Assembly: GCA_040389905.1 (NCBI GenBank)
Contig: JAZJZK010000002.1
Coordinates: 1 to 64,000 of the forward strand
Length of the DNA: 64,000 nucleotides
Direction: 5' to 3'
From: Gemmatimonadota bacterium
Lineage (GTDB): Bacteria > Gemmatimonadota > Gemmatimonadetes > Gemmatimonadales > Gemmatimonadaceae
Part shown: piece by piece, positions 1-64,000 of the stretch
How positions within the stretch are numbered: position 1 is the first letter of the stretch
Layout: each line of letters opens with the position of its first letter
Program-made: the position numbers and the translations under genes
Notes under the pieces: generated by a model
The model's database searches: none
Seen by the model: only the letters and a program-made list of their open reading frames with translations
Told to the model about the DNA's origin: nothing

Positions 1-49
1 GCACGGATCCGTGCGGGGGGTGTCGGGCGACCGGCATTCCTACCGCGAC
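1..49 (+). mobile_element. 3' end of a group II intron (end of domain V plus domain VI), truncated by the window edge
   Basis: GCACGGATCCGTGCGGGGGGTGTCGG-GCGA-CCGGCATTCCT-A-CCGCGAC: DVI hairpin with a GNRA tetraloop, a bulged branch A at 42 and a terminal AC, matching the typical bacterial group II intron 3' end. Confidence 0.85.
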
Positions 50-114
50 CAGAGGAGCAGAGAAACGCAGAGCGCTACTGAGGTGCAGGCCCTTCACGCT
101 CAGGTCGACAAAAC
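50..114 (+). repeat. Composite dispersed repeat (GCAGAG 9-nt-period unit plus AGGTGCAGGCCCTTC..GACAAAAC REP half); forms the 3' exon of the intron
   Basis: Aligns with 25258-25333 and partly with 47222-47287. Confidence 0.7.
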
Positions 115-215
115 ACGCGTGGTCTGTTGGGGCCGGCGCGCCGCTGCCTCAGGGCTGAATACGGATCCCCCGCCTAACGTGCGAGCGCGCCGATGTCAAC
201 AATCGGTCGATCGAC

Positions 216-251
216 AAAACGGCGTGGGACGCGATTCACGCGCCCCACGCC
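216..251 (-). terminator. Probable intrinsic terminator of the DUF1800/DUF1501 operon
   Basis: GGCGTGGGACGCG..CGCGCCCCACGCC hairpin followed by TTTT on the minus strand, just past the stop at 273. Confidence 0.55.
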
Positions 252-272
252 AACCCACCAACGCGTCGACCT

Positions 273-1550
273 CTACAGGATGCCCAGCCCGGCGGAACCC
301 TTGAAGCCTGGGAAGATCGTCTCGAGCTTGGTGGCGCCAAGGTGCTTGGACGCCACTTCAGAGAAGACGGAGCGGAAGTCGGTCGTGAGCGCGAGGTCGC
401 GGCCTTCGTACAACTGCTCTGGTTCGAGGCCTGGCCACTTCCCGTACACCTTCTTGCCCTTCACGTCTCCACCGATCACGAACAGGGCGCTGGCGTGGCC
501 GTGATCGGTGCCGCCGTTCCCGTTCTGGCGAACGGTTCGGCCGAACTCCGACATCGTCATGATCGTCACGTCGGCCATGCGGTCACCGAGATCCGATACG
601 AGCGCCGCGATCGATTTCGCAAAGTCATCGAGCCGCTGCGCGAGCTGGCCCGTGGATGCACCCTGATTGACGTGCGTATCCCAGCCGCCGACGTCCGCAA
701 ACGCGATCTCGAGGCCGACGTCCGCCTTGATGAGTTGCGCAATCTGCCGCAGCCGTGTCCCGAACTGCGACGCGGGATAGGCTGCGTTGTTCTGCGGCGA
801 ATACTTCTGGGGGTTTGCCGCCTTGAGGATCTTCACTGCCTCGAACATCTCACCGCCCGCGGCGTGGACGACATCGGCCGATCCGGTACGGTAGAGCGCC
901 TCGAGCCGGTCCGCCGCGGGCCCCGACGCGCGTACCGTGAACTCGTCGAGTGAATTCATGGCGATGGTCGGTGACGCGCCCTCGAGCATGCGAGGCGTCT
1001 GCTGCGTCATCGCCACCGCGCGGAACGGTGATGGCTTCGCGTCGTGCGAGCAGCCTGCCTCGCACGTCCCCTTCACCGCGAGATACCGATTGAGCCATCC
1101 ATCGCGCGTTCCTTTCTGATCCGGCGTCCCCGTTTCCATGTAATCCTGCGCATCGAAGTGCGAGCGCGTCGCACTCGGGCTCCCAACGGCGTGAATGGGC
1201 GCGAGGATTCCCTGATCCCACAGCGGCTTCATCGGCGCGAGCGAGGGATGCAATCCGAAGAACCCATCGAGATCGATCGCACCGGCGGGGCCGGTCGACA
1301 TCGAAGGCCGTGGAATTGCGATGTTCGGCCGCAGCTTGTAATACGCCTGCTCGCCATGCGGCACGACGACATTCAATGCGTCAGCCGCACCACGCTGAAA
1401 GAGGCAGATCAGCGTCTTCCCGCGCGATGCCTTGAGGGCCGCGCCACTCAAGAGCTCCGACCCAAATGCCGTGCGGCGAAGAAAACTCGGGCTCAGTCCC
1501 AGTGTTACGAGGGAGAGCGCACCTGATTTCATGAAAACTCTGCGATTCAT
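273..1550 (-). CDS. DUF1501 domain protein, Tat-exported
   Basis: MNRRVFMK Tat-like signal; RSHFDAQD, GGWDTH, SEFGR and GTDHG motifs; follows the DUF1800 gene. Confidence 0.9.
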   Translation of the reverse strand: MNRRVFMKSGALSLVTLGLSPSFLRRTAFGSELLSGAALKASRGKTLICLFQRGAADALNVVVPHGEQAYYKLRPNIAIPRPSMSTGPAGAIDLDGFFGLHPSLAPMKPLWDQGILAPIHAVGSPSATRSHFDAQDYMETGTPDQKGTRDGWLNRYLAVKGTCEAGCSHDAKPSPFRAVAMTQQTPRMLEGASPTIAMNSLDEFTVRASGPAADRLEALYRTGSADVVHAAGGEMFEAVKILKAANPQKYSPQNNAAYPASQFGTRLRQIAQLIKADVGLEIAFADVGGWDTHVNQGASTGQLAQRLDDFAKSIAALVSDLGDRMADVTIMTMSEFGRTVRQNGNGGTDHGHASALFVIGGDVKGKKVYGKWPGLEPEQLYEGRDLALTTDFRSVFSEVASKHLGATKLETIFPGFKGSAGLGIL

Positions 1551-1591
1551 ACAAGCACCTCATTGTGCATCTCTTTGAAACTGCAACTGAC

Positions 1592-1690
1592 GAACGCGGA
1601 ATGAGCGAATTGGGCGGATAACATCTGATCAAACGCTTTTGTTGATTGCCGTATCAGATCTGATCTGCTCCATCCGCTCAATCCGCGTTC
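1592..1690. repeat. Gene-less inverted repeat of the CGGAT 9-nt-period family
   Basis: GAACGCGGAATGAGCGAATTGGGCGGAT...ATCTGCTCCATCCGCTCAATCCGCGTTC; related to 39903-40066 and to the GxxExxY element ends. Confidence 0.75.
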
Positions 1691-1711
1691 ACGAAGAGCA
1701 AAGGGTTCGGC

Positions 1712-3640
1712 TCAACGACGCTGGAACTCTGGAGCACCGATCGCCAAGCCGACGACCTGCGCCAGACCATTCAACTGCACCTGCGGCCCGGCACCGATGC
1801 CACGACCTGCCGCCGCACGAGGCGCTCCGTCCTTGCCGGGGGGCATCTCACGATCGCGTCGCGGCGCACCCATCGTCATGGACGTCATCTCCGTGGACGC
1901 ACTATCGGGCTTCACCGTCGTCGCGAGCTTCGCCGCAAGCGGATTCTCGCCACTCAGGAGAATCTGCCGCGTGTCCGGTGACGACTGCCCCCCGAAGAAC
2001 GCCAGCACGACACCATCCACCTGCTGTTCGCGCGGCGCGGTCCGGAGCCGTTCCGCCTCGCTCCACTGCGCGATCCTCGCGCCGGGATAACGCCCCGCCG
2101 CCAGCCCAAGGCCAAAGTTGATTCGGTTGAGAATCGCGCCGCTGTTCATCCATGCCTCGCCGGTCTCGGGCCACCCGTTGGGTGCCTGATGCCCGAAGAT
2201 CGGCGCGCCCAGGAAGCCAACGAGCTGCGCGGAGCGCATCGAGGTGTCCGCCTGCGCACCGACGGCGCGAAGTGCCGATGCGACCAGCTCGAATGGGCTC
2301 TTCACCTTCACACGATACGCCGAGCGGCTGAAGAATTCCGGGCTCGTGACGATCGTGCGCACGGTTTCACGAATGTCTCCGTCGGTGCGCGTGAACGTCG
2401 CCGCGGCGCGATCGACCAGCGCAGCCGGGGGCGCATCGCTCACGAGCCGAATGGCCAACTTTCTCGCGATGAAGCGCGCGGTGTGCGGATCGCGAGCTAC
2501 GATGTCGAGCACGTCTTCGCCGTCTTCGATCCCGCGTCCAGCAGGCAACACGTGGCCGAGCACTTTTTTCTCAGCGGCATCGTGCACCCGCGGATCGAAC
2601 ACGAACTCGGCGGTGCCGCGCGGATTCATCGTCCAACCCGTCAGGGCGCGCGCTACTTCTATGATATCGGATTGCGTGTACCCACCATCGACACCGAGGG
2701 TGTGCAACTCCATCAACTCGCGCGCATAGTTCTCGTTGAGCCCGCGACGCCTGCCCTGGGCCTGCTGCAGGCGCTGTTGAGCCGCTGCTCCGGCTGCGGC
2801 GGCCCGACGAGCCGCCGCCGCTCCACCGAGTCGTCCCGCTCGCATCGATGCCAACGTCGGGTGCAGCGAATCCGCAGCACTCTGCCACTGGTCCAGATAG
2901 AAGAGCATCGCGGGACTCTTCGCGACCGCGCCAAGCAGGTCACGAAACTTTCCCATGGCGCGCGGGCGAATGACGTCGCGGTCATAGGCCGGAATGAAGA
3001 AGCGCACCTGCCCCTTGCCGGCGAACACCGTAAAGTGATTCTCCCAGAAGTCCGTCATGACTTCCTGGAGCTGTCGTTCGCTCACGACGGCGCGGGCCAG
3101 CTTTGCCGACTGAACGTCGCCGAGCACGCGCTGGTTCTGTCGCACCATGTCTCGCAGCGCAGGGTCGTCGCGCAGCATTTCGGCGCGCATGTCCTTCTTG
3201 CTGCTGGTGTCGCCCTGTGCCGCCTGAAGCTTTCCGTTCTTTCGAAGGGCGACCTGACTTTCGGTATACATGGCGACGAACTCGCTTGTCGGCTTCGCCA
3301 GCAATTCATATGAAGCGACGATGCGATCTGCAGCGCCGTCGTCGACACGGTCCGGAGCGAGCTGGAGGGCGATCCACTTGTCCACACCCATCTCCCGAAC
3401 CTTCGCGACATCCCCGGGGCGCGGACCAAAACCGAGCCGATTGAGCACTTGCTGCACCTGTTGGTCGGCCGTCTGTTCGCGCGGCTCGCTCGGAGCGACG
3501 ACGATGTACGGCGCTGGCGCGCCCAGCGACTGGCTCACCCGAACAGGGGAACCGGCCATGCCGGCTTGCTGCGTTCCGGCGGAGCAGGCTGCGCTCAGGG
3601 CGGCAGTGATGACGAGCAGACGTCTACGGTGCACAGGCAT
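1712..3640 (-). CDS. DUF1800 domain protein, probable lipoprotein
   Basis: LNRLGFGPRPG, FWENHF, NENYARELMELHTLG and KSPFE motifs; signal peptide with LSAAC lipobox. Confidence 0.9.
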   Translation of the reverse strand: MPVHRRRLLVITAALSAACSAGTQQAGMAGSPVRVSQSLGAPAPYIVVAPSEPREQTADQQVQQVLNRLGFGPRPGDVAKVREMGVDKWIALQLAPDRVDDGAADRIVASYELLAKPTSEFVAMYTESQVALRKNGKLQAAQGDTSSKKDMRAEMLRDDPALRDMVRQNQRVLGDVQSAKLARAVVSERQLQEVMTDFWENHFTVFAGKGQVRFFIPAYDRDVIRPRAMGKFRDLLGAVAKSPAMLFYLDQWQSAADSLHPTLASMRAGRLGGAAAARRAAAAGAAAQQRLQQAQGRRRGLNENYARELMELHTLGVDGGYTQSDIIEVARALTGWTMNPRGTAEFVFDPRVHDAAEKKVLGHVLPAGRGIEDGEDVLDIVARDPHTARFIARKLAIRLVSDAPPAALVDRAAATFTRTDGDIRETVRTIVTSPEFFSRSAYRVKVKSPFELVASALRAVGAQADTSMRSAQLVGFLGAPIFGHQAPNGWPETGEAWMNSGAILNRINFGLGLAAGRYPGARIAQWSEAERLRTAPREQQVDGVVLAFFGGQSSPDTRQILLSGENPLAAKLATTVKPDSASTEMTSMTMGAPRRDREMPPGKDGAPRAAAGRGIGAGPQVQLNGLAQVVGLAIGAPEFQRR

Positions 3641-3782
3641 GATGCGATATCCGATGAAAGTGTCCGAACGGAAGACGCAGTCGGCGCGTGGAGGTTAATA
3701 CCGAATCGAGGAAACGGCTTGCGGAGATGGTGACCGAAGTCATACGGTATGGAGCGCGAAGATGCGCTCGCATACGACGCGC

Positions 3783-6700
3783 ATGGCGACGACGCTAACA
3801 ACTTGGCCGTTGATCAGTCCGCTCATTCCGCAAGACGATTTCGCACGCCTGCTGACGCTCGACGAGCTCGAGGTCGCCACCGGGCGACTTGCCGCCGCTG
3901 GGCGCGTCGTATTGTGCTCAGCGCTGCCTGAAGGTCTCGATCTCGTCCGAACGGAGATCGGCGACTCGCGTGCCGTGCTCCTGCTGCAGGAGCTCACGCT
4001 CTTTGTGCGACGGAACCTTCGTGGCGTCGACGCCGTGACAGTGGTGGGCGACGAGATGCTCATCTTGCTCGACACCAGCGGCGCACCAGCGGTTGCGGTG
4101 GCGGAGCGGGTGATGTCAGCGGTCCGGGGGCACATTTTTCCGTCGCGTGGTGCTGATGGGTCCCACCGACTCACGTTTTCGATGGGGCTCGCGAGTGCTC
4201 CGGAGCACGGGACGTCGTTCTCGGCGCTTGTGTCCGCGGCGCGCGGTGCGCGAGCGAAGGCGGGAAAGGACGGCTGTGCCTTCGCCTTCAGTCGCCAGCC
4301 CAACTCCCTCGATCTCAGCCGGTTTGTCGGGAGAACGGCAACTGTCGCCCAGCTCACGGGCTATCTCGACGACATGGCGAGAGGAGTCCGACGCGTGGTC
4401 GCCCTTGTCGGCGAGAGCGGCGTGGGTACGAGTTCGCTGGTGCGGACCCTCACCCCGGAAGTCCGCCTCCGCGGTGGGTCGCTGGTCGTCGGGAGCTGTC
4501 GTCAGACCCGCTTCGCGGAGCCGTACGCACTGTGGACCGAGGTGCTGCGCGCCGTGAGGCGCCTCCCGATCAAGAGCGCACGTGCCTGGCGCGAACTGCC
4601 GTCGCTCGATCCAACCCTCGAACGAGTGTCGGATGACATCCGGTGGGGGGGCAGCAAGACCAATCTGCTCGAGGAGCTCGCAGATTTCATGCGTCTCGCC
4701 GCGCAGCAACGTCCGCTCGTCCTTCTGCTGGAGAATCTCCAGTGGGCGGATTCCGCGTCGTGGGACGGCCTGGAATACCTCATCACGCAATCAGAAAGCG
4801 AGCGCATTCTGATCGCGCTGACGCTGCAGAACAACATCACGGAGGAGGCCGGAACCATCGGTGAGCCGTCGGACGGTGATGCGCTCGAACGGCAGAAGAG
4901 TGCCGAAGACGACGCGCTCGAGCGTTGGCGGCACCTCGCAACACGCCCCAGGCATTCTGAGATCCACCTGACTCACCTCACCCGCGACGAGGTGAAGCGC
5001 TGGCTCGAGGCGGCGATGCGCACCGATGAGCTGGGGCGCGATTTGCTGACCTATGTCTACCGGCACTCCGCGGGCAATCCATTGGTGCTCGTCCATCTCA
5101 TGCGTGATCTGGAGGAGTCAGGCCATATCGTGATCCATGCGGACGGCTGGCAGTGGAGCCCGGTGAACGAATTGCCGACACGCGTAGTGCTCGGCGAGTT
5201 GCTGGCTCGGCGCCTGTCCCGGCTTCCGCGTGCCGCACGGTCGGTGCTCGACGCCGCCGCAGTCCTGGGGCGCGAGTCGGAAGAGGCGCTGCTCCTCGAC
5301 TGCGCCCTCGGGACGACGGATGCCCGTGCGGGCGTGGAGCACCTTCTGGAGTGTGGTCTGCTTGTGCCCACTTACGATCGCGGCCGCGCGGCCTATGTGG
5401 TCTCGCACGATGAGATCGCCCGTGTGGCGACCGCTCGGCTGAGCGTCCCGGATCGGGTCGAACTCCACGGGCGAATTGCGCGCGCGCTGGTGACCCAGGA
5501 GCGTCCGTCGTTCGCTGAGGTGGCGGGCCACTTCGAAATCGCGAACGCGCGGCCCGACGCCTACCGATACGCCTTGATGGGCGCGCAAAAGGCGCTGACC
5601 GTTCATGAACCCGCCGCCGTTGTGGAGCTACTCGAGGTGGCGGCGCGCAATGCCCCATCGTTCGCCGAGCTCGCCGAGGTACGGGTACGGATGGCGGCGC
5701 TCGCTGAGGAAGGCGGCCGCTTCGACGAAGTCGACGCGCTCGCTGAACAGGCGCTCGAATGGTACGCTGCGCAGGGTGACGCGCCGCAGGCACTTCGGCT
5801 CAAGTGCATGCGCGTGCGTGTGCAGATCGCGCGTGGACAGGCAACGCGCGACACGCTCGAAAACCTGTTCGCACTCGAAATCGAAGCGCGCGACGCGGAT
5901 GCCGATCCAGAGCGTGCCGCAATACTCCTCCTCATCTCTCAGATGCATTGGAGGTTGGGTGACCTTCGCGCGGCTCAGCGAGTTGCCGCGGAGTGTGTCG
6001 AAATAGCGGAGCGCGGCTCGGATGTGCTGCTCATCGCCGATTCATGCAACCGACTTGCGGTGACGATTCAGCTCGAGGACGCGCCACGTGCCCGTGAGCT
6101 GTACAACCGTACGCTGGAGATCGTGACGGCGGCCGGGGATGCGGCTCGGCGAGTGCGCGCGCTCAACAACATTGGTGTGGTCGAGCAGATCCGCGCGAAC
6201 TGGGATGAAGCGCGGGAAGCGCTGAAACTCGCCATCGATCAAGCGCGAACGGCACGGCTCGTTGGCCCGTGGGGCAGGGCGGAGCTCAACCTTGGCGTTC
6301 TCGAAGGACGCCTCGGCGACTATGAAGGTGCGACCACGTCACTTATGGAAGCCCTGCGGTTGACGTCGATGGCGCAGAACGGCGAGGAACAGATGATCGC
6401 CACGTACAACCTCGCCCACAACGAGCGTGAACGCCTTCACTTTCGTGAGGCGATCGACACCTATTCATTAGTTACTGAACTCGCCGAGCGCATCGGGCAA
6501 GGGGAGGTGCTCGCCGGGGCGCTGGCCGGTCTCGGACTGTGCCAGCTCCTCACAGGTGACCATTCGGCCGCTCAGGCGTCATATAGGCGAGCGATACCGA
6601 TGATGGAGCGCCTGGTGAATTGGTTTCAGGGGCGCGAGCTCATGGAAGCCCTCACCATTCGGATGTTGCTGGCCGAGGGAAAGGTGGGGGAAGCGGCGGA

Positions 6701-6902
6701 ATCGTTCTGTCTGGCGCTGGCGGCCGCAGGTCCGAGTGATGCATACGGAGCAGCGTGGTTGACTGCCGAGGTCGGTGAGGTATTCGGCGATGATCTTCCG
6801 CGCGAGACACGGCGCGCAATGCTCGAGTACTCTCGTCATCCGGAAGTGCTCGGCAACCCAGTGATGCGTGAGAGGCTGAGTGTATTGAAACTGGACAGTT
6901 AA
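3783..6902 (+). CDS. Degenerate GGDEF-like domain + STAND/AAA ATPase + TPR repeat signalling protein
   Basis: VGDEMLILL...TFSMGLAS (GGDEF-like), FVGR, GESGVGTSSL (Walker A-like), LLLENLQWAD, GNPL and TPR-like helices; start 3762 or 3783. Confidence 0.8.
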   Translation: MATTLTTWPLISPLIPQDDFARLLTLDELEVATGRLAAAGRVVLCSALPEGLDLVRTEIGDSRAVLLLQELTLFVRRNLRGVDAVTVVGDEMLILLDTSGAPAVAVAERVMSAVRGHIFPSRGADGSHRLTFSMGLASAPEHGTSFSALVSAARGARAKAGKDGCAFAFSRQPNSLDLSRFVGRTATVAQLTGYLDDMARGVRRVVALVGESGVGTSSLVRTLTPEVRLRGGSLVVGSCRQTRFAEPYALWTEVLRAVRRLPIKSARAWRELPSLDPTLERVSDDIRWGGSKTNLLEELADFMRLAAQQRPLVLLLENLQWADSASWDGLEYLITQSESERILIALTLQNNITEEAGTIGEPSDGDALERQKSAEDDALERWRHLATRPRHSEIHLTHLTRDEVKRWLEAAMRTDELGRDLLTYVYRHSAGNPLVLVHLMRDLEESGHIVIHADGWQWSPVNELPTRVVLGELLARRLSRLPRAARSVLDAAAVLGRESEEALLLDCALGTTDARAGVEHLLECGLLVPTYDRGRAAYVVSHDEIARVATARLSVPDRVELHGRIARALVTQERPSFAEVAGHFEIANARPDAYRYALMGAQKALTVHEPAAVVELLEVAARNAPSFAELAEVRVRMAALAEEGGRFDEVDALAEQALEWYAAQGDAPQALRLKCMRVRVQIARGQATRDTLENLFALEIEARDADADPERAAILLLISQMHWRLGDLRAAQRVAAECVEIAERGSDVLLIADSCNRLAVTIQLEDAPRARELYNRTLEIVTAAGDAARRVRALNNIGVVEQIRANWDEAREALKLAIDQARTARLVGPWGRAELNLGVLEGRLGDYEGATTSLMEALRLTSMAQNGEEQMIATYNLAHNERERLHFREAIDTYSLVTELAERIGQGEVLAGALAGLGLCQLLTGDHSAAQASYRRAIPMMERLVNWFQGRELMEALTIRMLLAEGKVGEAAESFCLALAAAGPSDAYGAAWLTAEVGEVFGDDLPRETRRAMLEYSRHPEVLGNPVMRERLSVLKLDS

Positions 6903-6909
6903 TCCAGTA

Positions 6910-6938
6910 TTGACCGAACGGCAGGTCGCCTACATATT
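6910..6938 (+). promoter_or_regulatory. Possible sigma70-type promoter
   Basis: TTGACC-17 nt-CATATT upstream of the ORF at 7080. Confidence 0.35.
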
Positions 6939-7079
6939 TCTTAGCAGAAAGAAGTCGGGAGCAGAAAAGTTGCAACGGCGGGGACGCACCTGCCGAGCAT
7001 CTTACGTGTTTGTATCACGAGGAACGCGCGATTGGATCGCTGCTTCCCCGCACATTGTCGCACTGAGCGACTCGACCAT

Positions 7080-7793
7080 ATGCGCCGTACAAACTGGAAG
7101 ACCGTAAGCACGCTCGTAACGATGGGTCTGCTCGCGGGCTGCATGGATAGATCGATTTCCGGGCCGCAAGCGGGCGCCGTTGGGCCGACCGCGGTGATGA
7201 TGGTTCCGCAGGGCGCGCCAGCGCTTGGTCTGCTCGGCGGCAACAACTCTGACGACGCTTCTTCCGACTTCACGTACAACTCGTCGTGGGGCGGGGTGCT
7301 GTACGTCGGCGGTCAGCTGGTCGTGCTTCCCGATCACTCGGTCTGCGACCCGGCCAAGAGCAGTTACGGTCCAGGCACGTGGGACTCGCCGTGCACGCCA
7401 CTCAATGGCACGCTGAAGATTCACGCCGAGGTGAAGACGGCGAATGGGCGGACGTGGGTCGATTTCACGCCGGCCCTCCGCTTCGTTCCCTCGAAGAACG
7501 AGTCGGACTGGGTGATGATCTACATGTCCACCCCAAGCGCACGGAACTCGAAGGATCTCTCCAAGTTTAACATCCTCTACTCCAGCGCGATTGGTTCGCT
7601 GGGTATTGACGAGACAGTCCAGGATGCGTCGCTCCGTACGTACGTCTACAAGAGTGCCGGCATTTCGTACCGCCGCATCAAGCATTTCAGCGGCTATAAT
7701 GTCTCGGCAGGCTTCTGGGATCCCAACTGCGAGGCTGGTCCCGATGGCAACTGCATCGACGACGGCAGTGGCATCGGCGGCGGCGGACGATAG
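7080..7793 (+). CDS. Hypothetical lipoprotein
   Basis: MRRTNWK...GLLAGC lipobox; coding-like codon usage; ends in HFSGY plus a Cys/Gly-rich tail. Confidence 0.75.
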   Translation: MRRTNWKTVSTLVTMGLLAGCMDRSISGPQAGAVGPTAVMMVPQGAPALGLLGGNNSDDASSDFTYNSSWGGVLYVGGQLVVLPDHSVCDPAKSSYGPGTWDSPCTPLNGTLKIHAEVKTANGRTWVDFTPALRFVPSKNESDWVMIYMSTPSARNSKDLSKFNILYSSAIGSLGIDETVQDASLRTYVYKSAGISYRRIKHFSGYNVSAGFWDPNCEAGPDGNCIDDGSGIGGGGR

Positions 7794-7818
7794 CAACTGT
7801 CCGCGTCTGAATTTGTGG

Positions 7819-7850
7819 AACGCGCTCGCCCTCACCGGCGGGCGCGTTTT
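7819..7850 (+). terminator. Intrinsic terminator
   Basis: AACGCGCTCGCC-loop-GGCGGGCGCGTTTT after the stop at 7793. Confidence 0.65.
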
Positions 7851-7901
7851 GCATGGAGGGACCTTCTTTCCCGCGAGCACGCAATCCGCTTGCTTTGAGG
7901 C

Positions 7902-8414
7902 GTGACGCAGCCCTCGATCTCCACTGACCAGATGCAGGACCTGCGGCCGGAGCACTCGTTGCTCCCGCCGAGAGCAGTCGTCGTCGCGACGTGTCTCACG
8001 TCGAGTGCCACGCTCGGTTTGTTGTTCGGCATCGGGCGCCGCTCCGGCCGGCCGTGGCAGGCACTCAATGCGGCGGCGTTCACGCTGCTTCGTGGGCAGT
8101 CTGACGGCGTGATGGATTTCACATCCGATGTGACGCTCGCGGGGGTTGCGGTGGTTCTTGTCATGAGCGCAGTGGCGGCGGTCGTCACGGCAAGGCTCAT
8201 ATCGTCACGACGCACCTTTCACTGCGCGATGGCGGCGTCCGGAGTAGCGCTGGCTGGCTACCTCGCCCATGTCCACCTCGTCGCACGTTCGCCCGGCGGG
8301 CTCGCTGCTCTTCTCGCGGTTGGAGAGCTCCGCGCACTGTACCTGACGGCGGCTATCGCACTGTTCGTTGGTATGCGATATGCCTTTTCTTCCGCCGAAG
8401 GGTCACCGACGTAA
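7902..8414 (+). CDS. Hypothetical membrane protein
   Basis: About four hydrophobic segments; GAGG upstream. Confidence 0.6.
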   Translation: MTQPSISTDQMQDLRPEHSLLPPRAVVVATCLTSSATLGLLFGIGRRSGRPWQALNAAAFTLLRGQSDGVMDFTSDVTLAGVAVVLVMSAVAAVVTARLISSRRTFHCAMAASGVALAGYLAHVHLVARSPGGLAALLAVGELRALYLTAAIALFVGMRYAFSSAEGSPT

Positions 8415-8578
8415 GCAAGACGCCTCGAGGAGCACGTTCCAAGTTGGAACGCACACGTCACACACCCGTGACGCGTGTCGAGGAACTTTGGCGAGATGAT
8501 CGTGTTCGACCAGGTACACCCGATCACAACGGTCGGCGAAACTCCCGGTCGAAAACGCTCGTCGTGGGAGGTGCAGGG

Positions 8579-9157
8579 ATGCAGCAGCAGGACACTCTTC
8601 AGGAGGGGGGTATGGATGTCCTCGTAATGCTCGAGGAAAGCCCCGATCACTCGCCGGTGCTCGCCCACGTGAATTCCGTTCCGTCTCCGCTCGCATCTGA
8701 GCGGCCGGCGCGGGACATCGTGACACTGTACGGCGTGCCGAGTGCGGAATTGCTCGCACTCGCGTTAGCCGCAGCGGTGGAGTCCCACCGCACCGGTCAG
8801 GGGCATGACAATCTGGACGCCATTCGCCACCTCGGCGTATGGGCGGAGCGGGGCGCTGTCGGAGATGCCGCATGGCGCGATGTGTTGACGGGGCAGCTCG
8901 TCACGCATGATCTCGAGATCCCGTTGGAAATTCTCAACAGCACCGCCAGCCAGTTGCTCGGCGAGTGTGGGCAGCTGATCCGGCGTCTGGTGGCCGGACT
9001 CTCGATGCCCGATTGGCCGGAGGGCGCGCGTCGCGCAATCACGGTATCGCTGAGTCCCGTCGTGGGATTGGCGGCACCGGTGTTCGCTCCGCTCGAGTCG
9101 CTGCTGGACAGGCTGCGCGAAGCGGATGGACTCACCTTCGACTACGAGGGCGACTAA
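8579..9157 (+). CDS. Hypothetical protein
   Basis: GGAGGT RBS before ATG 8579; followed by a terminator; start uncertain. Confidence 0.6.
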   Translation: MQQQDTLQEGGMDVLVMLEESPDHSPVLAHVNSVPSPLASERPARDIVTLYGVPSAELLALALAAAVESHRTGQGHDNLDAIRHLGVWAERGAVGDAAWRDVLTGQLVTHDLEIPLEILNSTASQLLGECGQLIRRLVAGLSMPDWPEGARRAITVSLSPVVGLAAPVFAPLESLLDRLREADGLTFDYEGD

Positions 9158-9187
9158 CGGAACTCTTCTTGTCAGAGAAGTGGCTGG

Positions 9188-9225
9188 GCGGCCCGCACGG
9201 ACTTCCGTGCGGGTCGTTTTTCTTT
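9188..9225 (+). terminator. Intrinsic terminator
   Basis: GCGGCCCGCACGGA-C-TTCCGTGCGGGTCGT followed by TTTTTCTTT. Confidence 0.8.
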
Positions 9226-9317
9226 CCGGGCCTGGCACCCGGAGGCCGAGCTGGCTTGACACTGCCGATCTCCGACTCCATTCCTAAGCCACACCAACGA
9301 TCAGGTGGGGCTGACGA

Positions 9318-9578
9318 ATGCCGAGAACCAGTATGCGCCAACCGCCGCTCCGGCCGTCGGGTGGCGAGCGAGTGTTCACCGATGACCAGGGCCGCCTCTG
9401 GAGTGCCGCGCTCGAACGGCGCGATGACCCCAGTGGCGCCCTGGTCTTTCGCTGCATCAGCGACGGACGCCAATCTGTGCGCGCCCTATCGGTGGACCCG
9501 CTCGCCCTCCGCGACGCCGTGGACGACGTGCTCCGCATCTGGCTCGGGAACGCCCCACGCATCGGCCTCCTCTCCTAG
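9318..9578 (+). CDS. Small hypothetical protein upstream of EF-G2
   Basis: 86-aa ORF ending just before the RBS of the next gene; RVFTDDQGRLW motif. Confidence 0.6.
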   Translation: MPRTSMRQPPLRPSGGERVFTDDQGRLWSAALERRDDPSGALVFRCISDGRQSVRALSVDPLALRDAVDDVLRIWLGNAPRIGLLS

Positions 9579-9595
9579 CATCACGAGGTACACGC

Positions 9596-11701
9596 ATGCG
9601 AGAGTATCAGGGATCGGAAATCCGCAACATCGCGGTGGTCGGACACGGAGGGAGCGGCAAGACCAGCCTGGTCGACGCGCTCGCCTTCGTGTCCGGATCG
9701 AGTAAACGGCATGGCAATCTCGGTGATGGCACGACGCTCACCGACACAGCACCCGAAGAAATCGAACGCGGATACACCATCAACCTCGGTTGCGCACATG
9801 CCGAGTGGATGGATACGAAGATCAACTTGCTCGACACGCCCGGTTTTCTCGACTTTCAGGGCGACGCGATCGCGGGGCTGGCCGCGGCAGATGGAGCACT
9901 CTGCGCCATCAGCGCGACCGCCGGCGTCGAAGTCGGGAGCGAGCGAATGTTTCGCGAAGCCGTGCTGCGAGGGGATCCGGTGCTCTTCGTCGTCACGATG
10001 ATGGACAAGGAGCACGCCGACTTCGACGGCATCTACCAACAGATCAAGAGCCAGCTCACGAACAAGGTGATCCCGATCGAGGTGCCGGTCGGGCAGGGGG
10101 CGGATTTTCACGGCATCGTGAATCTCTTCGACAAGAAAGCGCACGTGTATGCGCGCGGCGCAAAGAGTGGCGCCTACGAGGAGACCGACGTTCCCGCCGA
10201 AGTCCAAGCGCAGTTCGATCGCTACTACGCCGAGTTGATCGAGACGATCGCGGCGACCGACGACACGCTGCTCGAGCGATACCTCAACGGCGAGGAGATC
10301 ACGCGCGAAGAAGCGATGACGGCGATGAAGGACGCCATGAAGCGGATGGAGCTTTTCCCCCTGTTCTGTGTGTCGTCGACGCTCAACTACGGCACGCGTG
10401 CCGTACTGTCGCACATCGTCGACCTGATGCCGAATGCGTACGAAATGGAGGAGATTCACGCATTCACGGGCGCCGAGGGTGACCTCACGGTCGAGATTCA
10501 CGCGAAAGACGAGAATCCCTTCGCGGCGATCGTTTTCAAGACGGCGAGTGAGCCACACGTTGGCGACGTGAGCATCTTCCGCATCCTCTCGGGCTCGGTC
10601 AGAAATGGCGACGAGTTGTACAACGCGACGCGCGATGGGATCGAGAAGCTGAATCACCTCGCCGTCTCACAGGGGAAGGACCGTCTCGAAGTGCCACGGC
10701 TGCATGCGGGCGACATCGGTTGCGTGGCCAAGCTGCGAAACACGCACACCAACGACACGCTGTCCACGCGCGCACACCCTGTGCGTCTGCCGCAGATCCA
10801 GTTTCCGGAGCCCCTCGTGCAGATGGCGATTCATCCCGTGAATCGCCTCGACGAAGAGAAGCTCCAGCTGGGGCTTCACCGGTTGCACGACGAGGATCCG
10901 TCGTTCGAAATGCAGTGGAATCCCGAGACGCACGAGACGCTCGTCTCCGGTATGGGAGAGCGGCATCTCGAGGTCGCACTCTCGAAGCTCAAGCGAAAGT
11001 TTGGCGTCACGGCAGAGTTGACCAAGCCGAAGATCGCGTATCGCGAGACGATCAGGACGCGCGCTGAAGGGCAGGGGAAGCACAAGAAGCAGTCGGGCGG
11101 CCGCGGCCAGTTCGGCGACTGCTGGGTGCGAATCATGCCGACGCCGCGTGGCGACGGGATCAAGTTCGAGGACTGCATCGTCGGTGGCTCGATCCCGAGC
11201 AAGTTCATTCCTGCCGTGGAGAAGGGGATCAACGAGGCCGCCGAACGCGGTGTGCTCGCGGGCTATCCGTTGGTGGATTTCCAGGTCGAGTTGTTCGATG
11301 GTTCGTACCACAGCGTGGATTCGAACGAGATGTCGTTCAAGATGGCGGGTATTCAGGCGTTCAAGGCGGTGGCGCCGAAGTGCAAACCGGTGCTGCTCGA
11401 GCCACTCGATGAAGTCGAGATCGTCACGCCCGAGGAATCACTTGGCGACGTCCTCGGTGATTTGTCGTCGCGGCGAGGGCACATTCTCGGAACCGAGGTG
11501 CCGGAGAATTCAACGGGCACCAGGGTGCGCGCGATCGTGCCGCAATCGGAACTCCACCTCTATGCGAGCGCGCTCCAGTCGATGACGCATGGACGAGCCA
11601 GTTTCAGGCGACACTTCCGCGGTTACGAAGAAATGCCGAGTGACGCGGCTCAACGTGTGGTCGACGAGTCGGCACGACAGCACGCGGAGGCTGCGCAGTA
11701 G
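9596..11701 (+). CDS. fusA: Elongation factor G paralogue (EF-G2 type)
   Basis: GHGGSGKTS, EEIERGYTI, DTPG, GMGERHL, KKQSGGRGQFG, GSYHSVDS, LLEP. Confidence 0.93.
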   Translation: MREYQGSEIRNIAVVGHGGSGKTSLVDALAFVSGSSKRHGNLGDGTTLTDTAPEEIERGYTINLGCAHAEWMDTKINLLDTPGFLDFQGDAIAGLAAADGALCAISATAGVEVGSERMFREAVLRGDPVLFVVTMMDKEHADFDGIYQQIKSQLTNKVIPIEVPVGQGADFHGIVNLFDKKAHVYARGAKSGAYEETDVPAEVQAQFDRYYAELIETIAATDDTLLERYLNGEEITREEAMTAMKDAMKRMELFPLFCVSSTLNYGTRAVLSHIVDLMPNAYEMEEIHAFTGAEGDLTVEIHAKDENPFAAIVFKTASEPHVGDVSIFRILSGSVRNGDELYNATRDGIEKLNHLAVSQGKDRLEVPRLHAGDIGCVAKLRNTHTNDTLSTRAHPVRLPQIQFPEPLVQMAIHPVNRLDEEKLQLGLHRLHDEDPSFEMQWNPETHETLVSGMGERHLEVALSKLKRKFGVTAELTKPKIAYRETIRTRAEGQGKHKKQSGGRGQFGDCWVRIMPTPRGDGIKFEDCIVGGSIPSKFIPAVEKGINEAAERGVLAGYPLVDFQVELFDGSYHSVDSNEMSFKMAGIQAFKAVAPKCKPVLLEPLDEVEIVTPEESLGDVLGDLSSRRGHILGTEVPENSTGTRVRAIVPQSELHLYASALQSMTHGRASFRRHFRGYEEMPSDAAQRVVDESARQHAEAAQ

Positions 11702-11709
11702 CGGATTTC

Positions 11710-11751
11710 GTCATCCCGCAGGAGTGAAGTCGTTCGCTCGTGCGGGATGAC
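11710..11751. repeat. REP-like palindrome, GTCATCCCG family
   Basis: GTCATCCCGCA...TGCGGGATGAC between convergent genes. Confidence 0.75.
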
Positions 11752-11766
11752 CCGTCCGCGTCATGT

Positions 11767-12162
11767 TCATCGCCCAGTGGTCGTCAGAAGGATGACGCTG
11801 CCGGTGTGATTCGTGCCCCAGCGAATCGTCGCTTCACTGGAGCTCAGGTACTGGACGGACTTCACGTACTCGACTGGTATCGAGCGCAGGGATTCGATGC
11901 TTCCGAGCCGCGCATTGTCGAGGAACACGGTCACGAGCGACACGTTCGGGCGGAAGGCCGAGAAGTCGCGTCCGCGATTGAGGAACATGGGCCGCAATCG
12001 CGTGATGGCCTGATAGAGGTCGGTGGCATCTGTTCCGCGCATTTCAGCGATGGTGAGGACATCGGAGTTCCGCCCGACCGGTTCACCCTTGCCAGCCATC
12101 GTGACCGGCGCGCACGCCGGCACACCGATCAACACTGCGACCATCATCTGGCGCCGCCACAT
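11767..12162 (-). CDS. Small lipoprotein-like protein resembling a stand-alone TonB-receptor plug domain
   Basis: GGAGG RBS; signal peptide ending VPAC; VFLDN..LRSIPVEYVKSVQYLSSSEATIRWG..GSVILLTT. Confidence 0.65.
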   Translation of the reverse strand: MWRRQMMVAVLIGVPACAPVTMAGKGEPVGRNSDVLTIAEMRGTDATDLYQAITRLRPMFLNRGRDFSAFRPNVSLVTVFLDNARLGSIESLRSIPVEYVKSVQYLSSSEATIRWGTNHTGSVILLTTTGR

Positions 12163-12439
12163 TGAGACACCCTCCGTATTCCTCAGCGGCAGTCGCCCTG
12201 GGGAATGGTGTAGAGTTTCGCCGGCGTGCACTCGCAGCGCCCGCAAGTGTCCCTAACGAATTTTGCGTGCCAAGCGTGACTCCAGTACTCGACGGATGGT
12301 CACATTGGATTTCTGGGTGATCAGGATCACAGGAACTGGACAGGCTCGCGGTTGATGAAAAGGCGAGACTCGGGCCACGACATTGTCGAAAGAATGCATT
12401 CATCCTTCCACTACATTCCTCATCGTGCAGCCACGCGAG

Positions 12440-13168
12440 ATGGGTAGCCGAACCTCGTATGCCGTCGTTGGAAATGGCCGGATGGGGCGCGCCATGGTTG
12501 CGGCGATGCGACCGCATCTGTCCGTCGAGGGCCCACTGGAGCGCGGCTCCGCCGCCGACTCGGCGGACGTCGTCCTCCTGTGCGTGCCGGACAGAGAGAT
12601 TGCCGCAGCGTGCGCGGCGATTGCGCCAAGTCCTCAGCGTTGCGTGGGTCACATGAGCGCCTCCGCGGAGCTGTCGCTGCTCGAGCCCCATGTCCATCGC
12701 TTTTCGTTGCATCCACTCCTCAGCATCATCGGGCCGGGCGCTCCCTTCAGTGGCGCGACCTGCGTGATCGATGCAAGTGACGAGCAGACGCTCGCGACGG
12801 TGGAGCAGCTCGCATCACTGCTCGGCATGCAACCGCGCCACGTCGCGGACGATCGTCGTGCGCTCTACCACGCGGCGGCGTCCACGGCGTCCAACTACAT
12901 CACGACCGTCCTGGGAATGACCGAGATCCTGGGAGCCGGCGTCGGTCTCGAACGCGCGGCCTTTGCGCAGCTCGTGCGCAGCGCCGTGGAGAACTGGTCG
13001 GCACGGGGTGCTCGCGATTCGCTCACCGGCCCAATCGCGCGAGGCGACGCGGAGACCGTTGCGCGGCAGCGAGCGGCGGTCATCGCGACCGCACCGGAAC
13101 TCACGGCACTCTGGGACGCGCTTGCGCACGCAACCCGGGAGCTCGCGACGAGCGAGCGAGCGACGTGA
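12440..13168 (+). CDS. Rossmann-like/DUF2520 protein (PanG-type ketopantoate reductase candidate)
   Basis: VVGNGRMG, LLCVPD, HMS, SLHPL, YHAAA, LTGPIARGD; overlaps the panC start. Confidence 0.85.
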   Translation: MGSRTSYAVVGNGRMGRAMVAAMRPHLSVEGPLERGSAADSADVVLLCVPDREIAAACAAIAPSPQRCVGHMSASAELSLLEPHVHRFSLHPLLSIIGPGAPFSGATCVIDASDEQTLATVEQLASLLGMQPRHVADDRRALYHAAASTASNYITTVLGMTEILGAGVGLERAAFAQLVRSAVENWSARGARDSLTGPIARGDAETVARQRAAVIATAPELTALWDALAHATRELATSERAT

Positions 13169-14010
13169 TCGTCGCTCGAAGCGTGCGCGAGCTCCGCGAG
13201 GTAGTGGCCTCCGCGCGTTCGCGCGATGAGCGCATCGGTCTCGTCCCAACCATGGGCGCATTTCACGATGGTCACCTCGCGCTGATGCGCCGAGCCCGCG
13301 AGGATTGCGGATTCGTCGTCGTTTCGCTGTTCGTGAATCCGATGCAGTTCAACGAGGCCGCGGACCTGGCGCGGTACCCTCGCGACGATGTGCGCGACAT
13401 GGCGCTTGCGACGGGAGCAGGTGTCGGCGTCCTTTTCATGCCGCCCGTCGACGAGGTGTATCCGCCGCACTTCGCCACGAGCGTCGAGGTAGCCGAGCTT
13501 GCTGCGCCGCTCGAGGGCGTGGTGCGCGGTCCGCAGCACTTTCGTGGCGTCGCCACGGTCGTGACGAAGTTGCTGAACATGGCGCAGCCCGATGTCGCGT
13601 TCTTCGGCCAGAAGGATGCGCAGCAGGCGTTGATCATCCGGCGCCTTGTGCGCGATCTCGACGTGCCGGTGCGCGTGGAAGTGTGCCCAACCATTCGCGA
13701 AGCGGATGGTCTTGCGATGTCGAGTCGCAATGTGCTGCTCGACGCCGACGCGCGACGACGCGCGCCAGCACTCTCAGCGGCGCTATTTGCAGTGGAGGCA
13801 GCGGTCACGAGTGGAGTGCGCGATGCGGCGCGGGCGCTCGACGCAGGTCAACGGATTCTCAGTGAGGCTGTCATCATTCCAGAATACTTCGCGGCCGTTT
13901 CTACGGACGCTCTCGCACCGGTCGATGCATTCGATGGTGAGACGCTGGTCGCCATTGCGGCGCGCTTCGGGAGCGTGCGCCTCATCGACAACGTGATCAT
14001 CAATGCCTGA
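13165..14010 (+). CDS. panC: Pantoate-beta-alanine ligase
   Basis: VPTMGAFHDGH, FVNPMQF, FGQKDAQQ, GLAMSSRN, RLIDN. Confidence 0.96.
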   Translation: MIVARSVRELREVVASARSRDERIGLVPTMGAFHDGHLALMRRAREDCGFVVVSLFVNPMQFNEAADLARYPRDDVRDMALATGAGVGVLFMPPVDEVYPPHFATSVEVAELAAPLEGVVRGPQHFRGVATVVTKLLNMAQPDVAFFGQKDAQQALIIRRLVRDLDVPVRVEVCPTIREADGLAMSSRNVLLDADARRRAPALSAALFAVEAAVTSGVRDAARALDAGQRILSEAVIIPEYFAAVSTDALAPVDAFDGETLVAIAARFGSVRLIDNVIINA

Positions 14011-14857
14011 ATCGAGGCTGCGAGCCATACAGGAGCTGTACGCGCGGGACACGCCGATCGTGATGCTGACCGCGTATGACTACCCATCGGCGCGCATTGC
14101 CGTTGCCGGCGGAGTCGACATCATCCTCGTCGGCGATTCGGCGGCGATGACAGTGCTTGGCTACACCTCGACGCGTGAGATTTCGATCGACGCGCTGCTC
14201 GTTCTCACGAAGGCTGTGCGGCGCGCGACGGATACGGTGCCGATCATCGGCGACTTGCCGTACGGGTCATACGAGGCAAGCGACGAATTGGCCGTTCGTT
14301 CGGCGCGCCGTTTCGTCGACGAGGCTGGTGTGGACGCAGTGAAACTCGAGGGGGCTGGCGAGATGGTCTCGCGGGTTCGCGCGATCATTGGAGCGGGGAT
14401 TCCGGTGTTTGGTCACGTGGGGCTCTTGCCGCAATCCGTTCGCACGCGAGAGGGCTATCGCGCACGCGGCCGAGATCCTGAGCAGGCCCTGGGCATCGTC
14501 GCAGATGCGGACGCACTCGCGGCACTCGGGTGCTCGGGACTGATTGTCGAAGCGGTACCCGCGGCCGTGACGGCGATCATCACGGCGCGAATCGGCATCC
14601 CGGTCATTGGGATTGGCGCGGGGGTAGAGGCAGGGGGGCAGGTGCTCGTGTACCACGACCTGCTTGGATTCAGCGAGGGGCGGATGCCGCGATTCGTTCG
14701 CCAGTATGCCTCTGCGCGTGAGGAGTTGTCGGCTGCGGTGCGCGCGTGGACGTCGGATGTGCGGGCGCGGACGTACCCGGCGGTGGAGCACACGTACCCA
14801 ATCACGGATGAGGCGATGGCGGTCGTACGCGAACAGTTGGGTATTTCGAACGAGTGA
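14003..14857 (+). CDS. panB: 3-methyl-2-oxobutanoate hydroxymethyltransferase
   Basis: MLTAYD, LVGDS, AVKLEG, GHVGLLPQ, IGIGAG, GQVLVYHDLLG. Confidence 0.96.
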   Translation: MPESRLRAIQELYARDTPIVMLTAYDYPSARIAVAGGVDIILVGDSAAMTVLGYTSTREISIDALLVLTKAVRRATDTVPIIGDLPYGSYEASDELAVRSARRFVDEAGVDAVKLEGAGEMVSRVRAIIGAGIPVFGHVGLLPQSVRTREGYRARGRDPEQALGIVADADALAALGCSGLIVEAVPAAVTAIITARIGIPVIGIGAGVEAGGQVLVYHDLLGFSEGRMPRFVRQYASAREELSAAVRAWTSDVRARTYPAVEHTYPITDEAMAVVREQLGISNE

Positions 14858-14895
14858 GTCGCACCGTCAATCAGCTTTGTCAGGTGCTCGGTGAT

Positions 14896-14987
14896 CAGCC
14901 GCAGCTTACAGAGCAACAGGGGGTGTGGCGCTCAAGTGCATCGCACTCGTTACGCCACACCCCCTGAAAGGCCGTAAGCTGCGGCTG
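14896..14987. repeat. Long nested inverted repeat between convergent panB and the KamA-like gene (REP-like or bidirectional terminator)
   Basis: CAGCCGCAGCTTAC/GTAAGCTGCGGCTG and CAGGGGGTGTGGCG/CGCCACACCCCCTG perfect stems, with an inner AGTGC/GCACT stem. Confidence 0.8.
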
Positions 14988-14990
14988 GCC

Positions 14991-16187
14991 TTATCCGTTC
15001 GCTGACTTCCGCGACCGAGCCACCCTCTTCTTCTTCGCCGCCTTGCCAGCTTCGATCGGCACCACGCCCTGCTCGGCTGCAATGCCCGGCGCCGCCGACG
15101 GAACCGGCACTTGTTTCGGCTGCTTGTACGTGAAGCGCTGGCCCTGATAGTTCCGGAAAATCACCTCGTCGTCCGTGATTTCCTCGACGTACTCGGGAAG
15201 CAGCGGCACCTTTCCGCCGCCACCGGGCGCGTCGATCACGAATTGCGGGACGGCCAGGCCAGAGGTCCACCCGCGCAACGCCTGGATGATCTCGAGTCCT
15301 TTCTGCACAGTCGTGCGGAAGTGCTCTCCACCCGCGACCTGGTCCGCCATATAGATGTAGTACGGACGAACGCGCGCCTTGAGCAACTCGTGCATGAGCT
15401 TCATCATGACGCGCGGGTCGTCGTTCACGCCCTTGAGCAACACAGTCTGGCAGCCGAGCGAAACACCGGCGCGACTCAACCGATCGAGGGCGGCGACCGC
15501 GGCCGGCGTCAACTCGCTTGGATGGTTGAAGTGCGTGTTCATGAAGATCGGATGGTACTTCTGCACCATGTCGCAGAATTCCGGCGTCACGCGCTCCGGC
15601 AAATGCGAGGTGATGCGGCTGCCGAGCCGAATGATCTCGATGTGTGGAATGGCGCGCAGGCGCTGGAAGATGTACTCCAGACGCTGGTCGCTCAGCATCA
15701 TCGGATCGCCACCGGAGAGAATGACATCACGGATTTCCGGATGCGCCGCGAGGTAGCCGAACGCGGATTCGTATTCCTTGAGTGAAATCTTCTCGGGGTC
15801 GCCGACCTTGCGGCGCCGAGTGCAGAAGCGGCAGTAGCTCGCGCAGACGGGGCTCACGAGGAACAGCGCGCGATCCGGATAGCGGTGCGTGATGTTCGGG
15901 ACCGGGGAGTCACCTTCCTCGTCGAGGGAGTCGATGACGCCGTCGACGATCTCGAGCTCCTGGACACTCGGGATGAACTGCTGCCAGTTTGCGTCGCCGA
16001 CCTCCTTGATCTGCGAGAGGGATTCTCGCGTGATGCGCATCTGGAAGTTGTCGAACGCCGGTCCGAGCGCGGCGATATCGATTTCGCGTTCGGCCACCTC
16101 GGCGCCGAAGCGCTCGGTGACGTACGAATGGAGTTGCTCGAGCGTGCTGATGCTCTCGTCGCGCAACGACTTTTGCCAGTCACTCAT
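14991..16187 (-). CDS. KamA-family radical SAM aminomutase (lysine 2,3-aminomutase-like)
   Basis: HRYPDR, CASYCRFCTRRR, LSGGDP, THFNHP, QTVLLKGVND, DAPGGGGKVP. Confidence 0.92.
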   Translation of the reverse strand: MSDWQKSLRDESISTLEQLHSYVTERFGAEVAEREIDIAALGPAFDNFQMRITRESLSQIKEVGDANWQQFIPSVQELEIVDGVIDSLDEEGDSPVPNITHRYPDRALFLVSPVCASYCRFCTRRRKVGDPEKISLKEYESAFGYLAAHPEIRDVILSGGDPMMLSDQRLEYIFQRLRAIPHIEIIRLGSRITSHLPERVTPEFCDMVQKYHPIFMNTHFNHPSELTPAAVAALDRLSRAGVSLGCQTVLLKGVNDDPRVMMKLMHELLKARVRPYYIYMADQVAGGEHFRTTVQKGLEIIQALRGWTSGLAVPQFVIDAPGGGGKVPLLPEYVEEITDDEVIFRNYQGQRFTYKQPKQVPVPSAAPGIAAEQGVVPIEAGKAAKKKRVARSRKSANG

Positions 16188-16840
16188 CGTGTGGCTGCTC
16201 CGCGCTCTCGTGAGGTGAGGCGTGTGGTGTAGATGATTCGATCGTCGGCCGGGCGGTAGAAATCGCGAACTCGGGCTGCCTCGGCGTAGCCCGCGCGGGT
16301 GTAGAACCTTCGCGTGTTTTCGTAGTCGGCGCGCGACGACGTTTCCGCAACGAGCATGCGCACGCTTCGCGCCGTGAGTGTTTCCTCGACGGCACGCACC
16401 AGTGCCCGTCCAACACCGTGGCCGTGCGCATCAGGGTGTACGGCGAGCCAATACAGGTCGTAGGTGCCGTCGGTAGACGGCGTGGGGCCGAAGCAGGCGT
16501 AGCCGAGCAACGTGTCGTCGTCGCCGAAGGCACCGAGGAATTCGTAGTCGGACTGCGGAACTTGAGGTGCAGACCCCTCGACTCGCACTTCGTGCTCGCT
16601 CGGGGTGACAAAGGCTCGCACTTCGTGCTCGCTCGGGGTGACAAGGTCGTGCGCGGCGCCTCCCCACTTGTCATCCCGAGCGAGCGACGCGAGTCGAGGG
16701 ATCTGCACCTCGGCCCCACTCACCCCATCATCGAACAGCTCGAGCGCCACTGCGACTTCGTCCGGCGAAAAGACATTCGTCGCCTCGAGAACAGCGGCGA
16801 CCGGCGCGCGATGCCGAGGCTCGAGCGGACCAAGACGCAT
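16184..16840 (-). CDS. GNAT N-acetyltransferase carrying an in-frame REP insertion
   Basis: GYACFGPTP, YDLYWLAVHP..HGHGVGRAL, ETSSR..Y..TRRFY; about 50 extra residues encoded by the repeat. Confidence 0.88.
   Translation of the reverse strand: MRLGPLEPRHRAPVAAVLEATNVFSPDEVAVALELFDDGVSGAEVQIPRLASLARDDKWGGAAHDLVTPSEHEVRAFVTPSEHEVRVEGSAPQVPQSDYEFLGAFGDDDTLLGYACFGPTPSTDGTYDLYWLAVHPDAHGHGVGRALVRAVEETLTARSVRMLVAETSSRADYENTRRFYTRAGYAEAARVRDFYRPADDRIIYTTRLTSRERGAATR
16564..16711. repeat. REP doublet (GAGGTGCAGA..GGGGTGACA family) inside the GNAT coding sequence
   Basis: GAGGTGCAGACCCCTCGACTCGC ... GCGAGTCGAGGGATCTGCACCTC inverted ends; internal 33-bp tandem duplication at 16582 and 16615. Confidence 0.9.
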
Positions 16841-17901
16841 CAGACCTCTCCCGCGGGAAAGAGCTGCAGCTCATCCGCCGTGACGGCGACGCCGGAGAGA
16901 TGCTTGGCGAGCGCCCAGCGTTCGGCGGTCATGACGCTCTGTCGCGTACGCTCGAGCCCGAGCTCGCACATCTTGCGGACCAGCGCCCCGTACTCGATCC
17001 CCGCAACGCGAGCCATGCGCGCGAGGCCGGCGTCGGGGGAGATGTCGGGGTTCGCATTGACTTCGAGAATCCAGGGACGTCCGCGCTCGTCGATGCGAAG
17101 ATCCACGCGACCATAGCCGGCGCCGCCAACGATCCGCCATGCCGCGACAGCGATCTTCCGAATTTGCGATGCGACGCTCGCCGGCAGCCGCGCTGGGCAA
17201 CGTGGCGCGGATCCGAGGTCCTCGTCCGAGCCGTCCTCCCACTTGGAGCGGTACGTGACGATCCGCCACATCCCCTTGGGCATGTTGCCAAAGTCGATCT
17301 CGGCGATGGGCAGCACCGCGTCGCCCAAGATACCGACGTTCACCTCGCGCCCCTCGATGTAGCGCTGAACGATCACCTCGTCCCAGCGGCCCAGCATCGC
17401 ATCGACCCGTTCCGTCAGCGCGCGCGTCGTACGCACGACCGACCGCTGTTCGATTCCGATCGAGGCGTCTTCCGCCGCCGGCTTGCAGATCGCGGGAAAG
17501 CCGACGTTTGGAATTGTCCCGCCGCGGCGTACGACCGCGAACTTGGGAACGGGGAGCCCGACGCGGTCGAGCGCGCCGTTGACGATGTGCTTCCGGAGCG
17601 TGAGTGAGGTCGTCCAACTCGAACTGCCGGTGTATGGCAGGCCGAGAAGTTCGAGGACCGAGATCACCGGAGGTTCGAGCGCGGCGACGCCGTCCACGGA
17701 CTCGCAGAGATTGAAGACGAGGTCGACGCTGGCGCGGCGCAGCTTATCGATCCACTTCGAGTCCGGATAGACAGGGACGCGGACGATCGCGTTGCCCTCG
17801 CCCGCGAGGCAGCTCTCCACGGCATCGACGCAGCGCAGAATCGCTGCGTCAGCGGCGAGCCCTGTGGCGCTCGCGGCGTCATAAAGGATTCCAATCTTCA
17901 T
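16840..17901 (-). CDS. ATP-grasp ligase, D-Ala-D-Ala ligase-like (copy 2)
   Basis: VFNLCES, PYTGS, KPAAEDASIGI, QRYIEGRE, GRVDLR, LEVNANPD; ATGA overlap with the upstream gene. Confidence 0.9.
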   Translation of the reverse strand: MKIGILYDAASATGLAADAAILRCVDAVESCLAGEGNAIVRVPVYPDSKWIDKLRRASVDLVFNLCESVDGVAALEPPVISVLELLGLPYTGSSSWTTSLTLRKHIVNGALDRVGLPVPKFAVVRRGGTIPNVGFPAICKPAAEDASIGIEQRSVVRTTRALTERVDAMLGRWDEVIVQRYIEGREVNVGILGDAVLPIAEIDFGNMPKGMWRIVTYRSKWEDGSDEDLGSAPRCPARLPASVASQIRKIAVAAWRIVGGAGYGRVDLRIDERGRPWILEVNANPDISPDAGLARMARVAGIEYGALVRKMCELGLERTRQSVMTAERWALAKHLSGVAVTADELQLFPAGEV

Positions 17902-19022
17902 GCGTGCCGTCTGGTGAGCGGGATGCCTTGACGCTCGGCGGCTGCGCGGAGGCATGCGCAGATCAGTGCGTCGTAATCGAGTCCGGCGGCGCGAGCGGCC
18001 TTGGGCAGGCAGGAATTGTCCGCGGGGTCCGGAAGGATACCAGGCAGCGGATTCACCTCGACGACGTTTGCTCGGCCATTGGCATCGAGTCGCACGTCAA
18101 CGCGCGACCAATCGCGGCAACCGAGCCCGTCGTATGCGCGCAGCACGACGTCTTCGATCTCGACGCGGAGTTGCTCGCTGACGTCTGCGGGGCAGTCGAA
18201 CATGTCGAGCGGCTGTTCGGGACGGTCCCAGATCCACTTGGCTTCATAGCCGTAGATCGGGAGAGCGCCGTCGGGCAGGGAGCCGAAGTTGATGCCCACC
18301 AGGGGAAGAACCTGCGCGGCGGCGCCGTTGCCGAGCACACCACAGGTGAATTCCGCTCCGGGGAGAAATGTCTCGACGATGACCGGCTGGTCGTAGCGTT
18401 CGAGGAGACCGAGGACGACCGGTTCGATCCGTTCCGCGGCGGCGATGAAGTTTCGTTCCGTAATTCCCTTGGACGAGCCCTCGTGCACGGGCTTGGCGAA
18501 CAACGGCAAGGCCGCGGCGGCGGCGGCGACGAGGGCCGAGAGCTCCGCGGGAGAGCGCACGAGCCACCAGTCAGCCGTCGGGACACCCCGAGCGCGCAGC
18601 ACTTCCTTCGTGCGCGCCTTGTCGAGGCAGAGCGCCAGGGTAAAGGGATCGCTGCCGGAGTAGGGAATTCCGTAGAACTCACAGATCGCCGGGACGTGGG
18701 CTTCTCGATTCGGTCCGCGGAGACCCTCGGCGATATTGAAGACGATGTCCGGGCGTTCTTCGCGAAGCCGCAACGGGAAGTCGTCCGTCGCCTCGAGATG
18801 AATGACGTCTCCGAGCGTGGCGAGGGCGTCGGCGACGGCGTTGATCGTCGCGGGGGAGTCCCACTCGGCGAATTCGTCGTCCGCGACATCTGTGGGCGCG
18901 ACGAGGGTGGCGACGCCCGCGCCGGTACTGGGCGGCTCGTCGTCGGCGCGCGCCAGCTCGGCCGCGTGTGGCGCGGCGATGGGTTCAGGCTTCTGATTGT
19001 ACGCGAAACCGATGCGCGTCAT
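17898..19022 (-). CDS. ATP-grasp ligase, D-Ala-D-Ala ligase-like (copy 1)
   Basis: AEWDSP, VFNIAEG, PYSGSD, KPVHEGSSKGI, SRVDVRLD, EVNPLPG. Confidence 0.9.
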   Translation of the reverse strand: MTRIGFAYNQKPEPIAAPHAAELARADDEPPSTGAGVATLVAPTDVADDEFAEWDSPATINAVADALATLGDVIHLEATDDFPLRLREERPDIVFNIAEGLRGPNREAHVPAICEFYGIPYSGSDPFTLALCLDKARTKEVLRARGVPTADWWLVRSPAELSALVAAAAAALPLFAKPVHEGSSKGITERNFIAAAERIEPVVLGLLERYDQPVIVETFLPGAEFTCGVLGNGAAAQVLPLVGINFGSLPDGALPIYGYEAKWIWDRPEQPLDMFDCPADVSEQLRVEIEDVVLRAYDGLGCRDWSRVDVRLDANGRANVVEVNPLPGILPDPADNSCLPKAARAAGLDYDALICACLRAAAERQGIPLTRRHA

Positions 19023-19198
19023 CCAATCCCGGAACTGGAGTACAGCACTACGTCGCGGCGCCACTCAACGGCGATTCGCCTTAGCTCAGGCGTCCATCTC
19101 CACGAACACGCGTGCGGGCAAAACACACGCCACGTGTAACGACGCCGAAGATACGCATTCAGGATTTTTCGCGCAATGAAAAAAATGCGCTCGAGCGA

Positions 19199-19975
19199 TC
19201 AAACTTTGTGGTAACCGATTCTCGCGGCTTCGCGGCGGTCGGCGGCGTCGTAAATCTCGAAGTCGGAGAAGAAGGCGGGCGCCTCGACGAGCAGGATACG
19301 CAACACCGCGATAGCCAGGCGACGAATTTCCAATTCGGCGCCTTCGCTGGAGCGAAGCTCGAGCATCGTGCGCCACGCGCGGGCATTTCCCGTGACGACG
19401 ATCTTCGTCTCGGTGGAATTCGGCAGCACGCCGCGAGCAGCTTCACGCGCCATTTTCCGCCGATGCACCCGGTCCGCGACCCAGCCGTAGCGCTCCATCA
19501 GCTGGGCGACGAGCGCGACGTACGCGCTCTGCGCGCTGTCGATCTGCGCACGCCACGCCCCTTCGAGCGCTTCATCCCCCGCGATGGCGGGGGGAACGAC
19601 GAAACACGCGTCGCTCTCGTCGACGTACCGCTGTGAGAGTTGCGAGTACGCAAACCCGGCGCGATGGCGCACGAGCTCGTGGGTAAGCGAGCGGCTGACT
19701 CCCTCGAGCAGCAACGAATAGTTCGCGTGCTCGAGCACACTACCGTGGCCCTGCTTCTTGATGTTCTCGAGGTAGTCGCGCGTATTCCGGTTTGCGGGAT
19801 TGTGCTGGCTCATGTAGCAGAGCCGGCCCGCGAATTCCGCGAGCCGCTCGCCGTCAGTGCTGTCGCCCTGCCAGTGTACCGGCATATGCTCGGGCGTGGC
19901 GAAGCTCGGCTTTGCGAGCACTGTCACTCTTGGCTCGTAGAACAGACGCTGGGCGGCGGGTGCGGTAGCGGACAT
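19199..19975 (-). CDS. thyX: FAD-dependent thymidylate synthase
   Basis: GHGSVLEH, SRSLTHELVRHR..SQLSQRY, REAARGVLP, GNARAWR, EIR. Confidence 0.95.
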   Translation of the reverse strand: MSATAPAAQRLFYEPRVTVLAKPSFATPEHMPVHWQGDSTDGERLAEFAGRLCYMSQHNPANRNTRDYLENIKKQGHGSVLEHANYSLLLEGVSRSLTHELVRHRAGFAYSQLSQRYVDESDACFVVPPAIAGDEALEGAWRAQIDSAQSAYVALVAQLMERYGWVADRVHRRKMAREAARGVLPNSTETKIVVTGNARAWRTMLELRSSEGAELEIRRLAIAVLRILLVEAPAFFSDFEIYDAADRREAARIGYHKV

Positions 19976-19989
19976 GTGTGACCAGTTCC

Positions 19990-20047
19990 TGCGAAGGGAC
20001 GATAGATCCCGACAGTCACTCGCTTCGCTCGCGACTGCGGGATGACA
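19990..20047. repeat. REP-like unit (GTCATCCCGCA..GGGATCTA family) overlapping the 3' end of the FAD oxidoreductase
   Basis: GGGACGATAGATCCCGACAGTC..TGCGGGATGACA, closely matching 27966-28009. Confidence 0.8.
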
Positions 20048-21719
20048 GGGGCAAAGTTAATACGTCGGTTTTCTCCACGCTTTCTTCCACCTCGGCCAAC
20101 ATTTCCAGCCGCGGGCGAGCGTAGGCGCGATCACGCTCGACGACTCGGAGAACGTCCCGAGCACTCGACGGGAGCGCGGCGAGGGCGGGATCGTACTTGA
20201 CTCGCTCGACGGGACGCGCGCCGCGCGCGGCCAGCTTGGCCCCGGGATTGAGAATGCCCTGCGGATCGAACGCGCGCTTCACCGCCGCGAATCGCTCCAG
20301 CGTTTCCGGTGACCACATCTCGCTCATCAACGGCGCCCGGAGTCGCCCGTCGCCGTGTTCACCGGAGAGCGTTCCGCCAAGTCGCGCCGTCAATGCGCTG
20401 ACCTCGGCGAGGAGTGCATCGACGCGAGCGCGCCAATCGGGCAGCCGGACATCCACCAGTGGATTCACGTGCATGTGAGCATCGCCGGCGTGGCCGAAGA
20501 TGACGCCGCGGATGTCCTGTGATTTCAGTGCGGCGCGCACGCCGGTCACGTACTCGGCAAGCCGATCTGGCGGGACACAGCCGTCCTCGATGAATTGCAT
20601 GGACTTGAGCGCGGGGTCGAGGCGGCTTAGAACCGGGCTCGCGGCGTGTCGCAGCTCCCACATCGCATGCTCGGTTGCCGCATCGAGGGCGACGGACACG
20701 TGCGTCGCACCGTCGGCGCGGAATTTCCCCTCGAGCGCGAGTACGCGAGCGGCGCATTCCTCTGCAGAGTCGCCCTCAAACTCGATGAGAAGGACCGACT
20801 CGGCGCCCTCGGGCACCGGCACCGACGCTCCGCCCTTGCGGGCGACGTCCAGGAAAGTGCGGTCGAGGAGTTCGCATGCACTGGCTCCCGCCTCGCGGGC
20901 GGAAATGGACGCAACGACAGCGTCGTCGAGCGAATCGAACGCGCCGAGCAAGCTGGCCGACGCAGGACGCACGGGGGCGAGGCGCAACTCGACACCGACG
21001 ACGAGCACGAGCGTCCCTTCACTTCCAACCAGCACGTCGATCGGGTCGCGAGAGTCGGCAAATGCGGACAGGCCGTAACCGGACGCCTCCTTTCTCACAC
21101 CCGCATGACGCGATGGGCTGTGTCTCTCCGCATCCACGAGGGAATCGGCAATTTCGCGAAAGCGGCGCATCGGCACGACGTCCGGCAGTGGCGCACCGCG
21201 ACGCACTTCGCCACGTGAGCCGTCGGCGAAGACGCAATCGAGGGCTTCGACCCACGGTCGCATCGCGCCATACAGGAGCGTGTGCGCACCCGCCGCATTC
21301 GTGGACGCCATGCCGCCGACCGTGCAGAATTTGCCGCTGGATGGATCGACGGGAAATGTCAGTCCCGCCGTGCGCGCTCGGGCGTCGACGGAATTTCGAA
21401 TCGCTCCCGGTCCGCAGCGAATCGTTCTCGCGCGCGCGTCCGTCTCGCCGATTTCGTTCAGCCCGCTTAGGTCGACGACGACTCCATCGCCGATGGCGCC
21501 GCCGGCCATGCTGCTTCCGGATCCGCGAGGAATGAGCGACACATTTTCGGCGACCGCCCAGTGCACAAGGGCGACGACATCTTCGGCGTCGACGGGGACG
21601 GCCACGGCCGATGGGATGATCTGAGCGATGCCGGCGGCCTCGCTGTAGACGGCGCGGGCGGCCGCGTCACGCCGAAACGCGCCGCGAAAGGAAGACGGGA
21701 TGGACGACAGAAGGGGCAT
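20016..21719 (-). CDS. FAD-linked oxidoreductase (GlcD/D-lactate dehydrogenase family)
   Basis: PRGSGSSMAG, PVDPSS..CTVGGM..TNAAG, GSEGTL, FGHAGD, GEHGDG, FDPQGILNPG. Confidence 0.9.
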   Translation of the reverse strand: MPLLSSIPSSFRGAFRRDAAARAVYSEAAGIAQIIPSAVAVPVDAEDVVALVHWAVAENVSLIPRGSGSSMAGGAIGDGVVVDLSGLNEIGETDARARTIRCGPGAIRNSVDARARTAGLTFPVDPSSGKFCTVGGMASTNAAGAHTLLYGAMRPWVEALDCVFADGSRGEVRRGAPLPDVVPMRRFREIADSLVDAERHSPSRHAGVRKEASGYGLSAFADSRDPIDVLVGSEGTLVLVVGVELRLAPVRPASASLLGAFDSLDDAVVASISAREAGASACELLDRTFLDVARKGGASVPVPEGAESVLLIEFEGDSAEECAARVLALEGKFRADGATHVSVALDAATEHAMWELRHAASPVLSRLDPALKSMQFIEDGCVPPDRLAEYVTGVRAALKSQDIRGVIFGHAGDAHMHVNPLVDVRLPDWRARVDALLAEVSALTARLGGTLSGEHGDGRLRAPLMSEMWSPETLERFAAVKRAFDPQGILNPGAKLAARGARPVERVKYDPALAALPSSARDVLRVVERDRAYARPRLEMLAEVEESVEKTDVLTLPLSSRSRERSE

Positions 21720-21754
21720 CTGGGGGTATCTTGTTCAGCGTGCAGAGAAGTTTA

Positions 21755-22798
21755 ATGCCGGTAGATGGCCGGCTGGCCGAGGCAGAACGATTCGGGCGGG
21801 AGATTCTTCCGTCGGTGTCGCGCACGTTCGCGCTGAGCATTCGCGTGTTGCCGGGAGAACTTGGCCGAGCGGTGCTCGTGGCGTATCTGCTCTGCCGCAT
21901 CGCGGATACCCTCGAGGATGAACCGGTGATGGCGGCGCCGGCGAAGGCTGCCCTGCTCGACGAGCTGGCGCGTTGCTTCGACGACGCATCGCGCGCCAAT
22001 GCATTTCCCGCGGCGGTCGATGAAATTTCGGGGGACGCCGCGCACGTGCGACTGACGAAGAATACGGATCTCGTACTCGTCCTCTATCGCTCCCTCCCAC
22101 CGGGGACGCAGGCACACCTGCGGCGCTGGGTCGGAGAAATGATCGCGGGAATGAGAAAATTCGTGATGCTGTATCCGAACGGCATTCGCATCAAGAATCT
22201 CGAGGAGTACAAGGAGTACTGCTACTACGTCGCGGGGACCGTGGGGTATCTACTCACGGATCTGTGGCACGAACACGCGCCGAGCATTGGCGACCGCCAG
22301 TACCGCGTGCTGCGGGAGAAGTGCCGTGCGTTCGCGGAGGCGTTACAGACCGTCAACATCCTCAAGGATGTCGCGACGGACGCCGAGCAGGAAAACTCCA
22401 TCTATATCCCGGAGGACCTGCTGCTCGAGCACGGGAGCAGCCACGCGATGATCCTTTCGCCGGACCGCGTTCGCGGGACACGCGAAGCCCTCGCCACGCT
22501 CGTGCAACTGGCGTGGAACGACCTGGAGAGTGCCAGGAGCTACCTGCTGTTGATTCCCCGCCGGGCGATTTCAATTCGTCTCTTTTGCGTGTTGCCGCTA
22601 CTCTTTGCCTACGCGACGTTGCGCGACCTCACGGGGACGCCGCAGGCGCTCGCGCGGCGCGAGGTGGTGAAGATTTCGCGGCGAGAGGTGAAGTCGCTGA
22701 CGCTGATCGGATTCCTGGTGATTCTGTCCAACCGCGGGTTGGGATGGCTAGCGGATCGGGCGATGCGGCGGCCGTTCGTCGTGGCGGGGGTCAGGTAG
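21755..22798 (+). CDS. Squalene/phytoene synthase family protein
   Basis: VSRTFAL, YLLCRIADTLED, YCYYVAGTVG, LQTVNILKD. Confidence 0.9.
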   Translation: MPVDGRLAEAERFGREILPSVSRTFALSIRVLPGELGRAVLVAYLLCRIADTLEDEPVMAAPAKAALLDELARCFDDASRANAFPAAVDEISGDAAHVRLTKNTDLVLVLYRSLPPGTQAHLRRWVGEMIAGMRKFVMLYPNGIRIKNLEEYKEYCYYVAGTVGYLLTDLWHEHAPSIGDRQYRVLREKCRAFAEALQTVNILKDVATDAEQENSIYIPEDLLLEHGSSHAMILSPDRVRGTREALATLVQLAWNDLESARSYLLLIPRRAISIRLFCVLPLLFAYATLRDLTGTPQALARREVVKISRREVKSLTLIGFLVILSNRGLGWLADRAMRRPFVVAGVR

Positions 22799-22841
22799 CG
22801 TCCGTCCTGAAACCGCCATTTTTGGAATGCCGCGCCGTTGA

Positions 22842-22931
22842 TGTCATCCCGAGCGAAGTCGAGGGATCTGCACTTGCCGCCTGTGTACGAGGTGCAGACC
22901 CTTCGACTCGCTTCGCTCGCTCAGGGTGACA
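22842..22931. repeat. REP doublet (TGTCATCCCGAGCG..GGGTGACA)
   Basis: TGTCATCCCGAGCGAAGTCGAGGGATCTGCAC...GTGCAGACCCTTCGACTCGC..CAGGGTGACA; reverse-complement copy at 37945-38035. Confidence 0.85.
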
Positions 22932-22969
22932 ATCGCGAAATGGGAGTGTCAGGAGGGCGAGTAGGTAAC

Positions 22970-23785
22970 CTACAGCTTCCTCCCTCCGACCGCCGCGGCC
23001 AGCATGCTCATGAGCGTCGGCGGGCGATCCGCCTCGCGTCGCTCGAGACGGTCGAGCACCTGCTCGAGCACCAATTGCGCCTGCACTGCCGCATTGCGAT
23101 GTGCGCCGCGAGCGATGAAGTAGCTGCCGGGACCGATGAGCGCGGCCGGTGCGACGACGGCAAACAGGGGGAAGTTCAGCGCGGCGAGAATCCCGCCCGC
23201 AATGAGGCTCGCGCCGCCGAACGCAATATTCTGCTGCGCCATTACGGTGCGATGCCCAGTGAGTTGCGCATCGAGCCGCACGACGACGCGCGCTGCATCG
23301 ACGGCAACGACCGTCGCGCTCACGCTCGTCGCGCGCGCGAGCGCGTGACCGCGACCACTTACGGCGCGGCGAACGAGCCCCAGCAGGTCACGACGCGCCT
23401 CCCAGATGATTCGGTCGGTGAAGTGGCGCTGCACCATGAGCGATTCCTGACGCTGCATCCAGTCGTCCAGCGCGCGGAGCACTTCGGCAGGGGTCCCGCG
23501 AATCGTCCGCTGTGCGCTCACGGCGGCGCCACCATAGAGGCTGGCGAGAATTCCGTGCTCCTCGGTGACGATACTCCGCGTGCGGTCTTCCGCGAGCGCC
23601 TGCCGGAGGTTGACGACGTCGAGGCCGACCTCCTTGGCGAGCGCCTCGAGCTGGGTCTCTGAAAGACGACCCTCTGGATCTACGGAGCCGGCGGACTGCA
23701 ACTCGAAGGCGCGCGCGAGCACGCGCTCGACAGCAGAGCGGTCGATTCCTGTTTGCACTTGCGGTGGTCGAGCATCGTCCGGCAT
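22970..23785 (-). CDS. Hypothetical membrane protein
   Basis: N-terminal VERVLARAFELQ..LAKEVGLD domain and two C-terminal TM helices. Confidence 0.75.
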   Translation of the reverse strand: MPDDARPPQVQTGIDRSAVERVLARAFELQSAGSVDPEGRLSETQLEALAKEVGLDVVNLRQALAEDRTRSIVTEEHGILASLYGGAAVSAQRTIRGTPAEVLRALDDWMQRQESLMVQRHFTDRIIWEARRDLLGLVRRAVSGRGHALARATSVSATVVAVDAARVVVRLDAQLTGHRTVMAQQNIAFGGASLIAGGILAALNFPLFAVVAPAALIGPGSYFIARGAHRNAAVQAQLVLEQVLDRLERREADRPPTLMSMLAAAVGGRKL

Positions 23786-23859
23786 CCGCTAAAGATAGCG
23801 CTGAGGCGATTCGTTTCCACACGCCTCTCGACGTGGATTGTCGGTGCTCCAGACGGAAT

Positions 23860-24180
23860 ACCCACCCATTCCATCTCGATCCGCAGCCGCAAGGCCCCGA
23901 CCTGCGGCCGCACAGCCTCGATCCGCAGCCGTGCAACGATCGTTCACAGCTCTCCAGACGAGTCTCACACTTTTCCAACGTCCTTTCACACCCCCACCGG
24001 AGCCATACCCAAGCTGATGGCCGGCATCCCCGCCGTTCCAGACGCGTTCCACACCCTTCCAACCACCGTTCACACTCATTTTGCTCGCCACTCCAGCCGT
24101 TTCGATCGCATTCACAACGCCGCAGCCTCGACCAACGCCTTTTCCGTCGCCGTTCACAGCGCACCAGACACTCGGCGCAC
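23860..24180. repeat. Degenerate 21-bp-period tandem array
   Basis: YCACA at 23944, 23965, 23986, 24049, 24070, 24112 and 24154; GATCCGCAGCC at 23878 and 23920; C/A-rich top strand. Confidence 0.8.
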
Positions 24181-24231
24181 GAGTACAGTCCACATTGTGC
24201 GAATCGGCTGCGGTGGATAGCCTCTAGCACC

Positions 24232-25185
24232 ATGGTGAATCTCCAGGATATCCGCGCCGCACGCGAGCGAATCGCCGACCGAGTGCATCGGACGCCCCTC
24301 ATGGGATCGGCGACGATTGCGGACCGCATCGGCGCCGCCCAGTTCGGCCTCAAGTGTGAGAGTTTCCAGAAGACCGGCTCCTTCAAGGTGCGCGGTTCGC
24401 TCAATACGCTCAGCCAACTCTCCGACGAGGCAAAAGCGCGAGGAGTCGTCAGTGTCTCCGCGGGGAATCACGCGCAGGCTCTCGCGTGGGGTGCACGCGC
24501 CGCAGGCGTTCGGTGCACGGTCGTGATGCCTGCCAACGCGTCGGCGACAAAAGTCGCGGCGAGCCGAGGCTACGGGGCCAACGTCATCCAGTATGGGACG
24601 GGCGCCGACGCATTCGTCATGGCCCTTGGGCTCGCGGAGTCCGAAGGCTTCACCTTCGTCCACCCCTTTGACGACGATCGCATCATCGCCGGGGCAGGCA
24701 CCGTCGCGCTGGAACTGCTGGAGCAGTGCGACTCTCCGCCCGATGTGGTGGTCGTTCCGATCGGAGGAGGAGGTCTGATCGGCGGGGTCGCAGTTGGCGT
24801 CAAGGAGGCGTCACCTCTCACGCGAGTGATCGGCGTGGAGCCGGTGGGTGCGGCGGTAATGCGGCAAAGCCTCGACGCGGGGCATGCCACGCGCATGGCG
24901 TCGATGAACACGATTGCCGACGGTCTCGCAGCGCCGATGGCAGGCGAGCGCAACTTCGAGATCGTTCAGCGCTACGTTGATGACGTCGTGCTTGTGACGG
25001 ACGACGAGATTGCCGAGGCGATGGGTGTCTTGCTCTCTCGGTGCAAGCTGCTCGCGGAGCCGGCTGGTGCGGCGGCGACGGCGGCGCTGCTCGCCGGCAA
25101 GGTCGTGACTCGTGCGTCGGATCGCGTGGTCGCGTTGTTGAGCGGCGGGAATGTCGATCTGGAGAGGGTCAAGCAATTCGTGTAA
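24232..25185 (+). CDS. PLP-dependent threonine/serine dehydratase family protein
   Basis: KCESFQKTGSFKVRG, SAGNHAQ, HPFDD, PIGGGGLIGG, TIADG, LSGGNVD. Confidence 0.92.
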   Translation: MVNLQDIRAARERIADRVHRTPLMGSATIADRIGAAQFGLKCESFQKTGSFKVRGSLNTLSQLSDEAKARGVVSVSAGNHAQALAWGARAAGVRCTVVMPANASATKVAASRGYGANVIQYGTGADAFVMALGLAESEGFTFVHPFDDDRIIAGAGTVALELLEQCDSPPDVVVVPIGGGGLIGGVAVGVKEASPLTRVIGVEPVGAAVMRQSLDAGHATRMASMNTIADGLAAPMAGERNFEIVQRYVDDVVLVTDDEIAEAMGVLLSRCKLLAEPAGAAATAALLAGKVVTRASDRVVALLSGGNVDLERVKQFV

Positions 25186-25242
25186 TCGATTATCATCGCT
25201 CCGCATAAGGCATCCGGCCAAGGCAGCGCGGCGGCGTCGTTC

Positions 25243-25338
25243 TTACCGCAGAGGACGCGGAGGGGCAGAGGAACTGCAGAGGAAACCGCGTAACACAGGT
25301 GCAGGCCCTTCGCTGCACCCAGGGCGACAAAACGAGCG
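25243..25338 (+). repeat. Composite repeat (ACCGCAGAGG 9-nt-period unit plus REP half), intron-free copy
   Basis: TTACCGCAGAGGACGCGGAGGGGCAGAGG...AGGTGCAGGCCCTTC..AGGGCGACAAAACGAGCG. Confidence 0.75.
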
Positions 25339-25384
25339 GAACCGAGCAACCGCACAACCGCTCCGGGCGACAGCACGATCGGAA

Positions 25385-26443
25385 CTACGTCACGCATTCC
25401 TTAGACGTAGCGCAGCTCTTCTCTGGTTCAACGCTCGCGAGGTCGGCTGGATCACTCGACTCGACCGCGGTCAGTGGCTCCTGACCGTTGCCCGACACGG
25501 GAATCGGAGGGAGCGGTTTGAGCTGTCGCCCCTCCGGCACGAGTGTCTTATGAATGAAGAGCGCCGCAATCGCCCCGTCGCCGGCCGCGGCGATCGCGAG
25601 TTGCGCGCCGGGAATAATGTCGCCGGCCGCGAAGCAGTTCGGCACCGAGGTGTGATATCCCTTGTCGACGAGGATGTGCCCGCCACTGTCCCGCTCACAC
25701 CCGAGCTGCGAGCCGAGGTCGTCCGAGGGATACTGTCCGATGGCGAAGAAAAGTTTGTCGACGTCGAGCTGCATCCCGCCCTCGAACTCGATCGACGTCA
25801 CGTTCGAGCCGCGATGTTGCACGCACTTGATCGCCGATTCGATCATGGGGATGTTGAGCGCGTCGAGCTTGCGGCAGTACTCGTCCCTGTCAAAATCCGC
25901 AGGGGCGCCGTTGGTGCAGATGATGATGTCCCGCGTCCAGGTCGTGAGGTTGAGTGCCATCCCGACCGCTTTACGCCCCTTCCCGATCACCACGACTTTC
26001 TTGTCCACGCATTCGCGGCCGTCGCAATCCGGGCACACATGCGCGTTCGCGCCGTACACGTTGGAGATTCCCGGGAGGTCGGGCCAGACATCGCGCAGCC
26101 CAATGGCAAGCAGCAGGCGCTTCGCGTGGATCTTCTCGCCCGCCGACAGACAGAGCTCGAAGTCGTCGGCGCCATGCTTCGTTGCCCGCACGCATTCGGC
26201 GTCGACCAACTCCACGCCGTCCGCTCGTGCTTCATCGCGCCCTCGGCCGCGGAGGTCAGCGGGCTTGATGCCCGGCAATCCGAGGTAGCCGTTCACGCCG
26301 CGCGTTTCCCAATTGCGCGGATCGCCAGAGTCCACGACGACGACCGTGTGGAGATACCGAGCGAGCCAGATGCTGGCCGTCAGGCCGGCGGGCCCTCCGC
26401 CGACAATCGCAACGTCAAATACCTGGGTCGATTCGGGATGCAT
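25385..26443 (-). CDS. NAD(P)/FAD-dependent oxidoreductase, thioredoxin reductase-like
   Basis: IVGGGPAGL, HVCPDCDG, TSVPNCFAAGD. Confidence 0.9.
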   Translation of the reverse strand: MHPESTQVFDVAIVGGGPAGLTASIWLARYLHTVVVVDSGDPRNWETRGVNGYLGLPGIKPADLRGRGRDEARADGVELVDAECVRATKHGADDFELCLSAGEKIHAKRLLLAIGLRDVWPDLPGISNVYGANAHVCPDCDGRECVDKKVVVIGKGRKAVGMALNLTTWTRDIIICTNGAPADFDRDEYCRKLDALNIPMIESAIKCVQHRGSNVTSIEFEGGMQLDVDKLFFAIGQYPSDDLGSQLGCERDSGGHILVDKGYHTSVPNCFAAGDIIPGAQLAIAAAGDGAIAALFIHKTLVPEGRQLKPLPPIPVSGNGQEPLTAVESSDPADLASVEPEKSCATSKECVT

Positions 26444-26482
26444 TGATAGCGAGCGGGGCAAGAAAAGCGCCGCGCACGCCCG

Positions 26483-27247
26483 CTAGCGCAACGATCCAGG
26501 GGGCACGAGATAAATCAGCCGCAAGGTCGACCGATCGGATGCCGAGATCTGCGCGGTCGCCGACTCCCGGTACATCACGCTGCTCGCATCACGCGAATGA
26601 TTCAATCCCAACGCATGTCCGATCTCGTGACGGAGAGTTCCGCTCATGACGGTCAGCGAGAGGGGCCGGCCAAGACTGTCGCGATTCGCGATGAACACTC
26701 GTGCCTTCGCGATCTGGAACGCGCTCGTCTGGAGGCGCTCGGTCACGCCGATCCGTTGGCCATCCTCGGACGGAAACCGATCGACCCACCGGATCAGGAT
26801 GTCGGCGCTCGTCGTATCGAAGATGAAGGTGAAGCGCAGCGGAAAGCCAGCCTGGCTCCACTCTGCGAACACGTTCTGCGCGATTGCCGGCAGTTGCGCA
26901 TTCCATCCGGCGATTGCCGAAGACGGCTCGACATAGACGCGCAGCGCATCGCTCACGCGCTCGGGCCACCGATAGAGTGCGCTGTCCTGCTCGGCCAGGA
27001 CGTCTTCGATATAGGTCCCGGGCGCGAGACCCTGTACCCGTCGGCGCATTTCCGCCGGGGGTGTGACGGGACTCGCGTCAGCTGGGATCAGTTCCCGACG
27101 CACGGTACCCTGAACCCGCCCAGCGGCGACGACCGTCGTGTCGCGCGTCAACGCCGACACTGACCGGCGTTGTTGACGCAAGCGAGCGGTGCGAGCCGCG
27201 GCGCCAAGCACGAATGCGGTGAGCGCGACGATCAGAACCAGCGGCAA
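26483..27247 (-). CDS. Matrixin-family zinc metalloprotease
   Basis: HEIGHALGLNHS..SVM Met-turn; N-terminal hydrophobic segment; start uncertain. Confidence 0.85.
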   Translation of the reverse strand: MPLVLIVALTAFVLGAAARTARLRQQRRSVSALTRDTTVVAAGRVQGTVRRELIPADASPVTPPAEMRRRVQGLAPGTYIEDVLAEQDSALYRWPERVSDALRVYVEPSSAIAGWNAQLPAIAQNVFAEWSQAGFPLRFTFIFDTTSADILIRWVDRFPSEDGQRIGVTERLQTSAFQIAKARVFIANRDSLGRPLSLTVMSGTLRHEIGHALGLNHSRDASSVMYRESATAQISASDRSTLRLIYLVPPGSLR

Positions 27248-27454
27248 GTGCTCGAATCGAAGACGGACTGGCGGACTCCTCCGTGGATGTGTAACTCACC
27301 CGGGGAGATCGCCGGTGCGCGCTCCCGAGGTGTTCGTCTTGAAGATTCCGGCAGCCCTGACGAATTCCAGCTGTCGATTTGGGCCGTCGCTATTCGACAA
27401 AGCTAAGCCGACCACGCACTACCGCTCGCTACACACATCGAACCGAGGCTTCCC

Positions 27455-27895
27455 ATGAGTGCCCAGACCGCTGACCAGAATCTCGCGAACCACGCTCGCT
27501 ATGTTCCCGGCTTTCACTTCGTGACCGGTTCGCTCACGATCGTGGTGTTTGGCTGGACCCTGTACCGGGCCGCGACGATTCGGACGTCCACCGAAGTGCT
27601 TGGCGCACTGATCGGCGTGGTGCTCCTCGCTCAGTTCTGGTATCTGCGTGCATTCCCCCTGGCCGTTCAGGATCGCCTGATTCGTCTCGAGGAGCGTCTC
27701 CGCCTGGAGAAGCTGCTTCCCGAGTTGCAGTCGCAGCATGCGGCCTTCACGGCGGATCAGCTGATCGCACTTCGGTTCGCGTCGGACGCGGAACTTCCTT
27801 CGCTGGCCAAGAAAGTCCTCGACGAGAAGATCACGACGCGCTCGCAGGTAAAGGCGCTGATCAAGGACTGGCGTGCAGACAACATGCGGGCCTAG
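27455..27895 (+). CDS. Small membrane protein (DUF6526-like)
   Basis: QNLANHARYVPGFHF, QDRLIRLEERLR, QLIALRFASDAEL, WRAD. Confidence 0.75.
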   Translation: MSAQTADQNLANHARYVPGFHFVTGSLTIVVFGWTLYRAATIRTSTEVLGALIGVVLLAQFWYLRAFPLAVQDRLIRLEERLRLEKLLPELQSQHAAFTADQLIALRFASDAELPSLAKKVLDEKITTRSQVKALIKDWRADNMRA

Positions 27896-27900
27896 TCCGT

Positions 27901-28009
27901 TGTCATCCCGCACGCGTCAGCGTGACGGGATCTATCGTCCATTCGCAGAATCAGGCTACGGAGCAGGGACGGTAGATCCCGACAGTCGCTTCGCTCCTGC
28001 GGGATGACA
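27901..28009. repeat. REP doublet, GTCATCCCGCA family
   Basis: TGTCATCCCGCA..CGGGATCTATCGTCC / GGGACGGTAGATCCCG..TGCGGGATGACA. Confidence 0.85.
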
Positions 28010-28018
28010 CGGTGGTGT

Positions 28019-28750
28019 CTAGCGAACGCCCCCCGGCGGGAGCTGGTACAGGAGCCGCACTGTCGCGCGATCGGTGTGCGACAGCGCGCGAACGCGAACC
28101 TTCTGCGCCATGATGCTCGTGGAATCGCGCGTATGATCGAGGCCGAGCAAATGGCCGATCTCGTGGAGCGTCATGGCGTGCATGGCGTCGCTGTCGAGAA
28201 TCGGCCCGCCGCGATGGTAGACCGCGAGCACGATGTCGGCGTCCGTGATCCACCAATCATCATCGCGCGTCCACTTCGTGCGGCCACTGATTTCCTCATC
28301 GAAATGATCGATGAACGTGACGTGGACGTCAGCGGCGGCGGAGTCGGTGGTGAAGGTGAAGCGGACGGGAAGGCCAAGCCGGTCCCATTGGCGAAAGGCG
28401 GTTTGCACATCCTCGACGTAGTCCGGTACCCAGCCGGTAACCGTCGAACTCGATTGCACCCAGACAACGAGCGGCTCGCCTGCGCGATCCGGCCAGCGTG
28501 AGAGCGCACTGTCGTGCTCAGCGAGCATCTCGCCGATGTACGTACCCGAAGCGTTTTCGGCGAGTCGCCGCCGGACCTCGGCGCGCGTCGGGTCCGTGCT
28601 GTCCGACACCATGGACGGTCCAACCGCTCCACCGCTGGCGACACTCGTGAGGCCGCGCAACACATGGCTGTGCGACGAGACAGGATTGAGTGCGAGGATG
28701 AAAGCGGCGACAGTGCCGAGGCGGGAGGCGTGGCGAAGGCGAGGCGTCAT
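28019..28750 (-). CDS. Matrixin-family zinc metalloprotease (paralogue of 26483-27247)
   Basis: HEIGHLLGLDH..SIM; shared GTYI..LAE.DSAL.RWP motif. Confidence 0.87.
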   Translation of the reverse strand: MTPRLRHASRLGTVAAFILALNPVSSHSHVLRGLTSVASGGAVGPSMVSDSTDPTRAEVRRRLAENASGTYIGEMLAEHDSALSRWPDRAGEPLVVWVQSSSTVTGWVPDYVEDVQTAFRQWDRLGLPVRFTFTTDSAAADVHVTFIDHFDEEISGRTKWTRDDDWWITDADIVLAVYHRGGPILDSDAMHAMTLHEIGHLLGLDHTRDSTSIMAQKVRVRALSHTDRATVRLLYQLPPGGVR

Positions 28751-29670
28751 CGGTTACTGCGCGGCGGACCTGTGCGGCCAGTCACGAGAAAGGTGTCGGT
28801 CACGCTGAAGAAGCGTTGGGGCGCTTCCCAGAACGGCATGTGGCCAGCGTCGGGAATCAGTTCGAGCCGTGCGTGGGGCAGGAGCGCGGACAGCTCGATC
28901 GCCACCGCTGCTGGAAGCGCGTCTCGTTCTCCATGTATGACGAGCGTCGGCGCCGAAAGGGCACGCAGCCGGTCACGCCAATCATACCCCGCGCGCCGCA
29001 AACGGGCCGCGACCGCCGTCCCGGTGAGGCTGGCCGCCTCGGGAGGTGCGAAATACGCCGCAAAATCGGCGTCGGCGAACCAGGCGGGATAGCTCGTGCG
29101 CGAGTGTGCGGCGTGCGTCGAGGGGTCGGGGTCGACCAATCGTGGATAGGTCTCGGCGAGGGTTGCGCGACCTGCGTCGCCAATCCGTTCCATGGCGTTC
29201 GCGTGGAGCAGCGGCATCCAGTCGCTCGTTGCCCCGATGGCATCGACCGTCACCAGCCGCCTGGTGCCGGAGGGATCGCTCGCCGCCGCCAACATGGCGA
29301 TACCGCCGCCCCACGAGTGACCGAGCACATCCCACTGCCGGATGCCGAGTGCCCGGCGAAGGGCGGCAATATCCGCTGCATCGTCCTCGATGCGCGCCTC
29401 CAACGGGTCTCGTGGCGTTTCCGATTCACCGCGGCCGCGCTGATCATATAGAATGAGCTGCCGTCCCTCGGCGAGTGGTGACAGTGCGGGCCAGAGCAAG
29501 GCATGATCGTAGAGCAGGCCCCCGTTCACGAGCAGGAGTGGAGGTGCCGACGTCGTGGGAGCCGTGGTCCACACGGCGAACTGCAGGCCGCGGACGGGCA
29601 CCGACATGCGATCCAATGCGGGGGTGCGCCCCAGCGAGCGACGAAAGGCGATGAAATCGGCGCGAGACAT
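28747..29670 (-). CDS. Alpha/beta hydrolase (proline iminopeptidase-like)
   Basis: YDQRGRG, GHSWGG nucleophile elbow, HGERD, AGHMP. Confidence 0.88.
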   Translation of the reverse strand: MSRADFIAFRRSLGRTPALDRMSVPVRGLQFAVWTTAPTTSAPPLLLVNGGLLYDHALLWPALSPLAEGRQLILYDQRGRGESETPRDPLEARIEDDAADIAALRRALGIRQWDVLGHSWGGGIAMLAAASDPSGTRRLVTVDAIGATSDWMPLLHANAMERIGDAGRATLAETYPRLVDPDPSTHAAHSRTSYPAWFADADFAAYFAPPEAASLTGTAVAARLRRAGYDWRDRLRALSAPTLVIHGERDALPAAVAIELSALLPHARLELIPDAGHMPFWEAPQRFFSVTDTFLVTGRTGPPRSNR

Positions 29671-29769
29671 TGCGCACAAGCTAACGGCGACACGCGCAGC
29701 CTACCTGTGCGAGTTGAGATCACGGTCGAAAGAGCGTACCGTATCCCCACCTCGAACTACGGTGCTTCG

Positions 29770-30825
29770 ATGAAATACCTTGTCCTTGCCGCCCTCGTCG
29801 CTCTCGCGCCGTCCGCTCCAGCGCAACAGGGTGTGCCGGAAATTCGCTTCGATGCCAATGAAAACTTCCTGAAGCTGCCTCCCGGGAAGAACTTCGGTGA
29901 AGTCGCCGGCGTGGCGGTGAACTCGAAGCGGCACATCTTCGTCTACGACCGCAGCGGCGAGCGCTCCACGGTGCACGGTGCGACAGCCGCCCAGCTCTAC
30001 GAGTTCGGCCCCGACGGCGCCTACATCCGTGAAATCGGCAAGGACCTCTACGGCTTTGCCTTCGCGCACACCGTGCGGATCGACAAGGATGACAACATTT
30101 GGGCGACCGACGAAGGGACGAACATGATCATCAAGTTCAACCCTGCCGGTCGCGTCACGATGGTGCTTGGACGCCGCGCGGAAGCCGTCGAAGCAGAGGC
30201 GCCCGTAGCCCCGAACGCGCCACCACCGGCACCGCGGTGGGGAACGTTCAACCGGCCGGCGGACGTCGCTTGGGACCTCGCGGGCAACGTCTTCATCGCC
30301 GACGGCTATGGAAACTCTCGCGTCGTGAAAGTCGACAAGAACGGCAAGTGGGTGAAGACCTGGGGAACGCGTGGTTCCGAGCCGGGGCAGTTCAACATCC
30401 TTCACACGATCGCGAACGACGCGAAGGGCAACATCTACATCGGCGACCGCACCAATCGGCGCATCCAGGTGTTCGATCCCGATGGGAACCCGGTGCGAAT
30501 CATTACGATCGACGTGCCGTTCAACGGCCTACCAAACGTTCTCAACGGCGGCATGCCGAACGCGAATTCGTTGTCAGTATCGGGCGCCCCCTGGGCCATC
30601 TGCATCACCCCCGGACCGACACAGTCTCTCTATGTCGCCGACGCGGTTCCGGGACGCATCTACAAGCTGACGCTCGACGGAAAAGTGCTCGGCGTGCTGG
30701 GGGAAGCAGGGAAGGCGGTGAAGCAGTTCGGATGGGTGCATGAAATTGCGTGCCCCTCCGAGAACGAGCTGTATGTCGCTGAATTGCTGAACTGGCGCGT
30801 GCAGAAGCTGACGCTGCATCCGTAG
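29770..30825 (+). CDS. Secreted NHL-repeat protein (PAL/peptidylamidoglycolate lyase-like)
   Basis: Signal peptide; FAFAHTVRID, FNRPADVA, ADGYGNSRV, DRTNRRIQVF. Confidence 0.85.
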   Translation: MKYLVLAALVALAPSAPAQQGVPEIRFDANENFLKLPPGKNFGEVAGVAVNSKRHIFVYDRSGERSTVHGATAAQLYEFGPDGAYIREIGKDLYGFAFAHTVRIDKDDNIWATDEGTNMIIKFNPAGRVTMVLGRRAEAVEAEAPVAPNAPPPAPRWGTFNRPADVAWDLAGNVFIADGYGNSRVVKVDKNGKWVKTWGTRGSEPGQFNILHTIANDAKGNIYIGDRTNRRIQVFDPDGNPVRIITIDVPFNGLPNVLNGGMPNANSLSVSGAPWAICITPGPTQSLYVADAVPGRIYKLTLDGKVLGVLGEAGKAVKQFGWVHEIACPSENELYVAELLNWRVQKLTLHP

Positions 30826-30835
30826 AGGATACGGA

Positions 30836-31564
30836 ATGCCGGAGCCTACGCTCAAGGGCATCCGCACCATCCTGCGCTCATCCGGAGATCCTCAACGCGC
30901 GCTCGGCACCGCTCGGTTCTTCAAGACCGGTCGGGGTGAGTATGGCGAGGGCGACAAGTTTCTTGGCATTCGCGTTCCCGATCTCCGGAGAATCGTGCGC
31001 GCGCACCGAGGGCTGTCGCTTGCCGATACGCTCGCGCTCCTCCAGTCGGGTTGGCACGAGGAGCGCGCCGTCGCGTTGCTTCTGCTCGTCGACGCGCACG
31101 CACGCGGATCGGCGACGGAGAAACGACAGATTCATCGCGAGTACCTCGCGAACACCAGGTACATCAACAACTGGGACCTGGTCGACTCATCGGCTGGAGA
31201 GATCGTCGGTTCCCACGTTCCAGAGCGGGGAACGGGTTTTCTCGAAAAGCTTGCCCGGTCGAACTCCCTCTGGGAACGGCGCATCGCCATGATTGCCACC
31301 TTCTGGTCGATCAAGCACGACGACTTCGCGCCGACGTTGCGCATTGCCGAGCAGCTTCTGGACGACGAACATGATCTCATCCACAAGGCGGTGGGGTGGA
31401 TGCTGCGCGAAGCGGGGAATCGCGACGTCACTGTCCTTCGCGCCTTCCTCGACACGCACGCCGCGACGATGCCTCGGACGGCGCTACGCTACGCGATCGA
31501 GCGACTCGGGCCGGATGATCGGCGCCGCTACATGGGTGCGAAGGCCGACGTGGCCCGAACGTAA
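30836..31564 (+). CDS. DNA alkylation repair protein (AlkD-like)
   Basis: FFKTG.GEYGEGD.FLG, NNWDLVD, LWERR, DLIHKAVGWMLRE, MPRTALRYAIE. Confidence 0.9.
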   Translation: MPEPTLKGIRTILRSSGDPQRALGTARFFKTGRGEYGEGDKFLGIRVPDLRRIVRAHRGLSLADTLALLQSGWHEERAVALLLLVDAHARGSATEKRQIHREYLANTRYINNWDLVDSSAGEIVGSHVPERGTGFLEKLARSNSLWERRIAMIATFWSIKHDDFAPTLRIAEQLLDDEHDLIHKAVGWMLREAGNRDVTVLRAFLDTHAATMPRTALRYAIERLGPDDRRRYMGAKADVART

Positions 31565-31565
31565 C

Positions 31566-31610
31566 AGCAGGTGCGGGCCCTTCGCTCCCTTCGTCGCTTG
31601 CGCTCGACTC
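31566..31610. repeat. Partial REP unit
   Basis: AGCAGGTGCGGGCCCTTCG..CCCTTCGTCGCTTGCGCTC; the latter part is the reverse complement of 47252-47270. Confidence 0.6.
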
Positions 31611-31627
31611 GCCGAGGATCCCGTCTT

Positions 31628-34312
31628 CTACGAACGCATGGTGATGGCCGGGTCGATTCGCGCGGCGCGAATCGCAGGAATCCAGCAGGCGGCGATTCCG
31701 ATTGTCGCCATCATCGCGGCCACGCCAACGAGCGTGAGCGGATCGTGTGGCGCGACGCCGAAAAGCAGACTTTGAATGATTCGGCCCGCGAAGAACGCAC
31801 CCGATACGCCAAGGGCGAGTCCAATCGCAAGCAGTACACCGCCCTCCTTCAGAATCATCCGCTGCACTCGTCCGCTCTCCGCACCAAGACTCATACGAAT
31901 ACCGATCTCGGTCGTCCGCGCGCTCACGGAGAAGGCGAGCACACCCCCGATTCCAACAGCAGCGATGATGACGGCGAGAATTCCGAACGAAGACACGAGC
32001 ACTGCGTTCAACCGCCGCGGTGAAACGCTCTGATCCTTGATCTGCGATACGGTCAACACGTTCTCGATGGGCGCCGTGGGTGCAATGCGACGAACAATGC
32101 GCGTCGCCGCGGTGGCCAGGGCAGAGACATTGCTATCAGCGCGGATCACGAGTCCGCCGCCAAACGACAACTCCTGCACGAAGGGCGCGAACACCACCGC
32201 TCGTGGCACCGCGTCCAACCCGCCGTCCTGCGTATTGCCTACAACGCCGACGATCGTTCGCCAATCAGTGGAAATGGGAGTGAACTTCATGATCTCGCCT
32301 GTCCACGCGACGCGCTTTCCGAGCGGATCCTCACCGGGAAAGAGCTCGTTGGCGAGCGTGCGGTTGATGATCACCACGCGTGCAGATCCAGCTTGATCCG
32401 TGACGGAAAACTCCCGTCCCATCAACAAAGGTATCCCAGCGGCGCGAAAGTACTCGGGGCTTGCCGTTCGATAATCGGGATGTGGAGCTGCCGTGCCGAC
32501 GTCGAGGGCCTTGCCTTCCGTCTTGAGGTCGAAGCCGACCTCCGAGCTCCGAAGCGGCATCGTGGAGCCGAGCCCAACCTCGATGACACCGGGCAGGGCG
32601 GCGATCTCATTTCGCATGCGATCGTACGACTGCTTGTTCGCCGCGTCGCTCGAGCTATCGGGGCCAGCCGGATTCATGAGCGGAACCGGCATCGTGAGCA
32701 CGTCCTCTGTGCGCAGGCCCGTATTGACGTCGGCGAGCTGGATCATGCTACGCGTGAGCAGGCCAGCGCCGGCAAGCAGCACCACCGACACGGCGATCTG
32801 CGCGACGACGAGTCCACGCTGCACCCTTTGGTTCTTCAAGCTTCCACTCATCTTCCTGACGCCCGCCGAAATTCCGGACGCGAACGTGCCTTCCTGTGGC
32901 AGCGAGGCGACAAATGACAGCAACAGCGCCAGCGCTACTGACAACGCCAAGGCGAAACTAAGGACGACGCCGTCGAGTCGAATCTCGTTTGCGCGAGTCG
33001 AATAGCGCTCCGCGAGCGAGATGAGCAGCCCCACACCGCCAATGGCGATGGCAAGCCCGAGTCCCGCACCCACGAGCGACAGCACGAGGTTTTCGACCAG
33101 GATCAACCGTCGTAAGCGCGATACGCCTGCGCCGAGCGCCGCGCGCACCACGAGCTCGTGTTCGCGCCGCACGCCGCGCATCAGCGTGAGGTTGATGACG
33201 TTCGCCGCAGAAATGATCATGACGAATGCAGCGGCGCCCATCAGGAGCCAGAGCGTGAGCGACGCACGCTCGCCAAGTGCTTGCTTGAACGGAATGACCG
33301 CCACGCGATAGTGCACTGCGGGATCGTATGCATCGGCGTGTTCGCTGTGGACCCGTGTCTGTAGAGCCGCGACCTCCTTCCGCGCCTGCTCGACCGTTGC
33401 ACCCGGCGCGAGCCTCGCAATCATCTCGGTCATCCGATGCACGCGTGCCTCGACCATTTGCGCGCTGACGTGGTGCGGACTGACCACCATGTTCGTCAGC
33501 GCATCCACGCGAGCGGGAAAGAAGGGCGCGCGCTGGAGCACGCCGATAACGGTCGCCGACGTACCGTTGAGTTTGACCTGCTTTCCCACGATGCTCGAAT
33601 CGCCGCCGAATCGCTTGATCCAGAATTCGTGCGTCAGCACCATCACCGCGGGAACTCCCGCGCCGTCGTCGCTCGGCGATGTCAAGCGCCCAAGCACAGG
33701 AGACAGTCCCATCACTTCGAAAAAGTTGCCCGTGACGAGGCCTATGTCGATGCGGACGGCGTCGTTCTCGTCGAGCAACGTCTGAAACCAGGGCGAGTAC
33801 TCGGCAATTCCAGCGAGTGATCGCGCACCGTTCCGGAAGTCACGAATCTCGGGCACCGAAAAGCTCACGTTCTCTCCGCCGGGACCGTCGACCGACTGAC
33901 GGAGGTACACAAGCCGGTCGCCATCACGATGAGGGAGCGGCTTGAGGAGCACGCCGCGCACGACGCTGAAGATCGCCGTGTTTGCGCCGATTCCGAGTGC
34001 GAGGGTGACTACGACCACGGCGGTGAACGCCGGGCTGCGCCGAAGCGCGCGAAACGCGTACCTGACGTCAGCGGCGATCCCTTCGATAAACGGTATGCCG
34101 CGTTGCGCGCGGACCGCGTCGGTGGCGACGCTCAGCCCACCCGACGCCAACAACGCCAGTCGGCGCGCCTCCGCTGGGTGCATGCCACGACGGATGTTCT
34201 CCGCCGTCTCCATTTCGAGATGCGCCTGCAGTTCTGCGCGGAGATCAGCGTCGGCGTTGTCTTTCGAAAAAACCCCGGCGATGCGTGCGAAAGCGGCGCG
34301 GAGTTGGCTCAT
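31628..34312 (-). CDS. Duplicated MacB/FtsX-type ABC permease (ADOP-like)
   Basis: LALGIGANTAIFSVV, E..VRAALGA, EIGIRMSLGA, PAIRAARIDP. Confidence 0.92.
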   Translation of the reverse strand: MSQLRAAFARIAGVFSKDNADADLRAELQAHLEMETAENIRRGMHPAEARRLALLASGGLSVATDAVRAQRGIPFIEGIAADVRYAFRALRRSPAFTAVVVVTLALGIGANTAIFSVVRGVLLKPLPHRDGDRLVYLRQSVDGPGGENVSFSVPEIRDFRNGARSLAGIAEYSPWFQTLLDENDAVRIDIGLVTGNFFEVMGLSPVLGRLTSPSDDGAGVPAVMVLTHEFWIKRFGGDSSIVGKQVKLNGTSATVIGVLQRAPFFPARVDALTNMVVSPHHVSAQMVEARVHRMTEMIARLAPGATVEQARKEVAALQTRVHSEHADAYDPAVHYRVAVIPFKQALGERASLTLWLLMGAAAFVMIISAANVINLTLMRGVRREHELVVRAALGAGVSRLRRLILVENLVLSLVGAGLGLAIAIGGVGLLISLAERYSTRANEIRLDGVVLSFALALSVALALLLSFVASLPQEGTFASGISAGVRKMSGSLKNQRVQRGLVVAQIAVSVVLLAGAGLLTRSMIQLADVNTGLRTEDVLTMPVPLMNPAGPDSSSDAANKQSYDRMRNEIAALPGVIEVGLGSTMPLRSSEVGFDLKTEGKALDVGTAAPHPDYRTASPEYFRAAGIPLLMGREFSVTDQAGSARVVIINRTLANELFPGEDPLGKRVAWTGEIMKFTPISTDWRTIVGVVGNTQDGGLDAVPRAVVFAPFVQELSFGGGLVIRADSNVSALATAATRIVRRIAPTAPIENVLTVSQIKDQSVSPRRLNAVLVSSFGILAVIIAAVGIGGVLAFSVSARTTEIGIRMSLGAESGRVQRMILKEGGVLLAIGLALGVSGAFFAGRIIQSLLFGVAPHDPLTLVGVAAMMATIGIAACWIPAIRAARIDPAITMRS

Positions 34313-34653
34313 GGTGCGTCCGTTCGTGGCGAGAGAAAGGCAGCGATGAGATCGGCAGTCTGGTGCCACTCGCGCGCCTCACGCGCGAGTTGCTTGCGCC
34401 CCGATGGCGTCAACGCATAGAACTTCGCGCGGCGGTTATTCTCGGATTGGCCCCACTCGGCGGCAATGAAGCCCTCTTGCTCGAGCTTGAGCAGTGCGGG
34501 ATAGAGCGTGCCGTAGTTGAGCGTGAGGCGGTTCTTGCTCGTTTCCTCGATGCGGCGCGCGACACCGTATCCGTGCATCGGGCCCAGCACGTCGAGGGTC
34601 TTGAGGATCATCAGGGCGAGCGTGCCCTGCTTGACGTCGAGTTTCTCTGCCAC
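34309..34653 (-). CDS. PadR-family transcriptional regulator
   Basis: QGTLALMILKTL, MHGYG, GTLYPAL, WGQSENNRRAKFY. Confidence 0.93.
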   Translation of the reverse strand: MAEKLDVKQGTLALMILKTLDVLGPMHGYGVARRIEETSKNRLTLNYGTLYPALLKLEQEGFIAAEWGQSENNRRAKFYALTPSGRKQLAREAREWHQTADLIAAFLSPRTDAP

Positions 34654-34660
34654 GGTGCCA

Positions 34661-34681
34661 TCCTATTGGATTCCCATAGGA
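34661..34681. promoter_or_regulatory. Probable PadR autoregulatory operator
   Basis: Palindrome TCCTATTGG-ATT-CCCATAGGA 7 bp upstream of the padR start. Confidence 0.6.
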
Positions 34682-34726
34682 GGCTAATATCGCCCGGTGA
34701 ATTGCGCAATAGGCACGAGTCCTCCT

Positions 34727-35479
34727 CTAATCGGAGTCGTTGGCGCGCATCCACCAGAGTGCAATGGCGCCCTCGTATCGATACAGCAGCCACGGCAGGA
34801 ACACGCTCAACAAACAGATCAGCGAAAAGAGTCTGGCGATGGCGGGCACCGACATGTTGACGTGGTCTGCTGCCAGCACGACAAAGTCGTTCTCGACCGA
34901 CGACTTGCCCTCGGCGTAGGCTGCCTGGGCGTCGGTGCTTCGTGAGAGCGTCCACGCGAAGTGCACGTCATGGAGCCAGATCAGAAATCCGCACATGGCG
35001 TAGGCCGGTCGCTCGTCCGCCTGGAGTAGCGTCGTTCCACTCATGGCGCGGTGGAGGAAGACGAGTGCGATGAGCAGTTCCGCGCCGTGGCCCATGCCGA
35101 TGATTACGGCGTTATGCGCGTCGGTAGACGCGATGCGTGAATACACCGCCACGAGAACGAGTAGCGCGATCACTGTCGGAGCATGGCGCCGCACTCTCCA
35201 GAGCGCGGCGGCGAAGAGCCCGTACGGAATGACGAGCAGAAACGGCGCGCGCTCCAACGTGGTCGTCACACCACCGCCCTCGGAAAAATCGAACGACGGA
35301 ATCGCAGGATATCCGAACAGCCACGCCGTTCCCGCGTGCCCGAGTTCGTGCACAATCGTGACGAGGGGAATGAACAGGATGCGCGTAAAGGGAACCAGCG
35401 ACAACACGACCGCCAGCGCGAAGCCAATGGCCAGCGCGCGCTGCGCCTCATCGCTCAGTCGCGGTGTGTCGGAGGTCAA
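34727..35479 (-). CDS. Membrane protein with HExxH motif (M50-like peptidase)
   Basis: TIVHELGH..A, multiple TM helices, END; TTG start overlaps the VOC gene stop. Confidence 0.7.
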   Translation of the reverse strand: MTSDTPRLSDEAQRALAIGFALAVVLSLVPFTRILFIPLVTIVHELGHAGTAWLFGYPAIPSFDFSEGGGVTTTLERAPFLLVIPYGLFAAALWRVRRHAPTVIALLVLVAVYSRIASTDAHNAVIIGMGHGAELLIALVFLHRAMSGTTLLQADERPAYAMCGFLIWLHDVHFAWTLSRSTDAQAAYAEGKSSVENDFVVLAADHVNMSVPAIARLFSLICLLSVFLPWLLYRYEGAIALWWMRANDSD

Positions 35480-35853
35480 ACGCTCTGTATGATGGCCATG
35501 GTATTGCCCTCGCTGTCCTTGAACCATGCAGCCATCGCGCCGCCGCCAGTCGCGATACCATCGACCATGTTCATTCCCGGGAAATCGTATTCCTCGAACA
35601 CTACGCCGCGTGCTCGCAGTTCTTCTACTTCCGCCTTGATGTCGCTGACGTGCCAGAAAGCCTGACTGGCTTTCGAGGTACCCGCACCACCGGACACATA
35701 CATGAAGATGGCGGTCCCGTCGGCGCACGTGTACGTGTATCCGCCATTGTTGTGATCACTCGGCTCGAGGCCGATCTTCTCCTTGTAGAACAGGCGCGCG
35801 CGCTCGAGGTCGGAGACGGGGATGTACGCAAAGACCGGCGAATTCTGAAGCAT
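35476..35853 (-). CDS. VOC/glyoxalase family protein
   Basis: IPVSDLERARLFY, ELRARGVVFEEYD, AWFKDSEGN. Confidence 0.9.
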   Translation of the reverse strand: MLQNSPVFAYIPVSDLERARLFYKEKIGLEPSDHNNGGYTYTCADGTAIFMYVSGGAGTSKASQAFWHVSDIKAEVEELRARGVVFEEYDFPGMNMVDGIATGGGAMAAWFKDSEGNTMAIIQSV

Positions 35854-35874
35854 AGGTGCTCCGGGTTGGGCAGG

Positions 35875-36588
35875 CTAGGTAGTCGTCGACTGTTGGTCGG
35901 TCTGGCGCCCGAGCCAGCGTGAAGAAACAAGACGGTAGCCTTCGATGCACAGCAGAAGCCAAATCGCGCCGGCGAGAAATCCGCCGAGCACATCGCTGAT
36001 GTAGTGTACGCCAAGATACAGGCGACTGAGACCGACGGCCGCGACGATCGAACATGTCGACAGGACGATCCGCAACTGATGCTGCGTGTTGCGCTCGTTC
36101 TCGAATCGGAAATACGCGACGATTCCATATCCCACGAGCGATGCCATCGAATGACCGCTCGGGAAGCTCCATGTCGTGCCCGCAATGAACTCGACGGCAG
36201 CGTCCGGCCTGCCGCGATGAAACAGCGTTTTCAGAGCAATATCGAGATACATGCCGCCGATGCTCGCGACGGGAATCGTTGCCGCGGCCGCCCATCGACG
36301 CCGATGGATGAGAATGACAACCGCCACAGCGAGTAGCCCCGTGAGCGCAGTATCGCCGAGCCAACTCACCCATGTGAAGAATGTTGCGAAGCCGTCCGCC
36401 TGGTGGTGATTCATCCAGTTCACAACCATGGCGTCGAGCACGGTGGCTCCCCTCTCGGGAATGGCGCGCGCGAGGGCGGCGAACGCACACAGCAACAGCG
36501 TGGCGAGAACGATGCCGCCAACGCCCTGCAACTGCAGGTATCGGTGACCTAGAACACGATGGACCATTGCACGACAGGGATCTGCCAA
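35875..36588 (-). CDS. PAP2-family membrane phosphatase
   Basis: K..FHRGRP, SFPSGH, SRLYLGVHYISDV; start uncertain. Confidence 0.88.
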   Translation of the reverse strand: MADPCRAMVHRVLGHRYLQLQGVGGIVLATLLLCAFAALARAIPERGATVLDAMVVNWMNHHQADGFATFFTWVSWLGDTALTGLLAVAVVILIHRRRWAAAATIPVASIGGMYLDIALKTLFHRGRPDAAVEFIAGTTWSFPSGHSMASLVGYGIVAYFRFENERNTQHQLRIVLSTCSIVAAVGLSRLYLGVHYISDVLGGFLAGAIWLLLCIEGYRLVSSRWLGRQTDQQSTTT

Positions 36589-37394
36589 TTCGCACGCTGC
36601 GGGCGTGGCGCGCCAGCCTCGGCAGGCGGCGCTTCGCGATGCAATTGGCGCTCAGCAATCGCCTTCCCGACGGCGAAGCCGATGACGCCGCCGATGAACA
36701 TGTCCGAGGCCCAATGGTGTCCGTCAGCGAGCCGGCCAAGCCCGATCGCAACTGAGTACACATAGGGAATTGGCTCAGCAAGTCCCAGCGAGTAGCGGTG
36801 GGTAAGAAAGGACGCGCATGCCATCGAGTTCGAGATGTGGCCGCTGTAGAACGACTCCTTGGACCAATCGGACGTACCCGGGATCGAGATGTCAAACGGG
36901 TCCGCCGTCACCGTGGGTCGACTCCGCGTGACCGCCCGAAACGCCACTTGCCGAAGTCCCATACTCGCGAGGTGACCCGCAGCGCAGCCGAGTCCCGCGT
37001 CGCGGAGATTCACGGAGTGGGACAATCGTCCGGCGACGTACAGCACGCCGGAGAAGGGAAGCAGATACTGCCCGCTTCCCATCTCGTACGGTGAGAACCT
37101 CGCGCCTTCCCGAGTTGGGGCAAGCAGGCGCATGGCGAATGTTCGCTCGTGCGTTCGCATCCATACGTACCCTGCGGAGTCGATCCGCGACGTCAGGGCC
37201 GCGGCGCCGAGTGCGGCCGCCGTGCTGAGAAGATCACGACGGCGCATACCTGCCGGTGACGTCCACGCGGACCAGATGTCGCCACCGAAGTTCCCGATGT
37301 CGCGGCGTTCAGGGCCTAGAGTGCTCTGGGCGGGAGCCGTTACGCTGATGCCGAGCATCGCCGTCAGAACCAACGCTGGGCATAGCCGATTCAT
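36549..37394 (-). CDS. PAP2-family protein with signal peptide
   Basis: RSRP, SFYSGH, GRLADGHHWASD. Confidence 0.8.
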   Translation of the reverse strand: MNRLCPALVLTAMLGISVTAPAQSTLGPERRDIGNFGGDIWSAWTSPAGMRRRDLLSTAAALGAAALTSRIDSAGYVWMRTHERTFAMRLLAPTREGARFSPYEMGSGQYLLPFSGVLYVAGRLSHSVNLRDAGLGCAAGHLASMGLRQVAFRAVTRSRPTVTADPFDISIPGTSDWSKESFYSGHISNSMACASFLTHRYSLGLAEPIPYVYSVAIGLGRLADGHHWASDMFIGGVIGFAVGKAIAERQLHREAPPAEAGAPRPQRANWQIPVVQWSIVF

Positions 37395-37465
37395 CCGATT
37401 CGTCGCGCGTTTAGCATGCGCGGCTGGAAGGCACGGTCCATGCCAGCGACTGACCAGGCCGCTCT

Positions 37466-37903
37466 TTATGATTGCGTCGAAGGATGAGCGTCCGGTGGCA
37501 GTGGAAGTCCACCCGGCGGTTCCGGCGGGCCCAGCACAGCGAAAATCAATCCCGCTTGTTCCCGCGAGAAAACGCCCAACATCCGTTCCTCGAATTCACG
37601 CGCTCGTGCCTGAAACGACTCTCGCGTGCCGCCGAAAAGCTCCGGCAACATCTCCGACGCTTCGAGGACGAACGCACGCTGCTCGGCGTTGAGCGACGAG
37701 TCCTCACCTGTAAACGTACGGAAGTGCTCGCGCCAAAAAGAGAGACGTTGTTCGTGCGACGCGGCGTTCACGACTACCTTGCGGAACGGAATCGGGAACG
37801 TGGAGAGCTCGGCCAGTGTCCGCGGCAACTTGTCTCGGTGAGCCTCGACCCACGCGACGATTTCTTCGTGCCGCATGGGAAACCATCCGCACGATCCACT
37901 CAT
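37466..37903 (-). CDS. Protein resembling the N-terminal domain of fulvocin C-related bacteriocin precursors
   Basis: AGGAGG RBS; WVEAHRDKLPRTLAELSTFPIPFRK...FWREH..LNAEQRAFV..FSREQA; no Cys-rich C-terminus. Confidence 0.6.
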   Translation of the reverse strand: MSGSCGWFPMRHEEIVAWVEAHRDKLPRTLAELSTFPIPFRKVVVNAASHEQRLSFWREHFRTFTGEDSSLNAEQRAFVLEASEMLPELFGGTRESFQARAREFEERMLGVFSREQAGLIFAVLGPPEPPGGLPLPPDAHPSTQS

Positions 37904-37944
37904 ATGGCGCCCTCCTGTGACTGGTTGTTGTGCGACATGCAGGT

Positions 37945-38035
37945 TGTCACCCCGAGCGAGCGAAGCTTTGTCGAGGGGTCTGCACCTCGTATGCCGGCCG
38001 CAAGTGCAGATCCCTCGACTTCGCACGGGATGACA
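37945..38035. repeat. REP doublet
   Basis: TGTCACCCCGAGCGAGC..TCGAGGGGTCTGCAC...GTGCAGATCCCTCGACTTCG..GGGATGACA. Confidence 0.85.
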
Positions 38036-38044
38036 GAACTGCAA

Positions 38045-38611
38045 TCAGCGTTCAAACGACCAGGCACTCCACGGCGCGTAGCTCCGTCGCGGGCCAACCT
38101 GATGCCAGCCTGCGGCTACGAGATGGCGTGCAGCCGCGGTGCGGAGCACGCCGTGCGTCACCGCGAGAACTGTCGAGTGCTCATCGGCGAGTTCAGTGAG
38201 GTCCTGAACGGCACTTCGAGCCTGCTGCTCGAATCGTTCGTCGAATCCGATGTGTCGCACGACGCGTAGACCCCACTCGAGGTGAATGAGTGCTTCCCAC
38301 ATGAACAACGGAAGGCGGCCAGGAAGTTTGGGAATCGGAAGCGGTATCTCGCGCAGGGCAGGGTTTTCTTTCACCTGCCGTCCCGGTGCAATGCGATCGG
38401 CTGATGTCAGTGCACGGAGCAGGTCGCTCGAAACAATGTGCGCGCACGACGAGGCCAACGCGCGGATGGCGTGAGGAGGTTGCGCGCTCGGGTGGATGTC
38501 CGTTCGATCATACGCCTCGCGACAGTCCTCGACGCCCGCGAGATCCACCCACGCCGTCGGATAGCGATAGGCTGACGGACCGTGCCGAACGAGGACGATG
38601 CGCCGGTTCAC
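38045..38611 (-). CDS. Histidine phosphatase (phosphoglycerate mutase) family protein
   Basis: IVLVRHG, SSDLLRA, LRE, LAVTHG. Confidence 0.8.
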   Translation of the reverse strand: MNRRIVLVRHGPSAYRYPTAWVDLAGVEDCREAYDRTDIHPSAQPPHAIRALASSCAHIVSSDLLRALTSADRIAPGRQVKENPALREIPLPIPKLPGRLPLFMWEALIHLEWGLRVVRHIGFDERFEQQARSAVQDLTELADEHSTVLAVTHGVLRTAAARHLVAAGWHQVGPRRSYAPWSAWSFER

Positions 38612-38615
38612 ATGC

Positions 38616-39833
38616 TCAGAACGTTCGAACGATAACGGGCACCGACGACGATATCGTGGTGCCAGTGCCCAGTTGGCCACGAGAATTATCGCCCCAACAT
38701 GCGACGCGACGATCCTCGAGCATCGCACAGGTGTGAGACGCTGTCGGAGAAACAGCCACCACTTTCGCGACGCCGGCCACCTTCGTCGGACTGAGCACGC
38801 AATCGAGAGGATCACTCGGGATACCAGAAACCGCACTGCATTGGATCGTGCCAGTTCCACCGGTCTGACCATCCTTGGTGTATCCCCAGCAATACAGCTC
38901 CGCATCGGTCGATATGCCGCACGTCGGCATATTGATGTTGTTCGCGTTTCCCGCCTGGATCGACGCAAAGACAACATTCCCGGAAACGGGATACGGCGTT
39001 GGTGTTTGTGCTTGAGCCAGCGCCGCGCCGAGTTGCCGGCTGTTGTTGAGTCCCCAGCAGAACCCAGCACCCGCGGTGGTCACACCGCAGGTGTACGCGC
39101 CGCCTGCGCTGATCATCTTGAACTTGATGCCGCCGGCGACCAGCACGGGCACTGTACTGATGGCCAGCGTGCTCGCGATGCCAAGCTGACCGTAGCCGTT
39201 GTGTCCCCAACAGTATGCGTCATTCGAGCTGGTGAGCGCGCAGGCATGGATGAGCCCCACGGAGATCGACGTGAACTTCAACGTTGTGGCAACAGGAACC
39301 GGATTCGCCTGTACGTCTACCGAGTTGTTCCCGACTTGCCCGTATTGATTGCCACCCCAGCAGTACGCCGCTCCCTCCGCCGTCAGGCCACATGACGTTG
39401 GCCCGCCCGTCGCGAGCTGAGCAAACTTGACTGGAGAGATGATGGCCGTTGGTTGCGCATTCGTGACGCCGCTCGATTGGCCCCAGCAATACGCAATGCC
39501 ATCGCGTCCCAGCGCGCACGAGACCCCTACGCCGACGTCAATGGCCTGGTAGGTGCCGGTTCCTGCCAGGGCGGCCGGAGCAGGTGCGTCGCTCGTACTG
39601 CCCGTGCCGAGTTGGGAAAGGTTGTTGGCGCCCCAGCAGTAACCTTGTCCGACACTGGTCAGCGCGCATGTCACCAGCTGTCCCGTGGCAATACTGGCGG
39701 CGGCAGACGCGACAAGCGTCACTCCGCCCTCCGGCGAGACGCCGTCACCACCGCAGCTTCCCGCTACCGCGGCGAACGCCAGACTTGCGATGCAAGTGAG
39801 CCTGGGGCGCAGAGGGTTCCGATGGTGAAGCAT
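38616..39833 (-). CDS. RCC1/BLIP-II repeat lipoprotein
   Basis: VAGSC lipobox; repeated CAL....AYCWG.N.YGQLG units. Confidence 0.88.
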   Translation of the reverse strand: MLHHRNPLRPRLTCIASLAFAAVAGSCGGDGVSPEGGVTLVASAAASIATGQLVTCALTSVGQGYCWGANNLSQLGTGSTSDAPAPAALAGTGTYQAIDVGVGVSCALGRDGIAYCWGQSSGVTNAQPTAIISPVKFAQLATGGPTSCGLTAEGAAYCWGGNQYGQVGNNSVDVQANPVPVATTLKFTSISVGLIHACALTSSNDAYCWGHNGYGQLGIASTLAISTVPVLVAGGIKFKMISAGGAYTCGVTTAGAGFCWGLNNSRQLGAALAQAQTPTPYPVSGNVVFASIQAGNANNINMPTCGISTDAELYCWGYTKDGQTGGTGTIQCSAVSGIPSDPLDCVLSPTKVAGVAKVVAVSPTASHTCAMLEDRRVACWGDNSRGQLGTGTTISSSVPVIVRTF

Positions 39834-39902
39834 GCGAGCCTCCTCCTACACACAAGTAGCTAGCGGACCGTCACCGAAGTTCTGAGAGCAGCAGGGAGCA
39901 CC

Positions 39903-40066
39903 GGCACATTGAACGCGGATTGAGCGGATTGACCAGCGAAACAGTGATTGGTTCGGCGAGGCACGTCAGCAGCAGTTCACCGTGAAGTCTTCAAGCATGT
40001 GCTTCTCGTGTTTCACGCTTGATCATTGTTTTCTTTTCGATCCGCTCGATCCGCGTTCAATGTGCC
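39903..40066. repeat. Gene-less inverted repeat of the CGGAT 9-nt-period family
   Basis: GGCACATTGAACGCGGATTGAGCGGAT ... ATCCGCTCGATCCGCGTTCAATGTGCC. Confidence 0.85.
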
Positions 40067-40107
40067 CGCGCGCCGACCGACTCGGACCCGACGTTCCAAC
40101 CGACCTG

Positions 40108-40644
40108 CTATCGGAAACCACTCTGACCCCGTCGCCCGCGAGGCTTCCTTGCTTTCTGTACACGAACGAGGGAATCGACCAGCGCGCGAACTCGGAGTTT
40201 GATCGCGTCTCGTCCATTTGCGTAATCGGCGCTCACTGACGGCAACCCATCCCAACTCGTCTGCCGAGCGTGTGCTCCAGCCGTGAAGCTTCGAAGCACA
40301 TCGAATGACACGACAAAGGCGGCGTTGCGGAGGTCGGCCGGTCGCAGCGTCTGGGGATGCCACGTGCCGAGTTCCACGTGATCCGCGTGGAGTCCCTTCT
40401 GCATCCACTCCGGAACGAGCGAATCGGCGCGCGTCCCGCGGGAAAGCGCTCGCATCCGCAAGCCAGCATCCGCGGCGTACTGCTCGAAGAGGACCTTCGC
40501 GAGGAGGCTCTTCACCGTACCATGCTCGCAAACAAAGAGAACGGTCTCCGGCGGTCGGGCGCTCAACTCTTGCGCAAGGAGGTCAGTCCGCGCGGTCAGG
40601 CCAAGCAGCACCGGGAGGGCGACGTGCTGCCAACGGCGGATCAC
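40108..40644 (-). CDS. Secreted LMW-PTP/ArsC-fold protein
   Basis: Signal peptide; TVLFVCEHGTVKS, SRGT, WDGLP. Confidence 0.65.
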   Translation of the reverse strand: MIRRWQHVALPVLLGLTARTDLLAQELSARPPETVLFVCEHGTVKSLLAKVLFEQYAADAGLRMRALSRGTRADSLVPEWMQKGLHADHVELGTWHPQTLRPADLRNAAFVVSFDVLRSFTAGAHARQTSWDGLPSVSADYANGRDAIKLRVRALVDSLVRVQKARKPRGRRGQSGFR

Positions 40645-42242
40645 GGCACCATCCGCATGAAGAGCGGAACGTACGCCTGTAGCATCACCAGGATGCCAAC
40701 AAGAATCGCCAATACGAGACTATGCACGAAGACGAAACGCAGGATCTTTCCTTCGTGCCCATACCAGCGCGTCGCCGCGCTCGCGACAACGATCGACTGC
40801 ATATCGATCATCTTGCCCATCACGCCGCCAGAGCTGTTGGCCGCGGCCATCAGGATCGGCGAGAGTCCGAGTGTGCGGGCGGTGATCGTCTGCAAGCTGC
40901 CGAAGAGAACATTCGACGCCGTATCCGATCCCGTTAACGCCACGCCGAGCCATCCGAGCAACGTGCCGAAGAGTGGATAGAGCCATCCGGTTTTCGCAAA
41001 GGCGAGTCCCAGGATCGCATCGAGTCCGGAGAATCGAGTCAGATACCCGAGCGACAGCATCGCCGAGATCGTCATCAGCGAATTCGTCGCGAGCCGCAAG
41101 GTTCTGAGATACACGCGCCCGAGCTCTCCGAACGAACAGCCCATGGCGAGTCCACCGATGATCGCCGCAAGCAGAATGCTCGTGCCCGTCGCCGAGAGGA
41201 TGTTGAACGAATAGATGGCTGGTTCGAGCGTCGGCGCGGCGACGACGGGCGGAACCCGCTGAATGAGGTTGTCGAGATACGGGACGTGCAGTTGCGGCGC
41301 GAACAGACCATTCAGGAACTTCTTGACCGGCAGGAGCCCCCACACGAGAACGAAGACCGACAGCAGCATCCATGGAATCCACGGCTTGATCGATCCCAAC
41401 GATGCTTGCACCTGCGGTGAGGCGGCCGAACTCCGGCCGCGAAAGCGCACAAAGGCGGAGACGGCGAGAATGGAAACGGCTCCCGCAGTGACATCCACGA
41501 GGTACGGCCCCTGATAGTTGGACATCAGGAATTGCGGAATCGCGAAGCTCACGCCGGCAACGAGAATGGTGGGCCACGTTTCCCGGATGCCCTTCCACCC
41601 TTCGTATGCTCCGATGATCCAGAAGGGAATGACGAGCGCGAAGATCGGCGTCTGTCGCCCGACCATCTTGCTCACCTCCAACACGTCGATGCCGGTGACA
41701 CCGGCGAGTGCGGTGACCGGCGTACCCATCGCACCAAACGCGACGGGTGCCGTGTTCGCGATGAGTGAGAGCCCCGACGCTTGCAGCGGAGTGAATCCAA
41801 GTCCGATCAACAGGGCGCCGGTGATCGCGACGGGGGTTCCGAATCCCGCAGCGCCCTCAAAGAATGCGCCGAGCGAGAAGGCGATGAGCACGAGTTGGAT
41901 GCGCTTGTCGGAGCTCACCGCCCCGATGCTCGCCTGCATCTTGTCGAACGCGCCCTGTTCCTTGGTGAGCTGGTAGAGAAAGAGAATGTTGAGGACGATC
42001 CAACCGATGGGCATCAGCCCGTAGGCAGCGCCCGTGACACTTGCGGCGAGTGCGGACTGCACCGGCATGCCCAGCACCAGGACGGCAATCGCGAATGCGG
42101 CGGCGAGGGCGATGATCGCCGCGACGTGCGCCTTGAGGCGTCCCGTGGCAATGAAGCCGAGGAGGACGACGACCGGCACCGCGGCGAGGAGGGTCGACGC
42201 GAGAGGATTGCCCAGCGGATCGTAGCTTTGCGCCCAGGGCAT
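40641..42242 (-). CDS. lctP: L-lactate/glycolate permease
   Basis: FFEGAAGFGTPVA, ANTAPVAFG, LTGSDTASNVLFG, NSSGGVMGKMI. Confidence 0.92.
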   Translation of the reverse strand: MPWAQSYDPLGNPLASTLLAAVPVVVLLGFIATGRLKAHVAAIIALAAAFAIAVLVLGMPVQSALAASVTGAAYGLMPIGWIVLNILFLYQLTKEQGAFDKMQASIGAVSSDKRIQLVLIAFSLGAFFEGAAGFGTPVAITGALLIGLGFTPLQASGLSLIANTAPVAFGAMGTPVTALAGVTGIDVLEVSKMVGRQTPIFALVIPFWIIGAYEGWKGIRETWPTILVAGVSFAIPQFLMSNYQGPYLVDVTAGAVSILAVSAFVRFRGRSSAASPQVQASLGSIKPWIPWMLLSVFVLVWGLLPVKKFLNGLFAPQLHVPYLDNLIQRVPPVVAAPTLEPAIYSFNILSATGTSILLAAIIGGLAMGCSFGELGRVYLRTLRLATNSLMTISAMLSLGYLTRFSGLDAILGLAFAKTGWLYPLFGTLLGWLGVALTGSDTASNVLFGSLQTITARTLGLSPILMAAANSSGGVMGKMIDMQSIVVASAATRWYGHEGKILRFVFVHSLVLAILVGILVMLQAYVPLFMRMVP

Positions 42243-42411
42243 CGCATCTCCGGTTAACGGTCGCGGCAATTGTATGGATGCGGCGGTATGCCTGCTAGGG
42301 CGGCGAGTTCGTCGCACAACGCTTCCGGCAGGGCGGATACCGTTTACGCGACAACGTTTCCGTGTATCGATTCAAACGTTTACCTTGGCGAACGGAAACC
42401 GAAGGGTTACT

Positions 42412-43665
42412 ATGTCGCCCATGGCTGCGCCCGCTGATCTCTCCAAACTTCGCATCGACCGCAACACGCCGTCGGCGCCCGAACGAAATGCGTTCGTCCG
42501 GAACCTTCTGATCTTCGTCGTCGCGATCGCGCTCGTAGCGGCGGGGGTGATGATCATGAAGGCGCGCGCCGTGCCGACGGTGCAGGTCGTCACAATCGCC
42601 GCCGGTTCCAGTGCCGGCGCCGCGTCGGCGGGCGAGACGAGCGTCACAGCGAACGGTTACGTGGTCGCGCGAACGAAGGCCTCGGTGTCCGCGAAAACGC
42701 CGGGGCGCCTCGCGTTCCTTGGCGTCAGCGAAGGGTCGTTTGTCCATCAAGGCGACGTCATCGCGCGACTCGATAACGCCGACTATCTCGCGGCGGTCGC
42801 GCAGGCGCAGGCGAACATCGCGACGGCGGAGGCCAGCATCATCGAAGCGCGCGCCGATCGCGATCAACTCGTGCGAGACGCCAACCGCATTCGCGACATT
42901 CGAACGAAGAACGCGAATCTCATCTCGCAGCAGGATCTCGAGCAAGCGACGAACCGCGCCGCGCAAGCCGAGGCTCGGCTCAGTGCAGCGGAAGCGCGCA
43001 AGCGGTCCGCGGATGCCGGTCTCCGCATGGCGGAGGTGAACTCCGAGAATACCATCATACGCGCGCCATTCTCGGGCACGGTCCTTCGCAAGGACGCGGA
43101 AGTCGGCGAGGTGGTTGCGCCGTCGGTCGGCGGAGGGCTGACCCGCGGGGCGGTCGTCACGATGGCGGATCTGTCCACGCTCGAAGTGGAGGTCGACGTC
43201 AACGAGGCGTACATCGGTCGCGTGCACGGCGGGCGCGGTGCGCGGATCACGCTCGATGCGTATCCGGATACGACGTTCCGAGGCACGGTGCGGCAAGTCG
43301 TTCCGACCGCTGACCGGCAGCGCTCGACGGTGCAGGTGAAAGTCTCCATCCTCGACCACGATGCGCGGATCCTGCCGGAAATGGGAGCGAAGGTGGACTT
43401 CCTCGCGCCCGACACGGTGAAGGCTGCTGCGCCAGGCACAGCGCAACGCGTCGTGCTTCGGGTGCCATCGGCGGCCGTGAAGGCAGAGGGTGGCACGAGC
43501 GTCGTCTGGATCGTGCGCGATGGAAAGCTGACGAAGCGTGCCGTTACCACGGGACCGGTGAGCGGTGGATTCCTCGAGGTCCGCACCGGCCTGAATGGCG
43601 GCGAACAGTTGCTCACTGGCGGCGTCGAGAAGCCGGTGGAAGGAATGAAGGTCAAGGTTCAGTAG
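42412..43665 (+). CDS. Efflux periplasmic adaptor (HlyD/MacA family)
   Basis: TM anchor, ANGYVVA, IRAPFSG, EVEVDVNE, PTADRQ. Confidence 0.9.
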   Translation: MSPMAAPADLSKLRIDRNTPSAPERNAFVRNLLIFVVAIALVAAGVMIMKARAVPTVQVVTIAAGSSAGAASAGETSVTANGYVVARTKASVSAKTPGRLAFLGVSEGSFVHQGDVIARLDNADYLAAVAQAQANIATAEASIIEARADRDQLVRDANRIRDIRTKNANLISQQDLEQATNRAAQAEARLSAAEARKRSADAGLRMAEVNSENTIIRAPFSGTVLRKDAEVGEVVAPSVGGGLTRGAVVTMADLSTLEVEVDVNEAYIGRVHGGRGARITLDAYPDTTFRGTVRQVVPTADRQRSTVQVKVSILDHDARILPEMGAKVDFLAPDTVKAAAPGTAQRVVLRVPSAAVKAEGGTSVVWIVRDGKLTKRAVTTGPVSGGFLEVRTGLNGGEQLLTGGVEKPVEGMKVKVQ

Positions 43666-43686
43666 TTCACCCCCACCGATCGTGTC

Positions 43687-44376
43687 ATGGCACTCGTCGA
43701 AATTCGTGACGTTCACAAGTCCTTCAAGCGCGAAGCGCAGACCGTTGACGTCTACACGGGCCTCACGATCGACTTTGAAGAGGGCAGCTATACCGCGCTG
43801 ATGGGCCCATCGGGATCCGGGAAGTCGACGCTGCTCAACCTCGTGGCGGGGCTGGACAAACCGACGAGCGGCACGGTGCGTGTCGCCGGCGAAACGGTGA
43901 GTGCCATGAACGCGGCACAGCTTGCAGCATGGCGCGCGCGGATGATCGGTTTCGTCTTTCAATCGTACAACCTGTTGCCGGTCCTGACCGCGGAGCAGAA
44001 CGTCGAGCTGCCGTTGTTGTTGACGAGTCTCGGGAAGAAAGACCGAGCCGAACGCGTCGCGATCGCGCTGGGCGTCGTCGGTCTACAGGATCGCATGGAC
44101 CACTACCCTCGCCAACTGTCCGGTGGGCAAGAGCAGCGAGTCGCCATTGCGCGCGCCATCGTCGCCGACCCGACGTTGATCCTGCTCGACGAGCCGACAG
44201 GGCAGCTCGACTCGAAGAGCTCCGCGGAAGTGCTGGAATTGCTGCGCCGGCTGAACGAGGAGTTCAAGAAGACGATCATGATCGTCACGCACGACGCAAA
44301 GGCCGCGGAGAATGCCAAGACCGTGCTTCACCTCGAGAAGGGCGTGCTGCTCGAGCGCGAAGGAGTCGGTGCATGA
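43687..44376 (+). CDS. ABC transporter ATP-binding protein (LolD/MacB-like)
   Basis: GPSGSGKS, LSGGQEQR, LLDEPT. Confidence 0.95.
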   Translation: MALVEIRDVHKSFKREAQTVDVYTGLTIDFEEGSYTALMGPSGSGKSTLLNLVAGLDKPTSGTVRVAGETVSAMNAAQLAAWRARMIGFVFQSYNLLPVLTAEQNVELPLLLTSLGKKDRAERVAIALGVVGLQDRMDHYPRQLSGGQEQRVAIARAIVADPTLILLDEPTGQLDSKSSAEVLELLRRLNEEFKKTIMIVTHDAKAAENAKTVLHLEKGVLLEREGVGA

Positions 44377-45515
44377 AATTCCTCCCGCTCGTTCTCGCGA
44401 ATCTCCGGCGGCACAAGCTGCGAACGATCCTGACGATTTGCAGTGTTGCGTTGGCGCTCTTCCTGTTCGCATCACTGCGAACGGTGGTCACGACGCTTGC
44501 GGCGGGGTCGGAGGTCAGCAGCGCGTCCCGCATGATCGTCCAGAACGCGACGGCCTTCGTCATTCCGTTGCCGCAGAGTTATGCGACGCGCATCGCGTCT
44601 ATTCCGCACGTGCAGCGGGTGACGTGGGCGAACTGGTTCGGCGGCAAGTACGGTGATGGCAAGAAGTTCTTCGCGCAGTTCGCCATCGAGCCGGAGTCCT
44701 ATCTCAAGATCTATCCTGAGATCGCGATTCCTGAAGACCAGAAGCAGGCGTTCCTCAAGGAACGATCGGCCGCGGTGATCGGCGAAGGGTTGGTGCGTGC
44801 CTTCGGGTGGAAGATCGGCGACAACGTGACGATCCAGGGCACGATCTTCCCCGGTGACTGGACGTTCACGATTCGCGGCATCTATCATCCGACCGAGAAG
44901 GCGTACGGCGACGACTCGTTCATGTTCCACTACGACTATCTGTACGAGAAGGAGCCAACGCGTGTCTCGCCGGGCTGGTTCATCATGCAGATCGATGATC
45001 CCGCACAGGGGCCAACGGTCGCCAAGACGATCGACGACCAGTTCCGGAATTCGAGCGCGCCGACCAAGACGGGAACCGAGAAGGCGTTTGCGGCGGGCTT
45101 CGCGAGCATGTGGGGCAATGTGAAGCTGCTGATGAGCACCATCGGTATGGCCGTCGTCTTTGCGATCCTGCTGGTGACGGCCAACGCGATGATGATGAAC
45201 CAGCGTGAGCGTCGCTCAGAAGTCGCAGTGATGAAGACCGTCGGCTTCTCCGATCAGCGCGTGTTCAGCCTCATTATCATCGAAGCGGCGGTGATCTCAT
45301 TGACGGGCGCGGTGCTCGGACTGGGGGCCGCGACGATCCTGCCCATCGTCACCGGATTCGGCGAGGGTGGATTCCTGCCCGGCTTCCACGTGACGCCGGG
45401 AACGCAGGTGATTGGCGCGCTCGTCGCCGTATTGCTCACCGTCGCCAGCGGCGTCTTCCCCGCGTGGCAGGCCGCGAAGCTTCCGGTGGTGCAGGCGCTG
45501 CGGAGGGTCGAGTGA
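44373..45515 (+). CDS. ABC transporter permease (FtsX/MacB-type)
   Basis: ATGA overlap; ER..EVAVMKTVGF; FPAWQA. Confidence 0.9.
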   Translation: MKFLPLVLANLRRHKLRTILTICSVALALFLFASLRTVVTTLAAGSEVSSASRMIVQNATAFVIPLPQSYATRIASIPHVQRVTWANWFGGKYGDGKKFFAQFAIEPESYLKIYPEIAIPEDQKQAFLKERSAAVIGEGLVRAFGWKIGDNVTIQGTIFPGDWTFTIRGIYHPTEKAYGDDSFMFHYDYLYEKEPTRVSPGWFIMQIDDPAQGPTVAKTIDDQFRNSSAPTKTGTEKAFAAGFASMWGNVKLLMSTIGMAVVFAILLVTANAMMMNQRERRSEVAVMKTVGFSDQRVFSLIIIEAAVISLTGAVLGLGAATILPIVTGFGEGGFLPGFHVTPGTQVIGALVAVLLTVASGVFPAWQAAKLPVVQALRRVE

Positions 45516-46678
45516 AGATTCCCTTTGTGTACAACTACCGGAGCGTGATGCAGCGCCCCGTGTCCACGGCGCTGACGGCGCTGGGCATTGGGCTCGTCGT
45601 GGCGGTGTTCGTCGCGATGCTTGCGCTCGCGAATGGCTTCATCGCGGCGCTCGTGGAATCGGGTTCGCCCGACAACGTGTTGTTGCTGCGTCGCGGCGCG
45701 GACAGCGAGTTGTCGAGTGGTATTCCGCGTGAGGCGGTGAGCATCATTGCCTCCTCGCCCCACATTGCCATCGGTGCGGACAACAGGCCGCTCATCAGCC
45801 CGGAAACGTATCTGGTGCTGAATCTGCGGCGCGCCGGCGGAACCGAATTCGAGGTCGCCAATGTAGTCGCCCGTGGCGTGTCGGCGAAAGCATTCGAGGT
45901 GCGGCGCAACATCAAGATCATCGAGGGAAAGCAGATCAGCTCTGGGCAGAGTGAAATCTGTGTGGGTTCCAAGCTGGCGGGCCGCTTCGAAAACGTCGCG
46001 GTTGGAAACGTGTTGCGGTTCGGCAATCGCGATTGGAACGTCGTGTGCCGGTTCACTGCAGACGGCTCGAGCTTCGAGTCGGAGATCTGGGGTGAGAACG
46101 AGCAATTCCAGAACGTCTTCCGGGGGAACAGCTTCCAGTCGCTCACCTTCCGGCTCAAGGATCCGGCGGCGTTCGACGAGGTGAAGCGCGCCATGCTCGC
46201 CGACCAGCGGATTCAGGTGGACGCGCACCGCGAATCTGAATTCTACGCGAGCCAGTCGGAACTCCTTGGAAACATCCTTCGCTTCCTCGCCATCATGATC
46301 ACGAGCATCATGGCGGTGGGTGCGGTGTTCGGCGCGGTGAATACGATGTATGCCGCCGTCAGTTCACGCACGCCGGAGATTGCGGTGTTGCTCACCCTCG
46401 GTTTTCATCCGCGCAGCATCCTCACGAGCTTTCTCGCCGAGTCGGCGCTGATCGCGTTCGTGGGAGGTATCGTGGGGTGCCTGCTGGCGCTGCCGATCAA
46501 CGGTGTCGTGACCAGCACGACGAACTGGGCGAGCTTCAGCGAGATTGCATTCGCCTTTCGCGTGACGCCTCAGCTGTTGCTCGCGGGCATCGTCTTTTCG
46601 GTGGTCATGGGAGTGGTTGGCGGATTTTTCCCAGCGCGCCGGGCGTCGAAGATGCCGGTCATCCAGGCGCTGCGATAA
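45512..46678 (+). CDS. ABC transporter permease (FtsX/MacB-type)
   Basis: GTGA overlap; NTMYAAVSSRTPEIA; FFPARRA. Confidence 0.9.
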   Translation: MKIPFVYNYRSVMQRPVSTALTALGIGLVVAVFVAMLALANGFIAALVESGSPDNVLLLRRGADSELSSGIPREAVSIIASSPHIAIGADNRPLISPETYLVLNLRRAGGTEFEVANVVARGVSAKAFEVRRNIKIIEGKQISSGQSEICVGSKLAGRFENVAVGNVLRFGNRDWNVVCRFTADGSSFESEIWGENEQFQNVFRGNSFQSLTFRLKDPAAFDEVKRAMLADQRIQVDAHRESEFYASQSELLGNILRFLAIMITSIMAVGAVFGAVNTMYAAVSSRTPEIAVLLTLGFHPRSILTSFLAESALIAFVGGIVGCLLALPINGVVTSTTNWASFSEIAFAFRVTPQLLLAGIVFSVVMGVVGGFFPARRASKMPVIQALR

Positions 46679-46721
46679 ACGGCGCCACACAAGCCTCGCC
46701 ACGGATTGAGGAACGCATCAA

Positions 46722-46795
46722 ACGGATGCAACGGAAACAACCAGATCAAGCGACTCTATCGAGCAGCTTGATCCGGCTGTTTCTGTCGCATCCGT
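46722..46795. repeat. Degenerate CGGAT-family hairpin
   Basis: ACGGATGCAACGGAAACAACCAGATCAAGC / GCTTGATCCGGCTGTTTCTGTCGCATCCGT. Confidence 0.65.
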
Positions 46796-46894
46796 AGAAC
46801 CCTCTCCTAGACCCAATGCTGTTCAGTTACGGTGAGACCCCGCCGACGCGGCTTTGTTTTCGATTGTCGCTCGGCGAAGAGCAAAAGCAAAGCC

Positions 46895-47088
46895 TACCGC
46901 AGAGGACGCAGAAGCTCTGCCCTCCGTGCACTCATTTGTGCGCCGGACCGCAGAGGGGCGCAGAGGACGGCGGAACAGATTTAGCGGGAGTTCGGTATCC
47001 GGTCTCTCGCAGTCCCTCTGCGACCCTCTGCGGTCCGGCGCATCGGAGGTCGCTCAGGGTGCGCATGGCCTCCGCGTCCTCTGCGGTA
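46895..47088. repeat. Nested inverted repeat of the ACCGCAGAGG 9-nt-period family
   Basis: TACCGCAGAGGACGCAGA / TCCGCGTCCTCTGCGGTA outer arms; TGCGCCGGACCGCAGAGG / CCTCTGCGGTCCGGCGCA inner arms. Confidence 0.85.
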
Positions 47089-47167
47089 AAGCTTATCGCT
47101 TTGCTGCAGGTCCTAACTAAACTAACTGAACCGTATTGCTCCTAGACCTAGATCGACAACTCCAGGA

Positions 47168-47292
47168 TTGTCACCTCGACCGAGCGTGGACTCGAGCGCG
47201 TGCATCCCAAAGCCAAAGCACGTGCAGGCCCTTCGCGGAGTTTACCCTCGAGGAGCGCAAGCGACGAAGGGCTCAGGGCGACAAAACGAGCG
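47168..47292. repeat. Degenerate REP doublet
   Basis: TTGTCACCTCGA.. and GTGCAGGCCCTTCG..CGAAGGGCTCAGGGCGACAAAACGAGCG. Confidence 0.65.
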
Positions 47293-47332
47293 GGCGAGCA
47301 GCCGACATGCAGTCCTCTGCGTGCAATTCAGT

Positions 47333-49240
47333 TCACTGTTTGTGCGAGCCATTCTCCCGAATTCTGCCGATACCAACTCCGCTCGACGTGTAGAGCGCCA
47401 AGGCGATTCGCCCCGCAAGCAAATCATTCCTCTCGACCTCACCGAGTGTAAGCGTGCCACGCGCTGACACAGCACCGGGCCCAGCGAGCCGCCGTAGCAC
47501 TGGCCCCTTGTGCGCTGCACTATCCCGGTCGAGGCTCACGCCAAACAGCCGATCGGCCGGGACGCCCGCGACTCGCACGACGTAGTCGAGGGACCGGCGC
47601 GTCGCGTCGAAGGTAAGAACAGCCTGTGCGGTTGCCGACCCGACCTTCGCATTCGCCCGGAACTGCCGAGGCGCCGGCGCCTTGCCCGCTACGAGCGGAG
47701 GCGTTGTGCTCGGCGCGCGCCTTGGATGCACTGACTGTTCATAATCGTACGCGAGTGCGAGCAACCGGGCGTCAGCCAGCGGGCGGCCGAGCATCTCGAG
47801 TCCGATTGGAAGGCCATCCGGGGTAAATCCCGCCGGCATGCTCAAGGCAGGCAATCCCGTAACCGCGCTGAGTTGGCAATTTGCGCCGCGCTGGGGCTCG
47901 TTGATCAGCGCTGCCTTTCGGCGCATCGTCGGATACACGAGCGCGTCGTAGCGATTCGAGTCGAGGAAGGCGGCCACGAGATCGCGCGCAACCTTCCGTC
48001 GCGCAAGCGCGGCGCGATACGCGTCGCTATCTCGCGTGCCCATCGCGTCTCGCCTGCGGAAGGCGACGTCCAATGCGGTGTGATACAGCCCGCGCTCGAG
48101 GATCTCTGTCAGCGACTTCACCGGCGCGCTCGGAATGGTCGCAAGGAAATCGCGCAGATCGAACTTGAATTCATAGTCGATGACGCCGGCCGCGCCGATG
48201 AGGCTGTCCAGGCTGGGAATGACGACATCCGTCACGACGGCGCCGCGTGCCTTCATTCGTTCGAGCGCGGCACGAACGACCCGGGCGCCCTCCTGATCAT
48301 CCGCTTCGGTGCCAAAATGGGCCGTGAGCACGGCGAGACGCGCGCCGCGCAACGACGCCGAGTCGAGCGACGCAACGAAGCGAGGAAGTGGCTTGCCGTC
48401 GAGCAGTCGAGTTGCCGAGTCAGCCGGATCGGCTCCGATCGTCGCGTCGAGCGTGATCGCGAGGTCCGTCACGGTACGCGCGAGTGGTCCTCCCACATCC
48501 TGCGTGTGCGACAGCGGAACGATGCCACTGATACTCGACAAACCCTTGGTCGGTCGCAGCCCGAAGAGATTGTGGACCGCCGAGGGAATTCGAATCGATC
48601 CGCAGGTGTCGGAGCCCATGGCAACGGCGGCAAAGCTCGCGGCGATCGCGGCTCCGCTACCTCCGCTGGAGCCGCCCGGATTCCGGTCGGGATCGTACGG
48701 ATTGCAGGTCTGGCCGCCGAGGGAACTGATGCTCGTGATGCCGGCCGCGAGCTCATGCATGTTCGACTTCCCAAGAATGATGGCGCCGGCGTCGCGGAGT
48801 TTCTGAACCTGGAAGGCGTCGAAGCCGGTGCGCAAGCCGGCGAGGGCGATCGAGCCTGCCGACGTCGGCATGTCGGTGGTGGAATAGTTGTCCTTGAGGA
48901 TGATGGGAATGCCATGCAACGGACCACGAAACTTCCCGCTGCGACGCTCACCGTCGAGCCGCGATGCTTCGGAACGAGCGTTCGGATTGAGCGCGATCAT
49001 CGCATTCAGTGAGGGTCCGCGATGATCGTAGGCTGCGATGCGCGCGAGGTAAGCGTCGACGAGCGCGAGCGACGTGAGACGGCCGGCGTTCATCGCGGCC
49101 TGCAGGTCGGGAATGCTCGCTTCGTAGACGATGTCCGTCGCTCCGTTCGACGGTTGCCGCTGCCCGAGTGCGTTGTCAGGCGGAAGACAAAGTGCGAAGG
49201 CCACAAGAACGAACACTTGACGATGCAACGTTTTGGTCAT
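47333..49240 (-). CDS. Secreted amidase-signature family enzyme with a CHRD-like C-terminal domain
   Basis: LHGIPIILKDN, GKSNMHE, GGSSGGS, GSDTCGSIRIP; signal peptide. Confidence 0.9.
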   Translation of the reverse strand: MTKTLHRQVFVLVAFALCLPPDNALGQRQPSNGATDIVYEASIPDLQAAMNAGRLTSLALVDAYLARIAAYDHRGPSLNAMIALNPNARSEASRLDGERRSGKFRGPLHGIPIILKDNYSTTDMPTSAGSIALAGLRTGFDAFQVQKLRDAGAIILGKSNMHELAAGITSISSLGGQTCNPYDPDRNPGGSSGGSGAAIAASFAAVAMGSDTCGSIRIPSAVHNLFGLRPTKGLSSISGIVPLSHTQDVGGPLARTVTDLAITLDATIGADPADSATRLLDGKPLPRFVASLDSASLRGARLAVLTAHFGTEADDQEGARVVRAALERMKARGAVVTDVVIPSLDSLIGAAGVIDYEFKFDLRDFLATIPSAPVKSLTEILERGLYHTALDVAFRRRDAMGTRDSDAYRAALARRKVARDLVAAFLDSNRYDALVYPTMRRKAALINEPQRGANCQLSAVTGLPALSMPAGFTPDGLPIGLEMLGRPLADARLLALAYDYEQSVHPRRAPSTTPPLVAGKAPAPRQFRANAKVGSATAQAVLTFDATRRSLDYVVRVAGVPADRLFGVSLDRDSAAHKGPVLRRLAGPGAVSARGTLTLGEVERNDLLAGRIALALYTSSGVGIGRIRENGSHKQ

Positions 49241-49319
49241 CGAAGTACCGTGAGGTCGGAAACGCTTGCGTTTGCCTGCCGCGACCACCACAATAGTCCC
49301 TCCAGAACTTCGAGAGTCA

Positions 49320-49403
49320 ATGATGAAGAAGCCATTCGTTGCGCCCGTACTCACGAGCGAAGACCGACTCACCACGCTTGGTAGCTCGTCTGTTCCAACC
49401 TGA
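49320..49403 (+). CDS. 27-aa small ORF, RiPP-precursor-like (MMKKPFVAPVLTSEDRLTTLGSSSVPT)
   Basis: GAGAG just upstream; [FY]xxPxL leader-like motif; terminator directly downstream; below the ORF-track cutoff. Confidence 0.5.
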   Translation: MMKKPFVAPVLTSEDRLTTLGSSSVPT

Positions 49404-49421
49404 GTACCAACCGCGCACTTG

Positions 49422-49453
49422 AAATCGCCAGCCCCTTTTGGGCTGGCGTTTTT
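49422..49453 (+). terminator. Intrinsic terminator
   Basis: CGCCAGCCC-CTTTT-GGGCTGGCG followed by TTTTT. Confidence 0.8.
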
Positions 49454-49540
49454 CATTCAACGCCGAGCGAGCATAGCCGACGAACGTGAGGCACAATACG
49501 TTTGTCGCCGCAGCCAACTAAATGGAGTAGATCCGGATCG

Positions 49541-50818
49541 ATGACCGAGCTCGAGGCTGGTCCAGGAAATAGGGGCCACGCGCCCGCACTGGGGCGCTGG
49601 TGGCAACTGTTTCTCGGCGTGATCTGCATGTCGATGATCGCCAACCTGCAATACGGTTGGACGCTCTTCGTCAACCCGATCAACGACAAGTATCACTGGG
49701 GGCGGCCCGCTATTCAGGTGGCGTTCACGATCTTTGTGCTGGTCGAGACGTGGCTCGTTCCCGCGGAAGGCTACCTCGTCGACCGAGTCGGGCCCAAGAT
49801 GGTGGCGGTCGTATCGGGGATACTGGTCAGCGCCTCGTGGGTCATCTTTTCGTACGCCGATTCGCTGTTCCTGTTCTACGTCGGGGCGGCGGTCGGCGGA
49901 ATCGGTGCTGGTGGTGTGTATGGCGCGTGCGTTGGAAATGCGCTCAAGTGGTTTCCAGACCGGCGTGGGCTCGCAGCCGGACTCACCGCGATGGGCTTTG
50001 GCGCGGGGTCGGCGCTCACGGTCTTTCCCATTGCCGCGATGATCAAGACGGCCGGCTACGAGGCGACGTTCTTCAAGTTCGGCATCGCGCAGGGCGCCGT
50101 CGTGTTCGTGCTCGGGTGGTTCCTGCTCGCGCCGAATGCGGGCCTCAAGGTGCCAGGAAAGTCAGGTGCGGCGGCTGTGGCAGCAACGAAAGAGTACACG
50201 CCGACAGAGATGCTCCGGACGCCGGCATTCTGGCTCATGTATCTCATGTTCGTCCTCATGGCCACTGGTGGTTTGATTGCGACGGCGCAGCTCACGCCGA
50301 TCGCCAAGGACATGGGCATCGCCGAGTCACCGGTGTTCATCCTGGGGATCACGCTGCCGGCGCTGACGTTCGCGCTCTCGATTGACCGTGTGCTGAACGG
50401 CATCAGCCGACCGTTCTTTGGTTGGATGTCCGACCATATCGGACGCGAGAACACGATGTTTGTCGCATTCGGGCTCGAAGGGGTGGCCATTCTTCTTCTG
50501 AACCAGTTCGGCGGTTCGCCGCTTGCGTTCGTGCTGCTCACCGCGCTGGTCTTTTTCGGATATGGAGAGATCTACAGTCTCTTCCCAGCCACATGCGCCG
50601 ATACGTACGGTCGTCGCTTCGCGTCCGCGAACGCCGGGCTGCTCTACACCGCGAAGGGAACAGCGTCATTGCTGGTGCCGTTGAGCAGCCTGATGGCGGC
50701 CGCGATGGGCGGATGGCACGCGGTCTTCATGGCGGCCGCCGTGATGAACCTGCTGGCCGCGGCGCTGGCGCTCCTTGTGCTCAAACCGATGCGGACGCGC
50801 ATGACGAACGGGACATGA
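49541..50818 (+). CDS. oxlT: Oxalate/formate antiporter (MFS)
   Basis: ANLQYGWTLFV, GNALKWFPDRRGLAAG, RPFFGWMSD.IGRE, GEIYSLFP, LYTAKG. Confidence 0.92.
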   Translation: MTELEAGPGNRGHAPALGRWWQLFLGVICMSMIANLQYGWTLFVNPINDKYHWGRPAIQVAFTIFVLVETWLVPAEGYLVDRVGPKMVAVVSGILVSASWVIFSYADSLFLFYVGAAVGGIGAGGVYGACVGNALKWFPDRRGLAAGLTAMGFGAGSALTVFPIAAMIKTAGYEATFFKFGIAQGAVVFVLGWFLLAPNAGLKVPGKSGAAAVAATKEYTPTEMLRTPAFWLMYLMFVLMATGGLIATAQLTPIAKDMGIAESPVFILGITLPALTFALSIDRVLNGISRPFFGWMSDHIGRENTMFVAFGLEGVAILLLNQFGGSPLAFVLLTALVFFGYGEIYSLFPATCADTYGRRFASANAGLLYTAKGTASLLVPLSSLMAAAMGGWHAVFMAAAVMNLLAAALALLVLKPMRTRMTNGT

Positions 50819-51822
50819 AGATCGCCGTCGTGGGTGCCGGTGCGATCGGCGGGTACCTGGGAGGGTGGCTGTCCGCCGCTGGGGAGGATGTCACCTTCAT
50901 TGCGCGAGGGGCGAATCTCGACGCGATTCGGGCGAATGGCATGCGCGTCGTCGGTGAGGATGGCAGGGAGGTCGTCGCAACCGACACGCGCGCCTACGCG
51001 GACATGGGCGAGGCGGGCCCGCACGACGTCGTGTTGCTGACCGTCAAGGCGCATCAGGTGGCTGCAGTCGCCGAGGATCTTGGGCAGCTCTGTCATTCGG
51101 GGACGACGATCGTCACGATGCAGAACGGCATTCCATGGTGGTACTTCCACAAGCACGGTGGGCCATACGATGGTGCTGCTGTTCGCGCCGCTGATCCGGA
51201 TGGTGTCATCAGCCGTCATGTGGATTCAGAACGAATTATCGGGTCGGTTGTCTATCCCGCGGCAACGCTCGTCGCGCCCGGTGTTGTGCATGTTGTGGAG
51301 GGCCGGCGCTTTGCATTGGGTGAATTGAACGGGCAGTGGTCCGCGCGTGTGGAGGCGATTTCACAGCGTCTCGTGAAGGCGGGTTTCAAGGCGCCGGTCA
51401 TCGCGGACATTCGCAATGAGATCTGGCTCAAGGTGTGGGGCAACATGAGCTTCAACCCGATTAGCGCGCTCACGCATGCGACCCTGGTGGATTTGTTGCA
51501 GTTTCCGCTCACTCGGGAACTCAGCATTCAGATGATGAGGGAGGCGGAGGCGATTGCCGGGAAGCTCGGCATCACGTTCCGGGTTGGTATCGACAAGCGG
51601 ATCGCTGGCGCCGAGAAGGTGGGGGCGCACAAGACGTCGATGTTGCAGGATGTGGAGTCGGGGAAAGCGATCGAGCTCGAAGCGTTGGTTGGTGCGGTGG
51701 TCGAGCTTGGAGTTCTCACTGAGACACCGACACCGCATATCGATGCCGTGTATGCGTGTGCGTCGTTGCTGGCGAAGACACTCTCAGATTCTGGCGGACG
51801 TCTGATTATTGCTGGTCCTTGA
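50815..51822 (+). CDS. panE: Ketopantoate reductase-family protein (PanE2/oxalyl-CoA reductase candidate)
   Basis: VVGAGAIGG, QNGIPWWYF, IWLKVWGN..FNPISAL, HKTSMLQD. Confidence 0.88.
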   Translation: MKIAVVGAGAIGGYLGGWLSAAGEDVTFIARGANLDAIRANGMRVVGEDGREVVATDTRAYADMGEAGPHDVVLLTVKAHQVAAVAEDLGQLCHSGTTIVTMQNGIPWWYFHKHGGPYDGAAVRAADPDGVISRHVDSERIIGSVVYPAATLVAPGVVHVVEGRRFALGELNGQWSARVEAISQRLVKAGFKAPVIADIRNEIWLKVWGNMSFNPISALTHATLVDLLQFPLTRELSIQMMREAEAIAGKLGITFRVGIDKRIAGAEKVGAHKTSMLQDVESGKAIELEALVGAVVELGVLTETPTPHIDAVYACASLLAKTLSDSGGRLIIAGP

Positions 51823-52413
51823 CTGGCCACAAAGACGAAGGGCTCATGCGGATTCGACGGATTGAGCGGATTTCACGGGACGCTTCTCATTGGCGGTGCA
51901 GACAAGTCGGTAGAACTTTGCTTCGGGACCAAAGTGCAGGACCATGCCCACTTCAATATTGGTGGATTTGAGGTAGTTGTACGTTTGGCGAATAGAGATC
52001 TTGTTCATTTTGTACGTCGATTTGGTTTCGACGATGAGTTTGTCGTCGACGATGAGATCCATGCGTTGCGTGCCAAGTTCGTGACCCTTGTACATGACAC
52101 AAACCCTGTACTCTCGCACGACCTTATGACCGCGCTCCCGCAACTCGATTTCTAACGCCTTTACATACAGCCGCTCCAGAAATCCGAACCCGAGGGTGTT
52201 GTACACCTCGTAGAAGGCACCGATCACAGAGCGTGTGAGCCGCTCTTCGAGTAGTTGTCCTTTAGGCATGACCGAATCTTGCGAATCAATGCCTGCCATG
52301 CGTCATCAAAAAACAACGGCCGCGGTGCAAATCCACGCAACGAAACTCGGAACCATCCGCATAATCCGCTAAATCCGCAGAATCCGCATAGAACCCTTCG
52401 TCTTTGTAGCCAG
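51823..52413 (-). mobile_element. Putative mobile element: GxxExxY gene between ~55 bp terminal inverted repeats
   Basis: Left end CTGGCCACAAAGACGAAGGGCTCATGCGGATT..; right end reverse complement CTGGCTACAAAGACGAAGGGTTCTATGCGGATT.. (19 of first 20 nt match); lies antisense within an operon. Confidence 0.75.
51844..52269 (-). CDS. GxxExxY protein, PD-(D/E)XK nuclease superfamily
   Basis: LGFGFLERLY, RMDLIVDDKLIVETKS, QTYNYLK, LHFG; start 52269 or 52299. Confidence 0.93.
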   Translation of the reverse strand: MPKGQLLEERLTRSVIGAFYEVYNTLGFGFLERLYVKALEIELRERGHKVVREYRVCVMYKGHELGTQRMDLIVDDKLIVETKSTYKMNKISIRQTYNYLKSTNIEVGMVLHFGPEAKFYRLVCTANEKRPVKSAQSVESA

Positions 52414-52415
52414 CG

Positions 52416-53948
52416 ATGAGCCATTCACCCCAAACGATCACAGATCTCTTGAAGGCAGGCGCAGATGACGCGCCCGCCCTCAGCACCCCTGGCGGAACGC
52501 CACTTTCGTACAACGCGCTCCGCCAACTCGTAGCCGACACTGGCAAGGCGCTCAACGAAAAGGCCATCGGCGCCGGCGACCGTGTCGCGATCGTCCTCGA
52601 CAACGGCCCGGAAATGGCCGCCGCGTTCCTCTGTGTCGGCGCCGCGGCAACAGCGGCCCCGCTCAATCCGAACTACCGCGCCGACGAATACGAGTTCTAC
52701 CTCACCGATCTGCGTGCAAAGTTGCTCATCGTCGGAGCAGGAAAAGAATCGCCCTCGATCGGCGTGGCAGAAAAACTCGGCGTTCCCATCGCCCGCCTCA
52801 CGCCCCATCCAGACAAGGGCGCGGGTAGTTTCACAATCGACTTCGGTGATTTCTCGCCGACAGAAGGCGCTGGTGCAAGTCGAGAAGTCACCCCCGACGA
52901 CACAGCACTCGTGCTGCACACGTCCGGCACGACCTCCCGCCCGAAAATCGTTCCGCTCGCCCAGAAGAACATCTGTGCCTCGGCGCGCAATATCCGCCAG
53001 TCACTCGCGCTCACGGCGGACGATCGCGGCATGGTCATCATGCCACTCTTTCACATTCACGGACTCATCGCCGCGTTGCTCGCGCCGCTTTCCGCAGGCG
53101 GTGAGGTGTCATGTACGACAGGGTTCAACGCACTGAAGTTCTTCACCTGGCTCGATGAAGTGAAGCCGACGTGGTACTCCGGTGTGCCCACGATGCATCA
53201 GGCGATCCTCCTTCGCGCGCCCAACAACGCCGACATCATCAAGTCACACCGACTGCGCTTCATCCGTTCGTCGTCGTCCTCATTGCCGACACGAGTGATC
53301 ACGGAAGTCGAAGCGCTATACGGTGTCCCGATTATCGAAGCGTACGGGATGACCGAGGCGGCACATCAAATGGCCACGAATCCGCTTCCACCGAAAGTTC
53401 GCAAGCCGGGTAGCGTGGGCCCATCCGGCGGGCCGGAAATCCGCATCGCCGACGAGACCGGCGCCACGGTGCCTGCCGGCGCAACCGGCGAGATCGTCAT
53501 CCGCGGACCCAACGTCATGACGGAGTACGAGAACAATCCGAAGGCCAACGCGGAAGCGTTCTACGGCGATTGGTTCCGCACCGGTGATCAGGGCGTGATG
53601 GACGAGGACGGTTACGTCAGCATCACCGGGCGCCTCAAGGAGATCATCAACCGCGGCGGCGAGAAGATCTCGCCACGCGAGGTGGACGAGATCATCATGG
53701 AGCATCCCGGCGTCCACCAATGCGTTACCTTCGGCATGCCGCACGACATGCTCGGCGAAGACGTCGCGGCGGCCGTCGTGCTCAAGCAAGGCGCTGACGT
53801 CACCGACAAGGAACTCCGTCAGTTCGCCGCCGTTCGTCTCGCGGACTTCAAGGTTCCGCGAAAGATCCTCATCCTCACGGAGATTCCGGTGGGTGCCACC
53901 GGAAAGCTCCAGCGCATTGGCCTCGCACAGAAACTGGGACTCGGATGA
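52416..53948 (+). CDS. Acyl-CoA synthetase, oxalate-CoA ligase-like
   Basis: LHTSGTTSRPK, PLFHIHG, VPTMHQ, EAYGMTEAAHQM, KEIINRGGEKISP, TGKLQR. Confidence 0.9.
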   Translation: MSHSPQTITDLLKAGADDAPALSTPGGTPLSYNALRQLVADTGKALNEKAIGAGDRVAIVLDNGPEMAAAFLCVGAAATAAPLNPNYRADEYEFYLTDLRAKLLIVGAGKESPSIGVAEKLGVPIARLTPHPDKGAGSFTIDFGDFSPTEGAGASREVTPDDTALVLHTSGTTSRPKIVPLAQKNICASARNIRQSLALTADDRGMVIMPLFHIHGLIAALLAPLSAGGEVSCTTGFNALKFFTWLDEVKPTWYSGVPTMHQAILLRAPNNADIIKSHRLRFIRSSSSSLPTRVITEVEALYGVPIIEAYGMTEAAHQMATNPLPPKVRKPGSVGPSGGPEIRIADETGATVPAGATGEIVIRGPNVMTEYENNPKANAEAFYGDWFRTGDQGVMDEDGYVSITGRLKEIINRGGEKISPREVDEIIMEHPGVHQCVTFGMPHDMLGEDVAAAVVLKQGADVTDKELRQFAAVRLADFKVPRKILILTEIPVGATGKLQRIGLAQKLGLG

Positions 53949-55093
53949 CACAGACACCGCCTCCGCCGCTCAATCCTCCCGAGCGTCTTCTCATGGGACC
54001 CGGCCCGAGCAATCCGGACCCTCGCGTGCTCGCCGCGATGGGTGCGAATCCCGTCGGTCACCTCGATCCGTATTTCGTCGACCTGATGGACCATACGATG
54101 GGCGCCCTTCGCGGCGTCTTTCGCACGGCGAACCACCACACCCTGCCGATTTCTGGCACCGGGTCTGCGGGCCTCGAAGCGATCATGCTCAACTTGCTCG
54201 AGCCAGGCGACAGTGCGGTCGTCTGCGTGATGGGCTACTTCGGACATCGGCTTGCCGAGCTCGCGCGGCGCTCGGGCGCAGATGTCCGCACCATCGAAGC
54301 AGGACCGGGCGAGATCATCGATCCCGCCGCCCTCGACGCGATGCTTACCGAGCGACCAGCGAAGCTCGTTGCCTTCGTGCATGTCGAAACGACGACGGGC
54401 GCGTGCCAGCCGATCCAACCGATGGTTGCCGCCGCAAAGAAGCACGGCGCACTGGTGGCGATGGACTGCGTCACGTCGCTCGCCGGTATCGAGCTCGAAA
54501 TCGACAAGTGGGGTGTCGACGCCGCTGGTTCGTGCACCCAGAAGGGGCTCGGCGCACCGGCTGGATTGGGTCCGATCACCGTAGGGCCCGCCGCGATGGC
54601 TGCGGTGCGCGCACGGAAGCAGAAGCCGCACACCTGGTACCTCGATCTCTCACTGCTCTTTCAGTATTGGGGCGAAGACGGCGCCACGAAGAAGCGCGCC
54701 TTCCACCACACCGCGCCTATCCAGAGTATCTACGGCATTCACGAGGCGTTGCGGCTCGTTCTCGAGGAAGGGCTCGAGGCACGCTGGGCGCGCCATCAGG
54801 CGGCGCACGAAACGCTGCTGCGCGGACTTGATCGTCTCGGGTTATCGCTCTTCACGCCCGCCGCAAACCGGTGCGCGACGATCAACGTGATCAACACGCC
54901 TGAGGGCATCGACGAAGCGAAGGTCCGCACCCGGTTACTGGACCTTGGCGTCGAAATGGGTGGAGGCCTTGGTGTGCTGGCGGGGAAGGTGTGGCGAGTT
55001 GGCGTGATGGGCTACAACGCGCAGGACGCGCGCGTCGAGCGTTTTGTCGGTGCGCTGGAGGAAGCTCTGTCTGCGGAGGGGTGGAGAGCGTAA
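53945..55093 (+). CDS. Alanine/serine-glyoxylate aminotransferase (class V)
   Basis: LLMGPGPS, SGTGSAG, HVETTTG, DCVTSL, TQKGL, WRVGVMG. Confidence 0.92.
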   Translation: MTQTPPPPLNPPERLLMGPGPSNPDPRVLAAMGANPVGHLDPYFVDLMDHTMGALRGVFRTANHHTLPISGTGSAGLEAIMLNLLEPGDSAVVCVMGYFGHRLAELARRSGADVRTIEAGPGEIIDPAALDAMLTERPAKLVAFVHVETTTGACQPIQPMVAAAKKHGALVAMDCVTSLAGIELEIDKWGVDAAGSCTQKGLGAPAGLGPITVGPAAMAAVRARKQKPHTWYLDLSLLFQYWGEDGATKKRAFHHTAPIQSIYGIHEALRLVLEEGLEARWARHQAAHETLLRGLDRLGLSLFTPAANRCATINVINTPEGIDEAKVRTRLLDLGVEMGGGLGVLAGKVWRVGVMGYNAQDARVERFVGALEEALSAEGWRA

Positions 55094-55100
55094 CAACAGC

Positions 55101-55142
55101 AGGTGCAGACCCCTCGACTCGCTTTGCTCGCTCGGGGTGACA
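55101..55142 (+). repeat. REP unit
   Basis: AGGTGCAGACCCCTCGACTCGCTTTGCTCGCTCGGGGTGACA, near-identical to 16565-16610. Confidence 0.85.
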
Positions 55143-55159
55143 TTTGCCCGGATTGGGCG

Positions 55160-55657
55160 CTATGGCTTCTTCGACTCGATCCGGATTTCCTTGAGTGGAG
55201 CAAGTTCCGTTGGTAGCTCTGTGCTCCCGGCCGGAAAGCCATTCGACTTGAGTACGTACGCCAGCACATCGCTGATGAGCTGGCGTCCGTAAATGCCGGG
55301 ATCGTTCTTCGGCATCGTCGTGCGCACGCGCTCGTGGACGTCACCGACGGTGTAGCCGTTCCAGTTGCCGAGAAAGGCACCGCCGACGAGCGCGGGTGAT
55401 TCGTCGGCGCCCTCGAGCGAGGCCTGGTGGCACTTGGCGCAGTTCTGGTTGTACCCGGTCTTCCCACGCGTCGCCTGGTCTTCGGTGTACACGCTGTCCC
55501 AGACCGTACGACCAGGCCGCTGGCTGAGTGCGTGCCGCGGCGCGACCGTAAAGGCAGCGATGGCGACGAGCATGATCACACCAAGCGTTGTCACCCCGAG
55601 CAAGCGCAGCGCGTCGAGGGGTCTGCACCTCAGAGCTTTACCTCTCATCTCACGCAT
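55160..55657 (-). CDS. Periplasmic monoheme cytochrome c
   Basis: VYTEDQATRG, CAKCH, TMP, VLAYVL..NGFPAG; downstream of the PQQ dehydrogenase. Confidence 0.88.
   Translation of the reverse strand: MREMRGKALRCRPLDALRLLGVTTLGVIMLVAIAAFTVAPRHALSQRPGRTVWDSVYTEDQATRGKTGYNQNCAKCHQASLEGADESPALVGGAFLGNWNGYTVGDVHERVRTTMPKNDPGIYGRQLISDVLAYVLKSNGFPAGSTELPTELAPLKEIRIESKKP
55589..55631 (-). repeat. REP unit within the 5' end of the cytochrome c ORF
   Basis: TGTCACCCCGAGCAAGC..TCGAGGGGTCTGCACCTC. Confidence 0.85.
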
Positions 55658-55663
55658 CGCGCT

Positions 55664-57661
55664 TTAGCGTCCATTAACGGATGGAAGGCGAAGTGCAATG
55701 AATTCCCCAGAATACGGGCCACCACTCACTGCCACGACAATGTATTGCTTCCCTCCCACAGCATAGGTCATCGGCGACCCACTGACCGGTGCGGGAAGCA
55801 GCACCTCACCGACCTCCTTGCCGGTCGCCTTGTCGTATGCGCGCAGCATCGCGCCGCGCGGCCGAGTCGCGAGCGTCGTCACCTGTGGGTCTCCGGCGAT
55901 GACGAGCGTCTTCGTCACGAGGGTCCCGACGATGAACCCGGGCTGTCCGGTGCGCGGGATGGTCATGTCCTTGAGTGCGGCGTGGTTCCGCACCGCATCT
56001 GGCGTCTCTCCGTGAGCCACTTGCCACTTGATCTCGCCCTTGTCGAGATCGATCGCCGAGAGGGTGCCGTAGGGCGGCTTGAAGATCGGTAGGCCTTGCA
56101 CATTGAATCCCCCGCCGCGCCCACCGGTCGCAACACCGGCAATCCAATCCATGTCGGAGCGTTCCTTGTCCGCCGGTTTCACGAGGCCGAGTGATACGGC
56201 CGCGGCGTTCGACGATGCAACGTAGACCGTGTGCGTTACCGGATCATAAGCGCCGCCGGGCCAATTCGTGCCACCATTGGTCGGACCGCGCGCAATGGTG
56301 CCCAATGGTCCCTCGGCCTTGCTGGCGACCGGCGGCGTGAAGATCGGACCAATCTTGTACTTGGAGGCAATCTCCAATCCGGCGGCCTTGAGCTCTGGAG
56401 TGAAGTCGATCAGGTCATCGGTGGACACACCATTCTTCGCATACGCAACGGGGCGCGTCGGAATGGGTTGTGTGGGTGAATACCACTCGCCGGGTACGTC
56501 ACCCTTTTCGACCGGGGTCTCCGTGAACGGCCACACGGGCTTTCCCGTCACACGGTCGAATACGTAGAGGATTCCCTGCTTGGTCGGCAATGCGACACTC
56601 TTGATCGCTCGCCCGCCAACCTTGATGTCCGCGAGGATTGGCGCCGAGGCAAGATCGAAGTCCCAGATGGGATGGTGCACGATCTGGTAATGCCACTTCT
56701 TCTTGCCCGTGCGCAGATCGAGGCACACGAGGCTCTCGCCATAGAGGTTGTTCCCCGGCCGGTGGCCGCCATAGTAGTCACCGGTCGGGGACTCGACCGG
56801 GAGATAGACGAGACCGAGTTCTTCATCGACCGTGACCTGCGTCCACACACCAGTATTTCCTGTGTACTCGGCGGATCCATTCTTCCAGCTGTCGTAGCCC
56901 GGCTCACCCTTGACCGGAATCGTATGAAAGGTCCAGAGGCGCTTGCCCGTTTTCACGTCGAAACCGCGCACGTAGCCCTTGTTGTTCCGGTAGCTCTTCG
57001 GCGCCGAGCCTTCCTTGAAAGCCGCGCCAATCACCACCACGTTGCGCCCGACGACAGGCGCTCCCTGATACCCGATCTCTCCGGTTGTGAGATCGGGCAA
57101 GATCGTCTGGTCGATATCCGTCTTGAGATCGACCACGCCGTCGGTGCCGAACGACGGGATTCGCGCGCCCGTCGCCGCACTCAAGGCGATCAGGCGGTAG
57201 CCCGGTGTGACGTAAAGAATCCGCGCCTCTTTACCATCGGTCCAATAGGCGAGTCCGCGTCCGGAAAGCGCTCTCGCCGCCGCTGCGCCCCGCTCGCCCT
57301 CGTCTTCCCGATGGACCCAGCGCTGTTCGCCCGTCACAGCATCGAGCGCCACGACCGCTCGGCCGGTGCCGCCTGTGGTGTACAACACGCCACCAACGAC
57401 GAGCGGCGTCCCTTCGAGCTTGAACTCGGGGCGCGGACCGAGCGAATCCGTCTTGAAGCGCCACGCCACTTCGAGCGTGCTGAAATTGTTCGCGGCGATC
57501 TGATCGAGCGGTGAATAGCGTGAGCCACGCGTATCACCCGTGTAGCTCGGCCATTCCCCCGTGCGCGTGGAGAAGGGAGCCTGCGTGGGCGCGGACTGCG
57601 CGTGCGCGAGGGAGTGCGAGGCGCACAGCGAAAGGAGCAGCAGCGGGACCACACGCATCAT
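55664..57661 (-). CDS. PQQ-dependent dehydrogenase (glucose/quinate-like, soluble)
   Basis: RYSPLDQI, EGTPL, RGLAYW, YQIVHHPIWDFD, GGTNWPGG, KPPYG, SPMTY..GGKQY. Confidence 0.92.
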   Translation of the reverse strand: MMRVVPLLLLSLCASHSLAHAQSAPTQAPFSTRTGEWPSYTGDTRGSRYSPLDQIAANNFSTLEVAWRFKTDSLGPRPEFKLEGTPLVVGGVLYTTGGTGRAVVALDAVTGEQRWVHREDEGERGAAAARALSGRGLAYWTDGKEARILYVTPGYRLIALSAATGARIPSFGTDGVVDLKTDIDQTILPDLTTGEIGYQGAPVVGRNVVVIGAAFKEGSAPKSYRNNKGYVRGFDVKTGKRLWTFHTIPVKGEPGYDSWKNGSAEYTGNTGVWTQVTVDEELGLVYLPVESPTGDYYGGHRPGNNLYGESLVCLDLRTGKKKWHYQIVHHPIWDFDLASAPILADIKVGGRAIKSVALPTKQGILYVFDRVTGKPVWPFTETPVEKGDVPGEWYSPTQPIPTRPVAYAKNGVSTDDLIDFTPELKAAGLEIASKYKIGPIFTPPVASKAEGPLGTIARGPTNGGTNWPGGAYDPVTHTVYVASSNAAAVSLGLVKPADKERSDMDWIAGVATGGRGGGFNVQGLPIFKPPYGTLSAIDLDKGEIKWQVAHGETPDAVRNHAALKDMTIPRTGQPGFIVGTLVTKTLVIAGDPQVTTLATRPRGAMLRAYDKATGKEVGEVLLPAPVSGSPMTYAVGGKQYIVVAVSGGPYSGEFIALRLPSVNGR

Positions 57662-57696
57662 TCGTCTCCAAGAATGGGAACTGGAACGCCCAAGGG

Positions 57697-58626
57697 TCAC
57701 CGCCGGGAGAGGTGAATGCCCGCGAGCATGCAACGCACCGATCCCCCCGCCAACTCGATCGTGGGGACGGAAAGGGGGAGCAATTGCGCCGAACGCGAAA
57801 TTGCCTGCCGTTGCGCGTCCGTCAAGCTTGCCGCCGCGCGCTCCGACATGGCGAGGACGCGTCCCTCCGTTGCCGACAGCTCGAGGGCATTGCCCGCGAA
57901 CTCCGTGATCTGCTGCTGGTCGAGTGCGATCACGGTGCGCCCGGTCTCCTCGAGGCGCGCCCGTACCTCCGCACGCCGCTTATCGTCGGCGATGAGGTCG
58001 AGGCCGACGAGCGCGAACTCAGTCGCGACGCACATCATGACGTTCGTATGGTAGATCGCGTGACCGGAGCGATCCGCCGTCGCGAACGCCATCGGTTCGA
58101 AGTTGAAGTGCGTGCAGAAGCGCTCGAGCGCGATCGGATCGGCGCGGTTGGACTTCGCCGTGTAGGCGATGCGCGCGCCGTGATCGAGCACCATCGCCCC
58201 CGTACCTTCGAGAAACACGCCATCGTACTCGAGACCGGAGTAGTCGATGACGTCCTGGACGCGATACTCGGACTTGAGCATCTCGATGATGTCGGAGCGC
58301 CGCTCACGCCGCCTGCTGGGTGAGTACATCGGGTACAGCGCCACATGTCCGCCGGGATGCGTCGAGAACCAGTTGTTCGGGAACACGGAATCCGGGGTCT
58401 GTCGCTCACCGTGGTCGTCGAAGACGTGAACGTGCACGCCGACGTCGGTGAGTCGAGCCGCGGCGATCGTGACTTCGTCGCGGGCGAGACGGGCGATGTC
58501 GGCCGCAGTGCCGTCGGCACTCGTCCGCTGGAAGGCGTTGTCCGCGGCCGTTTCGGGATTCGGATGAAAGCGATGCGGGCGGATCATGACGACGGCCCGC
58601 GGGGCCTGCAGGGAGTTGATATGCAT
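57697..58626 (-). CDS. ctlX: Amidinotransferase-family hydrolase (CtlX-like)
   Basis: VVMIRP, PDSVFPNNWFS, LEGTGAMVLD, IYHTNVMM, GGSVRCMLA. Confidence 0.88.
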   Translation of the reverse strand: MHINSLQAPRAVVMIRPHRFHPNPETAADNAFQRTSADGTAADIARLARDEVTIAAARLTDVGVHVHVFDDHGERQTPDSVFPNNWFSTHPGGHVALYPMYSPSRRRERRSDIIEMLKSEYRVQDVIDYSGLEYDGVFLEGTGAMVLDHGARIAYTAKSNRADPIALERFCTHFNFEPMAFATADRSGHAIYHTNVMMCVATEFALVGLDLIADDKRRAEVRARLEETGRTVIALDQQQITEFAGNALELSATEGRVLAMSERAAASLTDAQRQAISRSAQLLPLSVPTIELAGGSVRCMLAGIHLSRR

Positions 58627-58713
58627 ACAGTTGGGCTGAGGATGCGGGCAGTTGAAAGTTCGATCGATGACACGGTACTGGACAACCCTGCGTGAGTCGT
58701 GCCTCTTCACCGC

Positions 58714-60015
58714 ATGACAGACCACGACCCATCGCGCCGTGAGTTTCTTGCCTTTCTAGCGGGCAGTCCCTTGCTCGCCGCGGCGGGACTCGATTCAGAC
58801 TTCGTCACGCGTCTCGTCGCCAATGACTCACGCCGGAGCACGGACGCTCTGGCACTCGCGCACCGCCTCGTCGAACAGAATCAGGCGCCAACTCCGATCC
58901 GATCCGCAAACGAAGCGTTGAGCGTCTTCGATTTCGAACCGGTCGCCAAACAGAAGATTCCCGTGGCGCATTGGGGGTACCTGAGCACTGGTACCGACGA
59001 TGACGGCACCATTCGCGCGAACCGCGAAGGCTTCGACCGCTGGGCATTGCGGCCCCGCCGGCTCGTCGAGGTGAGCCGAGTCGACGCCGGTGTCACATTG
59101 TTCGGAAATCGCTATCCAACGCCGATCGTCATCAACCCCGTCGGCAGCCAGAAGGCGTTTCATCCCGATGGGGAGATCGCGGTGGCGCGCGCGGCGAAGG
59201 CGCGCGATCACCTGATGGTCTTGTCCACTGTGGCGACGACGTCAATCGAGGACGCGATTGCCGCGCGCGGGGCCCCCGTGTGGTTCCAACTCTATCATCA
59301 GTCCGACTGGGCCATCACGCGGCAGATCATCCAGCGGGTCGAGCGTGCGGGTGCGCCGGCCATCGTGTTCACTGTCGACCTGATCGGCGGGAGCAATCGC
59401 GAGACGATGCTTCGTGAGGCGCGTCGCGATGCGCGCACCTGCAAGAACTGTCATCTCGGGGGCGCACCACTTCCCGGTTTGACGGGGAAGGTCGACGTCG
59501 ATCGCGACAATCGTCGCAAGCCGAATCTGTATGGTTACGAAAAGCGCACTCCGATTCCCGAGGTTGGCACCCCAACGTGGGAGTACGTCGACCGGATCCG
59601 AAACGCGACCCAGATGAAGGTGCTCGTGAAAGGCATCGTCACGCGAGAGGATGCGGAGATCGCCGTGCAACACGGCGTCGACGGACTCTTCGTATCGAAC
59701 CACGGCGGCCGAGCGGACAATTCGTTGCGCGCAACGGTGACGTCGCTCCCCGAGGTTGTTCAGGGAGTGGCGGGAAGAATTCCGCTCATCTGCGACGGCG
59801 GTTTCCGGCGTGGCACCGACATCTTCAAGGCGATGGCACTCGGCGCGACGGCCATCGGAATCGGTCGGCCGTACATCTGGGGGCTCGGCGCGTTCGGGCA
59901 GGAGGGCGTCGACGCCGTGTTGGCGATCCTGCGGAAGGAATTCGAGGTTGTCATGCGGCAGAGCGGTACGACTACCATCAGCGCGATCACGCGCAATCAT
60001 GTCGTGGTGCGTTAG
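58714..60015 (+). CDS. FMN-dependent alpha-hydroxy acid oxidase/dehydrogenase with Tat signal
   Basis: SRREFL, LRPRRL, WFQLY, TVD, KGI, SNHGGR, DGGFRRGTD, GRP. Confidence 0.92.
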   Translation: MTDHDPSRREFLAFLAGSPLLAAAGLDSDFVTRLVANDSRRSTDALALAHRLVEQNQAPTPIRSANEALSVFDFEPVAKQKIPVAHWGYLSTGTDDDGTIRANREGFDRWALRPRRLVEVSRVDAGVTLFGNRYPTPIVINPVGSQKAFHPDGEIAVARAAKARDHLMVLSTVATTSIEDAIAARGAPVWFQLYHQSDWAITRQIIQRVERAGAPAIVFTVDLIGGSNRETMLREARRDARTCKNCHLGGAPLPGLTGKVDVDRDNRRKPNLYGYEKRTPIPEVGTPTWEYVDRIRNATQMKVLVKGIVTREDAEIAVQHGVDGLFVSNHGGRADNSLRATVTSLPEVVQGVAGRIPLICDGGFRRGTDIFKAMALGATAIGIGRPYIWGLGAFGQEGVDAVLAILRKEFEVVMRQSGTTTISAITRNHVVVR

Positions 60016-60025
60016 GGTGGTGGCG

Positions 60026-61117
60026 TCAGTCGTTGCGGTCGATGGGAAATGCGGCACGCAGGACGTCGTCGTACACCGCCGCGCGCTTGTCCCACGTATG
60101 GTGCGCGAGGATGTAGCGTTGCGCGGCGTCCCTGTCCCAGTACTGCCGGGATGCCTCGATGACACGCGCGGTCATATCTTCGATGTCGCCATTGGCAACG
60201 ACATACCCCAGGCCGGAGGCGTGCACGACATGGTCGTTTGGAAAACCGGACTCGCTCACAACGGGAAGCCCCGCGCGCAGGTAATAGTAGATCTTGGTGC
60301 TCTCGTTGTTATGCATCCACGGGCCTGCCGACACGACGACGCCGACGTCGGCACAACGCATGTGATCCCATGCTGATTCATGCGGCACGCTACCAAGGTG
60401 CGTGACGAATCGCGGGTCGAGCTTCGAGCGATCGCCTCCGCCAAGAACGTAGAGGCTTCCCCGGCTGGCGATTCGCGCGCCGAGCTCGTTCAGCTTTTGC
60501 GAGAGGACTCGCGTGGCCTCCGGTTGATTGTTGTACAGGTTCCCGGAAAAGACGCAACGGATTCCTCGTCGCGGGGGAAAAGGATCCGGCCCCAAGGGAG
60601 GCAACTCGGCATCGGTCGCACCGGGAACGAGGAGAAAGCCCGCGTGCGCGCCGATGGACTGTTCCCAGAGCGTTTGCGCCGGCGGCGAGAGCACGGTGAT
60701 GTGCCGCGCCCGCGCGTGAATGTCGCGTTGGACCTCGAACATCCGTCGACGTTGGGCGCCGTAGAAGTAGATGCCGGCCATGTCCGCCGGCCCAACGACC
60801 GAGCCAAGTTTCGCGATGATGAACGGATGGTCGGCGCCGCCCCGGTGCCGCAGCGTGGTGAACCCCTGGTGGAAGAGTGTCTTCACGACGTCGTACTCGT
60901 TCCAGCGAACACTCCCCAGTGGAATCCGGCGAAGATTCGGGGCCATCTGCACCGGGCGCCGATTCAGGCGAAAGGTGAACTCCGCGCTCGCGATGTCGAC
61001 CTGATGTCCGCAGCGCGCGAGGGCCTCGGACATCCTGATCCATCGGATGTGGGCCATGTCTCGCGGCTGGCGGAAGATGTCCCGCTCTGTGTTGTAGACC
61101 GTAACGATTCTCGCCAT
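60026..61117 (-). CDS. Glycosyltransferase (GT-B fold)
   Basis: HLGSVPH, STKIYYYLRAGLPVVS, HTWDKRA. Confidence 0.8.
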   Translation of the reverse strand: MARIVTVYNTERDIFRQPRDMAHIRWIRMSEALARCGHQVDIASAEFTFRLNRRPVQMAPNLRRIPLGSVRWNEYDVVKTLFHQGFTTLRHRGGADHPFIIAKLGSVVGPADMAGIYFYGAQRRRMFEVQRDIHARARHITVLSPPAQTLWEQSIGAHAGFLLVPGATDAELPPLGPDPFPPRRGIRCVFSGNLYNNQPEATRVLSQKLNELGARIASRGSLYVLGGGDRSKLDPRFVTHLGSVPHESAWDHMRCADVGVVVSAGPWMHNNESTKIYYYLRAGLPVVSESGFPNDHVVHASGLGYVVANGDIEDMTARVIEASRQYWDRDAAQRYILAHHTWDKRAAVYDDVLRAAFPIDRND

Positions 61118-61134
61118 TCGCTGGGCACTGAACG

Positions 61135-62385
61135 TTGAGCACTCCGGTGAGGGACATCGGCGAGACGTCACACCGGCCACGCGTCGCATTTCTGGCCCGC
61201 AACATGATGGTTGGGGGCGCAGAACGCACCTATCTCAATCTGGCGAATCACACGCGGCACGTAACGCCAGTGCTCGTTCTACTCGAACGGCGAGGTGACC
61301 TACTCCGCCAGCTGTCAGCGGATCTGGATGTTCGCTCGCTCGCCGGCAACGAGGCCAACGACTCCGGCACACCGGAATTGCTGCAACGAATTCCCGGCGC
61401 GTCAATCCCACAACTCCTGCGCGAATGCCGGCGCCTGACAACACTCGTTGACACGCTGGACATCCGCGTGGTGTCCTCCTTTGTCATGCGAACGCACCTG
61501 ATCGCGTTGATGGTCAAGCAGTTATTTCGTCCGGAGTTGCGCGTGGTGCTGAACATCCATGAGCACATGTCGGAGTCTCTCGGCTATCTCTACCCAACGC
61601 CGCGCTCCCGCCTCGCCGCACGGTGGGTCGCCACGCAGCTGTTTCCACGCGCAGACCGGATTGTCGTCGTCGCAGATGAACTGAAGCGCGATCTTGCGGC
61701 GAACTTCGGAGCCTCCCCGCGCCTGATTGCGGTTCACCGCAATCCGGTCGACCTCGAAGGAATTCGCGCGCTCTCCCGAGAGCCGGTGTCGCCTTTCTTT
61801 CCCGACGACGACAACCGGCCGATGATCTGCGCCCTGGGCCGAGTCGTGTACCTCAAGGGTATCGACATACTCCTGAACGCAATGGCGGCGCTGAGGCCAA
61901 CACTGGCCACGCGACTCATTGTCGTTGGCGATGGCCCCGAGCGAGAAAGGCTTTCCGGACAGGCCCGTCAACTTGGGTTGGAGGACGCCGTCCGCTTCGT
62001 GGGATGGCAAAGCAACCCGTGGCGCTACCTCGCGCGCGCGAATGTGCTCGCCCTTTGCTCGCGAACAGAGGCTTTCCCGAATGCACTGGTGGAGGCGATG
62101 GCGCTCGGCATCCCTACCGTCGCCGTCGAGTGCACTGCGGGAATCCGGGAATGTCTGGACGACGGCGATGCGGGCCTCTTGGTTCCACCCAATGACGGGC
62201 CTGCGCTCAGCAGAGCGCTTCACCGTGTGCTCACCGAGCCGGCGCTCGCCGCGTCCCTCTCCCAGCGGGGCACTGCTCACGTGGCCCAGTTCGGTCTCGC
62301 ATCACGGGTCGCGGACTACGAGGCGATGCTATTGGAGCAGCTCACACCGTCCTCGCCGCGAGGTAAACGGACTCCCGTGCGTTGA
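61135..62385 (+). CDS. Glycosyltransferase family 4
   Basis: GGAER, GRVVYLKG, VGDGPER, EAFPNALVEAMALG. Confidence 0.9.
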   Translation: MSTPVRDIGETSHRPRVAFLARNMMVGGAERTYLNLANHTRHVTPVLVLLERRGDLLRQLSADLDVRSLAGNEANDSGTPELLQRIPGASIPQLLRECRRLTTLVDTLDIRVVSSFVMRTHLIALMVKQLFRPELRVVLNIHEHMSESLGYLYPTPRSRLAARWVATQLFPRADRIVVVADELKRDLAANFGASPRLIAVHRNPVDLEGIRALSREPVSPFFPDDDNRPMICALGRVVYLKGIDILLNAMAALRPTLATRLIVVGDGPERERLSGQARQLGLEDAVRFVGWQSNPWRYLARANVLALCSRTEAFPNALVEAMALGIPTVAVECTAGIRECLDDGDAGLLVPPNDGPALSRALHRVLTEPALAASLSQRGTAHVAQFGLASRVADYEAMLLEQLTPSSPRGKRTPVR

Positions 62386-63166
62386 GGCCGTGAATGTTTG
62401 GTGCGCCGCCAAACCCCGTTGGGTTCGTGACCCAGCGGAACACCGTCACCGCGAAACCTGCCCCGGCAAGCCGGCTGCGATAGTCGGCAGCGTAGATGCG
62501 CACGTGATCTTCCTGGCCGAAGGCCTGCTCCCGACCCGCCGTCGACGTGATTGACGGATCCTCGTACGTGTGTTCGAGCGTCTCCGAGAGCGGGACCTGA
62601 AGAATGGCCCAGCCCCCCGGTTTCAGCACTCGATGGAGTTCGGACATCGCGCGACGGTCGTCGGGGATGTGTTCAAGCACGTGGTTGCAGAGAATGACGT
62701 CGAAGGTGGCGTCGGGAAACTGGATGTCGGTGACGTCCATCCGGATCATGACTTCGGAGGGGTCGAGATCGGCCGACAGGTAATCGATATTCGCGCTGGC
62801 CCGCAGCGCGGCCGCGAGTCTGGGTTCCGGCGCCACGTGCAGCACCTTCTGTGGCTTCGCGAAGAGATCCGTTTGCTGAAGGAGATAGAGATAAAGGAGT
62901 CGCTCGCGATCCAGGGAACGACAGACGGGACAGCGCGCCTGTTCCCGATACCCACCGCCCACCACCGCAAGCTCCTGCAGCACGGGGAAGGTGGCTCCGA
63001 AGGGAACGAAGCGTCGAAGCCGCGCGCGACAGAAGGGGCACACGTACCGAAGTCCAAACGAAGACAGCTTCCTGAGCGCAGTTCTCGTCTTCGCACCCAG
63101 TGCTCTGCGCAGGCGCCACACAATGGCATCTCTCACGACGGCATTCTGGAGAAAAGAAGCGCACAA
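62342..63166 (-). CDS. Class I SAM-dependent methyltransferase with N-terminal CxxC pairs
   Basis: CPFC..CPVCRSLDRER, LHVAPE, CNHVLEH, RVLKPGG, FGQEDHVR; start uncertain. Confidence 0.85.
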   Translation of the reverse strand: MCASFLQNAVVRDAIVWRLRRALGAKTRTALRKLSSFGLRYVCPFCRARLRRFVPFGATFPVLQELAVVGGGYREQARCPVCRSLDRERLLYLYLLQQTDLFAKPQKVLHVAPEPRLAAALRASANIDYLSADLDPSEVMIRMDVTDIQFPDATFDVILCNHVLEHIPDDRRAMSELHRVLKPGGWAILQVPLSETLEHTYEDPSITSTAGREQAFGQEDHVRIYAADYRSRLAGAGFAVTVFRWVTNPTGFGGAPNIHGLNARESVYLAARTV

Positions 63167-63181
63167 TGCAATCTTGTGCCC

Positions 63182-64000
63182 GTGAGCACGAGCGCGCGGG
63201 TCCTCTCACTGCACGGAGTCGCCACGAATGTGGACCACCGACTGTTCTCCTTTCGCAACATGTGCGAGGAGAATGATCTTGGGCGCTTCCTACGCGCCGC
63301 CGCCCCCTTCGTTCCACTTGCTAACGCACTTACCGGCAAGGGCATTGGGCTGACGATCGACGACGCCACAGGCGGCGCGGCGGCGGCGGCGATGCTGGCA
63401 AGGAATCTTGGACACGCCGTGACGCTGTTCGTGAACCCCGAGCAGGTCGAACTCGGCACGCCGCACTCCTTTCTCGTCATGCATCTCATGCTCGACACGC
63501 TTGGCGGCCGGCCGGTGTCGCTCTGGGGAGAACGGTATCCTAGCAGAAGCAAGGCGAACCGACAGCAGTTGCACTCGGCAATCAAGACGCGCCTTCGGGC
63601 GATCGTGGACGAACGCGCGCGGCTCGCGATGCTCTCAGACCTCGGTGCGGAATGGGGAACGGCTCGGTTCACGGTGCCGCCTCACCTGCGGACCTTGACG
63701 CGCGACGACCTGATCGCCCTGCGCGATGCGGGGGTCGACATTCAGAACCATGGCTGGTCACACACCTCGCATCGCGACTTATCGGCGCAGGATAGCGCGC
63801 GGGAAATCGCGAGTGGTCGTGCGTGGCTGCAACGTGAACTCCGTGTCGACGCACCGTTGTTCGCGGTCCCATTCGGCGACGACCTTCCGCATCCGTCCGT
63901 GTCAGCGGACTGTACGACCTGGTTCAGCCTTCATCCCGCACTGGCCTCAGGGTGGCTGGCACCGGACGTGTTCAATCGTGATGTGTTGGACGTGACTCCG
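63182..64000 (+). CDS. Polysaccharide deacetylase (NodB homology), partial, runs off the window end
   Basis: Own translation from GTG 63182: LSLHG, LTIDDA, VTLFV, GVDIQNHGWSH, FAVPFG; absent from the ORF track because no stop lies in the window. Confidence 0.8.
   Translation, partial: MSTSARVLSLHGVATNVDHRLFSFRNMCEENDLGRFLRAAAPFVPLANALTGKGIGLTIDDATGGAAAAAMLARNLGHAVTLFVNPEQVELGTPHSFLVMHLMLDTLGGRPVSLWGERYPSRSKANRQQLHSAIKTRLRAIVDERARLAMLSDLGAEWGTARFTVPPHLRTLTRDDLIALRDAGVDIQNHGWSHTSHRDLSAQDSAREIASGRAWLQRELRVDAPLFAVPFGDDLPHPSVSADCTTWFSLHPALASGWLAPDVFNRDVLDVTP

Follow-up and report, generated by a model that had tools for sequence, protein, structure and literature searches.

A strand-switching compositional halo around a hairpin-framed GxxExxY cassette in a Gemmatimonadota genome

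Why do two host genes on the same strand lean toward opposite silent bases where they flank a small intergenic element? This question is raised by a locus in the window, a 64,000-nucleotide stretch of contig JAZJZK010000002.1 (assembly GCA_040389905.1) from a Gemmatimonadota bacterium. The left host neighbour is a panE-like 2-dehydropantoate 2-reductase gene (50818..51822, plus strand; NF005089, 430 bits, cut-off 223), with orthologues 77-80% identical in three genomes of the same genus. The right host neighbour is an acyl-CoA ligase gene (52416..53948, plus strand; best NCBIfam match NF004511 at 422 bits, under its cut-off of 650), whose orthologues in the genus are 78-83% identical. Between them lies a GxxExxY gene of the PD-(D/E)XK family (51844..52299, minus strand; TIGR04256, 112 bits against 35; PF13366, 117 against 22), a 151-aa open frame represented in the protein collection by a 141-aa form. 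It is convergent with panE, and its stop codon falls inside the left arm of a terminal inverted repeat. That arm (51823..51880) starts directly 3' of the panE stop codon and is built of an outer 23 nt, nearly locus-specific, followed by a short word at a 9-nt period; the right arm (52345..52413) ends 2 nt upstream of the ligase start codon. The arms pair over 51823-51845/52391-52413 (91%) and 51846-51872/52363-52389 (89%), the outer part being present in few of the repeat's copies across the genome, and as single-stranded DNA they fold into a stem of ~60 bp with a z of -6.0 relative to 20 shuffles. At empty orthologous junctions, stop and start codons abut or overlap in most of those shown. 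In this genome a TGA on the left of the element and 3 nt on its right fit a short decayed target-site duplication or chance. No promoter-like site above chance level was found in 51700-52600. One contig of sequencing run X1 spans 48500-55130 with 0 differences; as X1 may be the source run, it serves as an assembly check only.

Synonymous base usage was compared with the expectation of a genome-wide model built on called genes scoring at least 30 (4,198 genes called in all), whose terms covered codon family by next base, the distances to gene start and gene stop, and position in the operon. In 51150-51822, T was used in 56 of 112 pyrimidine-ending synonymous codons against 26.9 expected (z 6.7), and in 52416-52900, A was used in 27 of 54 purine-ending codons against 12.7 expected (z 4.8). 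The T-ending codons on the left and A-ending codons on the right that the first-pass annotation had seen by eye are thus borne out by counting. The opposite change was raised on neither side (left: A in 17 of 105 purine-ending codons, 22.3 expected; right: T in 18 of 94 pyrimidine-ending codons, 21.3 expected). With position correction, the left halo (50923..51822; top strand C-poor, T- and G-rich at synonymous sites) held 67 T-ending codons out of 152 where 36.9 were expected (z 5.9), and the right halo (52416..53315; top strand G-poor, A- and C-rich, the bottom strand losing C) held 45 A-ending codons out of 115 where 24.4 were expected (z 4.9). The presumed relaxation with distance is equally visible: in 300-bp bins outward, z was 4.7, 3.5, 2.4 and -0.9 on the left and 1.9, 4.6, 1.9 and 0.8 on the right, the effect being gone by ~900 bp and baseline reached by ~1 kb on both sides. 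G-over-C and T-over-A shifts ran in the same direction, giving a skew of G+T against A+C that is more than C>T alone; the T excess followed each of the four 5' bases (z 2.4-5.6), and codon positions 1 and 2 were shifted the same way relative to 5 orthologues. On each side, C and A have become fewer and T and G more numerous over ~1 kb of the strand that runs 5' to 3' toward the element (top on the left, bottom on the right). The skew changes sign in mid-element (52050..52150, cumulative maximum at ~52,100). A search for such a mid-gene switch in 79 GxxExxY genes of Gemmatimonadota and 60 from elsewhere found none, so the central switch carries no weight here as evidence of a central cut.

Could this pattern be a chance result, or come from the usual codon bias of gene starts and ends, from foreign DNA or from an origin or terminus of replication? 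Scores of the 1,891 junctions of this genome were over-dispersed (SD ~1.6), one restriction-modification locus without a recognised repeat equals the panE/ligase junction in total score, and position effects of this sign occur genome-wide. Yet this junction ranks 2 of 1,891 by total score and first by its weaker side (5.2; the next at 3.7), the strongest junction of opposite polarity reaching only -3.1 on that measure. Codon bias, which the first-pass annotation had named as a possible explanation, is not the answer, for the halo survives correction for start and stop distance, and the long-range shift was replicated at other GxxExxY sites, as given below. Import of AT-rich DNA would raise both transitions, and here only one is raised per side; an origin or terminus would change the skew over tens of kb, and the background at 3-40 kb is 0.02 logit. 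Explanations of this kind are scarcely credible.

Substitutions were polarised with ~20 orthologues, an earlier attempt with five having been too weak to call. Of the conserved C on the left, 19 of 54 had become T, and of the conserved G there, 5 of 46 had become A; on the right, A had replaced 10 of 39 conserved G, and T had replaced 9 of 51 conserved C. Taken by strand, C>T affected 29 of 93 sites on the inward strand against 14 of 97 on the outward strand (P=0.009), and any loss of C 41 of 93 against 16 of 97 (P=4e-5). These changes agree with the excess of C>T on the left and G>A on the right that the first-pass annotation had expected, and none of 8 element-free orthologues of this locus had significant skew. 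The loss of C and A and gain of T and G at this locus are thus specific to the element-carrying lineage. Excess changed C sites numbered 30 of ~115 on the left and 21 of ~91 on the right; with roughly one in four of the C sites expected there changed, many rounds and not a single event are needed. Resection running 5' to 3' would give this polarity, as described in PMC6334234.

Next we consider other GxxExxY cassettes. At 158 flanks in Gemmatimonadota, the logit shift of T/C minus A/G was +0.46, +0.27, +0.29, +0.20 and +0.18 in successive bins out to 1,200 bp and +0.03 and +0.02 beyond, and control junctions taken from those loci gave values close to zero. Between 240 and 1,200 bp, 46 of 57 independent sites were positive and 11 negative (within the genus, 24 of 25 were positive), compared with 16 of 27 for cassettes encoding a four-helix bundle and about half of control junctions. 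Mean z per flank was 1.08 for GxxExxY (123 of 156 positive), against 0.20 for four-helix-bundle cassettes (38 of 75), 0.07 for repeat-bearing controls (149 of 287) and -0.07 for repeat-free controls (159 of 324). Nuclease-bearing cassettes had longer halos than four-helix-bundle ones (with independent sites as units, P=0.03; for the genus alone, P=0.003), with a long-range mean z of 1.23 versus 0.58. Across the family, the inward strand at long range loses A and gains G relative to C, T gain being confined to the first 240 bp. Cytosine deamination, proposed in the first-pass annotation as the cause, would thus explain the pattern at most in part. Signals of the same sign, weaker and of differing reach, were present in Chloroflexota, Acidobacteriota and Bacteroidota, and a short G/C signal only in Planctomycetota (22 flanks). 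The other two GxxExxY copies in this genome (C14, C15) have weak or one-sided halos. Over 71 loci, halo strength was uncorrelated with arm score (rho -0.02), gene GC3 or gap length, and it bore no relation to shared or single occupancy of a site (P=0.78).

The orientation of the neighbours bears on selection acting on RNA, by which outward transcripts would be kept C/A-rich and unstructured, for instance so that Rho stops antisense read-through from the nuclease gene. By the definition of the skew, transcripts leaving the element are rich in C and A on either side, and in 37 of 41 loci the neighbour downstream of the nuclease gene points toward it. Nevertheless, the halo is equally strong upstream of the gene, and the shift is similar at neighbours whose 3' end (104) or 5' end (54) faces the element; at the latter, such selection would favour stopping the host's own mRNA. 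The leak into codon positions 1 and 2 and the span of more than 1 kb also speak against it, and we regard it as very unlikely. Mutation of the non-template strand by outward transcription would be expected to give the opposite sign.

Alternatively, the skew may belong to the site, cassettes occupying old recombination or insertion hot spots or preferring gene ends that were already skewed, with occupancy incidental. At two shared sites skew did not separate empty alleles from filled ones: at a MATE-transporter site, filled alleles gave +0.15 (n=13) and empty alleles +0.10 (n=13), and at the second, 26 empty alleles had a G/C shift of +0.31 that 2 filled alleles lacked. This genome's orthologues of genes beside other genomes' cassettes also carry some skew (+0.31 at 90-240 bp), and several sites are occupied in many genomes. 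The unskewed element-free orthologues of the panE/ligase locus, 8 of 8, argue the other way. For five cassettes, moreover, this genome's orthologous junction, free of a GxxExxY gene or obvious repeat, gave mixed scores (-1.9, 1.1, -2.5, 0.8, -0.3), so that a skewed site appears unnecessary for insertion, small as this sample is. A skew that belongs to the site is on the whole improbable.

The first-pass annotation had further expected a strand-switching skew at repeat junctions genome-wide. Repeat carriers indeed make up 54 of the top 100 junctions and 14 of the bottom 100, against 603 of 1,891 overall, and the sign is the same, although halos at gene-less copies are weaker. Copies with at least 4 CGGAT motif hits had a mean z of 0.67 at 240-1,200 bp. 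All tested tandem-arm families and a REP-like family share the polarity within ~250 bp, at gene 3' and 5' ends alike; past 240 bp the REP-like repeats show little (0.11), and the effect of repeat dose is weak (rho 0.11, P=0.007). The palindrome at 14896, whose panC/panB side had been thought similarly G/T-rich, ranks 115 of 1,891: its left z of 3.3 comes chiefly from G over C in the final 300 bp of panB, and its right z is just 0.4.

These gene-less halos raise the possibility that the hairpin alone makes a single-strand footprint, the GxxExxY gene merely marking large, long-lived hairpins. Arm pairing on the template strand could stall the polymerase, so that the template would stay unfilled to its 5' side (in the top strand on the left and the bottom strand on the right), or a host structure-specific nuclease could cut the hairpin. 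The strong folding of the arms, the shared short-range polarity and weak dose effect of other repeats, and the strong short G/C halo of four-helix-bundle cassettes (+0.92 at 0-90 bp) fit such a process, as does the raised flanking mutation through breakage and resection at yeast inverted repeats reported in PMC3681665. It is harder to reconcile with long-range halos that are about twice as strong at GxxExxY as at four-helix-bundle cassettes and nearly absent at REP-like repeats, with the lack of relation between arm score and halo strength, and with a separation of ~480 nt between the arms, which makes the loop long for a stall. Fork entry and exit sides did not differ at 230 repeat junctions, a test weakened by a weak, patchy background skew and by repeat-free controls that differed at long range. 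Overall, we consider the hairpin acting alone unlikely, if well worth weighing. Among host repair functions, RecJ is present in this genome (85% complete) and an SbcD-like match is sub-threshold only; MutS1, NucS and an AddB/RecB-type nuclease domain were not found in it. Near-complete relatives have MutS1 in 5 of 5 and the AddB-type domain in 3 of 5, and no weight is therefore placed on these absences.

What might the cassette's protein contribute? Both profile scores exceed their curated cut-offs and the motif is present, placing it in the GxxExxY family. Among 95 sequences, G29, E32 and Y35 of the motif are invariant, as are E81 and K83, and D71 is kept in at least 90%. The predicted model (pLDDT 88; H32-45, E50-60, E63-74, E78-83, H90-102, E107-113) provides, together with conserved D71, E81 and K83, the predicted secondary structure of a PD-(D/E)XK fold. 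A sequence search against solved structures gave no match under E 0.13, and the function of PDDEXK_3 is given as unknown in PMC3424549. The family is very common, with 2,385 relatives from one search and members in 48 of 55 genomes of this genus. The longer footprint of gene-bearing cassettes is the first functional hint found of an action by the cassette on the DNA where it sits.

We consider it about evenly balanced whether the halo is the footprint of repeated exposure of the inward strand after cassette entry, probably begun by the PD-(D/E)XK nuclease. The cassette would have entered the panE/ligase junction, and the footprint would have accumulated afterwards. A break, nick or gap would start at the element and be widened 5' to 3' in both directions, leaving the inward-running strand repeatedly single-stranded, or repeatedly the template of low-fidelity repair synthesis. 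Exposed C would deaminate (C>T), and A that is exposed or miscopied would change to G, in the manner of a lagging-strand template; on that template A and C mutate ~2x as often in E. coli defective in mismatch repair, according to 10.1101/346874. More speculatively, the first cut might come from the GxxExxY protein, made at the hairpin arms or close to them, mostly in the protein's own cassette and more rarely in gene-less copies, with halo length set by host repair enzymes.

The repeated cut and repair suggested by the first-pass annotation thus agrees with polarity, decay, lineage specificity and the longer halos found with the nuclease. Its further suggestion, that the halo is independent evidence of nuclease activity, does not hold: composition cannot show a cut, since polymerase stalling or a nick or gap widened 5' to 3' would give the same polarity, and gene-less halos, the family-wide loss of A and gain of G, and the two shared sites at which filled and empty alleles were not separated likewise deny it the rank of proof. 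A broader proposal, held more tentatively than the footprint itself, is that GxxExxY cassettes are widespread selfish nucleases that recut their own hairpin-framed cassette and, more rarely, gene-less copies, repair leaving a kb-scale strand-switching halo in adjacent host genes in several phyla. If so, one genome would suffice to read past break activity from its halos, whose width would reflect the resection machinery of the lineage concerned, and small selfish cassettes would be local mutators of housekeeping genes, with about a quarter of susceptible silent sites changed and amino-acid usage nudged.

In the literature covered, mostly freely accessible main texts, we found no published strand-switching halo around a bacterial intergenic element; several known systems are nonetheless similar in part. 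REP and REPIN sequences, associated with RAYT transposases, are extragenic palindromes with many gene-less and few gene-bearing copies, a distribution also seen here. The RAYT enzyme is Y1-HUH and the cassette enzyme PD-(D/E)XK; a Y1 transposase (PF01797) was not found in this genome (85% complete), nor did a search of titles return a relevant one on flanking compositional effects of REPINs. GRINS resemble the halo in their local correlated GC and TA skew over ~1 kb of bacterial coding DNA, strongest at third positions, but they are duplicated, gene-converted segments of polyketide synthase genes, unlike the single-copy host DNA mirrored here around an intergenic cassette. A protein search of this genome for duplication of the skewed segment (>80% identity in GRINS) gave one match each for panE and the ligase at E<=1e-100. 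Replication termini share the polarity and, according to 10.1101/346874, the loss of A and C on a lagging-template-like strand; here, unlike at a terminus, the skew is confined to ~1 kb on each side and recurs many times per genome. In yeast, long inverted repeats raise mutation in genes on both sides, as the cassette appears to do, but PMC3681665 describes engineered repeats whose effect reaches up to 8 kb and depends on Pol zeta, without an element-encoded nuclease. Strand-switching footprints are already known around breaks in eukaryotes: the resection clusters of yeast and tumours in PMC6334234 show, as here, a single C-to-G switch on the top strand that fades with distance. Those clusters centre on breaks and have a deaminase-type context and a C-only spectrum, whereas here a break is only proposed, T excess follows all four 5' bases and A is also lost. 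They are also described there as single eukaryotic events, often from APOBEC or applied damage, and the halo is an accumulated bacterial synonymous shift.

The panE-like reductase gene (50818-51822, plus strand) and the acyl-CoA ligase gene (52416-53948, plus strand), members of an oxalate/formate-antiporter operon, are separated by an insert of 591 bp (51823-52413) harbouring a minus-strand GxxExxY gene. The insert's inverted arms, about 55-60 nt each, pair as single-stranded DNA (z -6.0, 20 shuffles). The nearest orthologous operons lack the insert, and their versions of the two genes adjoin or overlap each other. In 37 of 41 Gemmatimonadota loci (L094-L164), as at 51822/51844 in the window, the gene downstream of GxxExxY faces it, so that cassettes lie antisense to the 3' ends of host genes. 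Arms often contain long, seemingly locus-specific stretches that match almost perfectly between the two arms (73, 89, 65 and 169 nt at L197, L106, L183 and L199), and 51823-51845 is also a seemingly locus-specific stretch matching its partner arm; this near-identity suggests that arms copy from each other.

In the focal genome, where 4,198 genes were called, synonymous third bases were modelled from codon family, next base, distance from either gene end, and place in the operon. The first-pass annotation had described T-ending codons left of the insert and A-ending codons right of it, relaxing with distance, and the position-corrected counts bear this out: T-ending codons numbered 67/152 in the left 900 bp (36.9 expected) and A-ending codons 45/115 in the right 900 bp (24.4 expected), both excesses fading by about 900 bp. 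The opposite classes were at 20/135 (A-ending, left; 29.0 expected) and 32/167 (T-ending, right; 36.8 expected). Of 1,891 scorable junctions in this genome, the focal one ranked second by summed score and first when junctions were compared on the weaker of their two sides. The mirror-image halo is thus real. AT-rich foreign DNA does not fit as its source, as both transitions should then rise on both sides. At 3-40 kb the skew is 0.02, therefore neither a replication origin nor a terminus is responsible. We consider chance or architecture scarcely credible as an explanation.

Substitutions were polarised at synonymous sites with at least 70% agreement among five or more orthologues. On the inward strand (reading 5' to 3' toward the insert), C>T changes affected 29/93 sites compared to 14/97 on the other strand (P=0.009), an excess that the annotation had predicted relative to orthologues lacking the element; an earlier polarisation with five orthologues had been too weak. 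Any loss of C occurred at 41 inward-strand and 16 other-strand sites (P=4e-5). In the identical test, eight element-free orthologues gave P values from 0.13 to 1.0, and their composition is free of the halo. At this locus the skew thus arose in the insert-holding lineage. First and second codon positions also shift in the halo direction (versus five orthologues), as expected of mutation pressure. Selection at the RNA level is a very improbable source of the halo.

The absence of skew from the eight orthologues speaks against a history of the site itself as the cause. In favour of such a history, filled alleles could not be distinguished from empty ones at two sites shared among relatives, and focal-genome orthologues of genes neighbouring other cassettes were mildly skewed; on balance we judge it unlikely. 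The 3' end of a MATE-transporter gene (contig C14, 56684-57276; L314-L343) is a recurrently colonised site: of the 26 genus loci whose downstream sequence was long enough, 13 have a GxxExxY gene there, and repeat words differ between genomes.

The Gemmatimonadota sample comprised 55 GxxExxY loci (by title, among 80) and 40 with long left flanks, less three duplicates and loci with too few sites. Over 158 flanks, the inward-strand shift (T/C minus A/G) was +0.46, +0.27, +0.29, +0.20 and +0.18 logits in successive bins reaching 1,200 bp, and close to zero farther out, with a parallel shift of G over C. It agreed for neighbours presenting 3' or 5' ends, and control flanks from the same loci (338 repeat-free, 296 repeat-bearing) were near zero. 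With loci merged when they shared a neighbour gene, 46 of 57 independent sites were positive at 240-1,200 bp. The long-range change consists of A loss (about -0.2, at two-fold and four-fold sites alike) and G gain over C, T gain being restricted to the vicinity of the element; a slight local GC gain atop the asymmetry, inseparable from it here, could give rise to this. The mid-element skew switch of the focal insert is not general among GxxExxY genes.

In 60 GxxExxY loci from four other phyla (self-trained gene calls; 866 control flanks flat), the sign matched. The skew extended over roughly 2 kb in Chloroflexota (18 flanks) and roughly 450 bp in Bacteroidota (34); in Acidobacteriota (40) it was patchy as far as 3.5-6 kb, and Planctomycetota (22) displayed a short G/C shift only. 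These are small samples with kin genomes within each phylum and many bins examined. At the acidobacterial loci L254-L273 the skew peaks at 2-3.5 kb and lasts to 6 kb, well beyond its reach in Gemmatimonadota. An AddB-type nuclease domain was present in all three acidobacterial genomes checked.

Forty loci with four-helix-bundle (TIGR02436) cassettes displayed a strong shift of G/C over the first 240 bp and a weaker long halo than GxxExxY, with 16/27 sites positive and a mean z of 0.58 versus 1.23 (P=0.03); within the genus, 24/25 GxxExxY sites were positive (P=0.003 versus four-helix-bundle). At these loci (L214-L253), inward-strand G over C reached +0.92 logit at 0-90 bp, with T over A opposite. 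Several focal-genome junctions orthologous to four-helix-bundle sites are skewed without the gene.

That the hairpin alone makes the halo is possible, though doubtful. Gene-less repeats of the focal genome carry halos of like polarity, mostly within 250 bp, and occur at 54 of the top 100 junctions versus 14 of the bottom 100; multi-unit copies keep some signal to 1,200 bp. However, the long-range mean flank z is 1.1-1.35 at gene-bearing cassettes compared to 0.0-0.7 at gene-less tandem-arm repeats, 0.2 at four-helix-bundle cassettes, 0.1 at REP-like repeats and about 0 at plain junctions. This gradient, together with intact catalytic-type residues in GxxExxY, favours the enzyme: the nuclease would start strand exposure at its cassette, and the exposed inward strand would mutate. 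We hold the chances that the halo reflects single-strand exposure begun by the GxxExxY nuclease to be about even. The longer halo at gene-bearing cassettes agrees with the annotation's view of it as evidence of nuclease activity; the gene-less repeats, the weak halos of two further GxxExxY copies in this genome, the two shared sites, the mildly skewed focal-genome orthologues of other cassettes' neighbours and the family-wide A loss do not.

Intergenic repeats of at least eight families occupy 603 of the 1,891 scored junctions. REP-like palindromes account for about 290 of these, yet the assembly, 85% complete, yielded no Y1 transposase. Gene-less palindromes of other families at 46678-47332 and 14857-14990 have weak like-signed skew (S 1.8/1.5, G/C 2.0/2.7); for the palindrome at 14896, whose left flank had been called similarly G/T-rich, the likeness held on the left side and not on the right. 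A junction on C14 (153001-154188), beside restriction-modification-like genes and without a recognised repeat, equals the focal site in total switch (left z 8.0, right 3.7).

In the literature searched, judged by title and abstract start, we found no account of GxxExxY function; PDDEXK_3 was entered with function unknown in PMC3424549. Nor was a report of halos around bacterial intergenic elements found in a search without most subscription papers. The nearest descriptions are inverted-repeat mutagenesis in yeast (PMC3681665), GRINS (PMC8256042) and resection clusters (PMC6334234). The present work adds the polarisation of substitutions, the comparison with orthologues free of the element and the contrast of nuclease with four-helix-bundle cassettes. 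The interpretation as repeated cutting and repair is partly supported: polarity and lineage timing agree with it, but polarity cannot single out a double-strand break, since a nick widened 5' to 3', converging repair forks and a hairpin-stalled polymerase would all expose identical strands. According to PMC6334234, when resection runs 5' to 3' in both directions, the left side is left with an unpaired top strand and the right side with an unpaired bottom strand, which gives one C-to-G switch; the polarity of the focal halo matches this. The wider spectrum of the halo matches mismatch-repair-defective E. coli, in which, according to 10.1101/346874, the mutation rate of both A and C is about doubled when they lie on the template of the lagging strand.

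What the first reader, a model, noticed from the sequence alone, without database searches (positions are those of the whole stretch)
51823..52413. GxxExxY nuclease gene packaged as an inverted-repeat-bounded element: candidate autonomous element of a non-transposase mobile family
Seen: a 591-bp unit begins immediately after the panE-like TGA and ends 2 bp before the next ATG. Its ends are ~55-bp inverted repeats: a 20-bp terminus (19/20 match) plus about four CGGATT units at 9-nt spacing. Its only gene is an antisense, visibly AT-richer GxxExxY ORF with an intact D..ExK motif, whose C-terminus (PVKSAQSVESA) is encoded by the repeat itself. There is no DDE or HUH transposase and no clear target-site duplication. 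Known: GxxExxY proteins are PD-(D/E)XK-fold proteins of unassigned function; in RAYT/REPIN systems a nuclease gene flanked by palindromes maintains dispersed gene-less copies. Inference: a REPIN/RAYT-like system driven by a restriction-like nuclease rather than a Y1 transposase.
Basis: partly seen in the sequence, partly recalled or inferred. Interest (0 to 1): 0.85.

Follow-up and report, generated by a model that had tools for sequence, protein, structure and literature searches.

The report
Repeat-armed GxxExxY nuclease element
A small nuclease gene of unknown function sits between mirrored arrays of a short DNA motif, and gene-less copies of such arms are scattered through the genome, which suggests that this nuclease, not a transposase, helps spread a family of bacterial repeats.

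Summary
The 591-bp unit has inverted arms (20-bp cap plus CGGATT units every 9 nt) around an AT-rich GxxExxY gene. It is an insertion: 0 of 10 orthologous panE-ligase junctions carry it. All three GxxExxY genes of this genome have arms, each of its own subtype with gene-less intergenic copies; no RAYT or Y1 transposase was found, and no target-site duplication (0 of 32). Inverted arms flank 63 of 84 genus loci, 20 of 28 other phylum loci and 61 of 77 loci from many phyla (controls 5 of 55, 4 of 74). Arm motif follows protein clade, the catalytic residues are invariant, and repeat-rich genomes mostly carry the gene (22 of 41 against 7 of 79; 8 of 11 against 1 of 24 in a second genus). Best reading (0.6): a RecB/Cas4-like nuclease nicks its own hairpin arms and host repair spreads them, like REPIN-RAYT without a transposase. 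Against: one abundant arm type here has no matching gene in the assembly, and unrelated small genes show the same design. No cleavage or movement is shown. I found no paper; this scan noted the pattern before on other DNA (109 findings).

The parts
51823..52413 (.). Whole unit: inverted arms enclosing one GxxExxY gene; the true ends may lie up to 3 bp further out
   Evidence: absent at 10 of 10 orthologous junctions
51823..51886 (+). Left arm (3' side of the gene): 20-bp cap, CGGATT units at 51849, 51858, 51867, decayed unit at 51876; contains the gene's stop codon
   Evidence: likeness to gene-less copies runs to about 51886
52346..52413 (-). Right arm (5' side of the gene): 20-bp cap and four units at 9-nt spacing (52381, 52372, 52363, 52354)
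51844..52299 (-). GxxExxY / PF13366 PD-(D/E)XK nuclease gene (151 aa; 141 aa if it starts at 52269); E42, D81, E91, K93 and QxxxY (105-109) intact
50815..51822 (+). Host 2-dehydropantoate 2-reductase-like (panE) gene, left neighbour
52416..53948 (+). Host acyl-CoA ligase gene, right neighbour; overlaps or closely follows panE in relatives
39900..40069 (.). Gene-less hairpin of arm subtype C (the subtype of the GxxExxY gene on contig C15)
46706..46796 (.). Gene-less hairpin of arm subtype B (the subtype of the GxxExxY gene on contig C14)
46895..47085 (.). Nested gene-less hairpin of the CGCAGAG arm type, which flanks GxxExxY genes of another clade in relatives

Best explanation
The unit is the gene-carrying form of a two-part repeat system that works like REPIN-RAYT but uses a hydrolytic PD-(D/E)XK nuclease. 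SHOWN (comparative): GxxExxY genes sit between inverted arrays of short units; the same arms occur as many gene-less intergenic hairpins; arm motif follows the protein clade; the active site is under purifying selection; units appear at new sites without target duplication. INFERRED: (1) the protein binds the repeated units as iteron-like sites on the hairpin or cruciform that the arms form; (2) it acts as a dimer that needs one active site, i.e. it nicks near the outer end of the stem; (3) since this fold has no strand-transfer residue (own knowledge), joining is left to host repair or template switching at a break or fork, which copies the hairpin to a new place without duplication; (4) this is slow: gene-less hairpins spread in trans, and the gene-carrying unit moves rarely and can persist vertically; (5) the host removes insertions in genes and tolerates those between convergent genes.
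For: 3 of 3 GxxExxY genes in the genome have arms; strict arm counts A 19, B 59, C 86 against 0 in three shuffles; arms match the unit of their own subtype in 15 of 17, 58 of 58 and 84 of 84 cases (partly circular, the patterns came from these units). Arm score >=30 in 63 of 84 genus loci, 20 of 28 other phylum loci (shifted control 5 of 55) and 61 of 77 loci of many phyla (outer control 4 of 74). A 31-row clade (support 100/99) carries only C(A/G)C(A/G)GAG arms where labelled (19 rows; 12 unlabelled); Mantel rho 0.34, 0 of 999 permutations, n = 88. D, E, K invariant in 117 of 117, QxxxY Q 115 and Y 109; dN/dS <= 0.20 in 25 of 26 computable pairs. Genomes with >=15 triple-unit arrays: 22 of 41 with the gene, 7 of 79 without; in the genus of G304, 8 of 11 against 1 of 24; at one locus there the 8 filled genomes have 18-156 arrays and the 8 empty ones 1-9. 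No duplication of 3 bp or more in 0 of 32 sharp-ended copies. Ends 90% identical, interiors 43%. 162 of 162 gene-less pairs outside called genes, enriched between convergent genes. Best Foldseek match Cas4 SSO0001, E 4.5e-4; QxxxY is called characteristic of RecB-family nucleases in the abstract of PMC2475608. In 9 of 10 natural tandem-fused double proteins one domain is intact and one has lost the motifs.
Against: No binding, cleavage or movement was observed; no joint skipping the unit in three runs held as contigs. The genome holds 256 loose-pattern GAG-type arms (93 pairs) but no GAG-clade GxxExxY gene in an 84.6% complete assembly. G017 (96%) and G146 (98%) have such arrays without a detectable gene. 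19 of 41 gene-carrying genomes have under 15 arrays of the tested pattern (the pattern misses some arm types). 21 of 84 genus loci lack arms, among them three of the closest relatives of this protein (L108, L117, L121). In the genus of G304 single-gene genomes carry two or three arm types, so pairing is not one to one. A GIY-YIG gene and 2 of 5 four-helix-bundle genes of this genome are also enclosed by inverted repeats with dispersed copies, so enclosure alone does not prove that the gene product is the mover. Kin are not independent, so the P values overstate.
Confidence: 0.6

Rival explanations
1. Cargo model: the hairpins are moved by a host function or an unidentified enzyme, and GxxExxY, like GIY-YIG and four-helix-bundle genes, is a small passenger that became enclosed by arms and travels with them.
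For: The same design around three unrelated small gene families in one genome; abundant arms without a matching gene; several arm types per gene in one genus; the assembly is incomplete and DDE transposases were not searched genome-wide.
Against: Each gene family has its own repeat type, and within GxxExxY the motif follows the protein clade across phyla. Among true arm pairs longer than 300 bp only GxxExxY genes were found as cargo. Repeat load follows gene presence in two phyla. No target duplication.
Confidence: 0.15
2. Maintenance model: the nuclease is a domesticated enzyme that resolves or trims the cruciforms or RNA hairpins formed by the repeats, making them tolerable or useful (for example as terminators or mRNA stabilisers); the repeats spread by recombination or conversion, not through the enzyme.
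For: One lineage sits at one locus in 18 genomes at 42-89% identity; purifying selection; rare on plasmids (8 of 72,556 records) and phages (2 of 50,697); hairpins favour convergent gene pairs; junction resolvases and tRNA endonucleases are among weaker fold matches.
Against: 122 loci fall into 79 neighbourhoods and 14 of 29 close protein pairs share no neighbour (short flanks may hide some); the window's site is unique and empty in relatives; sharp, conserved outer ends without duplication point to a defined cut.
Confidence: 0.18
3. Chance or ordinary MITE insertions on either side of an unrelated AT-rich orphan gene.
For: The genome has hundreds of such arms, all intergenic, and the same junction holds a different gene-less hairpin in G221.
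Against: 3 of 3 genes here and 144 of 189 loci elsewhere have matched inverted arms next to the gene, against 9 of 129 control windows; the arm overlaps the reading frame.
Confidence: 0.03

Closest known systems
REPIN-RAYT systems (bioRxiv 10.1101/2021.07.10.451892 and PMC3116915, passages read)
   Same: About 100-200-bp extragenic hairpins with conserved inverted ends and variable spacers; a low-copy gene flanked by its own repeat type; several gene-repeat pairs per genome; long vertical persistence of some genes; rare on plasmids; repeats mostly where the gene is.
   Different: The enzyme is PD-(D/E)XK, not HUH/Y1; arms are arrays of 5-7-nt units at 8-10-nt spacing rather than single short palindromes; the gene lies inside one unit with arms touching the reading frame; the gene-carrying unit has changed site often (79 neighbourhoods), whereas RAYTs are described as staying in one extragenic space; archaeal records occur although those with arms scored below the cut-off.
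Insertion sequences with terminal inverted repeats and their MITEs (own knowledge; PMC3184786 seen as listing only)
   Same: Gene between inverted ends, with shorter gene-less derivatives.
   Different: No DDE transposase in the unit, no target-site duplication (0 of 32), no near-identical copies of the gene-carrying form, only about 0.5-0.6 kb.
Homing endonuclease elements, including PD-(D/E)XK ones and the ShiLan HNH insertion (PMC11855218, abstract read)
   Same: A small nuclease that would spread its own DNA by cutting and host repair.
   Different: No intron or intein; many unrelated sites instead of one homing site; terminal arms and hundreds of gene-less copies.
RecB-family / Cas4 nucleases (PDB 4ic1; QxxxY per abstract of PMC2475608)
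   Same: Fold and motifs E, D, ExK, QxxxY.
   Different: Only about 130 residues; Z-scores (7.8-8.6) are no higher than for other restriction-like folds, so the subfamily is not settled; no solved sequence homolog. PF13366 is listed as function 'Unknown' in PMC3424549 (passage read).

Membership tests
GxxExxY family (TIGR04256 / PF13366) | Score above the curated cut-off | tested here: met
   112 bits against 35; 117 against 22
PD-(D/E)XK nucleases, RecB-like | Fold and E / D / ExK / QxxxY motifs | tested here: met
PD-(D/E)XK nucleases, RecB-like | Nuclease activity and substrate | not testable with these tools
   needs biochemistry
REPIN-RAYT | Associated gene is an HUH/Y1 tyrosine transposase | tested here: not met
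   The enclosed gene is PF13366; PF01797 and NF047646 not found in the 84.6% complete genome
REPIN-RAYT | Extragenic hairpin doublets with conserved ends and variable spacer, many copies | tested here: met
REPIN-RAYT | Gene flanked by its own repeat type | tested here: met
   3 of 3 in this genome; exceptions elsewhere
REPIN-RAYT | Gene fixed at one locus and vertically inherited | tested here: inconclusive
   True of one lineage (18 genomes), not of the window's copy; 79 neighbourhoods for 122 loci; no host tree was built
IS / MITE with DDE transposase | DDE transposase in the autonomous element | tested here: not met
   Only PF13366 in the unit; the rest of the genome was not searched for DDE families
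IS / MITE with DDE transposase | Target-site duplication | tested here: not met
   0 of 32 subtype-C copies for 3-10 bp; 2-bp matches at the shuffled level. At the window's own unit a 3-bp reading cannot be excluded
Homing endonuclease element | Residence in an intron or intein, one conserved target site | tested here: not met
   Intergenic, many sites; no Rfam family above its gathering score in 46500-52600
Mobile element (any) | Observed excision or insertion | tested here: inconclusive
   Filled and empty sites exist; no excision joint in contigs, which drop rare variants

The most novel reading that the evidence does not exclude
A class of prokaryotic mobile repeats that need no transposase: a roughly 130-residue nickase binds tandem units on its own hairpin arms, and host repair copies the hairpins around the genome. 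GxxExxY units would be one branch, spread over many phyla and diversifying arm motif together with protein; the GIY-YIG and four-helix-bundle genes enclosed by their own repeats in the same genome would be parallel branches. It would assign a function to PF13366 and explain a large set of unannotated intergenic repeats.
Probability: 0.5. Interest if true: 0.9.

Novelty: categorically new. Interest (0 to 1): 0.78.

Why it matters
GxxExxY is a very large family (10,233 clusters at 50% identity matched at E <= 0.001) listed as function unknown. If it spreads its arms, it is a second, chemically unrelated solution to the REPIN-RAYT way of life, and a case of DNA mobility without a strand-transfer enzyme. 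It gives a direct, small-scale test: a 130-residue protein and a 60-nt substrate, with natural mismatched controls from other clades. It also accounts for hundreds of intergenic hairpins per genome in this lineage. A compact sequence- and structure-specific nickase family with diverse specificities could be of practical use.

Tried and rejected
Viral contigs: no relative found with the single protein. Rfam: only microRNA-type hairpin scores far below gathering, none on the unit. Promoter scan: nothing above chance. Solved structures by sequence: none. Reads: only the probable source run holds the stretch; no joint skips the whole unit; the joint 51872>52354 with 24 other letters is best read as a gene-less paralog, not an excision. 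A polarity test on subtype-C pairs was inconclusive. Exact ends at the window's site cannot be fixed: relatives are about 70-77% identical and three readings fit (unit plus the panE stop, unit plus 3 bp on both sides, or a 3-bp duplication). G323 joins the two flanks of the G304 locus without duplicated bases, but may be a later deletion. Of the 7 gene-negative, repeat-rich genomes, the listed matches of G101, G168, G092 and G112 and most of G149 are 8-nt tandem runs of another kind; G146 has true arms; G141's were not displayed. Paper searches that found no description of the link: 'GxxExxY' (3 papers, 2 listed; one passage read; the other seen as listing only), PF13366/PDDEXK_3/TIGR04256 (2), REPIN/RAYT with restriction-like terms. 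The library lacks most subscription journals, and no supplements were read, so a mention there is possible. The genus of G305 was searched but its loci were not analysed.

Full report
Observation. The unit is as described: 591 bp between the panE-like stop (51822) and the acyl-CoA ligase start (52416), with a 19-of-20 cap and CGGATT units every 9 nt on both sides. The arm score is 70 against a 99th percentile of 29 for 500 random positions. The enclosed minus-strand ORF is a GxxExxY / PF13366 protein above both cut-offs, 51% GC against 61-62% in its neighbours. A single unitig of the probable source run spans it without a difference. The host is probably a gemmatimonad: the best named match is a Gemmatirosa replicon at 60%; this is inference.

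It is an insertion. Ten relatives hold both panE and the ligase in one locus (G007, G040; eight of the 11 panE hits among 150 family genomes; the other three had no ligase in the locus). None has GxxExxY there; nine have at most 58 nt to the ligase match, three with overlapping stop and start, and G221 has a different gene-less hairpin of about 200 bp at the same junction. The exact ends cannot be fixed at this divergence.

The genome. It has three GxxExxY genes, 45-54% identical to the window's protein for the other two, and each is enclosed by inverted arms of its own subtype. Strict patterns give 19, 59 and 86 arms against none in three shuffled genomes. Leaving out the units themselves, 15 of 17, 58 of 58 and 84 of 84 arms align best to the unit of their subtype; the patterns were drawn from these units, so this is partly circular. 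With looser patterns there are 69 CGGAT-type and 93 GAG-type gene-less pairs under 300 bp; none lies in a gene by my rough gene calls (87% coding), and 64 of the 156 with two neighbours lie between convergent genes against 341 of 2,078 gaps. Subtype C has sharp ends, ends 90% and interiors 43% identical, and only 2 of 496 interior pairs above 90%: an old population selected on its ends. No duplication of 3-10 bp was found in 32 usable copies of 33. Neither PF01797 nor the RAYT model NF047646 matched; the assembly is 84.6% complete.

Relatives. PF13366 matched 47 of 54 other genomes of the genus. I fetched 90 of those matches, the better-scoring and mostly full-length ones; 84 had enough flank and 63 had an arm score of 30 or more. 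Outside the genus 20 of 28 did (29 loci, best match per genome, one duplicate dropped); windows shifted off the gene gave 5 of 55. With a GAG-clade query the best 80 of 564 confirmed loci in the species collection came from Chloroflexota, Planctomycetota, Acidobacteriota, proteobacteria, Bacteroidota and others; 61 of 77 usable had arms against 4 of 74 outer controls, and nearly all of the GAG-like type. In the genus tree a 31-row clade with support 100/99 holds all 19 rows labelled C(A/G)C(A/G)GAG and no CGGAT row; 34 of 84 rows were unlabelled by my crude rule and many forks are unresolved. Arm-word similarity rises with protein identity (rho 0.34, 0 of 999 permutations). One locus each from the unpublished G012 (L036) and G115 (L138) is in these counts, and both genomes are in the genome tallies; removing them would change each count by one.

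Gene and repeat load. In 120 phylum genomes at least 90% complete, 22 of 41 with TIGR04256 and 7 of 79 without had 15 or more triple-unit arrays (medians 16 and 2); the trend holds within the two largest families (9 of 18 against 1 of 10; 10 of 18 against 6 of 37). In an unrelated genus (35 genomes around the record titled Thioalkalivibrio sp. ALJ16) 8 of 11 with the gene and 1 of 24 without had 15 or more CACRGAG arrays. There one locus is filled in 8 genomes and empty in 8; three protein variants about 67% identical occupy it, each with different adjacent arms, and gene-carrying genomes hold two or three arm types, sometimes nested. Kin are not independent.

Mobile or fixed. The 122 loci fall into 79 neighbourhoods; 15 of 29 pairs with 75% or more identity share a neighbour; the window's site is unique; and the lineage of the C14 gene sits at one locus in 18 genomes at 42-89% identity. 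Relatives are rare on plasmids (8 records) and phages (2 records of one virus) at single-query sensitivity. So the gene-carrying unit moves now and then and can also persist, between an IS and a RAYT as described in the passages read.

The protein. D, E and K of the catalytic motifs are invariant in 117 of 117 intact loci (5 of 122 dropped for stops or short flanks), the GxxE glutamate in 116, QxxxY in 115 and 109; dN/dS is at most 0.20 in 25 of 26 computable pairs, many near saturation, and the window's gene has no close partner among them. The model is confident (pLDDT 94.6). Foldseek ranks Cas4 SSO0001 first (E 4.5e-4); the wide search gives restriction-like folds at Z 7-8.6 without a clear winner. 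Ten tandem-fused double proteins among the best 150 hits were aligned; nine keep one intact and one degenerate domain, one has both altered, which suggests a dimer needing a single active site. This was not tested by folding.

Against. The GAG arm type is as abundant here as all CGGAT types together and matches the flanks of relatives' GxxExxY genes, yet no such gene is in the assembly. G017 and G146 have arms and no detectable gene. A quarter of loci have no arms, including three near relatives of this protein. A GIY-YIG gene and 2 of 5 four-helix-bundle genes here are likewise enclosed by inverted repeats with dispersed copies. No excision joint was seen.

Mechanism and verdict. I give 0.6 to: the nuclease recognises the repeated units on its own hairpin arms, nicks at the stem end, and host repair copies the hairpin elsewhere without duplication; 0.18 to a domesticated maintenance enzyme; 0.15 to passive cargo. 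The association itself is close to certain; the chemistry is inferred. It works like REPIN-RAYT but fails its defining enzyme test, and fails those of DDE elements and homing endonucleases. Ten paper searches found no description of the link; I read passages of four papers, one abstract with outline and otherwise listings. Earlier notes of this scan report the same design in 109 findings on other DNA; I had reached the reading before opening them and count them as no support. New here are the three gene-subtype pairs in one genome, the duplication test, the gene-load tests in two phyla, the mix of fixed and mobile lineages and the half-dead tandem fusions.

Noticed in passing
G000:C13:67419-67631 (L173): A small GIY-YIG gene is enclosed by inverted copies of one of the genome's most abundant repeats (a 14-mer of it occurs 144 times): the same gene-in-arms design with an unrelated nuclease.
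   Followed up: partly
G000:C6:201658-201972 and C9:40401-40712 (L168, L169): Two of five four-helix-bundle (PF05635) genes are enclosed by inverted repeats with dispersed copies; two others have a repeat on one side.
   Followed up: partly
window 46700-47290: Three repeat families lie side by side between two convergent genes: a subtype-B hairpin, a nested GAG-type hairpin and a copy of a third abundant repeat.
   Followed up: partly
window 47263-47275 and 51834-51846: A 13-bp word of the third repeat family is identical to part of the cap of the unit's left arm; the cap may derive from that family. Unexplained.
   Followed up: no
G000:C6:48771-48832, C31:18107-18167, C52:37432-37493, C55:22822-22883, C64:8289-8350, C5:77408-77468 and 78234-78297: Seven subtype-B arm pairs lie back to back (outer ends facing) with a constant span of 61-64 bp, like joined ends or clustered insertions.
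   Followed up: no
L156 (G221), panE-ligase junction: A different gene-less GAG-type hairpin occupies the same junction; L157 and L159 have short 7-nt tandem repeats at the end of panE.
   Followed up: partly
P0003, P0008, P0025, P0035, P0076, P0094, P0097, P0103, P0106, P0123: Tandem-fused double GxxExxY proteins, nine with one intact and one degenerate domain; their genomic context was not seen.
   Followed up: partly
G315 (e.g. C3:1655-1890): Hairpins with CACGAAG arms outside and CACAGAG arms inside, suggesting that new arms are added around old elements.
   Followed up: no
L261 (Sphingomonas record NZ_CP155749.1): An armed GxxExxY gene sits between fabD and fabG; close relatives could give an exact empty site.
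   Followed up: no
G101, G168, G092, G112: Long 8-nt tandem runs with a related core occur in genomes without a TIGR04256 match; partner gene unknown.
   Followed up: no
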